A DNA stretch of 64,000 nt from Fistulifera solaris (lineage: Eukaryota). Within the stretch, counting starts at the first letter, position 1, and each line of letters opens with the position of its first letter. The stretch lies in assembly GCA_030295235.1 (NCBI GenBank), contig AP026124.1, positions 186,001-250,000 on the forward strand, read 5' to 3'. Below, piece by piece: positions 1-64,000 of the stretch. Both the position numbers and the translations under genes were made by a program. The notes under the pieces are model-generated. The model was not told the DNA's origin. It saw only the letters and a list, made by a program, of their open reading frames with translations, and ran no database searches.

Positions 1-39
1 CAAGGCCAGCGATAACTGAAACGCTCGCCTAAGACCCAT
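1..39 (-). CDS. Possible 5' end of a gene running off the left edge (MGLRRAFQLSLAL...)
   Basis: ATG at 39 on the minus strand, open to position 1, signal-peptide-like start; only 13 codons visible. Confidence 0.3.
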   Translation of the reverse strand, partial: MGLRRAFQLSLAL

Positions 40-573
40 TGCCTTGGCTTGTTGCTTTGATAAAAATTGATAAAAAGAAATATAAACTATACAAATCAAA
101 TCCTAACAAGCCCTAACAAACAACCAAGACCAGAGTGATTGATTGAATTGTACAGTGGATTTGGCGTCGTTGAAGTCTCTTTTTCTCTTTGCTTGCACTT
201 TTGTTCGTCGGTCGGTGGACACAACCGTTCACTTTCGTACGAGAGAGAGCCTTCCACTCATCATCATCATCATCATCCGCCGCGTTTGACGTTGTTGTGG
301 GCCGACTTCAACTTTCGGGTCCTTTTTGTTTCAATTCAATCACGAGTTGTGAATAAAAAAAACTTTTATAGTATATAATCACGGAAACACTGACTACTGT
401 AACTGTACCTGGTAACTGGTAGCCCTAAACCCTAAAATAAAAGTTGGCTGAATGCGTCTTGCATTCTGTACGGCGACACCTCATTTTTGGCGCGCTTGTT
501 TCGCACCTCGCACCGTCCTTTTCACAGCACGTTCTTTGCCAAACAAAGCATACGAATAGACAAAAAAGAAACG

Positions 574-1338
574 ATGCATCCCGAAGCATTGACTAGCAAC
601 TTTGAAGTGTACGTCTCGAAAGACACGTTCAAATTCAACGCCGCTCATTTTGTCGCATTTCAAGGATATCGTGAGCGTCTGCACGGACACAATTATCAAG
701 TTGGTGTTCGACTGCTCGGTCGTAGAACATTGGGAGCCGACGGTTATGTCATTGATTTTGGAAATATTAAAGCTGTTTGTAAGACTGTTTGCAAGAAACT
801 CAACGAACACTTTCTTTGTCCCATGTACTCGGATGTATTGAAGATTGAGTCGGACGACAACACCAACACGAATATACGCATTACATGCCAGGATGGTTCC
901 AGCTTTTCTTTTCCACCACAAGACTGTGCTATGTTACCGATTGTACATGCCACTACGGAAGAAATCGCCATTTATTTGTGGTCCGAAATATTGAAAGGAC
1001 TCAACTCACAGTATTTGGTGCAACGAGGGATACACACCATGGAAGTTACGGTGGCGGAAGCACCGGGGCAACAAGCCACTTTTCGATGGGAAATTCCACA
1101 ACAAGTAATGGAAGAGAACTTCTCGTTGGATGTTCGAACATTTCTTCAAACAGGACAAGTCGTTCCGATGCCTTGTCTGGAGCAAGACAAGCAAAACAAG
1201 TCGACATGCTGTGATGGTTGCCAGAATCATTTTGCTACTCAACTCGAACGACTCGCCAAAGCGATCAATCAACGAACTACAACAGAAGCCATGACACCGG
1301 ATGAGTTACAAAACATGTTAAATCATAGTCTTTCATAA
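574..1338 (+). CDS. 6-pyruvoyl-tetrahydropterin synthase family protein, PTPS-III type
   Basis: FNAAHF, ERLHGHNY, GYVIDFGNIK and TTEEIA motifs of the T-fold PTPS/QueD family; ExxHGH signature; first ATG at 574. Confidence 0.85.
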   Translation: MHPEALTSNFEVYVSKDTFKFNAAHFVAFQGYRERLHGHNYQVGVRLLGRRTLGADGYVIDFGNIKAVCKTVCKKLNEHFLCPMYSDVLKIESDDNTNTNIRITCQDGSSFSFPPQDCAMLPIVHATTEEIAIYLWSEILKGLNSQYLVQRGIHTMEVTVAEAPGQQATFRWEIPQQVMEENFSLDVRTFLQTGQVVPMPCLEQDKQNKSTCCDGCQNHFATQLERLAKAINQRTTTEAMTPDELQNMLNHSLS

Positions 1339-1392
1339 GAAATAAACACACGAGCGAGTTTTCTGACATTCTCCCGAAAACGTAAATCTTTT

Positions 1393-2480
1393 TTACGCCT
1401 TCTTGGCTTTGGGTGCAGGTTCCGAGTGCTTTGACGCCAGAGAGTAAGCAAATGTACCCAAAATGGCAATCGCTGAACCGATGACGGTGTTGCGTTCCAT
1501 GGCTTCCGCAAAGACAAAAGCGGAAACTACAATAATGATGACTCGCTTGGCCGTGTTGAGCACCGATGATGTCACGGCACCGACACTCGCCGTGAACTGG
1601 AACGCTAATTCGTTGTACATGTAGAAGCAAAAGCCACTCATGACAATATTGTAAGCCAAAGCCTGCATGCCATGCTTGTCAATCGCGTGGTCGATTTCGC
1701 TCTTGAGTGTCGGCATTTCACTGACGACAACAAACGGGATGGTGCAAATGAAGGAGATGATGTTCATGACAGCGTAGACGTTGGTGGCATCCATGTTCTT
1801 GGTTTTATCGGATTTCAAGGCTTTGGTGACAGAGCTGCCCAACTTTCCCTTCAAGGCGGCCGCCGCGTTGGCCATGGAAGCATAAAGGAAGGCTTCTACA
1901 TTAATATCAATACCCTTTCCTTCCTTGATGCAGGCCAAACCGACACCTCCGACAATGGGAATGAGCATGGCGTAAGCCAAAATGGGCTTGACATCGGCCG
2001 GAGGGATGAGAATGCCGACGACGGCCGCAAACACCGGCTCGCACGCCTTGACGATTTGCGCGAAAGAAACGGCACCGACGGCTGATGCTAGAACGGATCC
2101 ACCGTGCGACAGAGAAGCGAACAAACCAATGGGAACACAAGCAGCAATATCGGCCGCCGAGAGACGGGGAGCTTTACGAATACCAGTGCCCCAGAGAATA
2201 ATGCTGTAAACAATCCCGACCGCTAATTGTGCGGCAGCCAAGAACCAGTGCGCATGAAGCATATTAGCTGCTTTCTTGTTGTAGATATTGTAAAATGTAT
2301 TGAGAGCGTACCATCCTACAACTAGGAGGACCTGATTTTGGCAGAAGAAGCGAACAAAATGAGCAAAAACTTTACTTATCTTTGTTGACGGGGGACTGCT
2401 TCTTTCTTTCTTCAGCGATACGGCGCGTCTCAGACACTTACCAATCGAAGGGTCGAAGGGGAATCTTTAGATGCGCTCAT
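1393..2480 (-). CDS. Triose-phosphate/phosphate translocator (TPT) family, 2 exons (2480-2442, 2331-1393)
   Basis: Spliced N-terminus MSASKDSPSTLRL|VLLVVGWYALNTFYNIYNKK; AVSFAQIVKACEPVF and LNTAKRV motifs; GTAAGT...CAG intron 2441-2332. Confidence 0.9.
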
Positions 2481-3058
2481 TGCTGGTAAAGAGGGTCAAG
2501 AGAAAGTCTATTATTATCTCTGAGAAAGGTTTGGTACAAGAGGAAGTCCAAGCACAAGATGCGATTGTACTTGTAATGCAGGACGAAACTTGTTTTTGAA
2601 GCCGTCCTCAGCTGACACCAAACTGCCGGTACTAAATCTCAGTGAGTAAAAGAGTAATCCACGTGGAGACCTACGTAGGAGAGCGTTCGCCAATTTTTAT
2701 TGGAGGACTTCCGTTCTTCTTCCCATAGTCGGATAACGGAGAGACAGTGACAAAATTGCGCGAAAGATCGCGCGCTGACACTGGACTCACTGACGCGCCT
2801 TTTCTGGTGGAGCGAAAAGGTTGACTAAGGGTATCCAATTGTCGCCTTGTAAATATGACTTCCAATGAACTCTAATGAAGACAAGGTCAAACACCGCAAA
2901 AGATCGGGGCGGTGGACTTCAACAACCTCCAACGCAATTATCTACGTAAAAGGCCCGTATCTTTCTTCCGACGGCAAACTCAAGGGTCCTTTCTCGCTTG
3001 CTGGATTCATTTCCTCGGAAAGCACTGTACGATTCGATTCATCCATTTCACTGCCACA

Positions 3059-3642
3059 ATGAAGTTCGCCGTCCTTGCCTCTCTTCTCGCCTCTGCCGCT
3101 GCCTTTGCTCCGGCCCAAAAGACTGCCTCCACCACTTCCTTGAAGGCCTTCGAAAACGAAGTCGGTGTCCAGCAACCACTCGGTTTTTGGGATCCTCTTG
3201 GCCTTGTTGCCGATGGAGATCAAGCCCGATTCGATCGCCTCCGCTTCGTTGAGATCAAGCACGGACGTATTTGCATGCTTGCCGTCGCTGGATACCTCAC
3301 CACTGAAGCCGGTATCCGTCTTCCTGGATTGATCTCCTACGATGGAACTTCCTTCGCCGACATTCCCAGCGGATTTGATGCCCTCTCGGCCGTCCCCGCC
3401 GCCGGTATCACACAGATCCTGGCTTTCATTGGATTCTTGGAGATCGCCGTCATGCGAGACCGCGTCGGAGGAGAATTCCCCGGTGACTTCCGCAACAACT
3501 TCATTGACTTTGGATGGAATACCTTTTCCGATCAGAAGAAGTTGGAAAAGCGTGCCATTGAGTTGAACAACGGCCGCGCCGCCCAAATGGGTATCCTCGC
3601 TTTGATGGTCCACGAAAAATGGGAGTTTCGATCCTTCCCTAA
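3059..3642 (+). CDS. Lhcf: Fucoxanthin-chlorophyll a/c binding protein (Lhcf/FCP)
   Basis: MKFAVLASLLASAAAFAP presequence; FWDPLG, EIKHGRICM and ELNNGRAAQMG motifs; restoring one A at ~3615 gives the typical end HEKMGVSILP*. Confidence 0.95.
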
Positions 3643-3935
3643 GCTAAGAATCGATCTCTTACAGTTTGTAGGAATTTAGACCTCTCTTTTTTCGACTCTA
3701 GATGATTTTTTTGCGCATGTAGTTTCATCACATCTATTCGTCGTAATGAAATTGCGATTAAATACAACACGCACCAATTTGGAACCTTTTAGGTCTACAT
3801 TTGGTTATGAGACGATACAACTATCCTGTAGGTGAGCCTTATGAATTGTGATGTGCTAGTAATTTCAAATCGAGTTCGTGAACCATGTCTAATTGCATCA
3901 AAATCCTTTGCTTCTTAGCTTCATCGTCATCTTGG

Positions 3936-5491
3936 TCAAAAGTCGTTGCTCCCACTACCATCACCGTCGTCGTCGTCGTCATCATCATCCGAATCATTGG
4001 AATCGTAGTCCGGAGCCATAGAATCCGCCAACATATCCATCTCCTCCTCATAATCACGGGCCCAAAGCAAATGCTCGTACTCTGCGGTGAAGACGAGGGC
4101 TTTGCCCTTGTTGAGTGCCACAAGCTGACCCGTAATGTCGGGGAATTCGAACAGATTCTGCCGTGAATAGATTATGTCCATGAAGGGTAGAATCCGTTCT
4201 GAATCGGACAAGTCACTATCACTTTCATCCTGGCCAACGGCATAAGCCTGAAACACTTGATGATTTTCAGCATCCACCACCGATCCCAATGAGTGGAACT
4301 GCCTGTTTGTTCTCGAGGCGCTATTTCTAGGAACAAGTGGTTTACGATCCAACAAAACTATCAAAAGTGCTCGAACTTTCTTGTCCTTGCAGCCACTCAA
4401 AAGCACCGATTGGGTCACAATCGACTTTTCCTCGTCGTCCCTTGTAGTATACTGACTCACTTCTAGTTTCTCCTCATCAAAAATTCAGCATCCTGTTTTG
4501 ACAGAACGCGTTTAAAGAAGGATTCAGCTTGATCTTCGTCGAGACTGTCCAAACGTTCTACGTTACCAATTCCTAAAGTCTCCACGTGAAACACATGTTG
4601 AACAAAGTATTCGAGTGACCCCACAATATCTTGTATTTCGCTCAAGTTAGGTATTAATCGCGTCTCGACTTCTGCGGACCATTGCTCTGCGATGCTGTCT
4701 TCTATAGACTTTTCGAGGGCGAAGAGGACGTCTCGTACATACGGAATCTCCATCCTCTCCAGTTTGTAATCAACCCGCATACCTTTCAACAGATCAGCGG
4801 CACAGGAAAATCGTCGAGTCTCAATCAAACCGCAAAGACTTGCGTGAAACGTATGCGCTGTGACGCATGGAGACCATGCCGCTGCTTCCAATATTAGTCT
4901 TGCTGGATTTTCGTCTATCAGCAATTCTCCCCACTCGGCAAACGACTGCATGAGTCTTTCGTGCAGCGGGAGATGCAACGGTAATCCCAGTTCATGAACC
5001 CGTCGCGCCATTGATAAAGATGCGTGTAAAACAGTTACGCGATAATCGGTAAGACGCTTGTCGAATGCGTGATCGAGAAGGCGAGAAATGAGTTGTAAAA
5101 ACACACGATGTAAGGTGGCGTATTGTGGAGAATTCCGTTGTTCTGAGAAGACTTCTACACGAATACTGGGCGATCTAGACACGGCAAGTAGCCTTTGGGC
5201 GGCTTTGATTGTTTCCTCTACATCATGATGCGCAGAATCTGACGTTTTTGCGGTCGAATCTTCGGCAAGTCGCAAGGAAAGAATGCTACGTTCCGCTTCT
5301 TGCGCAGCATGGGTGAGAGCGTTACTTCGAAGGTCAGCTTCTTTTGTAGGGATCGAACAAAAAGATTTTGACGTCAATACCTTGGATAAGCTAGAAGTGT
5401 ACTGAAAATTTTGTGGAAGTCGCTGTCCAGATTCACGGATGGAAATCCCCGAAGTGCCCATCATTCGAGGTAATACTCGTCGCGACAACAT
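3936..5491 (-). CDS. Hypothetical protein, mitochondrial-type N-terminus and acidic C-terminus
   Basis: ORFs 5491-4463 and 4460-3936 join if one T is restored in the run at ~4480; Arg/Ser-rich presequence. Confidence 0.6.
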
Positions 5492-6185
5492 GATACGCTT
5501 TCCTATTCTTTCTCTTATCTTTGCATGATCGTCCTGGAAACTTCGTACAAGTTTTCTTTGTAGAGATGTGTGTTTGAGAATCTAGTAAAAAATTCTGGGA
5601 ACGAAGGACAAGAGAAGTAAAGAAAGGTAAACAAAAATACTCCGTAAATGGCAGCAGCCATTTTGTGAATCGATAATCAATGCGTGCGCGCAGCGTTACG
5701 AAAACGAACCACAAATATCCGGGTGCTCTCTCCATCGATAAATTTCCCACGGGGCCTACGTGAAGTTGACGGAGGCATTTGATGCGGTGCAACGTTCTAT
5801 TTGCTTGTTCATTTGGCCTGAAAGCCGTCAGTTGTTGTTACCAAGATTTTTGCCCGATAAGGAGAAAATATGTTGGACAATTTTCATTCTATAATAAAAG
5901 TCAAATCCATTTGCTGGTCAGTACCAGGTACCGGTATTGTGATCTTCCTCGTTTTATCACGAATGGAAAGAGGTATTTGGGTCGAGAGTAGGACGTCATG
6001 CACCGTTTCATCGCGTGGATTTCTTTCGTGGAAAATGCGATCATTGCTCCTCGCAGATAATAAACTGTTTTTTTTTTTTGCGAAGCACGTCATAGTCATC
6101 AAAACGACTTCACTCGGAGACACTCTATCATCACTTAGTCGGTCAATGTGAGAAGCATTTAAAATAGGTTAAACTCATAATCATA

Positions 6186-6905
6186 ATGGCGTAAGTTTAT
6201 TGAATGATCTCTACTCAAGATTGCAAAAGATTATTTGACAACATCAATCATCACTCCTCACTCCCCACGGACACCTGTTGTCATCATTCACTTTCAGAGA
6301 AACGTCGAAAGATCAAACAGCAATAGAATCGTGGAAAAAGCAAGAAGAAGTTATCATGCATGGTGAACGAAGGGCGCAGTATGAGGCCGAAATTAATCCG
6401 ACGCGACGACCTTTTCACAAGTTGATGTCGATTGTGTCCGGCCTGGCGGCATTGTCGGCGCTCAACATGTGCATAGGACAAATCGTTGGTTATCGGTTTC
6501 AACAGGAAGGACCAGTGCAATACGTTATGCGATTTTACGTGATTATTCTTTGCGTTCTCGCTATTTTAGTCGAGTTCGAATGGACAAAGTTTGCACGGGA
6601 ATCTTTCATTTTAAGAGTATGGATCACTCGTGGGCTTTTTTTACATATTCATTGGAGTATTGGGATTTGAGCAAAACGATACTTCGCACGCGAAAAACTC
6701 AGAGTCGGTAAACTTTCAACTTTCAATGCATTATGTCACAGCAACAGCGTGGATCATGGTCGCCGCGGGGGTGCTGTATTCGCTTCTGGGAATGTGTTGC
6801 CTACAAGTGTATTTCAATCGGTTACGAATCGATTATGAGCAACGTCTTGATCGGGCCGCCCATATCCGAGAAGCTGGAGAACGGTATTTTGATAACCAAG
6901 TATAA
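6186..6905 (+). CDS. COPI-associated / TVP15-like Golgi membrane protein
   Basis: ATGGC|GTAAGT intron 6191-6297 gives MAETSKDQ; hydrophobic helices with WITRGLFYIFIG motif after correcting the T-run at ~6636-6642. Confidence 0.65.
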
Positions 6906-6986
6906 TGTCCTTTACAGAATTTGATTGATACCTAATTTGCAGCGAGGCTGTCTGAGTGTACTAAGTCTCACTTGTAGACTTGCCCA

Positions 6987-7657
6987 TTAAAAGTATTCGT
7001 CAGCTTCCATGAAACCAGTCTTGGTTGGTTTCATGCTTGGTAACCATGGAATTTGTACCAACATGACTTGACCGAGAATTTCTGTTCCTTCTGGCATTTC
7101 TTTCTTCGAACCAAACGCTGCAATTCTCACTTCATTGCTTCCTGGAGTCGATATGACCAAAAATCGTCTTTCTGCAAATTCTTTCAGACCTCTGTCTACT
7201 AAAACGACTAAATCGACGGCACCTTTAATCGCAGCCGGAAGCTCTACCCCCAAAGAAGGATGCTCCCCAATGATCACAATAGGATCTACGCAATCCGCGA
7301 CTAATTGGCTCCCATCAATAGCTACAGTACCTAGTTGGGGTCCCTCAGGGTCACTAAAGTCGTACGTCCACTGACCCTTTTCGGCGGCCGGCTCGGACGA
7401 CACAGCAAAAACTCTTCTCTCGTCAAGCCGGGGTAAGCGCCAGCTATTTGGATGATTCGAGGTGCCAAATAATCCATATCCATTTGCTTAAGCGGAAGAA
7501 AACAAGCACCTTGGCCGTGTAAATTGCCAGTTGTTGTAGAGCTTTGTAGAGATGTCGTTGTTAAAGGAGAAGTACATGTGATGCGCTTCGATTGCTGTCT
7601 GGGGATCCACGCCTGTGCGCTAAAGCAGCATAGGGCCAAAAATGTAGTTGCTTTCAT
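6987..7657 (-). CDS. Hypothetical, probably plastid-targeted protein
   Basis: Signal peptide plus AQAW cleavage-like motif and Ser/Thr-rich transit region; two ORFs join across the homopolymer at ~7408. Confidence 0.65.
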
Positions 7658-7932
7658 TGTTAATAAATAAACGAATTCTATGTAGGGACTACTTCGTGAT
7701 AGAAATAAAGGACTCCTCCTTCGTGAAGTCCAACTTTCTTGGGTGGTGTTGGACGTTGGAGGAGGTTTGTCTTGATCGTCGCGGTGATGTTTGTGTGGAG
7801 TGTGGTGTGGAGTGTATGCGTGAGTTTCGAGACGTGGTTCGGATCACGTATGGTGCATCAATACAATGGAACTTGGAATCTTTTCATTTAATAGTAATTT
7901 TCGATTGTAGTCGTGAAACGGACGACTGACTG

Positions 7933-8246
7933 TGACGTCTCCTCCAGCTCCAGCAGCAAAACATTACAGATGATGACGTGTGAGTTTCCTTCACCACTCA
8001 CAGTCGATGCAACTGTAAAAAGTGTTCGCATTTTGTCCCTCTTTTACTATAAATAGAATTGTAGCCTGTAGCCAGCCCAAGCGAGCCACCAAATTCTGAC
8101 GTCAAAAGAATGAAAATATTGCGTCAATTAACCTTTCCTCGTAGAATCAGTAGGAGGTTGAACGCAGGCAGATGTTCCGAGAAGCCCGATCCAAGTGCGA
8201 GGATGTGGCTACGTCACCTTGAGATCAGCAGGCCTCTTCAACGTCA
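7933..8246. promoter_or_regulatory. Cluster of five TGACGT/ACGTCA (CRE/aureo-box-like) motifs upstream of the bZIP gene
   Basis: TGACGT at 7933 and 7974, TGACGTCA at 8097, ACGTCA at 8211 and 8241. Confidence 0.5.
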
Positions 8247-8338
8247 GCGAGAGTTTCACTTTCTCCTCCGTGCTTTCTGTCGGCTCACAAATCACATCTC
8301 GTTGACTTCTCTTTCAACAAATAAGAACTTTGTGAAAG

Positions 8339-9298
8339 ATGAGTACTCAAGTTGATCAATCCATGGCCGCGGATGCCGCAGCTGGCGCCTTGACGGCTCT
8401 TTCAGCCAAGCGCAGCTTAGACTCCGATGACGACCCTGTCTCCAAGATGATGAAACTCGGTGCCCCTCAATCACCTGATGTCCCCCTCACCAGCAGTCTG
8501 CCTACGACGACTTCTCCGCCTGCCACGGAGGATAGCGCTGCTGTGACGAAGAGCGACAAATCCCGCAAGATTCGACTTGAACAGAACCGCAAGGCGGCTA
8601 AAGAATCGAGACGTCGAAAGAAGGTCATGATCGAGGAGCTTCAACGCAGTGTCATCTTCTTTTCTCGCGCAAATGGCACTCTCAAGCAGCAGAACGAGGA
8701 GCTCATGCGACTAATTCTTAGAGCGAAGAGTGAAGTTGCTGCACAAGAAAGCGGCACGAAGGTTGAAGTCAGCAGTCCGCCAAAGGCTACTGCAGAAAGC
8801 TATGGTCCTGCAATCAAGAGTGAAGAGTTGATGAGGGCGTTCGGTCAAGCTGAAGCAGACGCTGTTGCCGCTCAGGCTATTTTCAAGAGTCAAGGCTTCC
8901 CAACAGCAGCTGCCCGTGCTGCCGCTCACGCCGTTGTGCCTTCAGCAGCATCTCCTGCTGCTTCTGGGCAAGCTACTCAGCCGCCAACCATGCAACCTGG
9001 TGCGACGATGCAAGCCATGGCAAACTTCCAACAGGCGGCTACCATAGCGATGCAGAACGCAATGAAGGCGCTAGCCAAAACGATGCCGGGTGTGCCTGTG
9101 AGCCAATTCGCAGCGCCACAGCCGACAGACGGAACCAGCGCACAACAAGCTTTCACTGACACAATGACTGCCCTCGCCATGCAACAAGCAGCGGCGGCTG
9201 CTGGACAGCAGTTTATGATGCAGCAATCGGGTATGCCTTTTCTTTTCCCTATGTTTGGTTGGACTCAGCCGACTAACACGGAACAGAAGGATAAGTGA
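8339..9298 (+). CDS. bZIP transcription factor (no LOV domain)
   Basis: RLEQNRKAAKESRRRKK basic region followed by a leucine heptad; Ala/Gln/Met-rich C-terminus. Confidence 0.9.
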   Translation: MSTQVDQSMAADAAAGALTALSAKRSLDSDDDPVSKMMKLGAPQSPDVPLTSSLPTTTSPPATEDSAAVTKSDKSRKIRLEQNRKAAKESRRRKKVMIEELQRSVIFFSRANGTLKQQNEELMRLILRAKSEVAAQESGTKVEVSSPPKATAESYGPAIKSEELMRAFGQAEADAVAAQAIFKSQGFPTAAARAAAHAVVPSAASPAASGQATQPPTMQPGATMQAMANFQQAATIAMQNAMKALAKTMPGVPVSQFAAPQPTDGTSAQQAFTDTMTALAMQQAAAAAGQQFMMQQSGMPFLFPMFGWTQPTNTEQKDK

Positions 9299-10025
9299 GA
9301 TTCTTAGTGTATAAACACCTTCAACTAAATGTAAAATATGGTTTATCTACTTCCATCAGTTCAAAGAAGCTCACCAAGGCGTATCTTGGTTTGCGGCGCT
9401 GTGCGCTGTGGTCAGTTGTAATTTATTTAGTCACAAGCTACTGTAATCTCATAACTGATGGAATAATCGGACAGGCAGCGTTATGTATGAACAATATTGG
9501 ATCGACGATGAATAAGCGTTGCCAATTGTCGACGGTTTCAATGGAGGATTCGTTTGTTGTTCTTTCGTCCTGGCTTTTTTCCTTTCCACCAAAGACGTTC
9601 ACCGAGCCCTTAGCTCTTAGCTCCCAACTTGAATAGGCATTCTCAATTTACTGAGACTTATGTAAGTTTCCGTTGGACAATGAACTTTCGTCCAAATGTA
9701 CTCACTGTATGACGAATGGATAAGCATGAAGGAGAAAAGCACTATCTTGGAAAGTATGCTAATTATTTAAGCCTCGTTCCCACACTGTAGCTCTGTGTAC
9801 TTTGTCACAAAGAAGTACAAAGTATGGCAAATTCACCCCCTGCGCTAATAAGTTCATGGAATGGTGTTCATGTGCATGCTTTTCGCCTGCCTTTGTAGCC
9901 TTCTTGGCCTTTTTGCTTTTTGCCTGCTTTTAGTGATTTGGATCTCTGAATGAAAAACGTGAAAAAGACATTGCAAGTTTCTTTCGTATCATTCATCCTC
10001 AAAATCTCATTTAACTCTCCTCGAA

Positions 10026-11367
10026 ATGGCTAAGATGATGATTCGAATGATCGCTCGGCTAGCGCTGCTGGCTCTAGCAGTGCTTGTCAAAACACAGGCT
10101 TTTGACAGTGACACGCTCAAAGATATAACACGCGAAGTGCTGGAAAATGCCGTCGTGACACTCGGCTTCACGGGAGACGCCACTTTCACTCCATCGGCTA
10201 TTCGAGAGATTGCCCGTGCGAATGGAAGATTAGATAGAACGCGTGAAGGGCTACGCCATAAGCATGCTTTTTGGAGCTTTTACAACGAAGAGTTTCAGCG
10301 AGCTAGTCGCAGACTCATGGATCTGAAAGAATTCGTGGTTGCGACGCTGACGATAGATAACACTCCGGATGTGGAAGGCGCTCGTCAGAAATTTGGTGAA
10401 GCGCTTCATACTCTACAAGACTTTTATGCCCACACGAACTGGATCGAACTAGGTAATGTGGCGATCAACACCGATCTCGGCAACACAGAGATTCCGGACC
10501 CTCCTTCCAGTTTGGTCACGTGCGATGCCAGTGGGGCCTACATTGATACCATAACCGAACTCACATCGGGGTATGAAATTTGTCGAGGTATTCGCAGTAA
10601 TGTCCCAACTGGAAAGTGTTGTAGGAAGGCAATCGATAAAGAAGGGCAAACGGCCACAGATCTAGCGATTGCGGCAACGACGGACTACTTGGATCAAGTG
10701 ATAACTGAACTCCGAACCAGAGATCCAAGTGAATTAGCGATTCGTTCGTTTCTGGGAAGAGATGAGTCCGTAGCTTTTCTCATCGATACGACAGAGAGTA
10801 TGCGAGAAGAGCTGATTACGATCAAGGAAGTCATTGACGAGTTCATCGATCGTTTCGACGGCAACCAACGAGGACGCTATATTTTGCTAGCATTCGCAGA
10901 CTCTCCAAATGATGATATCGACGAAACTATTGTGCAGGAATTAGTCACACCGAATCCGGCTGAGATTGTCACTGCTGTCCAAGCACTTACTGCTGACGCA
11001 AGTGGAGCCGATGATTGCAGAGAGGCTGGATTTGCAGTGCTAGAAAAAGCACTAGATTTGTCTCCGCGTAACTCGAACATCTATTTTTGGTCAGATGCGT
11101 CTCAAAAGGGAACGAGTTTGGCCCCTTCAACGTTCGAATCTTTCGTTTTTGAGACTCAGAGTACGAGCCATTAGGAGCAGAGTTCGCATCAACTTTGTGA
11201 TGACTGGACGCTGTTTGCCTTTTGGATCAACTTACAGAACATTCAAGAGCCTTGCGCGTGTCACTGGGGGAAGCGTCTATCATTTTGAAAATCCAGCAGA
11301 TATGACTTCCTTGTTGCTTGGCACCGACGAAATCATCGCATTCAACACCGAAATGGATGTCGAATAA
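10026..11367 (+). CDS. Secreted VWA7-like protein (Het-C-like N-domain plus vWA domain)
   Basis: Signal peptide; GEALHTLQDFYAHTNWIELG motif; vWA elements FLIDTTES, DCRE, IYFWSDAS and LARVTGG; frameshift near the T-run at ~11146. Confidence 0.75.
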
Positions 11368-11584
11368 GATTGTCGCAGGTGCTTATCAATAACTTGGTTG
11401 TTAAATCCTCTCTTTCTATCGACAAACTGTTAAAGATTTATTATCTAATGCAATGAGTGGTGTGTTTAATCCATCAATCAAAAGTCGAAAAACAATTTTA
11501 GAAAGAAAAGAAGATCTGCCGCGAGTGTCGCAATAGGTAGAGGCAATGACTATTATTTTATTAGTATGATACATGACAAACGTG

Positions 11585-12418
11585 CTATTGCACGGGCTCT
11601 AGCTCTCGTAATGCTGCGGGCAGGCATTCAGGCACTTGCATAGGCTTCCCTATCTTGCCCCGCCGCGCCGATACATGCAAGTCGAGAAATTCTGACAATT
11701 TGTGTACAAAAAGCCCCGTCGATCGTAAGAGAGCTTCAATGTTATTGTGTCCGGCTCCTTCTACCCAAAAGGGTCGCGCTCGCCATTGTTGAGGAACCGC
11801 TAAAAACAATTCTTCTCCGTGCCAAAAAGGAACAACTTCATCTTGCGTGCCATGGATTATGAATACAGGAGTCGCGATGTCAGGTGCATAGTCGACATTT
11901 GGAAAGCGATCACCCATCATGGTGAAACGAAAGTCAAACGCGACGCGGTAAGCTGACAACAGCGGAGATTGGAGTATAATTCCTCCAACGGAACGTCCTT
12001 GTTGAGCAGTTTTCCTCGCTAAATAACATGAAGGTCCCGAACCCAGCGACCTTCCATAAAGTACAATTTGTTCTGGTTGAATATGTCTGACATCGACAAG
12101 ATATCGGTAGGCTGCTTCGATGTCTTTGTAGCAGCTTTGTTCACTCGGTACACCGCTCGCCTTTCCGTAACCCGTGTAATCGTAGGCCATAATGTTAACC
12201 CGTAACACCCTCGCGAGATCACTGAACCAGTCATAAATCATCCCCAGATCTTCTGCATTGCCATGAGAAAACAAAATGGTAACAGAGGCACTGGGTCGTT
12301 CTATGAAAAAAGCAGGAATGGAACTGCCGTCTTCATTGGTAAGCCAAAAATGACGTGACGGATGTAAATAGGTAGGTGCAGGAGGCTGAAAGAGCAACGA
12401 GCTAATGGCATCCCCCAT
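11585..12418 (-). CDS. ABHD17: Alpha/beta hydrolase, ABHD17-like depalmitoylase
   Basis: LFSHGNAEDLG, YDYTGYG, GRSLG nucleophile elbow, IHGTQDEVVP, GAGHNN. Confidence 0.9.
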   Translation of the reverse strand: MGDAISSLLFQPPAPTYLHPSRHFWLTNEDGSSIPAFFIERPSASVTILFSHGNAEDLGMIYDWFSDLARVLRVNIMAYDYTGYGKASGVPSEQSCYKDIEAAYRYLVDVRHIQPEQIVLYGRSLGSGPSCYLARKTAQQGRSVGGIILQSPLLSAYRVAFDFRFTMMGDRFPNVDYAPDIATPVFIIHGTQDEVVPFWHGEELFLAVPQQWRARPFWVEGAGHNNIEALLRSTGLFVHKLSEFLDLHVSARRGKIGKPMQVPECLPAALRELEPVQ

Positions 12419-12851
12419 CGTATGACAATAGAAGGGTTAACAAGGAGAAAGCGATGGCAGTTTCTTCGATTGCAACAGCATAGCATAGCACGTGCTGTGA
12501 CTAAATCGAACGGAATGACGAAGCATGACGGGCCGAAATGCAAGAACTCTCCGTGCATCACCATAGCTTTTACTGTAGTTTTGAGGTATTACTGTAGAGA
12601 GTGCGCATGGGACATTTGGTACCGGACTGGCTGCAGTTGAAACTCACAACGGCAAACCAACGACATACGATTATGACGTGTAAAGCATGAATGAAACAAA
12701 CACCCAGTCAGGAATCTTTTCCGCTCGCTTCGGACGACATCGTTTATGTTTTTGTTGGCCCACATCTCGAACAATCCGCTGGTTATTCTTGTCGTTTCTT
12801 TGACCTTTCCGTCTCTTCTTTAGCCTCTAAAAACAACGAAACTTTTCCATC

Positions 12852-13556
12852 ATGTCTGTAATGACTTACAATGGCGCCGCCATCATCGCAATGGCGGGTA
12901 AAGACTGTGTCGGTATCGCCGCGGACCGACGTCTCGGTGTGCAATTGACCACTATTGCGACCGATTTTCCCAAAATCTTTCAAATGCAACCCAAATTGTT
13001 TGTCGGTTTGGCTGGATTAGGAACGGATGTGCAGACACTCAAAAATCTACTTGAATTCCGGATGAATTTGTACAAATTGAAAGAAGAGCGAGACATGAGT
13101 CCGAAAGTTCTGAGCCACATGCTGGGAAAAATTCTCTACTCGAAGCGTTTCGGGCCTTACTTTGTCGAACCCATTGTTGCGGGCTTAGATGAATCCAACA
13201 AGCCATTTCTTTCGACTATGGATTTGATTGGAGCGACTTCCGAAGAAAAGGACTTTGTTGTTTCCGGAACATGCACGGGAAATATGTAAGTCATCAAATG
13301 TCACTCATTGCTGTTTAGCCTTGCGTGTATCCCAAGGTTCTCACCCGATCTGTTCCTTACTCCTTCTCATTACAGGTTTGGTATGTGCGAATCACTTTAT
13401 AAACCAAATATGGAAGCTGAAGAACTATTCGAAACCTTGGCACAGGCATTGCTGAGCTCTGTCGATCGCGATGCAGTCTCTGGATGGGGAGGAATCGTCC
13501 ACATTATCACCAAAGAAGGTGTTTTGACAAAAGAATTGAAAGGACGTCAAGATTAA
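12852..13556 (+). CDS. PSMB3: 20S proteasome subunit beta-3, intron 13286-13375
   Basis: MSVMTYNGAAIIAMAGKDCVGIAADRRLG, RFGPYFVEP, DRDAVSGWG; GT-AG intron restores NMFGMCES. Confidence 0.95.
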
Positions 13557-13798
13557 AATCATTATAACACAACGTTTGTTTTCAGCATGGATTGTAGTGA
13601 CCTTACTAATACTTGTCGTTCAGACGCGGTTAGCGAAGGACGACCGATTGCAACTGTATAATCATGACAACATGATAAGATTATAAAGCAAATTGAGGAA
13701 CAGATGTGATGGATGACTTGCCCTCCAATGTTTTGACATAACATCAATGCTCTTTCGCCGTTCAGGGAAGGCTAGTTTCGGAGCACTACAGCGACTCA

Positions 13799-16700
13799 CT
13801 ACAAAGAAGGTGGCGCTTTCGCCTTCAGATCTTTCAGAGAAAGCTTGATTCTCAGCTGCTTTTTTTTTACTGGTTGGCGGTTTTTGATCGTCAGTAAACC
13901 CGTTCTTCTTCAGGACACGATCAAGCTCCTTTTCCAGAGCGATTGCGTCCTCTACAACCCACGACCCTTCCCCGTTGAATTTCACTGCGTTATCGAACAT
14001 CAGCTTCCAATCAGCACGGAACTCGGTTACGTTGGAGTACATCTTCGCTCTGCATTTGCGCAGAATATCATTGATAGCCACGGGCTTTTCAATTAGCTCG
14101 TAGTAATCTGGGAATGTTGCAGGGTCAGGTTTGTCTAAGAAGATCTCTGAAATGCGTCGCTTCTTGCTCGCGTCTTTCAAAGCTACAACAGCTTTAGCGC
14201 AGCTGATGAGCTTGCGATAAGTCCAATCTGTAAGTATTGTTGAACCATCTTCGGATTCTTCAGGTTCATCTTCTTCCATAATTTCAGATGACGCTCCACG
14301 CGCAATCTTTCGTGCAACTTTCGCTTTTTTTCTTTGTTCGTTCTTCCTCGACTGCATTTTGTTCCATGATACGGAGAAACTGCTTTTCGGTCAGGCCATC
14401 GTCATAGGCCACCGCCTTGCGCTTTCTAGAGATGTCCATATCACCCAAAGCGAATGGGTCAAATGACTTCGATCCAGCGTTGGCGTTGGGGTATCGAATC
14501 CAATCGGGCACAATTTCGTCATCGACGAAAAGTTCCACGTCTCCGCCCGCAACTTCACGTTCTCGGTCTATGGCTTCGTAAAGCTGATAGTCGCTTTCGT
14601 TGTTACTGAGTAACTCGTTCAAATTCTCTTTCTCGCTTACTTCACTGCTGTCGTCTTCTTCGTCCCCGTCGTCGGAACCAGACTTCTCCGACGGCAAGTT
14701 CTTATTCTGAATATTAGAGGTGTCAAAGTCGGTCAGCAAAACCTCCATCAGCCGCTTTCGCTCCATGCTGTTGTCGGTATCAACACTCTGGAAACGAAAG
14801 CATCAGCGTTAGGGATAACTATCATTCCCGCATAAACAAAGCAAACACGGAGAAAACTAACCTTTTGATCGAACTTTCCCGACTCGACAACAAGTTCTGA
14901 AACATTAAGCTTTTCAGTTGCTCGACTCAAGATCTTTTCTTCAACTGGAGAGTTGGTCACCAATCGAAATACGCTCACGTCGTTTCGCTGTCCTATTCGA
15001 TGAGCACGATCCTGTATGCAGGAAAGATGAGTTAGTACGGACACGAATTGAATCGCAGCACATCAAGATGACAATTGTGCGACTTGCCTGAGCTTGTAAA
15101 TCCATTTGTGGGTTCCAATCGCTGTCAAAGATTATTACAGTGTCAGCTGACGTTAGATTTAGACCCAAACCACCTGCTCTGGTTGACAGTAGAAAAATAA
15201 AGTGTGGAGAGTCTGGGGCGTTAAACTTGTACATGCGTTTCTCGCGTTCCTCCGCGGGAGTCGACCCGTCTAGACGGAGGGACAAATATCCTCTATAAGC
15301 GAAATAGTCTTCCAGAATCGTCATGACTGCGGTCATTTGAGTAAACATGAGCACACGATGCCCGGCCGCTTTCAACTTTGGAAGCATCTTGTCAAGCAGA
15401 GCAACTTTACCAGAAGATTGAATCAAACTATCGCTAATTTGGTAGCCGTCTGGTGAGAAGAGCAAAGGGTGATTGCATACCTGTAATGACAATTCAAATA
15501 TACTTGTAAGTGAAAGAAGATAGTTCAGAATCCCAATCGGCCATAATGCGGAGTTGACGTACCTTTCGAAGCTGCATGACCACGTTGTTGAGACCTCTAG
15601 CTGTTGCTGATATTCCAGTTTCCGCAAAAGCTTTCTCACTAATTTGCCGATAGAGTACTTTTTGCCACGACGATAGCTCACATCGAAGAACCTTTTCAAC
15701 CTTTTCTGGTAGCTGGTCCAACACCTCGCTCTTCACACGTCGGAGCATAAACGGTCTGAGTAGTTCGTGTAAGCGATGAATAATCAACACTCTTTCTTCA
15801 TTGCTTAAAAGGGAATCGGTGCCTTCCTCGTTTTCTTTATTCGAACCGAACTGAGAAAAAGGTCGACTGAACCACTGATCAAATGTTTCAACAGAGTTGA
15901 AAATCGACGGCAAAAGAAAGTTGAGTAGAGACCACAATTCGGACAAGTCATTCATAAGGGGCGTCCCCGTAAGCAAAATGCGATGATGCGTCGTATATTG
16001 CGATCCTAGTGTAACAGCAAACTTGGAATTAGCGTTTTTCATGCGATGACCTTCGTCAACAACCGCGTATTGCCATTCAGTCCTGCGCAGATGTTTCTTG
16101 TCTCGGGTGATGTATTCATATGTTGTCAGTAGCACGTTAAACTGCCCAGCACGCACTTGATCCCTGAAAATATCGCGTCGCTGGAGTGGTGTACCTTTGT
16201 AAGAAACTACTCTAGCAGCTGGGCACCACCTAGTGAACTCGTTTTCCCAGTTAGACATCGTTGACAATGGCACGATGACAAGAAATGGCCCCATGTTATG
16301 TTTGTACTCCATCAAATATGCCAGCAAAGCAATGGCTTGAACAGTTTTGCCCTTAGCACGAAAAGCATTTAGTATTGATACAAGCGAAGAGTCGCATCCC
16401 AAGTGTGCGCACTTACCAATCCCATTTCATCCGCCAAAATACCATTGAGTTTGTTGTTATAGAGAGACACCATCCATTGAAGTCCCGCCAACTGATACTC
16501 TTTCAGATCTCCACCGGCCAATATGCTAGGTTGTCGAACTTCTTCCGTTTTGCTATGTGCGGTCGCATAATAGGATTTCTGTTTGCCAGATGAATGGCTG
16601 CTTTGATGATCGGAACGTTGCTGAAGCAAGGAAGAAATTTGTGTAAAGTGTTTTTCGGTACTTTCGAGTAAGAATTGCAATCGCTCGTTTTTGGTCTCTT

Positions 16701-18353
16701 CAAGTAGTTTCGAATAAGCTGACATATCGTTGGCTTTCAGAGCCGCCATGCGTGCTTTCTCGGCCGCCACGGAGTCTTTCTCTTTCTTTCGCTCCTCTTT
16801 GTCGAGGGCGTCACGAATGGTCTTGGTAATTCGCGCAAGGTCTGCTCTACGCTGCCTGTGGAATTTGAAAAACTCTTGCTGGTGGCTCGTTATAGCCTTG
16901 CTGAACTCCTTGTGCTGTTTCAAGTAAGAATCCGCCACTATTTGCCTGGACTTTCGCGCTGCTCGATCGAGACCCTTGGCGTGTTTCTTTGCCTCGATTT
17001 TTATTCTCTTGAAGCGTTCCGGGTCCATCAACTCCACAATCTCATCTTTCGACGCGATACCTCCACTTGATGCTGTAAAGGCAACCCTGGCAAGCTTTTG
17101 CAGTCGTGAAGCTTCACGTAACATGGCGTTCTTCCGATGCACCGATGGTTCGAGGACAGGTTCGGTACACGTCGATCGCACCAAAGCTCCGACCGAGTAG
17201 GGAATAGTTCCAAACCGTCCCTTTTGATTCATGAAAATAGCGCTCTGTGCTCGCTTCCAGTTGCGTCGCTCCACCAGCTTGGCCTCATTTTCTTTGCTGA
17301 CCCGCTCTTGTTGAGCTTTCAATTGTTCTTGCTTCTTTTTCATAAGCAGTTGTTGCTGTTGCTGCTGCTGCAACATCATCTGCTGCTGTTGCTGCTGCTG
17401 CATCTGCTGCTGTTGATGATGATACTGTTGCTGCGCCCTCATCATTTGCTGACGCTGCACCATAGTAGAATCGGGCTTCACCGGCAGCGGCGCAGCGGCT
17501 TTTGGTGGAGGATTGGGACCTTTGCGTTGCAGTGCTTCACGCTCTCGCGCTACCCGGGCAGCTTTCAGAATCGCATCTTCCGGAAGTCCCATTTTGACGG
17601 CCTGTTGCAGAAGATTAGGGGCCACTTGACCGGCCGGATCCCGAATTGCCGACCAGACGGCTTTGGCCAACAATTCTTTCGCTTCAGGGCTGAGAACGCG
17701 TTTCGTCTTTCCTTTATCTTGCACAACAATGACCGGAGGACCCGACTGTCGTTGCTGCGCCGAAGCGGCCTGCTGCTGGGCGACTTGCTGCATGCGCTGC
17801 TGTTGCTGCAAAAGTTGTTGATGCTGTTGATTTAATTGTTGTTGCCGAATCTGTTGCTGTTTGTATTGCTCTTGCTGTTGCAAAATCTGCTGCTGCTTGT
17901 ACTGCTCTTGCTGCTGCATGTGCTGGGCGTGCGAGACCTGGGAAAAGAGTGTCGACGGTGTAGACGATGCCGATGTTTTCATTTGACCGGACGCATTCGT
18001 CAGCGCCAGCGGATTCGGAACATTCCAGGCGGCTCCTTGTTGCGCGTTGAAAAGGCCTTGCGCGCCTGTAGCAGACTGTAAGGCTTGTTGATTACCTCCA
18101 GGAGGAAATCGTAAAGCAGCTGCTGATTGCATCTGTGTTATTTGATGTTGAGTCGCTTGAGGAAACGAAGGAATGGGCCGATGTAAAGCATTGCTCATTC
18201 CTGCGGCCGCCCTGCAGGATGAGTACCCGGAATCTGTGATGAACCGTTTGCATGAGGCAAAGCGCTGGAAGCGGAAGAAGCGGGAACGTTCGGTTGGCCA
18301 TTGTGAACAGAGCCTTTTCCTTGCTGGTTTTGATGAGAAGAATTATTGTCCAT
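13799..18353 (-). CDS. SNF2: SWI/SNF chromatin-remodelling ATPase (BRM/SNF2-type): polyQ N-terminus, HSA, SNF2 helicase, SnAC, bromodomain; multi-exon
   Basis: [42 protein letters not shown], bromodomain [10 protein letters not shown]...FDNAVKFN; 4 short introns and 3 apparent indels. Confidence 0.92.
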
Positions 18354-19173
18354 GCTCTCGAAGCTTCGTCTCCGGACTTGGTGAGAGAAGGATGGGGCGA
18401 GGGGGAGAGAAGTCAAACACTGCAACGCTCACTTTCCTTTTTCCATTGGTGGTTCGCTCGCTCACGTAGAAAACGTAGACCTCGTACTATACGAACAATG
18501 AATGACTGCAAGGAACTGGTACAAATTTTACGTTCCTTTCTACGTGGCACGGAGTGGTCACCATACGTCATCCGGTACATAACCTTTCAAAGTGTTTCGT
18601 GGTTCGTGGTTGAACTTAAAGCCCTTTGTGTACGAGCACGAAACAACATTAGGCCATGCTAGTACCGGTGTGCACTATATTATCTTCATTAAGGTCAAGG
18701 TGTACACACGGGTAGTTGCGTTGGTGCCTCACGACTCATGACTGAATTCCAATCGCAATAACCATGAGGTTTTTCGACGTAAACGACGGAAAAAGTGCAC
18801 TGCAAATGTACGAATCGAAAATTTTTATTGTTGCTACCTGGTAGTATCGTATTATCTTTATAAAATGATTGACCTCTGCAAACAGCGGCTGAACGTCGAT
18901 TCTTCGACAACCAAAAAATTGAGGACTCTTGTCTTTCCAACTGTTGCTATGCTAGTCCGGGACCTTGGTGCAGTCTAAATTTAAGTCTACGATATTTTGG
19001 AAGATATATCGCTTTTATGTAGCTGAATGCTTCGAACCTCCCCTGTTGGTGGTTCCTTGAATGATTCTTTTGATGACGACGAAAGCAACTGAAAGAGCAC
19101 TCCCTTCATTATTAAAGCATCAAACAATGGTTGATCGACATAAGGATATACTCTTCTATACACATGTAACCTA

Positions 19174-20058
19174 TTATATTTTCTTGAGCACATCTTCAAA
19201 GTTTACAACCGCGCAAATCCCAGGGTCCCGCCACTCGTAGATGGGTTTGTCATTTGAGACGATCAAACATCCACCTAGCTGCGTCAGTACTCCAGCTTCG
19301 AGTGCAGCTTCATCTGGGGCAAGCTCTTTCCATTTTGAAAGAGAGATACCGATCATTGATTGTAGTCGCAGCGTGGCTAGCTCCAGAGGACGACGCGGCC
19401 ACGATCCTACCCATGGTAATTCCGCGAACTTGTTGACTTTGACGGAGCCGTCCGCATTTAACTCCAAGGCGGTGTCGGGCCACCTCCCTTTTCTTTGTCC
19501 AACAGCAAGAGCATCTTCGATCCACGGCTGAGCTACAAAAGGATTTCCGATGTATCCGCCAATGACAGCTGGTAATGTCGCCCAAGCGCCGAGACCAAAC
19601 AACATTCCAAAAAGCTTGAGAAACGGATTGACATCATCGTTTTCAGGAAGCCAGCCACGTTCCACACCAAAAGCGCGTCCTGCTTTGCCTTCATTATCGA
19701 CCCAGATCTCGATTGAATCTGGTAAATCTATTACCTCTTTCAATAACTTGGCTGCTTCTGGTTGACAGTTTAAAATGAACGAGCATTTCTCTACTCCAGA
19801 TTCCTGGAGTTTCGGCCAATAATATCGCAGTCGTTGCCCGTATTCAATCGCGTTAAAGTCAGCAGCATAAGTACCAAAGACTACGCAACGTTTGCCTGAA
19901 GAGAGCCATTCTCCGACATCAATCTCCGTCGGCTTGCCAGAGGGATCGGCATTCTGTAAGGACACTACTCGCACTCCCGAGAGAGGCTGGTACGCGTCGA
20001 TCAAGGTAATCCCCGAAAGAGTCGCGATGAGGCAGTGGATGAAGGAGTGAAGTTTCAT
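19174..20058 (-). CDS. AhpC/TSA-2 (peroxiredoxin-like, thioredoxin-fold) protein, probably plastid-targeted
   Basis: Signal peptide; [11 protein letters not shown] and LTQLGG motifs of the algal/plant AhpC-TSA_2 family. Confidence 0.7.
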
Positions 20059-20381
20059 GAGATATATAGTAGTTGTTTGGTACCTGGTACGTAACTTTAA
20101 CTATGTTTAAAAGCAATAATACCGACTTTCGTTTGTTTCTCGTTATTATCCGTTGCTTTGCTTACGTGTTTTCCGTTGTCAAGCGTCATCATTCGTGACT
20201 GAAGAAAAGGATTGGAAACACCGGCCGTAGTACGGACGCGGGCTCTCACCATCATCGAAAAATAGTTGAGAAAAAATATATCTCCAACAAAACGATTCCA
20301 TTCTAAACAAACTTTTTCAAAAACCGTTGTTAGCGTTGTCTTCTAATTCTTATTCGTCACCTTTTCTTTCTTTTCTAAGCC

Positions 20382-21486
20382 ATGTCAGAGGAAGCCAAGA
20401 ACGAATTGCGGGAACGCCTCGAGTTCTTCTTTTCCGATGCGAATTTGCGACAAGATGATTTCATGCGCAAGATTCTGCTGAAAAGCACGGGAGAGTATCC
20501 TCACCAAATCACCGTAGACGTCCTATTGAAGTTCAATACCATCAAAACCTACACGACAGATGCAGCTGTTCTCGTTGAGGCTGCCAAGTCGTTGCCCGAG
20601 AAGTTGGTCGTTTCGTCGGATGAAAAGGCCATCGGCAGAGTGAATACCTTTACGTTGGATCAGATGAAAGGACATCTTCCTTTGTCTCTTTACATTTCAA
20701 ACCTTCCTCTCAAGAAATCAGATGATGACAAACAGGAGTATGCAATCAAAGCGGATCAGCTACGTGACATCTTCCAAGAATACGGAAAGATTGCAATGGT
20801 AAAGCTCCGATTCCGTAATGATCGGAATAGCAAACGTCGCGAGCCCAAGGGAAGTGCTTGGGTGGAATTTGAAGAAGCAGACTCTGTCGCCAAAGCGGCT
20901 GCCGACGTCTTAACTGTCAAAGATGGCGCTGAAGTCGAGCCGAAGCGTAAGATAGAACTGAAAGGATCGCAGATTGGTGTTGAGCTATTGGAAGAACACG
21001 AAGGTCTGAAGAAAAAGAGGGACGCAAATGGAATGTCAAAAGGAGAAGCCAAAAACGGAGATGACGACGAAGAGAAAAAAGAAAAAATCGACAGATTTCG
21101 TTTTGGATTGGAAACCGGGTTGTGTTATTCGGTTGGAAGGGTTGTCTGTGGATGAATGCGACCGCGAGGCTATCCTCGATGCGGTAGCCGAAGGCCTCTC
21201 TATTACCGTTGAGGAAGCTAAAGAGCGAAAGATCTATGCTGATTATTCCCGAGGACAAGAGAATGGGGCTATTCGATTCCCGGACGTTGCGGATGACATC
21301 AAAACGCTTTGTGAAAAGTTCGCGTCGGGGGATGTCAAGGTGAAAGGAACGGCGGTCAAAGTTGCTAAAATGCTGGAAGGGGACGAAGAGACCACCTACT
21401 GGAATGATTTCATTGAATTCAAAAAGAAGCAGAAGCAAAACCATGGGTCTAATCAGAAGAGAAACAAAAAGGTTCGCCGAGATTAA
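20382..21486 (+). CDS. La-related RNA-binding protein (La motif, RRM1, RRM2)
   Basis: LEFFFSDANLRQDDFM La motif; KGSAWVEF RNP1; second RRM YADYSRG...GAIRF; indel in the A-runs at ~21075-21088. Confidence 0.88.
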
Positions 21487-21500
21487 TACATTCGACTATG

Positions 21501-22688
21501 TTAACAATGTGTTTTTCCGTCTTCTAGTTGCTGTTTAGCCAGTTGTACGGCTTCGTCTGCGATGGTCCTGACTGAGACGTCGAGTGACTTTGCTATTCTC
21601 ACGCAATGGTCAAACTCTGCTTTCAATGACACGACTTCTTCACCAAGATATCCGACTTTCACATCGACCCGCAATGCTTTCGCCTCATTCGAATTCCATG
21701 TTTTGCTTGTGACAGTCACCATGGTTCGATTCAAGGAGATTCTGTCTAGTTCTGTGACACGCACCCCCAGTGTCGTACTATGACGAAACAAGAGCTCCAG
21801 ACAGGTGTTTTGATTCGATTCTTTACAGAGACAATGAATCGTATGCGCGGCTCTTCCTTTTTTCATGACAATGGGAGTTATCCATGCGTCAGCAGCACCC
21901 CCTCGAGTCAAGAGCACATCGACACAGAAGGCCAAATATTCGGCGGTGCAATCATCAATGTTGGCTTCTAACATGAGTAACTTATTCAGCTGCCACAGTG
22001 TCGAAGACAAGGGCGGTGTGGTAGCCATGGACGTGCCCACGGATACAGAGGTCGCGTGAGGAATCGGGGATTGATACTCGGCATGACAATGCTGCGTCAG
22101 AATCATTGGCGGACAAGAGTAATTGACTGCATCGCGTTTGTCAACGTCCAGAAGTATCTTCAATAAAGGTAGGGCATCGGTGGCAACCAAAGGAACAGGC
22201 GACGTAACAAATATAGGTAACTGTGCCCAGAGAGCAGGACAACACTTAATGAGACCTGAAAGAGCCGGAATCGGACTCAGAGATATGTTTTGAACATCCA
22301 ACTGCTCTAGCCACCATAGTATACACATTGCCAAAATCGCATTTTCGACTGGCTCCAAGGGAGGAACGTCATCGTATCCCACTGTCATCTCGATGAGTTT
22401 TTGAACATAATCGCGGCCTTTTTGTAGAGAAGTTTCTTGTAGATCGAGGTTTTGGTCGATTGTTGACAATACATCCTCCACCACTGCATATTCTTCAAAA
22501 CGAATACGAAAGAAGGGTTCGCAGGATTGAAATATAATTTCGCGTACGATATGTGGAAATGTGTCTAAGATCATCCCCTCGATCAATTCGAGAGATAATC
22601 CGTTTGGAGCCTTGATGGACAAGATCGCCTTAGCCAGAGAGTGGACAGTTAGGCCTTCGCAGCAGTCGATATGCAGTAATAGGGGCAT
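21501..22688 (-). CDS. larC: LarC-like (DUF111) protein: conserved nickel-insertase C-terminal domain, divergent N-terminus
   Basis: LEANIDD, GAADAWITPIVMKKGR, STTLGVR and EFDHC motifs typical of the LarC C-terminal domain. Confidence 0.75.
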   Translation of the reverse strand: MPLLLHIDCCEGLTVHSLAKAILSIKAPNGLSLELIEGMILDTFPHIVREIIFQSCEPFFRIRFEEYAVVEDVLSTIDQNLDLQETSLQKGRDYVQKLIEMTVGYDDVPPLEPVENAILAMCILWWLEQLDVQNISLSPIPALSGLIKCCPALWAQLPIFVTSPVPLVATDALPLLKILLDVDKRDAVNYSCPPMILTQHCHAEYQSPIPHATSVSVGTSMATTPPLSSTLWQLNKLLMLEANIDDCTAEYLAFCVDVLLTRGGAADAWITPIVMKKGRAAHTIHCLCKESNQNTCLELLFRHSTTLGVRVTELDRISLNRTMVTVTSKTWNSNEAKALRVDVKVGYLGEEVVSLKAEFDHCVRIAKSLDVSVRTIADEAVQLAKQQLEDGKTHC

Positions 22689-23296
22689 GACCTATCTAAT
22701 TCCTCATTAGTATCAATCTGTTTCGAAAATTTTTTGCTTTTTGTTATTCCCTATCGCCTTTTTCCGTTCCCTTTCCGCAAATAATAGGGGGTGCAAGATG
22801 AAACATAAGTGCAGAATGAATGGTGCATGTTGTCGAATGTTGATGGGTTCTTTGCTCGATCGACATCGTCCGGCTTTTGACTTTTGAATCTTTCCTCTAG
22901 CTTTCCGTTGACAAAGAGATCATACGTAGTACGTAATACTTCAGACCTAAAGTGTCAGCTGTCAGCTCACAGAATTTAAGTCCAATCCGTCTTACCTGTA
23001 TGGTAAAAGTTATTTTGCCGTTAAACCACTATTGCCATGATAGTCCACCAACTTATTAGAGCGTTACTCGCTCCTCAACTCCAAAGAGTACATCAGGTCC
23101 AAGTTCCGGATTCTGGAGGGATTCGATTCTGGTTCCGGGTACCAGGTATCTTTGTGATAGCGAGACGAGTAAGTTGACGCAAGAGCGTGTGTTGATGGAC
23201 CCAACAATTGAAGCAAACAAGAGTCGCACAGAATCAAGCTTAAGCAGCGCATTTCCGTTTCAAACTTTTATTGCATGAAACAACAACAGATCGACG

Positions 23297-26200
23297 ATGG
23301 CATCTGAGTACGACAACAAACCGGAAGCAGGTGCCTCTCCTCGCGCATTTTGTCCCCCCGGCCTCGATATCGATCAGATGGAAAGCCTCGTGGAGAATTT
23401 CGCCAAAGAAGATACTTTTGAAAGCAAAACAATCACTCGAATTATTGTCGAGAGGTATCTTTCCAAGGTGTGTTAACAAAAGGATCGAAATTATTCTATT
23501 GTGTATAGGAGGCTTTCAGCTCATTTGCTTTTCTCAATCTAGATCCTTTGGTACAATCCAGCACAAAATTACAAAAATGCTCCTTCGTTAAACAAGGCAT
23601 ACGCTTACTTTGAGCACATTACACTGCCACGGTACATTGTTGGCGATAATCAGGCCGGACATGTGATGCATCGGGCCGAACCGGGTGAGAGCTCGCTAAA
23701 AACGGAGCTCTATCCGGCTTTTACCACTCCTCCGTCCAGTCTCATCGAATGGGGGATCGGCATTGATATGTATTTTTCCAGTATTCGCTTGTTAGGACTG
23801 CTCTTATTGCTTGCCGGTTTGATGCATTTGCCCAATGTCTTCTTTTATGCGAGTGCGGAATACAGTCCGGATGGTCGGAATGCCGATTTTCCATTGGCGC
23901 TGAAAGGGACCGCTGTTTGCACTACCGGGGAATGGGTCGTGTGCGACGAGAGTTGTCGGGGGAAGTGGAGCAGTTCTGAGGCAGAGGAGCAAAGATACTT
24001 GCTGGATGGAGATACGATCTTGGTCTTTCGCAACACGTGTGAGGGTGGTCAGTTCCAACAAGGGATCGTCAATTATATTGTGCTGATCTTTTATTGGTCA
24101 CCATCTCCCTTTTTATTTACTATCTTCGCGCGCGAGAAATCCGGTTCGATGAAGACAAGTACGTCTTGGTAATATCAATACTTGTCAATACTTTTTCTCT
24201 CTTCAATCTGTTCTCATCCTCTGTCGTTTAACGCAGGCTGACAGCAACCGATTACAGTGTTCTGGTGGCAAATCCTCCTCCCGATGCCATTGACCCCGAT
24301 GAATGGAGGGATTTTTTCAATCAGTTTGCCGATAAAGGGGGAGGTGTGACAGCTGTCACAATTGCGCTGAACAACGAGGAGTTGCTTCAAAAACTGATTT
24401 ACCGCCGTGTGCACCGCAACAATTTGAGGATGAAGCTACCCAAAGGTATCGACATGGACGATGAAGACATGGTCCGATCTGCCGTTGCCGACTATATGCG
24501 TGAAACGGAAGCGGAACCCAGAGGTCCACTGTATCGGCTCTTTTCGTGTACTCTTCTACCTCTTTTGAATTTGTTTGGGATGCTTCTGTCAGCGGATGTT
24601 TTGGTAGATAAGGTCTTTGCGTTGACGGAAGAAATCAAAGAGCTTCAAAAGAAAAAATACGATGCTGTAAAGGTTTTTGTTACATTCGAAACGGAAGCAG
24701 GGCAGAGATCAGCGTTGTCCGCCCTTGCGGTTAGCAGACTTGATATCATGTTCAACAAGACCGATAACGTGCCACCCAGCATTGTCTTTCACGATACGGT
24801 TCTTAAAGTATCGGAGCCCAAGGAACCGAATTCGATTCGATGGCTTGATCTTAGCGCCGGAACGTTCCAGCGCGTCGTATGGAGACTGATCAATGCCGTC
24901 ATTACCCTCGGCATTGTTTCGTTTACGGGATATCTGGTGACTCAGGCTCGATACAATGTTGGTACAAGTTTGTCGTCCATTATGGTCTCAGTCTTCAATT
25001 CTATCATTCCTGTGGTCGTCAAAATATTGATGATATTTGAAAAGCACCATACGGAAGGAACGTTTCAGTCTAGCTTATATCTCAAGATTACGCTATTTCG
25101 ATGGGTCAATACGGCGCTTCTAACGAAGTTACTTACTCCTTTCACCATGACACTTTCAGATCGGAAGGAGGATGTCATTCGGCAGATTAATGCAATTCTC
25201 TGGGCGGAACTCTGGCTGGTACCGGGAATGCGATTGCTGGATATTTCCAGTAATATCAAAAGCACATTCTTGCACCTAGGGCGCACACGCAAGAGGAAAT
25301 GAATTTGTGGTTTCAAGGAACTGGTTTCAATCTCGGTGAAAGATACACTGACCTAACCAAAGTGCTATTTGTCTGTTTCTTCTATTCGGCTCTCATGCCT
25401 ACGGTTTTCTTCTTTGGATCCGCAATCTTGTTTCTGCAGTACTTCGTAAGTAAAGGCAGTTTTTATTTTTGGGCTGTGGCATTGACGCATGAACTCAGTC
25501 CTTACTCTTTTGTCCTGATTTAAGGCTGATTTGTACTGTCTAACCCGCATATGGGGTTGGAGTCCCTCTATCGGTAATGAATTGGCCAGATTCAGTCGTC
25601 GTTACTTTTTTACAGGATCGTTACTTGCTTACGCTATCGTGTCCGCATATGCATTTGCGCAGTTCCCTTATGATAACGTTTGCGATACGTCAGACCAGAA
25701 CACTATCAATAAGTTTACCTACACTAACGCAGTGTTTCAAAATGGGACAGCATACGGTAGGACGGTCGAGGTATCACAAGATGCGCGAGTTCAGTTCTGT
25801 GATCAGAGCTATCCGCACTTTGAAGGATTTGTTTTCCCACCTACGGAGAGGGTCCAGCGACTGGGCCAGAAGTGGATGTCTGATTCCCAGGCTATGTTGT
25901 CCAACCTTTATGGATTCACGGCATTGGTTCTAGTTCTTATTTACATCGTAATCTTCTTTGGAGCGTCGTTGCGAAACTTCTTTGTTTCATGGTTTCGCGG
26001 CGTGTACGTAACCGACGGCCAAGATCAGCATATCGATTTCTCGGCCCACCCTGGAATAGTTTGTTACGTGCCGCAAGTTCGGTGGGCGGGGTTCCCTTTT
26101 CCATTTTTGGCTTGCGATATTGACAGAATAGACCAGGATTTTATTGGATGGAATGACCCTCATCGATCCTACGATCATCACAATTTAATGTTTGATGTAC

Positions 26201-26421
26201 CTTGGGATGGAATGCCGAGGAAGAAAATAATCTACGAGAATACCCGAGGGAAGAAACAGATTGCTGCGCATGATGGCTTCCAGGAAAACTCGAATCGTTT
26301 ATCCGTGAAAACAAAATCTGGTCAGGTTTGTGCTGCTCGACCGATTTTCTCTATAATCAATCACTATCCTCCGGAATGGGTGTTGAATCTGGGATTTGAT
26401 GTTGATAAGAAAACTGATTAG
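23297..26421 (+). CDS. OSCA/TMEM63 (CSC1-like) cation channel, multi-exon
   Basis: MASEYDNK... exon 1; TATDYSVLV, FVTFETE, EPNSIRWLDL and ERYTDLTK motifs; many TM helices; introns at ~23468, ~24159 and ~25446; two indels. Confidence 0.75.
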
Positions 26422-26547
26422 CCTAGTAGAACTTGAATTTCAAAATGTATGTTTTTCGTTAAATCGATGGACTAGCGTTTAGTAGACAACGTTCAAAAAG
26501 GACTTTGAGTAATCATGCACAGAACGTTGCGGACTTTCCAAATGCAT

Positions 26548-28266
26548 TTAGCCTTCCAAGTCGATTACATGTGGCCAGAATCCTCCCCAACGACTTTTTC
26601 GAGCTGCGGCATAGAGACCAGGTGCAGCAATCGATGCTGACTTACTCACTTTGTACCTAGCGATCCTACCTGGTGCAGTACAGCCTTCAACAAATACGTG
26701 TCCCTTCTTTTTCCTGGGTGCTCGTACGATACGAGAAAAAGAAGAACGCTCTTCCCGTACTATTTCCAAACCCAAAGCACTTTCATCACTGTGCGATAGA
26801 TATGCTTCTTCAAACGTTTGCACTCTTTGATCGAGGTCTTGAAACGCTATCATTGCATCCTGAACATCGTCTTCCACACGTATGCGAGAATTCACCAAAC
26901 TTTCTTTGAGAAGCTGTGTGAGCGTATTGTCGACTTCCTGGCTGCTGTCGGAATCGATCAATTTCGATCGCTTCTGTACCACCAAATAAGAAAATTTCTC
27001 ACTTTTACTCTTTCCTCGCTGCGCCGGTAGCGAATGGACGAAACTACAGTAACCTCGGGACATTTCGGGTTGCTCCACTTCGTCTTCATCGATCTCTATA
27101 TTTTCATTGTCTTCGTCGTCCGTTTCATCCTTATCTTGTACTACGTCTTGTTGTGTTTTCTTCCAATTGTTAGGTCTGGAGTGCGGTGGCAACCGTTCCA
27201 ATGGACATGGTCCATGATGTGTACAGGGAGCGAGTATGCAAAAATCGTCTTGTGTATCCTCTTGTGAAGCGGCTAGTAAGAAATTCCGCACCATCCGGAT
27301 GGTGGCAAAGCCATCGGGCGTACCAGGCTCAATGACAACTAGCACTCCCTGATCGTTTAACTTTTCCCACAAGAGTGTAATGACCGACAGTGCTGCGGAT
27401 CCATATGGCAATTCGGTCAATCCATAGGCACAGAGCGCTAAATCGAACGAAGCCATTTCGGACGAAGTGGCGTCTTCTTTGTTGGACGAGGACAAATACG
27501 ATGAAAATGTCACTCGCGGAGGTAGATTGTGTCGTTCCAAAATGTCTTGAAGTATTTCTTGAGCACAGTGCCGCATAGTTTGTGACGGATCAATCCCATG
27601 AATCCATTCAATGTGTGTTGATGCTTTATAGTCATCTACCGAATGGTTCGAGAAGAACACTTCCAGTGCCGCAGCGGACGCACTGCCACAGCCAATCCCA
27701 AAGTCCAGAATTTTCCGTGGCTGCCATGAGGAGTCAATAATACCTTTGGGTTTCATGAGCAACGCTTGTGTTTCTTGTAAGACGCGACTGACGACCGCGT
27801 AGTTGGGTTGGAAGCGAAAATATAAGGATGCCCACGTTTCTTCTCTTCCGTATAAAACCAACGGCGTATCGGACTTTTTTGCTGGATCATTCCGCAACAG
27901 TCTCCTTCGTTCGGCTTCTCGTTGTTTAACGAGATTTTTGTGTACATTGACGATACGATCTTGGTAGACTTGTTGTAAATGTTTGCGTTTGTGCAGTTGA
28001 GGAACGGATGGTAAGGCTCCCGCATCCGTCACTCTCCAAGGTGCTCGTGCGGGAAGTTCGAGTAATGTTTTCCAGGGTTGTCGCTCATCCGTTTCGTCGT
28101 CCTCTTCCTCCAAATCATTCGGATCGACCGCCGCCGGACGAGAAAGGGACGGTTGTGTGGCGGATGTAGTTATTTGTCGCGTGCTGATCCGCGTCAGTTG
28201 GGTTTGGAGGGAAGAAGAAGATGGTTTACGCTTCGTAAGCAAACAACAAGTTTTTGATCGTATCAT
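26548..28266 (-). CDS. RSM22: Mitoribosome small-subunit assembly factor RSM22/METTL17-like
   Basis: LDFGIGCG SAM-binding motif, IEPGTPDGF, APCTHHGPCP, EKFSYLV, ARKSRWG; mitochondrial-type presequence from ATG 28266. Confidence 0.88.
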   Translation of the reverse strand: MIRSKTCCLLTKRKPSSSSLQTQLTRISTRQITTSATQPSLSRPAAVDPNDLEEEDDETDERQPWKTLLELPARAPWRVTDAGALPSVPQLHKRKHLQQVYQDRIVNVHKNLVKQREAERRRLLRNDPAKKSDTPLVLYGREETWASLYFRFQPNYAVVSRVLQETQALLMKPKGIIDSSWQPRKILDFGIGCGSASAAALEVFFSNHSVDDYKASTHIEWIHGIDPSQTMRHCAQEILQDILERHNLPPRVTFSSYLSSSNKEDATSSEMASFDLALCAYGLTELPYGSAALSVITLLWEKLNDQGVLVVIEPGTPDGFATIRMVRNFLLAASQEDTQDDFCILAPCTHHGPCPLERLPPHSRPNNWKKTQQDVVQDKDETDDEDNENIEIDEDEVEQPEMSRGYCSFVHSLPAQRGKSKSEKFSYLVVQKRSKLIDSDSSQEVDNTLTQLLKESLVNSRIRVEDDVQDAMIAFQDLDQRVQTFEEAYLSHSDESALGLEIVREERSSFSRIVRAPRKKKGHVFVEGCTAPGRIARYKVSKSASIAAPGLYAAARKSRWGGFWPHVIDLEG

Positions 28267-28925
28267 TGTTATTCGTTCCCTTGTACAAATACAAATTATT
28301 GCTAGATAATCTTTCACTTGATGATGGCAATGCAAAAGGAGTGCGATGGATGCGATCACAGGATTTTTTTTCCTTGAGGTCCTTGATGGGCCATGTGCCT
28401 GAAATGCGTCTTGCCTTCATCCGTCGTCGGGACGGAAAATGCCGTCGTACCTGGTACGGTATACAAAGCAGTATCCAAAAAATCTGTGACTATCGATCCA
28501 AGTGTAAGCGACCGTTCTCCACGACCGCATTTCAGTCATGAATCATAATTTTTCCGACCAAAACTACGTCAACATATTACCTGGTACTGGTTCGGTACCA
28601 TAGCTCATACCTCATACCCTTTGTATGCTAAAATACCGTTGTACCTTGTACTTATTTCGATGCTAGGGCTGATTTACCAGGTACACCCTAGAAAGAAAAG
28701 AAATCGTCTTTTTTCGAAAATGGGCTGCGCCACGTTTCTACTAATGTCCGTCCTTCGCACGACGCAAGATACCAGGGTACTGAAACTGCATGGATGGCGA
28801 ATGGCGACCATCTCGCGATCGCGATCACCAAACGGCAACCACTCCATGCTGGTGGACCTTTTTGGATTTTTATTGCTCGGGAGCGAAGCGAGCGATGGGC
28901 AGACGCCGAAAGGCGTCTTTCTCAA

Positions 28926-29566
28926 TAAATTTTCGCGTTTCGTCGTTCGCACAAACACCACACCCCCATATTTTCTGGGTACGTCACAACACCGCACTCC
29001 CATATTTTCTGGGTAGGTGAACCACTCGCCCATATTTTCTGGGTACGTGAAAACACCACTCCCCCATATTTTCTGGGTACGTGAAAACACCACACACCAC
29101 ACTCCCATATTTTCTGGGTACGTCACAACACCGCACTCCCATATTTTCTGGATACGTGAAAACACCACACCCCCCCTATTTTCTGGGTACGTGAAAACAC
29201 CACACACCACACTCCCATATTTTCTGGGTTCGTGAAAACACCACACTCCCATATTTTCTGGGTAGGTGAACCACTCGCCCATATTTTCTGGGTACGTGAA
29301 AACACCACTCCCCCATATTTTCTGGGTACGTGAAAACACCACACACCACACTCCCATATTTTCTGGGTACGTCACAACACCGCACTCCCATATTTTCTGG
29401 GTACGTGAAAACACCACTCCCCCATATTTTCTGGGTAAGTGAAAACACCACACTCCCATATTTTCTGGGTACGTCACAACACCACACTCCCATATTTTCT
29501 GCCATATTTTCATGGTACGGTACAAGTACAGTTTTCGCGTAAATTTTCGCGTTTCGTCGTTCGCAC
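28926..29566 (+). repeat. 27-bp perfect direct repeats bracketing the array
   Basis: TAAATTTTCGCGTTTCGTCGTTCGCAC at 28926-28952 and 29540-29566. Confidence 0.95.
28965..29517 (+). repeat. Minisatellite array inside the transposon: 16 cores CCCATATTTTCTGGGTA plus a degenerate end, unit lengths 30/34/35/41 bp
   Basis: Cores start at 28965, 28999, 29029, 29063, 29104, 29138, 29173, 29214, 29248, 29278, 29312, 29353, 29387, 29421, 29455 and 29489. Confidence 0.97.
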
Positions 29567-30744
29567 CAAACCTTCGTTCCTCAATAAATTTCTTTCGTCG
29601 CCATCGACATCAAACTAGCGTTTTCAATCGAATTTCGCGTAGCTTTTGCTCTTTTTAGCTCAATACACTTTCGTATGAATATGCGATTTATAAATGAGCA
29701 GTTTCTTGGCGATCCTTGAGGGTAAGAGTGCCGATTTGTCGGCTTTTAATTCCCTGTCGACAGAGATAACATTGCCGACAAAAGATCTCCGAAAGCCGAG
29801 AAACATTCTGACGCCATTCTGTGGCAATGCTCAAAAGCATCTTGCTTCGCTTCAGACGTTCTCACAAGAAAAGGCTTCTTTATCGTCCCATTCTTGCTAA
29901 TCGATTTTCGCTTCAAAATTTTCTTTCTCCTTGCGTCGGATCATCATCTTCGCACGAGCGACAGAACCGCTTAGATTCAAATAAACTTAAGTCAATAGTA
30001 ACGATTAATGAATATATTTTTCCTCTTACCAATAAAACATCTATTTTTCCTCTGATATATCATTGTCGGGACCAAACTGAGTATTTACTTTGTACGCGAA
30101 ACTCGCTTTATGGCTTTCGGAATCGAGGCCAAATGCACGCTTCCTGACGGTTATTGTTGATTCACAGCTCTTCATTCAAAATTTAGAGATATTGCGGATT
30201 TTTGAGGCAAGTTACAAGCCGAGAAAAAGTAAGAGCAACCCGGCCCAATCCGAAAAGATATCGCCACTGCCTTTCCACAGAGCTTTTCTTGAGCGCTGCG
30301 TACGAAGTCATCACATAAACTACTATTCATCCTCATTTCAATCCACAGGATGTAAAAATCGCTGGTTTATGCAACAATAGCTTGATCCAAAAATGACCAT
30401 GGATCGCCATTTTTTAAACCCGCCCGCCCGGATCGCGTACAGGCGCTTTAAAAGTCGCTTTTGGATAACGCATTCTGATTGGTTGGACCTGATTGTGATT
30501 GGCTGCATCCAAAAAGTTTTTTGGATGGCATGTCGCTAAGGTATGTCTTCCTCCTAAGTAAATCCAACGGCGGACGGTCCAAAAAGGTCCACCAGAATGG
30601 AGTGGTTGCCCACCAAACACCGCAAAGTTAACAGGGGAAGTGTTGTTCGTTCCTGTTTTGCAAACAATAGAAACTAGAAACAATAGTTACTTGTACAAGG
30701 TAATGCCAAACAATTCAAATCAATAGGAAACCCTTTGACGGAAA

Positions 30745-33700
30745 ATGAAGAAAAGAAAGAGAGAAAGTGGAGACCTTCCGGAACGAACGAAGCCGTCCGT
30801 TTCGGTGACAAACGAAAAGTCGGATGATTTTCTTCTTCATGTCCTCCATGTATCCGAGTTCGTCACAGCCAAAACAATTCCCAACACTACGCAATTGGTG
30901 TCGTTAGATTGCATATTGGAAGCTCTCAAAGAAAAGAAAGCAATGCCCGGTTGTCCAATATCCAAAAATGACGTCTGTTTGCTTCTCCTACCGTGGGCTG
31001 TCCGTAACGTGCTTTCCGGGACGAACCTCACACGCTCGATCTGGTACACATTGCTCGTATCGATGGATATCCTTGTCAATTTTGATCACAATCATGCCAA
31101 GTATTCGCTTTCCAATCAAGTTTTGACACAAAGCACTCTTTTCAAACTGTGCCCCAGAGTAGCGTTGTTCATTGCGTCGAATAAAGAAGAAGAAGATGAT
31201 GACGCATCCTTTCACGTCGAACTAGAACACTCAGCCAAGTCCTGTGCCACCAAGGCGTACGTTATTCTTACCGAAAAGCTATTTCATCCAACAATGGATG
31301 TTGCTTGCAAGTCTCTGCTTTTACCAATTCTAGAGAAAGAGACTCAGGTTTCTTCCCATTACGATATGGTTTTGATGGCTACAATGAATCTGATTCATCG
31401 TTTAGTTGTTCACGGCAAAGGAAATCCAAAGACAACATTCCAGTTAATCGCCAGTGCTCCCATCCTAACTGCCTTGTCTAAAGTTTACTGCTATTCTCGA
31501 TCCAGAAGCACTGTCGATGAACATGTTTCTGGACAGGTTCTGACGCTTGTAAAGAAAATCTTTTCCTTCGGCTTGTTCCATCCTGCTCACCATCTTCAAG
31601 GATTTTATTCTCTCCTTCACAAAACGAAGACTGCTCCGTTTTCAAGAGATGCTAGGGTGCCGCGTCAGAAAGACAATGATGATTCGTCGTTCCGTTGTTA
31701 TCAAGAGGAGCTTCTCAAAACGGTAGAACAATCGTTGTCAAAGAATGATACGGAATTTACGGAGATTGTTTCGATCATTCATGGCGTCTCGTTACTGTTC
31801 CAGGTGTTTTTGGAACAAAAATTGGAAGAACGTGGGGATACTTTGTCCAAGAAAAAATCGCAAACGCTGGACCCCGCCAATATGCAATTTCAAATGTTTG
31901 CTAGATGGGTGGTGCGACTTCAGCATCTCGTAGAGAATGGCGTTGAAGCGATACGTTTCGCCGCGCTACAAGCGATATTGTCCATGCTGGAATCGCTTCT
32001 TGCACACAACGCTTATTCCGCGTCACAGCACGATGAGAATGGGTATTTTTTCAATTTTTTAGCTGGAATCTATCATCAAGTTTCTGCAACAACCACTGTC
32101 AAAACACGCAAAACAGGAAGCCTTGAGTCTATCATTCCCATTTTTGTTGTTCTTTTGCGCTTAAATCACCGTCTCGTGCATGATTCGTTGGAACGACTCG
32201 TCAGTTGTACTCTTGAAGTTGGTGTTCACGGAAATGAAGAGCGAGCTGCGGATTTACTCGTTGAAGCGTTTTCGTCTTACGAAAAGCTTCGACAACAAAG
32301 TTACCTTGTTGAAGCAATTTTGAAAGCACTCGCTCTGCTGCGATTGAAAGAGAATGACGCGGAAACGTATTTGTTCCTAAACCTTTTAAGGACTGAGAGA
32401 GTTCGCGCAACGGCATCGCACGCACTTCAGAGCTGTCCGATATTAATTGTGAAAGAAATATTCAGTATATTCGAGGAGTGGTTTGTTTTCGCAGTATCGA
32501 AGAAAGACAATGAACCCCAAACTGCCAGAGTGTGTCTCTATGTTGCCGCTGACGTGTTTGAAGTTCTTTGTCAAAGTATAATTGTGGACAAAACAACGGC
32601 TTCACATATTGCTGAGATGTGTGAGCATTTCATGGAGCATGCTGTGTCTAGTTTTGCTATTGGAATGATTGGTACTACAGGGTCTGTTAACAGCGCTCTT
32701 GCTGACATATCATCGAGCTTATGTGGTGGAATAATAGATCTGCACATTCGTTGTGCGTTCTGGCTGGGTCGGACGAATCATATTGTTATCCCTTCATTGC
32801 TGTGCGAGCACTTATCCAATTTTAGATACCTAGAGCCAAGCAAGTTGTCCCATTTTGCTGGAATGTTTTGTGGAGTCGCTCTTTTAGCTTGCAACCGACT
32901 GACGCAGATTGACACCGAAATACACGAAGAAGAGCGCAAGACAATAGAATCAGAAGATAAAATGAGCGATTCAGATTCCCTCGTAGCGGAAGGCAAAGCG
33001 CTGGCCTCTTCCATTTTCAACCTGGGCAGTCACGTGAAGTACGACGAGCCGGGACAGTACCGCCACCCCTATCATTTCATTGCACGACACCGCTTTCAAT
33101 GGCTGAAGTATGCTGACGACGACCATATTTCCTTGTTCCTACGTTGGGTTTGTAAGGACGCACTTGTATTCACACTTGACGACTCGCAAAAGTCAGCACC
33201 GAAAACCTCCACGTTTGGTAAAGTTGATTTGTTCTTTGATAGCAGCTTTGTAAGTCACGGCGTGATTTACAAGCGACTGTTCTCCGAAGCCCTTGCTGCT
33301 GCTTTTGACCTCATAAAACTTGGCCTTTCTACTAGCGATAATGCAGACAGAGATGGGGTGTCTGATCTATTGTCCGTCCTTGATCAACCGGACAATGGTC
33401 AATCGCTGGCCGTTAGTCTTGGTCACTTGCAACAGAAAGGCATGGCTGTATTGATTGAAGTATCGGACAGTCGTTTGCCTTATCTATTTCGAAGGGCTTC
33501 CTACCTTCTTCGTGAAGTGGCCGCACCGACTATTGATTCGTGCGATACTTTCACGGACGGAAAGAAATTACTGCACATGCTGTGTAAGCTTGACCTCGCC
33601 TTTCGATCCCTGAAGTTTCCAAGCACGTTGATTATATCTGAATGGACAGCCACTCAATTTATTTTGAGAAAAGTGCTATCACATTTGTTAAACCCCTTTC

Positions 33701-35172
33701 TTTCCGAATCACTGCAAACGTGTCTTGAAACGCGCCAACAAGCTCTGGAGACTATTGAAAGAATGTTTGACTCTTTTGCGACAAATGAATATCTTAGTCT
33801 TACCAGTGAGGAAACCACTGCTTCCTGTGGACTTGAGCTTCACGTCATCTGTATTGTCGGTTCTCTTTTGGCATCGGACGCAGCGTCAGATCTAGCGACA
33901 TCTCTCAGAAATATGACTGCTCTAGCAACAGAGCGAAGAGACGTCTTAGCTCTGGTTGCTTTTAGCCGCTTCCCTTGCAGAGGGCATACGAAAGTACAAA
34001 ATTTTTAACGAATGCCCCTCCCGAGATGTAGCGACATATCTGGAAGCGCTTTGGGTGGTCGCCAAGTTGCGTTTACGAAAGGACTTGTTAGAAAGTAGCT
34101 CCTCATGCTGGCGGCTTAGGAGTGAGTGCATGCTCCTTGGTTGCGACCTTCTGAGAATCGAGTTTGATGAGAAGCAATACTTGGAGTTGTTTAATGAAAT
34201 CACGGACGATGAATCGATTTTACAAGATGAAGATGCGGCAATTGACGAATACGAATATCAATCGCGCGTTTATGTTTTTGGGTTCTTGGCGCTTACTTGC
34301 ACAGAGAGATCGCGTTGTAAGCGATTACTAAATGCAATCATCAAACAGAAAAAGAACATTCTTTACTGGATGCCGCTTTCATGAATGTGCTCATTCATAT
34401 TGCTGCAGACGACATCGACGAGTTGCTCGAAAGATTGATACAGCGCGAAGCCCCACCAGTCACTTTACGGTATCTCTTGCTATGCTTGCAATGCGCGACG
34501 GCTGAGCAAACGACTGCTGTTGCCAAAAACGCACATACGATTTTCATCCTTACCATGAACTTGCTCAATTCTAGTTTTCGTTCACAGGAGAGTCGCAACA
34601 TGGGCCTTGATACATCATTGGAAATCGTTGACTTCTTGCTAAACCACAGGGAAATGATCATCTTCCGCGAATTTGATATTGCGGTTATTTTATCGCTCCT
34701 TTGTGCAATTCTTGGTGATTGCGAACAGCACACCGGATCTGAAGTCTCTGTCTCCACCTTTTCCTGGTGCACAACAATCCTTACCTCGATGTTCCAACGC
34801 TATTCAAAGTATCTATACGCATGCGTCCCCATCGTAATCTCGCTATACTTTTGTGTGTTGAAATATGCCATGTTCGGACCTGTCGATCGAAAAGTATCGC
34901 AGCAGTTTGCTGGAGTTTGTGATCTAATGGTTGCCCACAAGGAAGTCTACAAGAAACACGTGCTAGGTATAGTTCTCGAATTCGTATCGCAGGTCGGATT
35001 TCTCTCCCTGGAACATCGAAATCGAATGCTTCCTGCCATTTATTCACTACTCGATACAATGTCAACGTATGAAATGCAACAATTGAATGCTAGCATGGGA
35101 ACAGAGCAGAAAGTTCTTTTCAGAACGATTTACCAGTCGTACCAGAAAGGACACACACACAAGGGACAGTAA
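30745..35172 (+). CDS. URB2: URB2/Npa2-like nucleolar pre-ribosomal protein
   Basis: Long helical ORF set joined across indels at ~33960 and ~34355; C-terminus KKHVLGIVLEFV...LPAIYSLLD...FRTIYQSYQKGHTHKGQ resembles the Urb2 domain; N-terminal KKRKR NLS. Confidence 0.7.
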
Positions 35173-35296
35173 TGCATATTTTAAAATTAAGCTACTGAAC
35201 TACACCAAATCATCCCAGTCCTAGTGTTTTCATTTTCAAGATACGACGATGACAAGCACGCAATCACCATTTTATTTTTGTCTGTTTCTGTTAGTC

Positions 35297-36463
35297 TTAC
35301 GCATTTAGCTTGTTCAACAGAACTAATTTTTCCAAGCACTCATCTACATCCATATCTTCCAATGCATCAAAAACACTGCCCATACTTCCATCCGGTTGCT
35401 TGACACGGGGGTCAACGGACCAGTCTTTGATAGTCTTTTCCGTCAGACCTGCCGCCAACAGAGCGCTACCGAATGGATCGTCGCTAATCTTAGTTCCCAA
35501 CCAGTTCATTCTTTCGGCAAGCCCTTCAAAGGACTAGCACTGGCGTGGACACCATTGTCTCCCCTTGTTGGGTTTCTCAGCCAAGCCAAGGGCAGTATAG
35601 TCATCCAGGATAGCTTTTCGCAAACTACCAGGAGGGCCATCGGCGGGGTCCGTCGGTCCTAGTACACTGTTACGGAAATTGGACCACGAGAGTGTCTTGG
35701 GACTGAATTCAACGACAAAACAGTAGATACTTGTTCCAGCACCGACAAACTTGGAGCGCATCGACATGAAGAAAGCATTGAACACGTACAACTTTTGTCC
35801 ATTCATCGATACAATGCCACAGTAGAAGCCTCCGCCAAATTTTTCCACTTTTTCCGCTTTACCCCACGCTTCATCCAATTGTTGGGCATCCTAATGAAAA
35901 CGGTATGTGAGTGTGCATAATCGAATAGTCGTCTTTCTCTAACAAAATTGCAATTTACTTACACATCCGAATCGTTTGCAAGCCTCCATCGCGTTGCAAG
36001 CACGATTCTCAGCGAGAACAGTCTCCCAGGATTCACCGAATGCATTCTGGAACTTGTCAGCAGGAACAGGAATGTCTTTTGCGGGAAGAATCGTTGCCTT
36101 GGATGCTGAAAGAAAGTCAGTAAGTAAAAGATTGAGTAAGAATTTGTGACCCTTTGACGGAGAAAAGGAACCTTGCAGAACCGCTTACAAGAACTTACCG
36201 ATTGCGTAATAATGCTGATCAATCAGCTTTTTCTCGTCGATTGTCTCTCCGCTAATACTCACTTCCGACAAGATCGTAACGCCTTTCGACTTGAGAGTTT
36301 TGCGAACGAGGTCCTGGACCGACGCCGTGTTGGCATGAGGTTTCACAAAGACGAACGCAGAGTTTGTTAGTGGTGCATGGCAAGTTTTATCACTCTTGGC
36401 CTTCCAAATGGAAAGGCCAGCAGTGGCTGTGAATAATAAGAAATCCATACTGAAAAATTTCAT
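35297..36463 (-). CDS. Nucleoside diphosphate kinase-like protein (long protist type), 2 introns
   Basis: AFVFVKPHA, LGPTDP...PGSLR, NGVHASASPFEGLAERMNW after removing an extra G at ~35562. Confidence 0.8.
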
Positions 36464-37147
36464 GAGATCCTTTTCTCCACACAATTACGACAGCCCAAAC
36501 AAAAACGAAACGAAAATCGTCGCATGCTTTTGCGTTCGATTTTCATTTTCATGGGCGCTCTCAGCGCTGACGGCTTGATGACGCATCCATCGTCACTGGG
36601 GAATCTTGAAGACGTTATGATTACGTCATACGGTTCGCAGTCCCGGGACTGATTGAGTCGGACGCAGAGAAATGCCACAACCTACAACCTTACCAGTACC
36701 AGTGTACACGATACTCACTCCGTAGCATTATCCCGAGACAAAATTCTATCACCTACTTTCTTTATCGTTTCGCAAGGCTTTTCGACATACAAATATTGAG
36801 GCGCGTAGTACAAACACTGCCAAAGCCTATTTCACTGTGTAAGAACGACAAATGGTTTCAAAACAATCTGCGAAACGAAGGAATTGTAGGCAGCATCGTC
36901 GCTCCAAAAAAATATGTGTTCAATATTGAAGTGCCTGATTTGACGTTGAGAATGTTTGCGAATTGTTCTCAACTTTGCCACGACTGGAAGTTTTCCCCAG
37001 GCCTACCAGCAGCTACCAGTACTAGAACGCAAGCATCCTAAACCAACAGGAAGTATTCAAATTCGTTTCAACACGAAACACTATGGATTTCAAGTATCAA
37101 GCTCATTCTCTATTGATTGATAATTAAATTAATGTATTATTACCTTT

Positions 37148-39588
37148 TTAGCTTGGGGCCGCGGCTCCATCAACGTCCACCTCCACATCTTCTAGAATCA
37201 TGTCATCCAACGGTTGCCCGGGTGCCACCAAGGGCAAGCATGGCGTTCGTTCCACGCGAACGTGAAACAAGACAGGCTCCTCAGGGTCATTGAATAAAAA
37301 GTCTTTCATAGCTGCTTCTAGATCTTCCTCCGCGTCGCAATAGACGGACTTTATACCGAAGGCCTTCGCCAGCGTGCAGTAATCCGGGTTAGCTGTGTTT
37401 CGCACCGCCAACAAACGGTTATTGTGGAACAGACGTTGCCAGTATTCTACCATCATCTGACCATCATTATCGATAATCATTAGTTTGACGGCAATTCCTT
37501 CTTCCTTCAGAGTCTTTAACTCAGTAAAAGTCATGTTGAATGAACCATCTCCATCCACAGATATACATATTTTTCCGGGATTGGCTAGTTTCGCTCCAAT
37601 GCAATAACCCAAGGATACACCCATGGTACCCAACGAACCACTGCTCAGCATTTGACGAGGTTGCGTCCAAGTAATCAACTGTGCAGCGATCATTTGATGG
37701 ACACCAACACCTGTGGTGAATATGGCATTGTCCATTTGTCCAGCTTCCAGCAACTGTCGGTTTAGCTCTGCGACAACCGACTGAGCAGACATTCGGGTGC
37801 GAGGAACCAAGGTCTCTTCACCTTGTTCATTTACGATACGAATACTTTCGGTTTTAAAATGAGGAATTTTTACTGGGAAGTCTTTCTGCAACTGAGCCAT
37901 GTGCTTGAGCCATGGTGCGGTAATGGAAGCTCTGCCGAACTCGGTATCTTTGTGAAGCAATGCGTTCATGGTCTGTAAGAATCGCTTGCCCGTAGTGTGG
38001 ACGAAGTACGAAGGAGCTAACTGTTTCTTGTGTTCCGTTCGTCGGATATCAACGTGAATGATGCCTCCCCTTCCTTCTTCCGCAGCTTCTCGTGCCTTGG
38101 GGATATAACTTCCCATTCGTCCCGTAATACGATCGTCAAATCGTGATCCCACGCAGATGACCAAATCAGATTCTTGAAACATAAAGTTTGGCGTTGGGTG
38201 GCCGTGCATTCCCACCATGTTCAGAGCCAGGGGACTGCGCTCATCGAAGCAACCGAGAGCATGCAGAGTTGTTGCCACGGGGATCTGTAATTTTTCTGCA
38301 AAGTACTTGAGGTCTTCTGGGGAATCGTTGCAACCTTGACCGGCCAAGATGACAGGTTTTCGCGCTTGTCGAATCAAATTTAGCACTTCCTTTGCCATGG
38401 TACTTCCTTCATCAAAACCATTTCTTTCAAAGTTTCGCCGTTGGGTGCATTCTTTACAATCGTGTGCGTAGGATTGTGATCAGCGTGGAAGTCGTCACGT
38501 GTATCCGCGGTTTCTTCCACCACAGGAATGGCATCAATCTGATACTTGTTCTCCGCATCCTTGATAATTTGAAAGGGCAATCCTTTGCCTTCCGTACCAA
38601 TATGCACGGCTTGCATAACCGATCCATCAGCTCGCCGTCTTTCGCTGAGGCGGCAAAAAGCAGTGTCGTAATTGGGTTCATTCAAGTTGGTCTCTACAAA
38701 TGAATCCATGAGTTCGGGTGTAAGAATTTGGTTTTGCAGATCCTTAGGCAAATCCACAAAGACGGGTCCTGGTCTTCCGTTACGGGCAACGTAAAAAGCA
38801 TAGTCCAAGACCATTGGGAGCTCCGCAGCTGACTTGATTTGATAAGCCCACTTGGTGCAAGGTCGGGTGAGATCTACCGCTGGACATGACTGGAAGGCAT
38901 CTTTCGGTGCGTTTGTGGCGGCTTGGCCACAAAGAGCAACGAGGGGAACTCCATCACAAATAGCATCTTGAAGAGGAGTGATTAGGTTCGTCAAACCTGG
39001 GCCCGATGTGGCAATGCAGACACCAACCGGAAGATGCTTTCCTCCGAAGGGTTGCGATTTGCCATATCCTTCAGCAATATGCCCGGCTGAGTTTTCGTTT
39101 GAGTTTGTGATCCATCGAATAGGCTTTTTTCCTCCATGTCGAGGGTGTAGTTCATGAAACTGATCCAGGAGGGGCAAGACAGCGCCACCCGAGAATCCGT
39201 TGACGACCTCGACGCCATGTTCAACCAATTTGCTGTAAATGATAGCAGCCCCCGACTGACCCTGATATTGTGAAAGATAAGCAGAGACTGCAGCTCTTGT
39301 TTCCACAGCAGCAATCTGTGCTAACTTGGGATCATTATTCTTGAGATCCGCTTTTTTCTGCTGCCGTGCGGCAGACGCAAGCTTCGCATCGGATTCTCTG
39401 AAGTTATTGGCGATCGAGTGCTTGAGGACTTCAATATCATCCTCGGTCGTGCTACTCAAAGGTCCTGTGCTTCTGAAGTAAGGAGAAGACACAAATGCGG
39501 GACTTTTAGGTGATGCCTTAGAGGGAACAAAAGCGAAAGAAGAAGGTGTCGCCACCAACAAGAAAACCGAAGCAGCGGAAAACTTCAT
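37148..39588 (-). CDS. ilvB: Acetolactate synthase (AHAS) large subunit, plastid-targeted
   Basis: GFSGGAVLP, TSGPGLTN, RPGPVFVDLPKD, GSRFDDRITG, SGSLGTMG and TPP motif GDGSF...NDG; SSFAFVP presequence; indel at ~38415. Confidence 0.95.
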
Positions 39589-40312
39589 TTTGATCGGTGC
39601 GCGTTAGTTTCAAAGCAATAAAAGTTGTCGAATAGATAGCGTAAACGGAGTCTTGATCCAAATCAAGTTACTTCACTTCGTAGCTACTCTTTTCAAGAAA
39701 GAAGATGAAAAAGACTTGAGTATTAGGTGTGTGCACGAATGTAATAATGGCGGAAGAAGAAGCCGATGTTACGTGGTCCTTTTCAAATTGAAAGAGCCGT
39801 GCACTCGAATGGCTTTGGCTTCGGTGTTTTCGTTGTTTGATGCGCTCCAGTCGCCGTAGACGGCTACAAGGATTTGGTACCAAGAAGGGTCTCCGGTTGG
39901 ACGGTCACACGCTTTCTGTGTCAGATGCTGCAATTTCTTCTTTGATACTTTATAATCGACAGTCAAAGCCCTCACGTCTGCACCTCAATGGACCAGTATG
40001 TACTCTAATTGGTGGCTGCAAGCAAAACCGCAACCGCGCGTCGGCCAGAAATTTTGATGATGTCACATGTACGACCTTCTGACGTAATGCCCTAACGCCT
40101 CCTCCTCCTCACTCTAGCTCTAAAGGAGTACTACGCTCGCTCACGCTGCATTGCACTCGTCCAACCGTCGGCCGTCATTCGTGAGGGCGAGCGGTCACTT
40201 TTGACGTTTTGATTGATGCTAAAAAACAAAGGGACAACCAAGAAGGGTCCCTTGATTTACTTTCATTCGATACCTTCCAAACAACAAACAACCAGCGTGA
40301 TTTGAATCAGTA

Positions 40313-40581
40313 ATGTACCGAAGAACATTGCAAGTGCTAGCTTCGCAAGGGAAACGGACGGTTGTTCGAGATCCTAGGAAACGACACGTGCCGACCTCTT
40401 CAATGGTGTCTATTCCGCAACAGAATGACGAAATTCAAGAGCAGTCTCGACCACTTCCCTTTTGCAACAACCTAGCCCGCATCCACCGCAGACTCTTGCT
40501 TCAAGTCTCGGTAGTTACGCTTTTGCTGGCGTTGGAGTTACATTGGGTGTCGTTTTGGTCCGAGTAGTTCTTGGCTTTTAA
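40313..40581 (+). CDS. Small putative mitochondrial protein with a C-terminal hydrophobic helix
   Basis: MYRRTLQVLASQGKR presequence-like start; correcting the run at ~40459 gives ...LGSYAFAGVGVTLGVVLVRVVLGF*. Confidence 0.5.
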
Positions 40582-40946
40582 GACTTTCTCTTATTACTAC
40601 ATCTCCAACTTTTAGAATAGTTATTAGAAGGAGTATTTTAAGGCTTAACTGTTGCTAAGGTTCACTACATTATGTAAATTTTCGTGGAAACCGGCAATCT
40701 AAGTGATCGACGGCAACCTAGGTACGAAGTAGTTTTTAAAACTAATTAAGGCTAAACATGAGACTTTCCCCTAGTTCTATAAGTAACTTACTCCGTATTA
40801 TAGAGACATATCAACAGCGTCTTACTTCATAGCAATCGAACTGCCACCGAAACATAATCCGCCAAGGATATCAATCGGTGGTAAACTAGTGAGACGCTTG
40901 TCCACATTAGGCAATATCGCCCCACCCCAGGAGTCATTTACATCGT

Positions 40947-42795
40947 CTATCGATTGCCGAAACGTGCCAAAGCGCGTCCTGATTCCTCCTTATTACTAAT
41001 GAATAGCTCGATGTATCGGTTTCCCATAGACCGACGATTTAATTCCATAGCCCGCTTTGCATCATTGGCGGACGAGAAACCAATGTATGCTTCACCCGTA
41101 GCTCGCCCGTCATTCCGGTACGTTAGCACAACACTCTCCGCAACTGGGTCATACCCAGCAAAGAACTGAACAATATCTTCTTTCGTGGCGGCAAATGGGA
41201 GCCCCCGCATTCGTAAGAAGCCGGTGTGTTCCCCCACTTGAATACCACCTCCAGCTCGTTTGGGTAGAGGAGCACGTACCACTCCGTCACTACTTTCCGC
41301 AGGACGACTTGCTCGGCCACTACCTGTGGAAGTGCCACTCGCAAGAGTTTGAACACCAACAGGTGTGGAAACAGTTGACTGACCCTTCAAGGTCTCATTT
41401 ACGCCGAAAGATGTTGAACTTGTTACTCCAAGTTGACTGGAGAGTACTGACACGCCTTGCCTCGAGTGAGGTAAGGAGTCACCCCAGAGATGATGGGCGG
41501 CAGACGAATCATCAACAGAATGATGTTGCTCCGCTTGTTCGTTCCTCGTTCTTGACAAAGAGAGTGGCGTTTTCGGCCCTCTTTCTCTCTCAACTTGCTG
41601 TAACGTAATAGAGTAAAAAAATTTGAGTAAGTGTTGCAATAATCTTCAAGTATGAGTGAGTATCAGACGTACTGATGCAATGGCCTCGTAGTATTCAGTC
41701 CGTGATGCAGGACCGATATCAATAAACTTTCTTCCAATTGTTTGACGACTCCTGCGACCTCGCAATGTAAGAAACGAATGATTCATGAATTTGCTGTGAG
41801 TTCCTGTTATAAATGTCGTACCTTTGCAACGCCATCTGAAAATCCATTGGATTCGCGAAAACAACAAATGCATCCCCCTGACCAGCTAATATAACATCTA
41901 TGAAAACCAAGCCCTGAAAGAAAATCAGAATGTCTTCTAGAGAAATGTCGTATGGTAAATACCGCAAACGCACGCAGGGAAAAGGACCTAGGACGGCTTC
42001 CAGAGGATCCGTCGAACCCCGCAACCCCGGAATTCCGGGCGGCAAAGGAAGTCCCTCCATGTGATGGATTGTATACTGGTACCTGAAATGGAACGGGGCG
42101 GGTGTCAGGTTCAAGCTGCACACCACCTTTCCAATGTACCGTCACAGAGACAGCTACCCAAAAATTTCCAACACGAAAATAGTAACGATCGCGGACGAGA
42201 GCAACAAGCACAAGAATTTCGTCGCTCGCCCTCACATTCTCCTCCAAACCTCGCTGTCCAACCGTCCGACCACCCAAGATCGCACGGCACCATAAGGCGT
42301 TATTGTGAATCACGTTTCAGTATCATCCGTTACTCGACCGTGTCACTTTAAAACTCGACACTCGACACTCGACATTTCGTCGAGATTTTCTGTACCAGGT
42401 ACCAGCTACATTTTTCTACCGCTAAAAATTTTCGTGATGTCTTGTCTCACACCGATCCCTTTTTCGCCGTATCAAACCTACATACGAAAACTGGCAATTC
42501 ATCACGGTAGCCGGCAAGACAGGTTTGTTGCAAACAAGCATCGCACCAGAGCGATACAGCAAGCAGCGAGCAGCGAGGGACGGAAGATGATTGCTTACCG
42601 GTAATCATAAAAGTGTGCCATGTAACCTGCAAGGACTGGCCCAGCCCACGCCGGATCATATCCATACGATTCGTGTTGTGGCATTGGCATGTTTGGGTTT
42701 GGGTGATACATTTCGTTGTGTTGATCGATATCGGTGATTTGCTTCCGTATCCCCTCCTCCCCTTCCCCGTCCCCGTCCCCATGTTGTTGACTCAT
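40947..42795 (-). CDS. hnRNP F/H / ESRP-like RNA-binding protein with two quasi-RRMs, 4 exons
   Basis: CVRLRYLPY...IFFQG and LRMRGLPFAATKEDIVQFF...GRATGEAYI...MGNRYIELF; introns 42598-42083, ~41821-41752 and ~41671-41598. Confidence 0.85.
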
Positions 42796-43264
42796 TTGTA
42801 ATAAGCAACGTCCCCGTCCCCGTTGTAGAAACCGGCAGAAACCGTTCCCCCTAATGTTGTATTTGTATTTTGAGTGTTTTTGTGAGTGGAGGTCAAGATG
42901 GCGCACCCTCAACTGGCTTGGCGGCATGCCGCGACGACGAAAATGCTTGAATTTGCGAGGCTGCCTCGTTTTCACGATACGATGCAGCGCGCAAGGCTGC
43001 TCTCCGTTCGTACAAATTTGTAGTATCCGTACGCGGCTGCTGCACACAGCGGCAGGCGGACGAGATCAATATTGACAATAGAAGTGAATAGTAGAGCGGG
43101 GGGAGAAATAGTCTTCATTAGGGAAAAGGCTATTTCTCGTGGGCAATACCCGGAGTACTCCTATTATAATATCAAGTCCCAAAGTCTCAAGACTACCGGC
43201 AGCCTTGCGGGACACGGTGTATGGACAACCAATAATCATAACGAATTTTTAATCATCAATTTCC

Positions 43265-44828
43265 TTAAACATTTACACCGTCAACGCTTGATACCGCAAG
43301 TAAATCCTTGTTCGCAGCGAGAATGGGATCGATGCATTCCATCAAAAATTCATCCACCTGCTGCGGCGCTCTCCCGACAAACAATTTGGGATCCATCATA
43401 GTATCAAGCTTAGCATGAACAGCTGCAAAATTTGCATCATTCTTAATACGGTCCATCAAGTCGTTTGGTTTGCCTTCGCCCTTGACAACAGCACCAGCTT
43501 CCATTGAATGAACACGAATAACCTCGTGCAACTCCTGACGATCTCCGCCGGCCTTGACACCTGTGAAAGCAGAACAAATGAGATAATGTGGGAGGAGATA
43601 CGAGAGCAACAAACGAAATGGAGTACTCACATTCCATAAGGATATTTTCTGTTGCCATGAAAGGCAGCTCTGCCATGACATGTGACTTAACGACCTCAGG
43701 CCAGACATGAAGGCCGTCACTGATGTTCTCCAGCAAGTTCAAAATGACATCCGTGCCTAGGAACGCTTCGGGAAGAATGATTCGACGGATGGCTGAATCA
43801 TCTAGAGTTCGCTCAAACCACTGATTCGCGTGGGTATTTGCGGCTCCTTCAGGGAGACCCATTACATACCGAGCGATGGAGCAGACACGTTCGGAACGCA
43901 TAGGGTTTCGCTTGTAAGCCATTGCGCTAGATCCTATCTGTGTTTTAGAGAAGGGCTCTTCCACTTCCTTGAGATTCGCTAGTAAGCGAATGTCTCCGCA
44001 CATTTTGTAAGCCGATTGGGCGATTCCAGATAAGACACTCAAGATGAAAAACTCAATCTTACGAGTGTAGGTCTGTCCTGAAACCGGAATAGCTGTCTTG
44101 AAGCCCATGAGTTCACATACGCGTTTGTTAAGCGCTTTAACTTTCTCGTGATCGCCGTCGAAAAGTTCAAGAAACGAGGCCTGCGTTCCTGTAGTTCCCT
44201 TGACGCCTCGCATGGGTAGGTTCTCAATCTCTCGCTCTACACGCTCCAAATCGAGCATGAGGTCCTGCATCCAGAGCGTGCAACGTTTTCCTACCGTCGT
44301 GAGTTGAGCAGGCTGGTAGTGAGTGAAACCAAGCGTTGGTAAATCTTTATACTTGAGAGCAAACTCCTTAAGTGTGGCCAGGACTTTTACCAACTTTCGC
44401 TTGATAAGATGCAACCCTTCGCGAAGTTGCACGAGATCGGTGTTGTCACCAACAAAGCAGGAAGTGGCTCCAAGATGAATTACTGGCATCGCTTTTGGAG
44501 CTTGGGAACCAAAAGCGTGGACATGACCCATGACATCATGACGAAATTCTGCTTCCTTTTTGGCCGCCACTTCAAAGTCAACATCATAGATGTGATTGCG
44601 CATCTCTTCTAATTGCTCGTCAGAAATATCTAAGCCTAATTCCTTCTCAGCAGTTGCAAGAGCAGTCCACAGCTTTCTCCACGTCGTAAACTTCATCGCA
44701 GGAGACCAGACAAACGACATCTCCTTGGTAGCGTACCTCTCCACAAGTGGGTGCTCATATTTGCGTTGATCAAGGAGAACATCCTCAGGAAAATTGGCCG
44801 CTACTTCTAAAAATTTGTCCGCGTTCAT
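43265..44828 (-). CDS. purB: Adenylosuccinate lyase, intron 43630-43561
   Basis: [27 protein letters not shown] and the signature [15 protein letters not shown]. Confidence 0.97.
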
Positions 44829-45109
44829 TTTAGGTAGTGTCTGAGATTGAGTTGAGAAGAGTATAAGCTCTCTTGATGATTCCTGGTGACGAAGAAAAAT
44901 AATGGTTGTCGTTGTCGGCAAGAAATTCATCTTTTTTTGCTTGGACTTGGACCAAGACGGATGACGGATGACGGATGGATCGATGGTATTGTCAATCGTC
45001 AGGTTTTCAGTCCCTTTCTATAGAAGTCCCGAACATCGCATCACAATAATGACGTCACAAATGTCTGATGTTCTTGTTGTTCTTCTTTGTGTGCAGTGGT
45101 CCGTAAAGA

Positions 45110-45190
45110 GGGAACAGCGTTAAAATTCTGCCTCGTCGTAGACGCTACGTAGAATCTAGTACTGGGAGGCAGAATTTTAACGTCCTTCCC
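45110..45190. repeat. Hairpin-forming dispersed repeat, copy 1
   Basis: 17-bp perfect inverted repeat CGTTAAAATTCTGCCTC (45118-45134 / 45166-45182); homologous to 63443-63520. Confidence 0.8.
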
Positions 45191-45310
45191 AGTTGCGAGT
45201 TTTGATTTTTGACCGCACGTGGCAGTCTGCACTTCGTACCTGTAGGGCTGAAATCGCGACTGTCGATTTCTAAGTAGTCGGTCGGTCGTGCGAACGCGAA
45301 AAAATCTAAA

Positions 45311-45436
45311 GTACAAGGACCTGGTACGGTACCTGGTATTCATTCATTCGATACATTGGTATTCTGTAATTGAGGTACGGTACCGGTACCCGGTACGGTA
45401 CCGGTACCTACCGGGTACCAGTGTACCAGTACGTGG
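45311..45436. repeat. GTAC/GGTACC-rich low-complexity palindromic tract
   Basis: ggtacggtaccggtacccggtacggtaccggtacctaccgggtaccagtgtaccagtac. Confidence 0.8.
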
Positions 45437-45871
45437 TAATAGGTGCAGCCCATGTACTGCTATGTATCACAGATTGACATGAAAAGAACACACAAAAACC
45501 CTATTCGACTATGAATCTAATAATCCGTATGTATTGCCTATTGCTTCGTCGTACCACGTAAGAACCACGACCACGGTTAATCTTCCACAGTCTACAGTAC
45601 TCTGCAGTTTATTGATAGTAAAGAGTATTGCGTACTTAATCTGTCACTATTGCAGAACTCGGAAAGATTCCGTTCCGTCGATGAATGAAATGAGAAATTT
45701 GAGAGACGATGATTTTTTTGGCCGACGAATTGCGACTTCACGAGACGCGAGACACGTGACAAGAACATGGCGCCCAGCTGACCACCAAATAATATAAAAG
45801 ATACAAGTGCTTTATCATTCGTTGCTGCTTCATCGCAAATTTGATAGATATGAGAGAGAAGTAATACCACT

Positions 45872-46926
45872 ATGATGAATTTTGATCGACGCGAGGACGC
45901 TACAACGCCGCTGGATTGGGTATCCAGCACAGAGGATTTGGATGAGTTGAAAATTGATATTTTTCCTGATCAAACGCCAGGCGAGGAGTTGGAAGAAAAC
46001 AAGCAAGAAGTGGTTCCGGAGAGTGATGCAGAAGATAGTGGAAGTCGTAAGGGACGCCTTGGGAAAAGACATTGTGCACGCGCTCAACGAAGGAAAAAGA
46101 AGCCGGCTGGCTTACCGAAGCGCCCATTGAGCGCTTACAACCTTTTCTTTCAGGAAGAACGTTTGAAAATACAACGAGAATGTCCATCGAAGGTAGGATT
46201 CAATGATTTTGGAAAAATTATTGGGTCAAGGTGGAAAGAGTTGAGTGACGATGATCGCCAGAAATACAATGCACTCGCAAACGAAGATACCATTCGTTAC
46301 CAAAGAGAAATGAACTTGCTCAAGCTGTCAAACAAGCGCAAGAAAGAAGGGACTCAACAACAAGGAAAAAACAACGATAAAGATAATCCTGCATCCTGGG
46401 CGACTTCGCTCTTGGAAGAGGCAAATCCTGTGCAATCAAAAGACTCGGCACAAAATGAATCTCGCGCATCTGACGATCAAGAACTGCAACAAGGACAACA
46501 AGACCCACAGCGTTCCCCATGGGGTCAACCAGTCAATTTCCTAAACTCTTGTCGCCAGTATCTACCATTTGGGGTGCATTTTGGAATGCAGCCTGGCTTT
46601 CCCGTTCCTCCTGGAATGGAAATCAACATAGCAGATGCAAACGGACGCGAGCGCAAATACATGGTGCGATACACATTCTATTCGATGCGGCGGAATGAAG
46701 CAGAGAGCTTTATTGCGTCCTTTCATAATGGGGAAAGACCACCAGAAAATCAGTTTCAAGGTCCTTATCCAGGTCCTTGGCATGATATAATGACGCGCCA
46801 TCATCCCAATGCATATCCACACTATCCCGGCGGCCCAAGACACGATAGCCAGAGGTAAGTCAGTGCGATCCCGTTTGTTTTATGGCCAAAAACTCACATT
46901 GTCTTGTTTATTGTAGGCTATGGTAA
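45872..46926 (+). CDS. HMG-box transcription factor
   Basis: PKRPLSAYNLFFQEER...IGSRWKELS...YQREM HMG box; probable terminal intron 46855-46916. Confidence 0.9.
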
Positions 46927-47345
46927 AACTACCATTCCTACTTGGTAATTTTCTCCTTTGCTTTCATCGTTTCAGGTGATAAATGATATTTGTGAATTGT
47001 GAATTTGTACTCTTGGCTTTCCCATTTCCCCTTCAAATCAACGTATTTAAATTTCCTATTTTATGTTTAATTTTACGAAATTGCTATTTGTACGATCTAG
47101 ACTATTCTTTTGTAAAAAAATTCAACCACAAAGCATGCAGGATTGAATTCAGTCATGAGCACCGACGAAAGACGCGATCGCAAAGAAAAACATGGATGCA
47201 TGACGTTGTTATTTATTGCTGGTGAGCTCAAGGACTGGACCATTTCCTGTTAATAACTACAAACGATACTAACTCGCTCTAGTTATAGAGAAAAAATAAT
47301 CTTGTGTTACGATTAGACTGGCAACAGGAGTGTCGATCACCTAAA

Positions 47346-47807
47346 ATGAGCGAACGCAGTTTTCCCGTCACAGCCGAATCGACCATGTCGGAAAATGTCG
47401 CTGTCGCCGCAAATATTCTCCCCGACAACCGCTTCGAATTAGAACTGGAATTCGTTCAAGCTCTTGCATCCCCCGCTTATATTCATTTTTTGGCAACCAC
47501 TCGATCAGAAACAGGTGACTGTCCCATCTTGCAAGATGCTGCCTTCATCAGTTTCCTCAAATACCTGCGGAAGACGTGGAGCCAGCCCGAATACAGCCGC
47601 TTTCTGACATACCCGCACTGCCTTTACTTCTTAGACATGCTGATTGAAAAGCCTCTGTCATTAAAGGAGTGGACGTTACCAGCCTACCGGAACTTTTGCC
47701 ATCAACAACAATTTTTGAGCTGGCAACACCGACACAGGGTCTGCTATGGACGAGGATCCGCCCCAGCTCCACAGCCAGAAAATGAAGTTGAAAACAATCA
47801 ATCCTAA
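47346..47807 (+). CDS. MED31: Mediator subunit 31 (SOH1)
   Basis: RFELELEFVQALASPAYIHFLA...PEYSRFLTYPHCLYFLDML; start at 47346 or 47385. Confidence 0.92.
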   Translation: MSERSFPVTAESTMSENVAVAANILPDNRFELELEFVQALASPAYIHFLATTRSETGDCPILQDAAFISFLKYLRKTWSQPEYSRFLTYPHCLYFLDMLIEKPLSLKEWTLPAYRNFCHQQQFLSWQHRHRVCYGRGSAPAPQPENEVENNQS

Positions 47808-48507
47808 TGTTTTTGAAAGTGCCGACGTAATGTATGCATTCCGAACAATGTATGTTTCTGATGTCAAGATTGAACTGATCTTTTCTTTTCGGTTTCTGGT
47901 TTGAAGGATCGACTGCCGCGTGCCGAGGGATCAATTCACCGTACGTCAACTCCCAGACTTCATCCCAAAGTGAGAGTGAAGCATCAATCATCAAGAGCCA
48001 CGATCACGAGAACGTAGCTAAGTCTGCAATAGGAATTAGGCATTGCATTTATCCGTGCTCTCATTTTCTCAATAGAATTCCTGGACATTTGTGCGACAAG
48101 AAAAACGAACTGTCTGTGGTTTGATGTATCGAATCACTTCTCGTTCATTCATTATTCATTGCTTCATCTCTCATCACTCATCATTCATCATTTATCATGC
48201 TTTCCCTAGGTCCGTGATACGCAAGGGTCAAGGTTCTCTATTCTTACACAAAACAGCTATACTGTACATCAACGAAAGCGTGACTTTATTGTGACAGAAA
48301 GTGCACCCAATCAAAGGCGGCGCATCACTCACCTCACAACAAACGGTGACAACTGCAGGCATCACAACCAAAGCTGAAGGTAAATACTTGTACTTTCAAA
48401 TTCATTTGCCCACTTATCATCCTCTGCACGAAAGAGCGACAGGTAATGGCTTCATCATCGCTACGTCGATAGCTGACATACGCATCACAATCGTCTATTT
48501 GACAATC

Positions 48508-49052
48508 ATGAAACAAAGTCTTGCATTCCAACTTTTTATCTGTCTATTCGCTACGCGAACTTATGCATTTACCAGAAAAGATATGATTATTCGATTTTCA
48601 CTGATCACGCCAACAGTATCATCAATTTCTCTCGATGCCAAAGGCAAGCTTCGTTATCGAGATGCCGAAGAAATGCTGCAGATGCTACAGCGCGACGATT
48701 CATCACTTATTGTACTTTTATTCACAGCAGTTAATTGTGGTCCTTGTCGCTTACAGAAGCGAGAATTGCAGCGACTAAACGATGCACGTAGAAGTAAACT
48801 GGAGCAAATTGCGGATATGCAAGAGATGCACTCCCACAATCTAGAACGCGAACTGGACCGACTGCCACTCAAGGTCCTTACCATCGATACTGAGCGATGG
48901 CCTCATGTTGGCTCCAAATTTCAAATTGGGAAGCTTCCTTGCCTTTTTCTTTTCGTGGCAGTGAAACGATTCAAAGACTGGAGGGACTAGTCAGTGCGGA
49001 AGAAATCTGGAAGCACGTAGAGGAATATCATTACCCTTCTGATGGGTCATAG
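48508..49052 (+). CDS. Thioredoxin-like protein, probably plastid-targeted
   Basis: FTAVNCGPC active site; KFQIGKLP cis-Pro region; correcting the T-run at ~48950 gives RLEGLVSAEEI...*; signal peptide ending TYAF. Confidence 0.8.
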
Positions 49053-49312
49053 GACATAGGTCCCGTTGGTGCATGCGAAAAGCAATCAAGCGAAATAGCT
49101 TTGTATCCCTTCTTGCTACGAACATGGGGTTCCTTGCGCTAATAGGATGATACAAATGGTAGATACAGTACCGATACATGATACTTGACCCGCACACCAA
49201 TTCGAAAGATGTATGTAAACTAAAAAATGGAATCGAATTTCGCTTCGTGTTGTAGGTGATTGAGAAGATTTGAAATCCTAAGTTATAACAAAAGATCAAA
49301 TTCTACTAAGAT

Positions 49313-52300
49313 CTAGAAAATTTCTTTCAAAGCGAACTCCTTTCCATTCTTTGCCGCTTCTTCGAAAGCTGCTTTGGAGCTCACGACTGCGATAGAAGGA
49401 TTGCTAAGCTTCTTGAGACGCTCAGCAAACTCCCTGAAGTCACTGGGTTTGGTGGCAAGAATTTCGTCGCGAATTCGTTGACGATGCTCTGGGCTTTCAT
49501 TGATAATCCATCGTTGAAACTGGGTACTACCTTTCTGGTCAGGGCTAAGGGCGCCATCCAAATCACCAATAGTACCAATGATAGCTGTGGCCAGTGCTTC
49601 CGGATCGTTCTCCAGTGTTTCTGCTACCGAGAGAAGATAATCGGCCGCAGCGTCGTACACGTCTAGCGTTTTGTGCAGATTGGGATCACGGTAACTCAAG
49701 AAAGAGAAGAAGCCGGAGAACGGGGAGAAGGTACAGAACCCACCGTAAGCACCTAATTATCGCAGTTAGCGACCACCTTTGAATCAAATGACAAGCAAAC
49801 AAATCAAACCTACCTCCCATGACGCGAACATGATCCCACAAATAACCTGTGCGCAAAAATCGTGACACGACCTGGGCGCTACCAGGCACTCGCTCTCCTT
49901 CTTTGAAAAGCAAACCCGCCTTGCCTACATATGAAACCTGAGTGGGAACGATGAAGCCCTCGCTCGTTTCTAAGGAAAGATCTGCCATGCGTTTCTTCGC
50001 CTCTGGAACCCAAGGATGAACTTCTTTGTAGAAGTCGATCAGTTTCTCACCGTTGGCATCGCCAGGAAGCGTGTCAAGGAAGCTGTCGAGCGAAGGTTTG
50101 ATGGAATCCAACACTTTCTTCTCACCGGTAATATCGACCAGCATTCCGCTTCGACACGTTCTTTCATTAAGAATCGTTTTGCGTAAATTCTCGAAGCGAT
50201 TGAGCAACGCGGGCCAGTCGTCTTCAGCTAACTTAATCAAACTCTTGACAGTGTTAAGATACGACACACCACCGGTAATCTCGTCAACGTATCCTCCTAC
50301 TCGATAACGTGCTTTCATTCTAGTATTGGCAACTGAATGACCCGATCTCTGCGCGCTGGATTCCAAGCGAGATCTAGACTCTTTGAGTAGCTCGATAACC
50401 TTCGCCTTCGAATCCAGACGTGCGTCCGTTAGCATAAGATTGAATAGGAAAACAACTTATCAATCTTTTCGCTAGTAGCTTTTCCAGAGATGACGATTTT
50501 TGTTTGCATATTTTCTCCTGACGCAGATAGGCTTTCGTCTGCGCCTCTGGGGTAGACCGCAGTAGTCATAAGACCAACACTAATACCACCCGTATGAGTT
50601 CCTAAACAAAGAGAACAATTCGTAAGTCTTAATCTGCCTGAGTAATTTATGAAATCCATCAGCAGTTCAACTTACCGATTTCTCTACTTAGCTGAACAGA
50701 GTCGTAATCTCCGGCTCCGGTCTCTTTCATTAGTTTAGTAAAAATTGGAAGAAGAGGAACTTCATCGAGAGAAAGAGACGATAAGTCAACCGACAAGCTC
50801 ACGTATGCGATCCCAGAGGTAGATACAAGCTCATGTCGAACCACGGTCACGCCCGAACCATTTTCGTTTTCGGAAACAGCAATCGGGTATTCCGCTTGTT
50901 CACGTTTCAAGTCACTGAGTTCCAAACTTGGAATAGTTGCGCGGTCTTCCGGAGAATCGTCGGCGCTCTGAAGAGCGAGAAGCTTGTTTGTTTCTTCAAT
51001 GATCTTGTCAAGATCATCGTTTGACAGCGATTCCTTAATGGACGACAGTCGACGTTTTTCATCTTCAGCCTGCTCTTCTTCGAGAGTCTTTGATGGTGCC
51101 AACTCAACTGTAGTGCGATGCATGTTCTCAACTAACATTTCCTTCACCATGTCCTGAAAAATTTTCGACCCGGATTTTGCAATCTCATCTTTGAGTTGCT
51201 GCAATGGCTCTTCAAATTTCAAAGCATCGGTTGGCGATTCCTCGTACAACCATTTGCTCATGGACCCAAGCATGAAACTCAGTCCCTTAGGAAACGAACC
51301 AGTATTGAATTCACGAAGACTGAATTCAATGGTGTTCAAGGATGAAGCGATGTCATCCTCCGTGAAACCTTCCTCCGATACTTTTCGCAACGTGTCGAGA
51401 ATCAAATCTTCGACTTTCGACACATCGTCTTTGGCGACTCCCTTAAGACCAATCATGAAAACAGCTTGTAGCAATTCATCCGACAGACCACCTCCGGTAA
51501 TCGCATCACCTAATCCACTTTCCATCAGCGTCTTGCGCAGTACGGACGACGTCGTTCCCGTCAACAAATGATCTAAAACTCCCAAGGTAAGTTCTTCTAG
51601 AGCACTCAACGGACGGTCGTTCAACAACCAATTGATCGAAAGAGAATGTGTTTCTGGCTGATCCCCGCCTGCCGGATAATACTCGACGGTTCGTTGGGGC
51701 TCTGTATATCGTTTTGGCTGCCATTCAATACGACTATCATCAACCGTTTCCGGAGCAGCGTCAAACTCCCGGAGGTATTCATCCATCAGTTCCAGTCGCT
51801 GAAGAACGTCATCGTCTCCGGAAAAGTAGATACGCGAGTTGGATGGGTGGTAGAATCGACTGTGAAAATCGACAAACTGATCAAAGGTCAGATTCGGAAT
51901 CACGGTGGGGTCACCGCCACTATCGACAGCGTAGGTGTTGTCGGGGAAGATCGATCGCTGTGCCGAGCGCATCAACAATGAATCGGGAGACGAATAGACA
52001 CCCTTCATTTCGTTGTACACAACACCCTTGTAAACCAAGGGCTCCTCTTTGTCTTGCAATTCAAGATGATGGCCTTCCTGCGCCAAGACCATGGGATCCT
52101 TGATGGCCCTTGGATGAAAGACAGCATCGGCGTAAACATTGATGAGATTGTAAAAATCTTTGGTGTTTTGACTCGCTACGACGTAGCAAGTGCGATCGGG
52201 GTAAGTAAAAGCGTTCAAAAACGTCTGCAAAGAACCTTTGAGTAAATGCACAAAGGGTCTTTCGTCGTATATTTCCGACTTCCACACAAAACAGAATGCT

Positions 52301-52748
52301 CCAAAATGTGAGCGATCCCAGTTCCATCTTCTGGGGGTGTTCGCAAGGTGATACCGAACACTTTGTTATCATCCTCCGTCGAAACCGACAACAATTGCGC
52401 TCCGCTCTTCTTGTGGCGATACAAGGAGCAGTAAGCTCCGTACTCGGTCACCACATCGCGTTTCAGCACTTCATATGCAGGATGCGTCACCTCGAGAGTC
52501 TTGGCGAGTTTGTCCGTCGCCAACTCGGTTTCATCGGCGACACTCGCCCGTAAAATAGAGAGTTCTCGCTTGAGAGCACCGCCTCTTTGAAAGGGACGAG
52601 CAAAAATGTGCTGCGTTGGTTTGGCCGGAGTAACGGACGAGAAGGCGGACACCGCCCAAAGTGCACTTCGTCGTCGACAAGCGATACCGAACACAGCAAT
52701 CATGGTGGTGACGGCCAAGCTGTTAAAACGCAAGATCCGAGTGTACAT
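49313..52748 (-). CDS. PREP: Presequence protease (PreP, peptidase M16C), multi-exon
   Basis: GIAHILEHSVLCGS inverted zinc motif, LNAFTYPDRTCY, KGVVYNEMKG, VRVMGGAYGG, SYRDPN; 2 introns, 2 indels. Confidence 0.95.
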
Positions 52749-53301
52749 GAATTCGAACTATAATGTACTAATGATGCTTTCTCGGCAACAAGATGATGCA
52801 ACGTAGCAAATATCTCTTTTCGTTTCGATCAATGTCAATCGATTGTTGGGCAAAGTTAGATGAAATAAATGCCACGAGATATATATTGCGCTGATGCCGT
52901 TCACGGAAGAATTGTCTTTCCGATAGATCTGATTCGATTGTTGTGGAATTTTCGTTGTCGTCAGCACAACTGTTTCTTCATGACAGCAATACGATTCGAA
53001 CAGCAGGCGGAAAAAAAACGGATGACGAAGCAACACCTCACTCATCGCATGCTTTTGCGCGTGTTTCACGGTGCGACCAGGTACACAAGTTCTCATACTG
53101 AATCCAACCAATGAAAGCAACCTTAACCTTAGCTACTAAAGGTACCATACAAAGTAGAGACTTTCGTATCAAAAGGTACAGAGAATACCACAGACCTCAA
53201 GCTAATCATTGATATCATATAATACGGGAGTAGTCGAGTGATCGTCCATTTTATATGAAGGTCTTACTGTAATGTTCGCTCAATCGACTCGAAACGCTCG
53301 A

Positions 53302-54894
53302 TTATCGCCGATTCAAGCGTCGACTCGCGGATGTTGACTTCTTCTTCGGCGTCGCGGGAGTTATTCCAGCGGGAGATGCGAAGCCCAGGCCACTAGGAGC
53401 GGGTGCTGTAGCGTTGCTGGCCCCGAACGTAGACGAAGTTGCACCAGCGAACAGAGCCGGTGCGGGAGATGGTCCCGACGCAGTAGGTGCAGGAGTTGAC
53501 CCACTGAACGAAAATGCCGTAGTACCCGACGTGGACGGTGCTGATGCAGTTGTCGTAGTAGAAGCAGAAAAGGCACTGGGCGCTGGAGCGGTAGAAGAAA
53601 AGCCAAAGCTTGACGTGGCTGGTGCCGGTGCCGCGGATGATGATGCTGTTGCAGGAGCCGGCGTCTGAGCGGATTGCAAATATGCTCGGCGAAGTCGCTC
53701 ATTGACTCGCTGCTGTCGATCGATTTCTTCCTTCCTCGCCTTTTCCAACACATTCTGCCCCGGTCGTTCATACAGTTGGTATTTATGGCGGATTTCATTG
53801 ACGGCCGAGTTCAAACGCGCTAAACGATCCCCCATGGACCAAATCGCCCGATGCTGTTCTTCGACAACAACAGCAACATGGATGGCAGATCCCGAAGGAC
53901 GGGTTCGTATGTGATCAATCTGATGCCGAGCTAATGAGAGCTGATCCTGTAAATCCAAAATACGGCGCTGAAAATCATCGAGGCATTGCCAGAAGTATGG
54001 ACTTGGCATTCGCTCAATACGATCGACATGCAGCGTTGCTTGATCAAGTAGTTCACCCAGACGAATGCTGATATCGGTGTCCTCATTTTGATTCGCGTTA
54101 GCAGTGACTTCTCCGTCCTTTTTCTCCTCATTCGCAATTGTTCTCGTCGTTGACAAGGAAATGCCATGGCGAACGGCATTCGCCTCTAACGGCCACTTGG
54201 CAAACGTGTAAGCCGCAGCAGCATTTTCTTCCGCTGTTGATTTCTGCTTTACGGCAAAAACATTCGTCTGAGCAAGTTCCTGCTGGAGTCGATTGAGCTC
54301 TTTTGTAACTTGTTCCACTTGTAGTTGTAGTTGCGACTTTGGTGTTTCTTGCATCGTTGGTTGTGCGTTGTGACTGCTCGGCACTTGCAACGCTGCAGGG
54401 CCCGTCGACTGTACTTGCAGCAAGGTCCGTTTGTGCTCCATCATACTGTTATATATCTTATCAATGGCGGCTTTGTATTGTGGGGATAAGTCCGCATACA
54501 ACGTACTGCCCTTGATTAGTGGAGTAGGTTGTTGCGCGGCCGGCTGGAGTGACCCAAAGGGAGCTGGTGCAGTACTGGGAGTAGAACCGAATAATGCTCC
54601 TCCTGAACCGAGTCCTCCGGAAGGAGCAGCGCCAAAAGCGGGTGCTGGAGTACTACCAAATGCTGGAGCTGGAGTGGACCCAAAGGAAGTAGCCGCAGAG
54701 GAACCGAATAGACTAGTGGGAGCCGGAGCAGACCCAAATGCTGTAGCAGGAGCCGGAGTCGATCCGAACGAAGTTGTAGACGAACCCGATGCACCAAAAG
54801 CAAAGGAAGGAGCAGGTGTGTTTGAGGAAGAGCCAAACGAAAACCCACCTCCGGAAGGAGCGGGTGTCGGAGCTGCACCGAAAGAGAAAGCCAT
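53302..54894 (-). CDS. FG-repeat nucleoporin, Nup58-like
   Basis: N- and C-terminal FG/FSFG repeats flanking a coiled-coil core with a PSPYF motif. Confidence 0.75.
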   Translation of the reverse strand: MAFSFGAAPTPAPSGGGFSFGSSSNTPAPSFAFGASGSSTTSFGSTPAPATAFGSAPAPTSLFGSSAATSFGSTPAPAFGSTPAPAFGAAPSGGLGSGGALFGSTPSTAPAPFGSLQPAAQQPTPLIKGSTLYADLSPQYKAAIDKIYNSMMEHKRTLLQVQSTGPAALQVPSSHNAQPTMQETPKSQLQLQVEQVTKELNRLQQELAQTNVFAVKQKSTAEENAAAAYTFAKWPLEANAVRHGISLSTTRTIANEEKKDGEVTANANQNEDTDISIRLGELLDQATLHVDRIERMPSPYFWQCLDDFQRRILDLQDQLSLARHQIDHIRTRPSGSAIHVAVVVEEQHRAIWSMGDRLARLNSAVNEIRHKYQLYERPGQNVLEKARKEEIDRQQRVNERLRRAYLQSAQTPAPATASSSAAPAPATSSFGFSSTAPAPSAFSASTTTTASAPSTSGTTAFSFSGSTPAPTASGPSPAPALFAGATSSTFGASNATAPAPSGLGFASPAGITPATPKKKSTSASRRLNRR

Positions 54895-55845
54895 AATGAG
54901 GGATGCTGAATTAGAAGTGCCGCTTCACTGACGGATTCTAAAGCTTAATTGTTCTTAATTTGGGGTTTGAGTGGCTCGTACACGAAGGAAATGCAGCTAC
55001 CGGTACCCCTACCGGTATTTTGCGCATCACAATAAAAATGTTCGAGTTTATTGCAGCCACAACAAACAATATTTAACGGCGGACGGCAAAGCGGACACTA
55101 TAACGTAGAAAGTACTCTTGACATTTCCACCACGATTGAATTTCAGTCCCTGAACGGATGTTTATCATTGAATCGACGTCTGGTCGCTTTCGTTGGCATC
55201 CAAAATTTCAGAAATACAATAACTATGCTCCGTTATTTTTGATAGGTACATCTGCATAGAATTTATCAATCGTCTACGTTCCAAAAGCTCAAAAACTTTG
55301 CGTTTCATGGACACTATGGTTTCCAGGCCACGAATGAATTTCAGTCATGAGCAATGAACGATTTCTTTTTCTCAAGTGAGTCGACGTGCAACCGTTCTCT
55401 TCGGTTTTACTGTATAATGGTATCATGATACTAACAATAAGAGGAAATTCAATTTCAGTGCATTTAACAGTCGTTTACTTCGGAACAATCCTGGATCACA
55501 TGTGTTAAGATTTTACTAAAGCCCAAAGTGTAGGCGACCTTTTGATGTCGTACAGGTATGTTCTTCCTATGTGTAAATTACATGCCGGAGTAAGGTTTCG
55601 CGAAACTCGCAATGTTTTAGCAACGCTTCAAAAATAATGACAAGACAGAATGAGGTGATTGTGGCGCACCTCTTTCATCTATTTATTTGTCATCCATCTT
55701 TTATCAAAACGTTCTTGAAGGCCTATTTTGCAACACACGAATTTGTCACTTGCTGTACTGGAGATTGGAAGGAGTTAAACGTCAATCTACTTAGGCTGCA
55801 TTATTATTATTTTATAGCACAGCCACGTTTTCAGCACAATTCACT

Positions 55846-58124
55846 ATGCAAGCTCCGCAACCAATGGACATTGATCCTATTGACGATGGTCCCAGATCAT
55901 TGTCAAGTCCGAACGGTAGTTCATCCGACAGGTCAAACAATTTTCAGGTGATAACGCTGCCGGTAACGATTTCGAAGGAAGAGGACGCCAGGAAAGCTAT
56001 TGATATGTTGCGCAGTGAAGACTCGACTGCTCGTGTTTCTGCTGCGCATCGTCTCGACTCGATCGCGTCTGTTTTAGGCCCGGAAAGAACTAGACATGTA
56101 AGTCGCCTTTTCTCCGCTACACAACCGTTCTCTGTTCATATTGTTCTCTTTCTCACATTGGTTTTGTTATCAAGGAGTTGTTACCATTCGTCACCGATGG
56201 AGTGGACGACGAAGATGAGGTACTACTAGCACTGGCCTCGTCATTGGGGAGAATGGTGACTCAGGTTGGAGGTCCGACACAGGCTCATACTCTTCTGCGT
56301 CCCTTGGAGTTACTGCTTACTGTAGAAGAGACGCTAGTTCGGGAAACAGCAACATCATCCGTTCAATCGATTGCTGACCAGCTGCCGCCACAATATTTTC
56401 AGCATGACTATGCTGATATGCTTCGTCGTTTGGCATTACAGGAATGGTTCACAGCACGTATTTCTTCCGCGTGCTTGATCGCGACTGCACACACCCGATT
56501 GGTAGACCCTGAACAGCGAAAGGAACACGTTGATCTTTTTGTACGTCTTTGTAATGATGACACGCCTATGGTACGGCGTGTCGCAGCTCGACACTTGGGA
56601 TCAATGTTACAAGCAGTAGTAGTAGCAGACGGAAGAGATGTGCTCAAACCAGGTGGGATTGCTGTCGAAAAACTAGTTCCTTTGTATGAAACATTTGCTG
56701 CCGCAGATCAACCTGACTCGGTGAGGCTACAAACAGCAGAAAATTGCGTGGCGTTTGGCATTATTATCTCGTCGCTAAGCCGTCAACAAGGTCGGAGAGA
56801 ACCGCTGCGTGATAACGAAATTGCGCTATTGCAGCGCATTCTTCCACTCATTGTTGCTACGATTGATGATCGATCATGGCGTGTTCGGTGGACTGCTGCC
56901 GCAAAATTTGCTGCAGTAATAACTGCCTATGATGATTTGCCGGACGTTACCGATGTTATGGATACACTCATTCCTGCTTATGAAAAGCTGCTTCAAGATC
57001 CCGAAGCAGAGGTGCGAACAGCTGCAGCATTAAATTTAGCAGATGTAGCACGATGTAAAGCTCGTGTGCCGATGGGAAATGCAACTACGTTAAATAGAGC
57101 ATCCGATAGTTCAAACGAAGATACGTCTGGTCCACGTGTAACCGTGGCCGAGCGTTTGGTAAAACGTCTGACCAGTTTAACGGAAGACGATAGCGAGCAT
57201 GTGCGAGCTGCTGTGGCAATGGTTGCTACCGGCCTTGCTCCGGTGCTGGGCCGCGATGCGACTATTATGCACCTTGTTCCGCCTGTACTACTAATGATAC
57301 GCGATGCTGCTTCAGAAGTGCGATTGAACCTGATCTCGTCGTTGGCCGCCTTGAATGAAGTCATCGGAGTCGACTTGCTGTCGCAGTCATTGCTGCCGGC
57401 AATTTTGGATCTAGCTCAAGACGGAAAGTGGAGAATTCGTTTAGCCATCATTGAAAATATTCCTTTGCTGGCCGGGCAGCTTGGAAAGGAATTTTTACAG
57501 AAAGACTAGCTGGTCTTTGCGTGGACTGGCTTGGTGATGATATTGCTACGATTAGAAAAGCAGCTGCGAAGAATCTTGAGGTATGTTCCATTCCCTAGCC
57601 TTTTTTCTTTTCTGGGTTATGGTCTCTGCTCACTTCTTCATGTTACTACTTGTAGGAGTTAACAGCCCTGTTTGGCACAAAGTGGGCACTAGAACATCTT
57701 GTTCCGCCCATTCAGGAATTTCTTGGGAGTGAGCTTTACTTGCGCAGATTAACAGCTTTACAGGCAATCTCTCTGATGGCAACTAAGATGAGCCAAGACA
57801 CGGCGCGGAATGAAATTCTACCCACAATTTTAGACATGGCTTTAGATCGGGTACGTTTTCTGTAATTTTATCTTCTTATCAGTTTTACACCACATGCGAT
57901 CGCCGCGCTAACGTCAATGAGTTTTGCAGGTCGCAAATATTCGTTTCACTGTTGCCAGAGAGCTTGAACGAATCTCGCCGCATTGCGGGGTTTCTACTTA
58001 TGAATCACAAATTGTCCCTGTGCTGACCGTACTTATGGATGACGAGGATCGCGATGTCCGCTTCTACGCCGAATCAACTGCCACTTCTTTGGAAGAACTG
58101 CTGGCCCAAAGTGAAAGTTCGTGA
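55846..58124 (+). CDS. PPP2R1A: Protein phosphatase 2A scaffold subunit A (HEAT repeats), 4 exons
   Basis: LGPERTR|ELLPF, DDEDEVLLALA, DDTPMVRRVAA, DRSWRVR, DGKWRIR, DEDRDVRFYA; introns 56098-56173, 57580-57656 and 57851-57929. Confidence 0.93.
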
Positions 58125-58408
58125 CGTAATCTTAGAAATAACTTGTGAATTTGCAAATATTCTAGGAGGCTTCAAAATTATTGTCCTATGGTTACACTGA
58201 TAGGATCGTCAGAGATGCAACATGCCGCTTCTAACGTCACACACACATCACATATAAATGGCAATTCTGCGAGAACCAGTAGGCTCTTCAGACGACAAGA
58301 TCTGAGTTCATTGTGGCAGGGTCAAATGAACTGTCTTTCCTAGACAGAATAGCAGGATTTAGTACGATAAGAACAACTAGATTGTGATCAGACAGGAACA
58401 GAAAATCA

Positions 58409-60666
58409 CCTACCTTTTTCCAGAAACTAGTGCCGCATCATCGTCAACAATAGGAGCGTCCATTAGATCGAAAACTTCATTGGTCGAAAGACGATCAGAA
58501 TACGTTAAAGTTGTCGGCCTTTCCACTCCCCCCGAACTTAGATGATAGCTCCCCTAAATCAAGTGCGCTTTCTAGTTGCACATCACTCTTCATGAGAAAG
58601 TCGTCATCAAAAACGTCCAAAGCTAACGCCTCAATAGTGGTCGAACGTCCTGATTTTAAAAGAGGCTCGGGTCTCGTCATCAAATCCATGGCAATTTCAT
58701 CCAGCGTGCTTATCCTTGCCGTCGTCGATATAGGCTTAGGCTTCACCGTCGTTTCTGGTCCCAATGTGCTCTGCTCAAAGTTGCTGCTCAAGAGATGCAT
58801 TTCCTGTTCAAATTGCTCCGGATCTGTTCTCTTCGTAAAACCAGGGATATACTGCTCTTTGAGACGGTTTGCAGCCGCACTACTGTCTCGGTTCAAGGCA
58901 CATCGCTTCACAGAAGGACCTTGCAAACCGGGCTTTGTTTCTAACGTTTCATTTTGATTAGAAGTAGCGCGTTTGACCAAATCAGGTCTAGGAGCACCAG
59001 CCCGTCTTTGATTATCAGTCGAAAGGCCTGGTAAAGTCGGGGGCCACCAACGCCATCGCCTGAGCTGTTGGACCAACTTCTTGCAATCTCCTCATCCGCC
59101 GGATTTCTAGCGGACCAAGTTGACGCAACCACAGGGTCGACCTCGTAGCGTGGAGAAGGGGGACCGCTACCAGGTGTACTACCGCGTGAATTCGGGGCAC
59201 CCTTGTTGTGTGTCTGGGTAGGAGATGGATATTGCACTAGTGAACTTCCACTGTAGTCACGAGCCGGCGCTGGATAACCGCCTTGAGGAGACTGAGGAGG
59301 TCCTCCACTATGATAGGGGTATGGAGGGTAGCCATTTGGGGGAGGCGGCCCCCAATGCCCGGGATACGCCCACGGCCCCGAGTATCCCCTAGATGCTTCG
59401 CGAAAGGTTGTATACGGAATCGGATGACCGAGGGATACGTGCGGGAGCGGATTTTGGCCTAAACTATGCTCTCGATCCCAACTAAAACCAGGTATAGAGC
59501 CCCAACTTTCGTACCGACCTCCTGATGCCATGTGCTGATACGCAGCCGGGGGAGGTGGAGGCGGCGGACCTACGCTCCCATAGCTTGGATAACGGTAACC
59601 GGGTGGATAAGCGCCAGGTGGCGGCGGGCCAAAGCTTCCCGTGCTGGTGATTCGTTCTTGTGACACGTCACCAGTAGATGTACTTCGAAAGGGATCCTGC
59701 CAGGAAAATCCTTCCAGCGCAATCTGTTCATTGGGTTTCAGATATTCACGACCAAGAGAATGGTCACGAGCAAGGACGGCTTTCGACGTGCCGCCTTTCT
59801 TTGCTCCATCATGTGACTTTGTTCCCTCCGCGAACTGAGTAGATTTCTCTTGCGCCTCGTCTTCATCCGTCTTAATCATAGTAAAGGCATTTGCAAAATT
59901 AGACCGCCGCGAAAAATGAAAATAAACACGATTGCTAACACCCGCTTACCGAGTCGCCTCGTTCCGCAGCTCTTCGCTCATGCTCGAGATGTTGTCGGAT
60001 CAATGGGGCTTTTTCACGTAGCGCTTGACTAGTCTTTTCTCTGGCTTTCTTATCCCCTACATCATTCCATTTCTTTGTCTTTTCGTCAAATTTCAAAAAT
60101 CGACCAGGAGGATCTTGATTTCTCCAAATACGGATGATATCCAAAGCCACCAAAGGTTTATCCAGGCGTTTACTATTAACATAATCGATTTTGCGATCTT
60201 CCACCATCTTGCGATATCGCTTATTGCCTACATGATGATTTGTGCCGCCTGAAATGCGAGTACAGAATGACATGAGCATTAATTGATCGAACCACAAGAG
60301 ATATCATCAAAACAAAATCAAATACTGACCCCCGCGTCCATAAAGAACATCATGATCGTGTACCTCGTCAACGTCTTTCAATGGATAATCTTTCCATCGT
60401 TCCTTCCTTTCCTTTTCTTCTTGAAGTCTCGCTTCTTCATCAACACCATCGTTCGCGACCGGAGGCCCCCCTTCATTTGTCTCTTCCATGTTGTCGTCTG
60501 TACTTTCCCCTTTACTCTCGTCAACACTTTCCGCTTCTCCACCCTCCAATGGTTCCCCTTTTATGTCGTCATTGGAAGTGACATCGGGTGTTATCGCTTG
60601 TTCGTCCTCCGCAGTTGTCAACGCATCGTCTTGAATGATAGAATCATCTTGGTTAGTATCCGACAT
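58409..60666 (-). CDS. DUF6824-type diatom protein with a long Pro-rich disordered tail; 3' end approximate
   Basis: DVLYGRGG|GTNHHVGNKRYR...PPGRFLK...AREKTSQALRE motif set; 2 introns plus indels at ~59020 and ~58530. Confidence 0.8.
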
Positions 60667-61535
60667 GGCGCGGCGATGTTGTGCGCGTGCACTCTTACTA
60701 AGTACAACCAGAAAGCGTGAAGTGTTTTTGATCCCAAGAAATGAGAGGTTATCCTCTTGGTCGTTTCTTTTGAAGGAAATGTTGGCTTGTAAGTTCGCTC
60801 GGGTTCTCTGAATTTAGACTTGAATAACGTTTTGTTTTTACTCGGTCACCTCCGTTCGTGCATTTTGTACGAGGCTTGAGTTGACTTGGAGAGAACTATC
60901 CGTCCGCAGAGCAGTGATCGTGTTTAGAAAACACGAAAGCGGACGACACAGATTACGATAGTGTTCAATACCGATTAGTCATTCTGCTTACGAATAAGAA
61001 CGCGCTGCAGTGGTCGAACTCGTCAAGTCGTGCTGAATTTTGATCCAAGAAAAAGATACGCCAGGTAACGTCAGCTTAACCGATCAATTTATGTACAATA
61101 TACCGGTACGACATGGAACTTACGGAAATTTCTGTCGTGTTTTGTTGATGGCTCCTTCTGTATGTATCAAAGTCTGCCGGGCAAGACTAGCTTGGTACTC
61201 CGAGTCTCACCCATGAATACCAGTAGGCCATCTTTTCATGACTGTTGTTCATCGTACCGGTACCTGTCCTCATCGTCTGTCCGGTGCTACAACTGCGAAT
61301 TGTTTTCCACGGATCCACGCGTGCTGCAAACTCCAGAAAGATGCGGGATGGCGATCATGTTGAGATGTTGGAGATCGGAGCAGTTAGAAGACGCAACAAC
61401 AACACGAGCAATAATTGATGGATGATAACATCAACATACTTAATATCGCCGTGAATAAAAAGCTTATCGCCATCTATTAGCTGTAACGCTGTTATTAAAA
61501 GCCCCTGAAAGAACACAATCGGATAGCTTAATAGC

Positions 61536-63227
61536 ATGACATCATTCAAGGCGATTGGCAATTCTTTGATGCTATTATTAGTCTCGTCGATTCTCGGACG
61601 CAATGTAGCAACAGCGTGGCAGTCGCCTCTCTCGCGACGCGTTTTCCAAAGATCGTTGCCTTTTGCATTATCAGCATCGACTGAGTCTTCAGCCACCGAT
61701 GCTGCAGAAGTGAAAAGCGCAAAGAAGCCCGTTCCTATCACACTCTTAAGCGGCTTTCTTGGTACAGGGAAGACTACTACCCTGAAACATCTTCTGGAAA
61801 ATGTGGACGGTGTGAAAATTGGTGTTATTGTCAATGATGTTGCTTCAGTAAACATTGACGCTAAACTCGTGGCAGGACAAACGATCGACGGAATGGTGGA
61901 ACTGCAAAACGGATGCGCATGCTGCAGTCTTGCGGATGAATTGTTCTTCTCCGTAGATACCATGGTCAAAGATCGCGAACTCGACGCTATCGTCGTGGAA
62001 CTTAGTGGTGTCGCAGATCCGATGGCGATCAAAAACAATTGGATCATGGCACCGTCCTTTGTGAAAGAGAAAGCGGATGTCACACGTGTTGTGACAGTGA
62101 TTGACGCGGCCAGTTTCGGAACGGATTACATGTCCTGGGATGAAGCACGCGAGCGAAAAGGTTGGCTCACTCCGAACGAGGAAATGTCACCCGAGGGAAA
62201 CCGCAAAGTTGCGGAACTTCTTGCGGAACAAGTCGAGGCAGCGGATATCATCTTACTCAACAAAATTGATCTGGCAGAAAATGAAGAGCAGATCGCCGTG
62301 GCGGAGAAGGTAGCGAGAGCGTTGAATGACAAGGCGGAAGTTCGCCGCGTACAATATGGTGTCATTTCTCCTAGCCTCGTCATTAGTGATGGTTCGGAAA
62401 ACAAGATTGCGCATGATCATACTCATGATTGTAAAGAACCTGATTGCACCGACAGTAGCCATTCGCATTCACACGATCACGCGTGTGCAGAACCAGACTG
62501 CACAGACATTAGCCACTCGCATTCGCACGATCACGCTTGCGCTGAACCAGGATGCACCGACAATAGTCATTCTCATTCCCATGCTCATGATGCTGAAACG
62601 TGCAATGATCCGACGTGTACGGAAGACCATTCTCACAGCCACTCGCATACTTCAGTCGACGAGCTTGGCATTGTGAACTTTGTATATAAAGCAACTCGTC
62701 CTTTTGATCCTGTTCGTCTCATGAATGTTCTGAACAAGTGGCCTGTTCCGGTAAAAGAAACGTTGGATCTTAATATTTTGAGTGAGGGTTACGAGATCCC
62801 TGGCGAGTCTTTCGATGTCGATTCTCCCTTTATCGGAGTTTTGCGCAGCAAGGGTTTTTGCTGGTTTGCACCGAATAAATGGACCGGTGCGAACGAAGAT
62901 TCTTGGCGCCATGACACTGCCATGTTCTGGAGTCATGCCGGGAAAAGTTTTACGTTAAGTTCGGCGGGCAAATGGTGGGGAACATTGGATAAGGAAACCA
63001 TGAAAAAGTATTTTGTTTCTAACATGAAAGAGTTTGATCGCATTATCGCGGAAGATTTCCAGACAGAAGAATTCGGTGATCGAAGACAAGAAATCGTTTT
63101 CATTGGAGTCAACTTGGACGAAGAGAAGATCAGAAAAACCATGGACGATTGTTTGCTGTCGGACGATGACATGGAGAAGTACCGCCGAAATCTTCGCAAC
63201 TACCAAGGTACGCTTTTCTCGAAGTAA
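61536..63227 (+). CDS. CobW/COG0523 (G3E) GTP-dependent metallochaperone with His/Cys repeat insert, probably plastid-targeted
   Basis: GFLGTGKTT, VNDV, GCACC, ELSGVADP, NKID, LRSKG and RRQEIVFIG motifs. Confidence 0.93.
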   Translation: MTSFKAIGNSLMLLLVSSILGRNVATAWQSPLSRRVFQRSLPFALSASTESSATDAAEVKSAKKPVPITLLSGFLGTGKTTTLKHLLENVDGVKIGVIVNDVASVNIDAKLVAGQTIDGMVELQNGCACCSLADELFFSVDTMVKDRELDAIVVELSGVADPMAIKNNWIMAPSFVKEKADVTRVVTVIDAASFGTDYMSWDEARERKGWLTPNEEMSPEGNRKVAELLAEQVEAADIILLNKIDLAENEEQIAVAEKVARALNDKAEVRRVQYGVISPSLVISDGSENKIAHDHTHDCKEPDCTDSSHSHSHDHACAEPDCTDISHSHSHDHACAEPGCTDNSHSHSHAHDAETCNDPTCTEDHSHSHSHTSVDELGIVNFVYKATRPFDPVRLMNVLNKWPVPVKETLDLNILSEGYEIPGESFDVDSPFIGVLRSKGFCWFAPNKWTGANEDSWRHDTAMFWSHAGKSFTLSSAGKWWGTLDKETMKKYFVSNMKEFDRIIAEDFQTEEFGDRRQEIVFIGVNLDEEKIRKTMDDCLLSDDDMEKYRRNLRNYQGTLFSK

Positions 63228-63442
63228 GGAGAAAGTAAGTCTTAATGTTTAATCGAGCTAATTCTAAGAAACATTAAGCACGGCACCTGGTAAGCTGAGG
63301 CGCATTTAAAATCGAATGGTACCAGGTACCGGTACCACCGTACATACCGTACCGTACTCCTACTAGTAGTTTACGATGTGCTTGCATAAGAAAGTCGGAG
63401 CGGTATCGCGCATTTTATTCGTCTCGTTCCTTCGCATGCGAT

Positions 63443-63520
63443 GGAAACGGCGTTAAATTTTGCCTCGTCGTGGAAGCTACGTAAAATTTTCTACTGGAGG
63501 CAGAATTTTACTGTCCTTTC
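63443..63520. repeat. Hairpin-forming dispersed repeat, copy 2 (diverged)
   Basis: cgttaaattttgcctcgtcgtggaagctacgtaaaattttctactggaggcagaattttactgtcc aligns with 45118-45185. Confidence 0.75.
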
Positions 63521-63706
63521 AAGTCATGCACGTCGTATTCGCACGCGTTAAATCTCACAAGATTGTGTTCGAATTCTACGCGTTGACCTAACTTTTCCCA
63601 TGCTCAAGCGTGTGTTATTAAGTCTTTTTGAATTAAAAACATACTTTGATCCATCCAAAGAGAGACCTTATGAGAATTAGAAGCCTACCATATCCTTTTG
63701 AGCAAA

Positions 63707-64000
63707 ATGACAGCAAACGCTAGTTGCAGTGATGTAACTTTTGCTGTCAATGAATGCTTCAATCTTTGCAACGATTTGCACGAAGAGTTAGATGGCAGCG
63801 GTGAAGCCATCCGCGTCGGAAATTTGACATTTGTCGAAGGAATCCTAGGACGAGGTGCTTATGGTACCGTTCGACTCGCCGTGCGTGACCGAAATTGTCT
63901 ACCAGCGCACACGAAAACCACGCAAACGACGTCGTCTCGTCGGCTGGGTCGAAGCATATCAGCCCCAGCCGGGAAGGATATATTTCGATCAAATTACAAT
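63707..64000 (+). CDS. 5' part of a Ser/Thr protein kinase (possibly CaMKK-like), truncated by the window edge; absent from the ORF track
   Basis: Open frame from ATG 63707: MTANASC...VGNLTFVEGILGRGAYGTVRLA (glycine-rich loop, subdomain I). Confidence 0.8.
   Translation, partial: MTANASCSDVTFAVNECFNLCNDLHEELDGSGEAIRVGNLTFVEGILGRGAYGTVRLAVRDRNCLPAHTKTTQTTSSRRLGRSISAPAGKDIFRSNYN

Follow-up and report, generated by a model that had tools for sequence, protein, structure and literature searches.

A probable non-autonomous cut-and-paste DNA transposon, structurally intact, in the shared upstream region of two divergent diatom genes

The DNA transposons of diatoms are thinly catalogued, and the described systems closest to the element reported here come from several superfamilies of cut-and-paste elements. 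Elements of the hAT superfamily have YARNG termini and the target consensus nTnnnnAn, and P elements have CANRG termini; short subterminal repeats are classical for hAT, P and CACTA elements. MULE termini often start with G-rich triplets, and MULEs with short terminal inverted repeats (TIRs) and 8-bp target site duplications (TSDs) exist elsewhere. MITEs are short, typically below ~800 bp. For Merlin elements, which are related to IS1595 and IS1016, the terminal consensus is reportedly GGNRM, attributed to Yuan and Wessler in 2011. The excerpted text of a 2021 survey describes Merlin elements as having TIRs of 24 to 462 bp, terminal 5'-GG, TSDs of 8 or 9 bp, and a DDE_Tnp_IS1595 transposase (PMC8101967). 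According to the same excerpt, the survey used blastp, with tblastn where blastp came back empty, across all higher eukaryotic ranks to November 2019 (PMC8101967). An active MULE has been documented in the pennate diatom Phaeodactylum tricornutum; in the part of the preprint that describes it, this is a 3.7-kb autonomous cut-and-paste element, shown to be mobile, with TIRs of ~200 bp and AT-rich 9-bp TSDs, that inserts in or near genes (bioRxiv 10.1101/2023.01.02.522487). The diatom Fistulifera solaris is described, again in excerpt, as an allopolyploid with paired homoeologous chromosomes and ~45% GC (PMC5935921).

The window, by which we mean the whole 64-kb stretch of DNA that was analysed, is gene-dense eukaryotic nuclear DNA of a diatom, and it encodes a fucoxanthin/chlorophyll-type antenna protein, a triose-phosphate translocator, SNF2, HMG-box and Med31 proteins, and others. 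The element lies within a divergent upstream region. Its left neighbour is a gene for an Rsm22 methyltransferase (26548-28416, minus strand; Pfam E 5e-30), a homologue of FisN_1Hh098. Among named proteins its closest relative, at 87% identity, comes from Fistulifera solaris, and many further diatom proteins rank behind it. The ATG of this gene is at 28266, with a 572-aa collection entry being an exact substring of the window ORF. The right neighbour is a 1089-codon ORF that has its first ATG at 30745 and is without a Pfam match. The distance from the element to the ATG is 568 bp on the Rsm22 side and 135 bp on the side of the 1089-codon ORF. When the element and one TSD copy are subtracted, the ATG-to-ATG spacing is ~693 bp, which is a normal divergent spacer. 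The predicted empty site would accordingly have a spacer of ~0.7 kb with a single CACCAAAC, and its junction would read ...GATCACCAAAC|ACCGCAAAG.... The window could be the homoeologue of the region that carries the named F. solaris Rsm22 gene, or it could derive from a close relative of that species.

The preliminary description of this locus had claimed 33-bp TIRs with one mismatch and a perfect 8-bp TSD at both ends, and our analysis bears out both claims (Table 1). A repeat finder reported inverted arms of 33 nt each, 97% complementary and spaced 1711 nt apart. Aligned against the reverse complement of the right end, the left end agrees at 32 of 33 positions, and beyond position 33 the identity is at background level. 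One copy of CACCAAAC, with 50% GC, touches each arm. The TSD is exactly 8 bp: its outer neighbour is T at the left copy and A at the right copy, and the TIR does not continue into the adjoining base. Without its TSDs, the element is 1777 bp long, with a GC content of 0.444 compared to 0.461 for the window, and its terminus is GGCAACC..., that is, 5'-GG. TIRs at both ends with a sharp inner edge, together with a duplication of fixed length directly next to them, are the structure of a class II TIR transposon.

Table 1. Positions of the parts of the element and its flanking duplications in the window
Feature	Coordinates	Strand	Remarks
Left TSD copy, CACCAAAC	28826..28833	.	Same as 30611-30618; adjoins the TIR
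Left TIR, 33 nt, 5'-GGCAACCACTCC	28834..28866	+	Inner part with one (T)CCAAAAA, minus strand
Left subterminal non-coding stretch	28867..28953	+	Stem-loop, AATAAA, copy 1 of the 30-bp repeat
Internal minisatellite	28954..29501	+	TRF: 34-bp unit x 15.7; higher order 249 bp x 2.2
30-bp direct repeat, copy 2 (29/30, 97%)	29540..29569	+	TSD 8-mer inside, at 29564
Unique internal sequence	29570..30384	.	No coding or RNA content detected; no similarity elsewhere in the window
Right subterminal region	30385..30577	.	Four (A)TCCAAAA: 30386+, 30459-, 30508+, 30519-
Right TIR, 33 nt	30578..30610	-	GGTCCA twice, spaced 10 bp
Right TSD copy, CACCAAAC	30611..30618	.	

We compared these ends with the rest of the window and with shuffled sequence. 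A 25-nt TIR word, allowing up to 3 mismatches, matches the window at the two arms only, and two matches were obtained in 0 of 100 dinucleotide shuffles. Our own scan of the window turned up seven pairs of inverted repeats with arms of 18 nt or longer within 8 kb, and only the pair described here has a flanking direct repeat; the other listed pair with an arm of at least 20 nt has 4 mismatches and is without a TSD. In 20 mononucleotide shuffles, no inverted repeat of 18 nt or more was flanked by a TSD of 6 bp or longer. This is therefore the sole TIR+TSD structure in the 64-kb window. It is conceivable that there is no transposon here, and that the inverted repeat and the 8-mer arose from local rearrangement, or by chance, on a spacer rich in minisatellite sequence. 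A single copy is known, CACCAAAC also occurs once inside the element and two more times in the window, and ACACCAC words, which resemble it, abound in the array units, all of which would fit such an origin. Against it, an inverted repeat matching at 32 of 33 positions and abutted on both sides by one 8-mer was never seen in shuffles, a match of 8 of 8 bases at one fixed position has a chance of ~1.5e-5, and the similarity ends sharply at the inner TIR edge, as would be expected of functional ends. Given these data, we regard an origin without transposition as highly improbable.

The element has no detectable capacity to encode a transposase, which agrees with the earlier claim that it holds no transposase-length ORF. 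There are 21 ORFs of at least 50 aa overlapping the element. The longest, with 283 aa on the minus strand, is a read-through of the 34-bp array, and outside the array no ORF exceeds 108 aa. Between 29540 and 30618 there are 25 stop-to-stop ORFs with 40 aa or more, and our Pfam scan covered 18 of them; of the other seven, four derive from the array and three have lengths of 43, 43 and 54 aa. The sole match in the 18 scanned ORFs was a sub-threshold match to 3HBD (E 0.027, 15 bits compared to a cutoff of 27). At the RNA level, neither the Rfam search (E up to 1) nor the tRNA search matched anything in the element.

The non-coding parts near the ends contain several short features. In the left subterminal stretch, the centroid fold has a hairpin at 28901-28918 with a 7-bp stem and a GAAA loop. 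Because the 94 nt around it fold no better than shuffles (z-score -1.28, not significant), we place no weight on this hairpin. An AATAAA is present at 28924-28929, and copy 1 of the 30-bp direct repeat (28926-28955) slightly overlaps the start of the array, such that the two copies bracket the array. On the right, positions 30385-30399 are a degenerate copy of the inner half of the TIR, and two ATTGG boxes (reverse CCAAT) are present at 30478 and 30498. The motif TCCAAAA (ATCCAAAA) occurs 25 times in the 64 kb, counting both strands, and six of these occurrences are within the terminal 2 x 250 bp of the element, where 0.15 are expected (Poisson P 1.4e-8). One of the six is in each TIR and four are in the right subterminal region. 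This clustering fits the pattern of subterminal repeats that bind a transposase, and the motifs probably have such a binding function.

We searched for a second copy of the element, an empty site, and an autonomous partner. The TIR does not recur elsewhere in the window, and a comparison of the element with the window gives only 13-nt chance matches. The window has 44 ORFs with 170 aa or more; Pfam scanning of 41 of these, with DDE_Tnp_IS1595 (PF12762) included, detected no transposase. Among 241 million metagenome contig records, a 21-nt TIR word matched two loci, which we rejected as chance matches of 21 to 27 nt on GC-rich contigs. In viral contigs, a first TIR word gave six matches, rejected as chance matches of 19 nt at a gene start on contigs with 30 to 33% GC, and a second TIR word gave 0 matches. 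Overall, the window and the metagenome, viral and prokaryote scans yielded no second copy, no empty site and no autonomous partner; because the searched sources do not contain the host genome, these negative results weigh little in either direction.

Considering structure, coding content and position together, we think it very probable that the element represents one structurally intact copy of a non-autonomous DNA transposon of class II (TIR, cut-and-paste). The intact, non-autonomous TIR element of the preliminary description thus stands as a structural reading, supported by the TIRs, the 8-bp TSD and the lack of a transposase. Since no transposase is encoded inside it, the element is non-autonomous. 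This is an ordinary kind of element, a single transposable element insertion. In the mechanism that we propose, the 33-bp TIRs, and probably also the subterminal (A)TCCAAAA repeats, would serve as binding sites for a DDE-type transposase whose gene lies elsewhere in the genome. The element would thus depend on this transposase and be mobilised by it in trans. It would have been excised and then re-inserted through cuts staggered by 8 bp, the repair of which would have produced the CACCAAAC duplication. The landing site would have been the shared upstream region of two divergent nuclear genes in a raphid diatom close to Fistulifera solaris. Lying 135 bp from the first ATG, the right end of the element now forms the proximal promoter of the 1089-codon ORF, and effects on the neighbouring genes may follow. 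The earlier suggestion that the element is young is plausible, and the 0 of 8 differences between TSD copies and the one TIR mismatch are compatible with recent insertion. The state of the TSD and TIRs of a single copy excludes heavy decay only and gives no precise date, and the TIR arms may already have been non-identical at the time of insertion. The further suggestion of an undescribed diatom family is likewise conjectural.

Among the described superfamilies, Merlin gives the best structural fit. The fit is one of compatibility, and the same ends leave room for MULE, hAT, P, other families with 8-bp TSDs, or undescribed families. The terminal GGCAA agrees with the GGNRM consensus that Merlin elements are said to have. 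The terminal 5'-GG, the 8-bp TSD and the 33-nt TIR, the length of which is in the Merlin range, are all within the excerpted description of the superfamily (PMC8101967). Unlike Merlin elements that encode their transposase, this element has no DDE_Tnp_IS1595 coding sequence, and neither do the scanned window ORFs. The taxonomic record points the other way: the stramenopile Merlins given in the excerpted survey text are from Phytophthora and Aphanomyces only, both oomycetes, and a text search of the nine supplementary files of the survey gave no diatom genus name (PMC8101967). Merlin is also absent from the 12 DNA-transposon superfamilies in the excerpted repeat annotation of the diatom Cyclotella cryptica, and our literature search found nothing joining Merlin to the annotation of transposable elements in Bacillariophyta. 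In addition, an exact search of the first 400 characters of each Merlin sequence in the survey supplements did not recover the terminal 10-mer of the element (PMC8101967), and the matches to its terminal 8-mer, among those listed, were either internal or at positions where a terminal location is uncheckable. For comparison, the Repbase rule for non-autonomous elements, as excerpted, calls for agreement in TSD length and, at positions 1 to 11, no more than 1 mismatch to a classified member (PMC4455052). Overall, we consider it rather unlikely that the element is a non-autonomous Merlin, related to IS1595/IS1016 and mobilised by a DDE_Tnp_IS1595 transposase.

A tentative but more credible assignment is to another superfamily with 8-bp TSDs, namely MULE/MuDR, hAT, P, or the rarer Zisupton/KDZ and Novosib. 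The ATCCAAAA cluster resembles the subterminal repeats of hAT, P and CACTA elements, and the element shares with non-autonomous hAT elements the 8-bp TSD, the clustered subterminal repeats, and a size in the 1-2-kb range of internal deletion derivatives. However, its GGCAA terminus is not YARNG, GG also differs from the CANRG of P elements, hAT TIRs are typically shorter than 33 nt, and the TSD, with A at positions 2 and 7, is only half a match to the hAT target. For MULE/MuDR, TSDs are typically 9 bp (8 to 11) and TIRs are long, compared to 8 bp and 33 nt here; a MULE can still be considered because MULEs with short TIRs and 8-bp TSDs exist elsewhere. Both hAT and MuDR are annotated in the excerpted repeat catalogue of the diatom C. 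cryptica, and the Phaeodactylum MULE is active in a pennate diatom. That element resembles ours in being cut-and-paste and in inserting in or near genes, whereas its TIRs of ~200 bp and AT-rich 9-bp TSDs differ from the 33-bp TIRs and 50%-GC, 8-bp TSD of an element of 1.8 kb that is non-coding (bioRxiv 10.1101/2023.01.02.522487). Our literature search on Zisupton or minisatellites in diatoms gave nothing useful. The element is like MITEs in being non-coding, bounded by TIRs and TSDs, and close to genes, but 1777 bp is too long for the usual definition of a MITE, and a single copy is known. The superfamily of cut-and-paste elements could also be one so far undescribed: in the searched sources, the minisatellite was the only part of the element for which we found a relative, and diatom DNA transposons are poorly catalogued. 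This is an argument from absence, drawn from databases without the host genome, and the TIR and TSD features match existing classes, so we judge a new superfamily improbable. What is left of our confidence in the transposon reading falls to a TIR transposon without further assignment.

The significance of a single non-autonomous transposon is modest unless a Merlin-type or unclassifiable partner exists in the host genome. A Merlin partner, if confirmed, would extend the superfamily to diatoms. That a non-autonomous element is intact here points to present or recent activity of a transposase, in a lineage with uses in lipid biotechnology. Should the window represent one of the homoeologues of an allopolyploid genome, an insertion this close to a start codon would be a candidate cause of homoeologue expression bias. 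In the most far-reaching interpretation, which we consider unlikely, the element would be the tip of a cut-and-paste family, Merlin/IS1595-type or unclassified, whose members still move within a lineage of oleaginous, allopolyploid diatoms, and it would also be one vehicle that moves the 34-bp minisatellite into promoters. If true, this would be the first such family in diatoms.

The minisatellite makes up 31% of the element, and several of its minus-strand frames are open. We sought relatives in large protein collections using a 311-aa array ORF, which runs through the left TIR into the flank. Word-indexed searches gave 1 match and then 4, and these 4 are already among the 62 matches from an exhaustive search of cluster representatives. 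One candidate, P0149, was rejected as spurious because it is a bacterial repeat protein. Scanning with two adjacent array cores matched 1 locus in viral contigs and 2 in prokaryote genome contigs, and these were rejected as unrelated short coding or simple repeats. The 34-bp minisatellite belongs to a widely dispersed repeat family, with relatives in 61 ORF clusters. When the 61 relatives were mapped back on the window, significant matches were confined to the array, the best match outside it having E 0.014; none of the relatives credibly reaches the left subterminal region or the TIR, and there is no real identity past the array edge. The minisatellite family is widespread, while the TIR element was met only once. 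The non-array parts of the relatives, compared as 27 segments with 25 aa or more in 26 proteins, are mutually unrelated, except for the pair P0123/P0139. The ten relatives that we checked are all singleton clusters on contigs of 8 to 103 kb from NCBI and/or JGI/IMG, where they are nameless or annotated as "hypothetical protein". All 61 are short ORFs of 46 to 201 aa with a 34-residue period, which results when the 34-bp DNA unit is translated in three successive frames, so that one DNA core gives PENxG, RKxG and QKxW.

The 34-bp minisatellite inside the 1777-bp non-autonomous transposon is a member of a dispersed repeat family. Related arrays are read in three frames by short ORFs, of which we found 61 cluster representatives with 37 to 67% amino acid identity on searching a protein library with 1.84 billion entries (P0121 to P0182, excluding P0149, a spurious hit to a bacterial repeat protein). 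The contigs carrying these 61 array-bearing ORFs come from NCBI and/or JGI/IMG, and their flanks are unrelated.

Features within and immediately downstream of the transposon (window coordinates)
Feature	Position	Strand	Details
Hairpin, then AATAAA	28901-28929		Left subterminal region; 7-bp stem AGACGCC/GGCGTCT, GAAA loop
Second short repeat	at 28918 and 29577		TTYCTCAATAAATTT; immediately outside the 30-bp repeat
30-bp direct repeat	28926-28955 and 29540-29569		29/30 identical; either side of the array
34-bp minisatellite	28954-29501		Plus-strand core about CCCATATTTTCTGG
Two ATTGG (reverse CCAAT) boxes	30478-30502		Right subterminal region; 20-bp spacing; contexts GATTGGTTGG / GATTGGCTG
1089-codon open frame	30739-34008	+	Immediately downstream of the transposon

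The 30-bp direct repeat brackets the array. Because the array edges grade into degenerate units rich in TTTTCGCG, the two flanking copies may have started out as array units that diverged long ago. Folding of the 94 nt around the hairpin in the left subterminal region was no better than that of shuffled sequences (z -1.28).

On the right side of the transposon, the paired ATTGG boxes precede the 1089-codon ORF, whose first ATG (30745) lies approximately 250 bp further downstream. The transposon may now supply promoter elements for the ORF, which looks like an uncharacterised diatom gene and has no Pfam match at E values up to 0.01. On the left side, the Rsm22 protein encoded in the window (26548-28416, minus strand) has 87% identity to Fistulifera solaris FisN_1Hh098, and the GC content of the window (0.46) is close to that of the Fistulifera solaris chromosomes (about 45%). 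The window may represent the other homoeologue of an allopolyploid genome; if so, an empty-site comparison for the insertion would be built in.

The 8-mer that forms the target site duplication, CACCAAAC, occurs once within the transposon, at 29564-29571, where it falls inside the right-hand copy of the 30-bp repeat. It also occurs at 2616 and 26893 in the rest of the window. These additional occurrences are probably coincidental.
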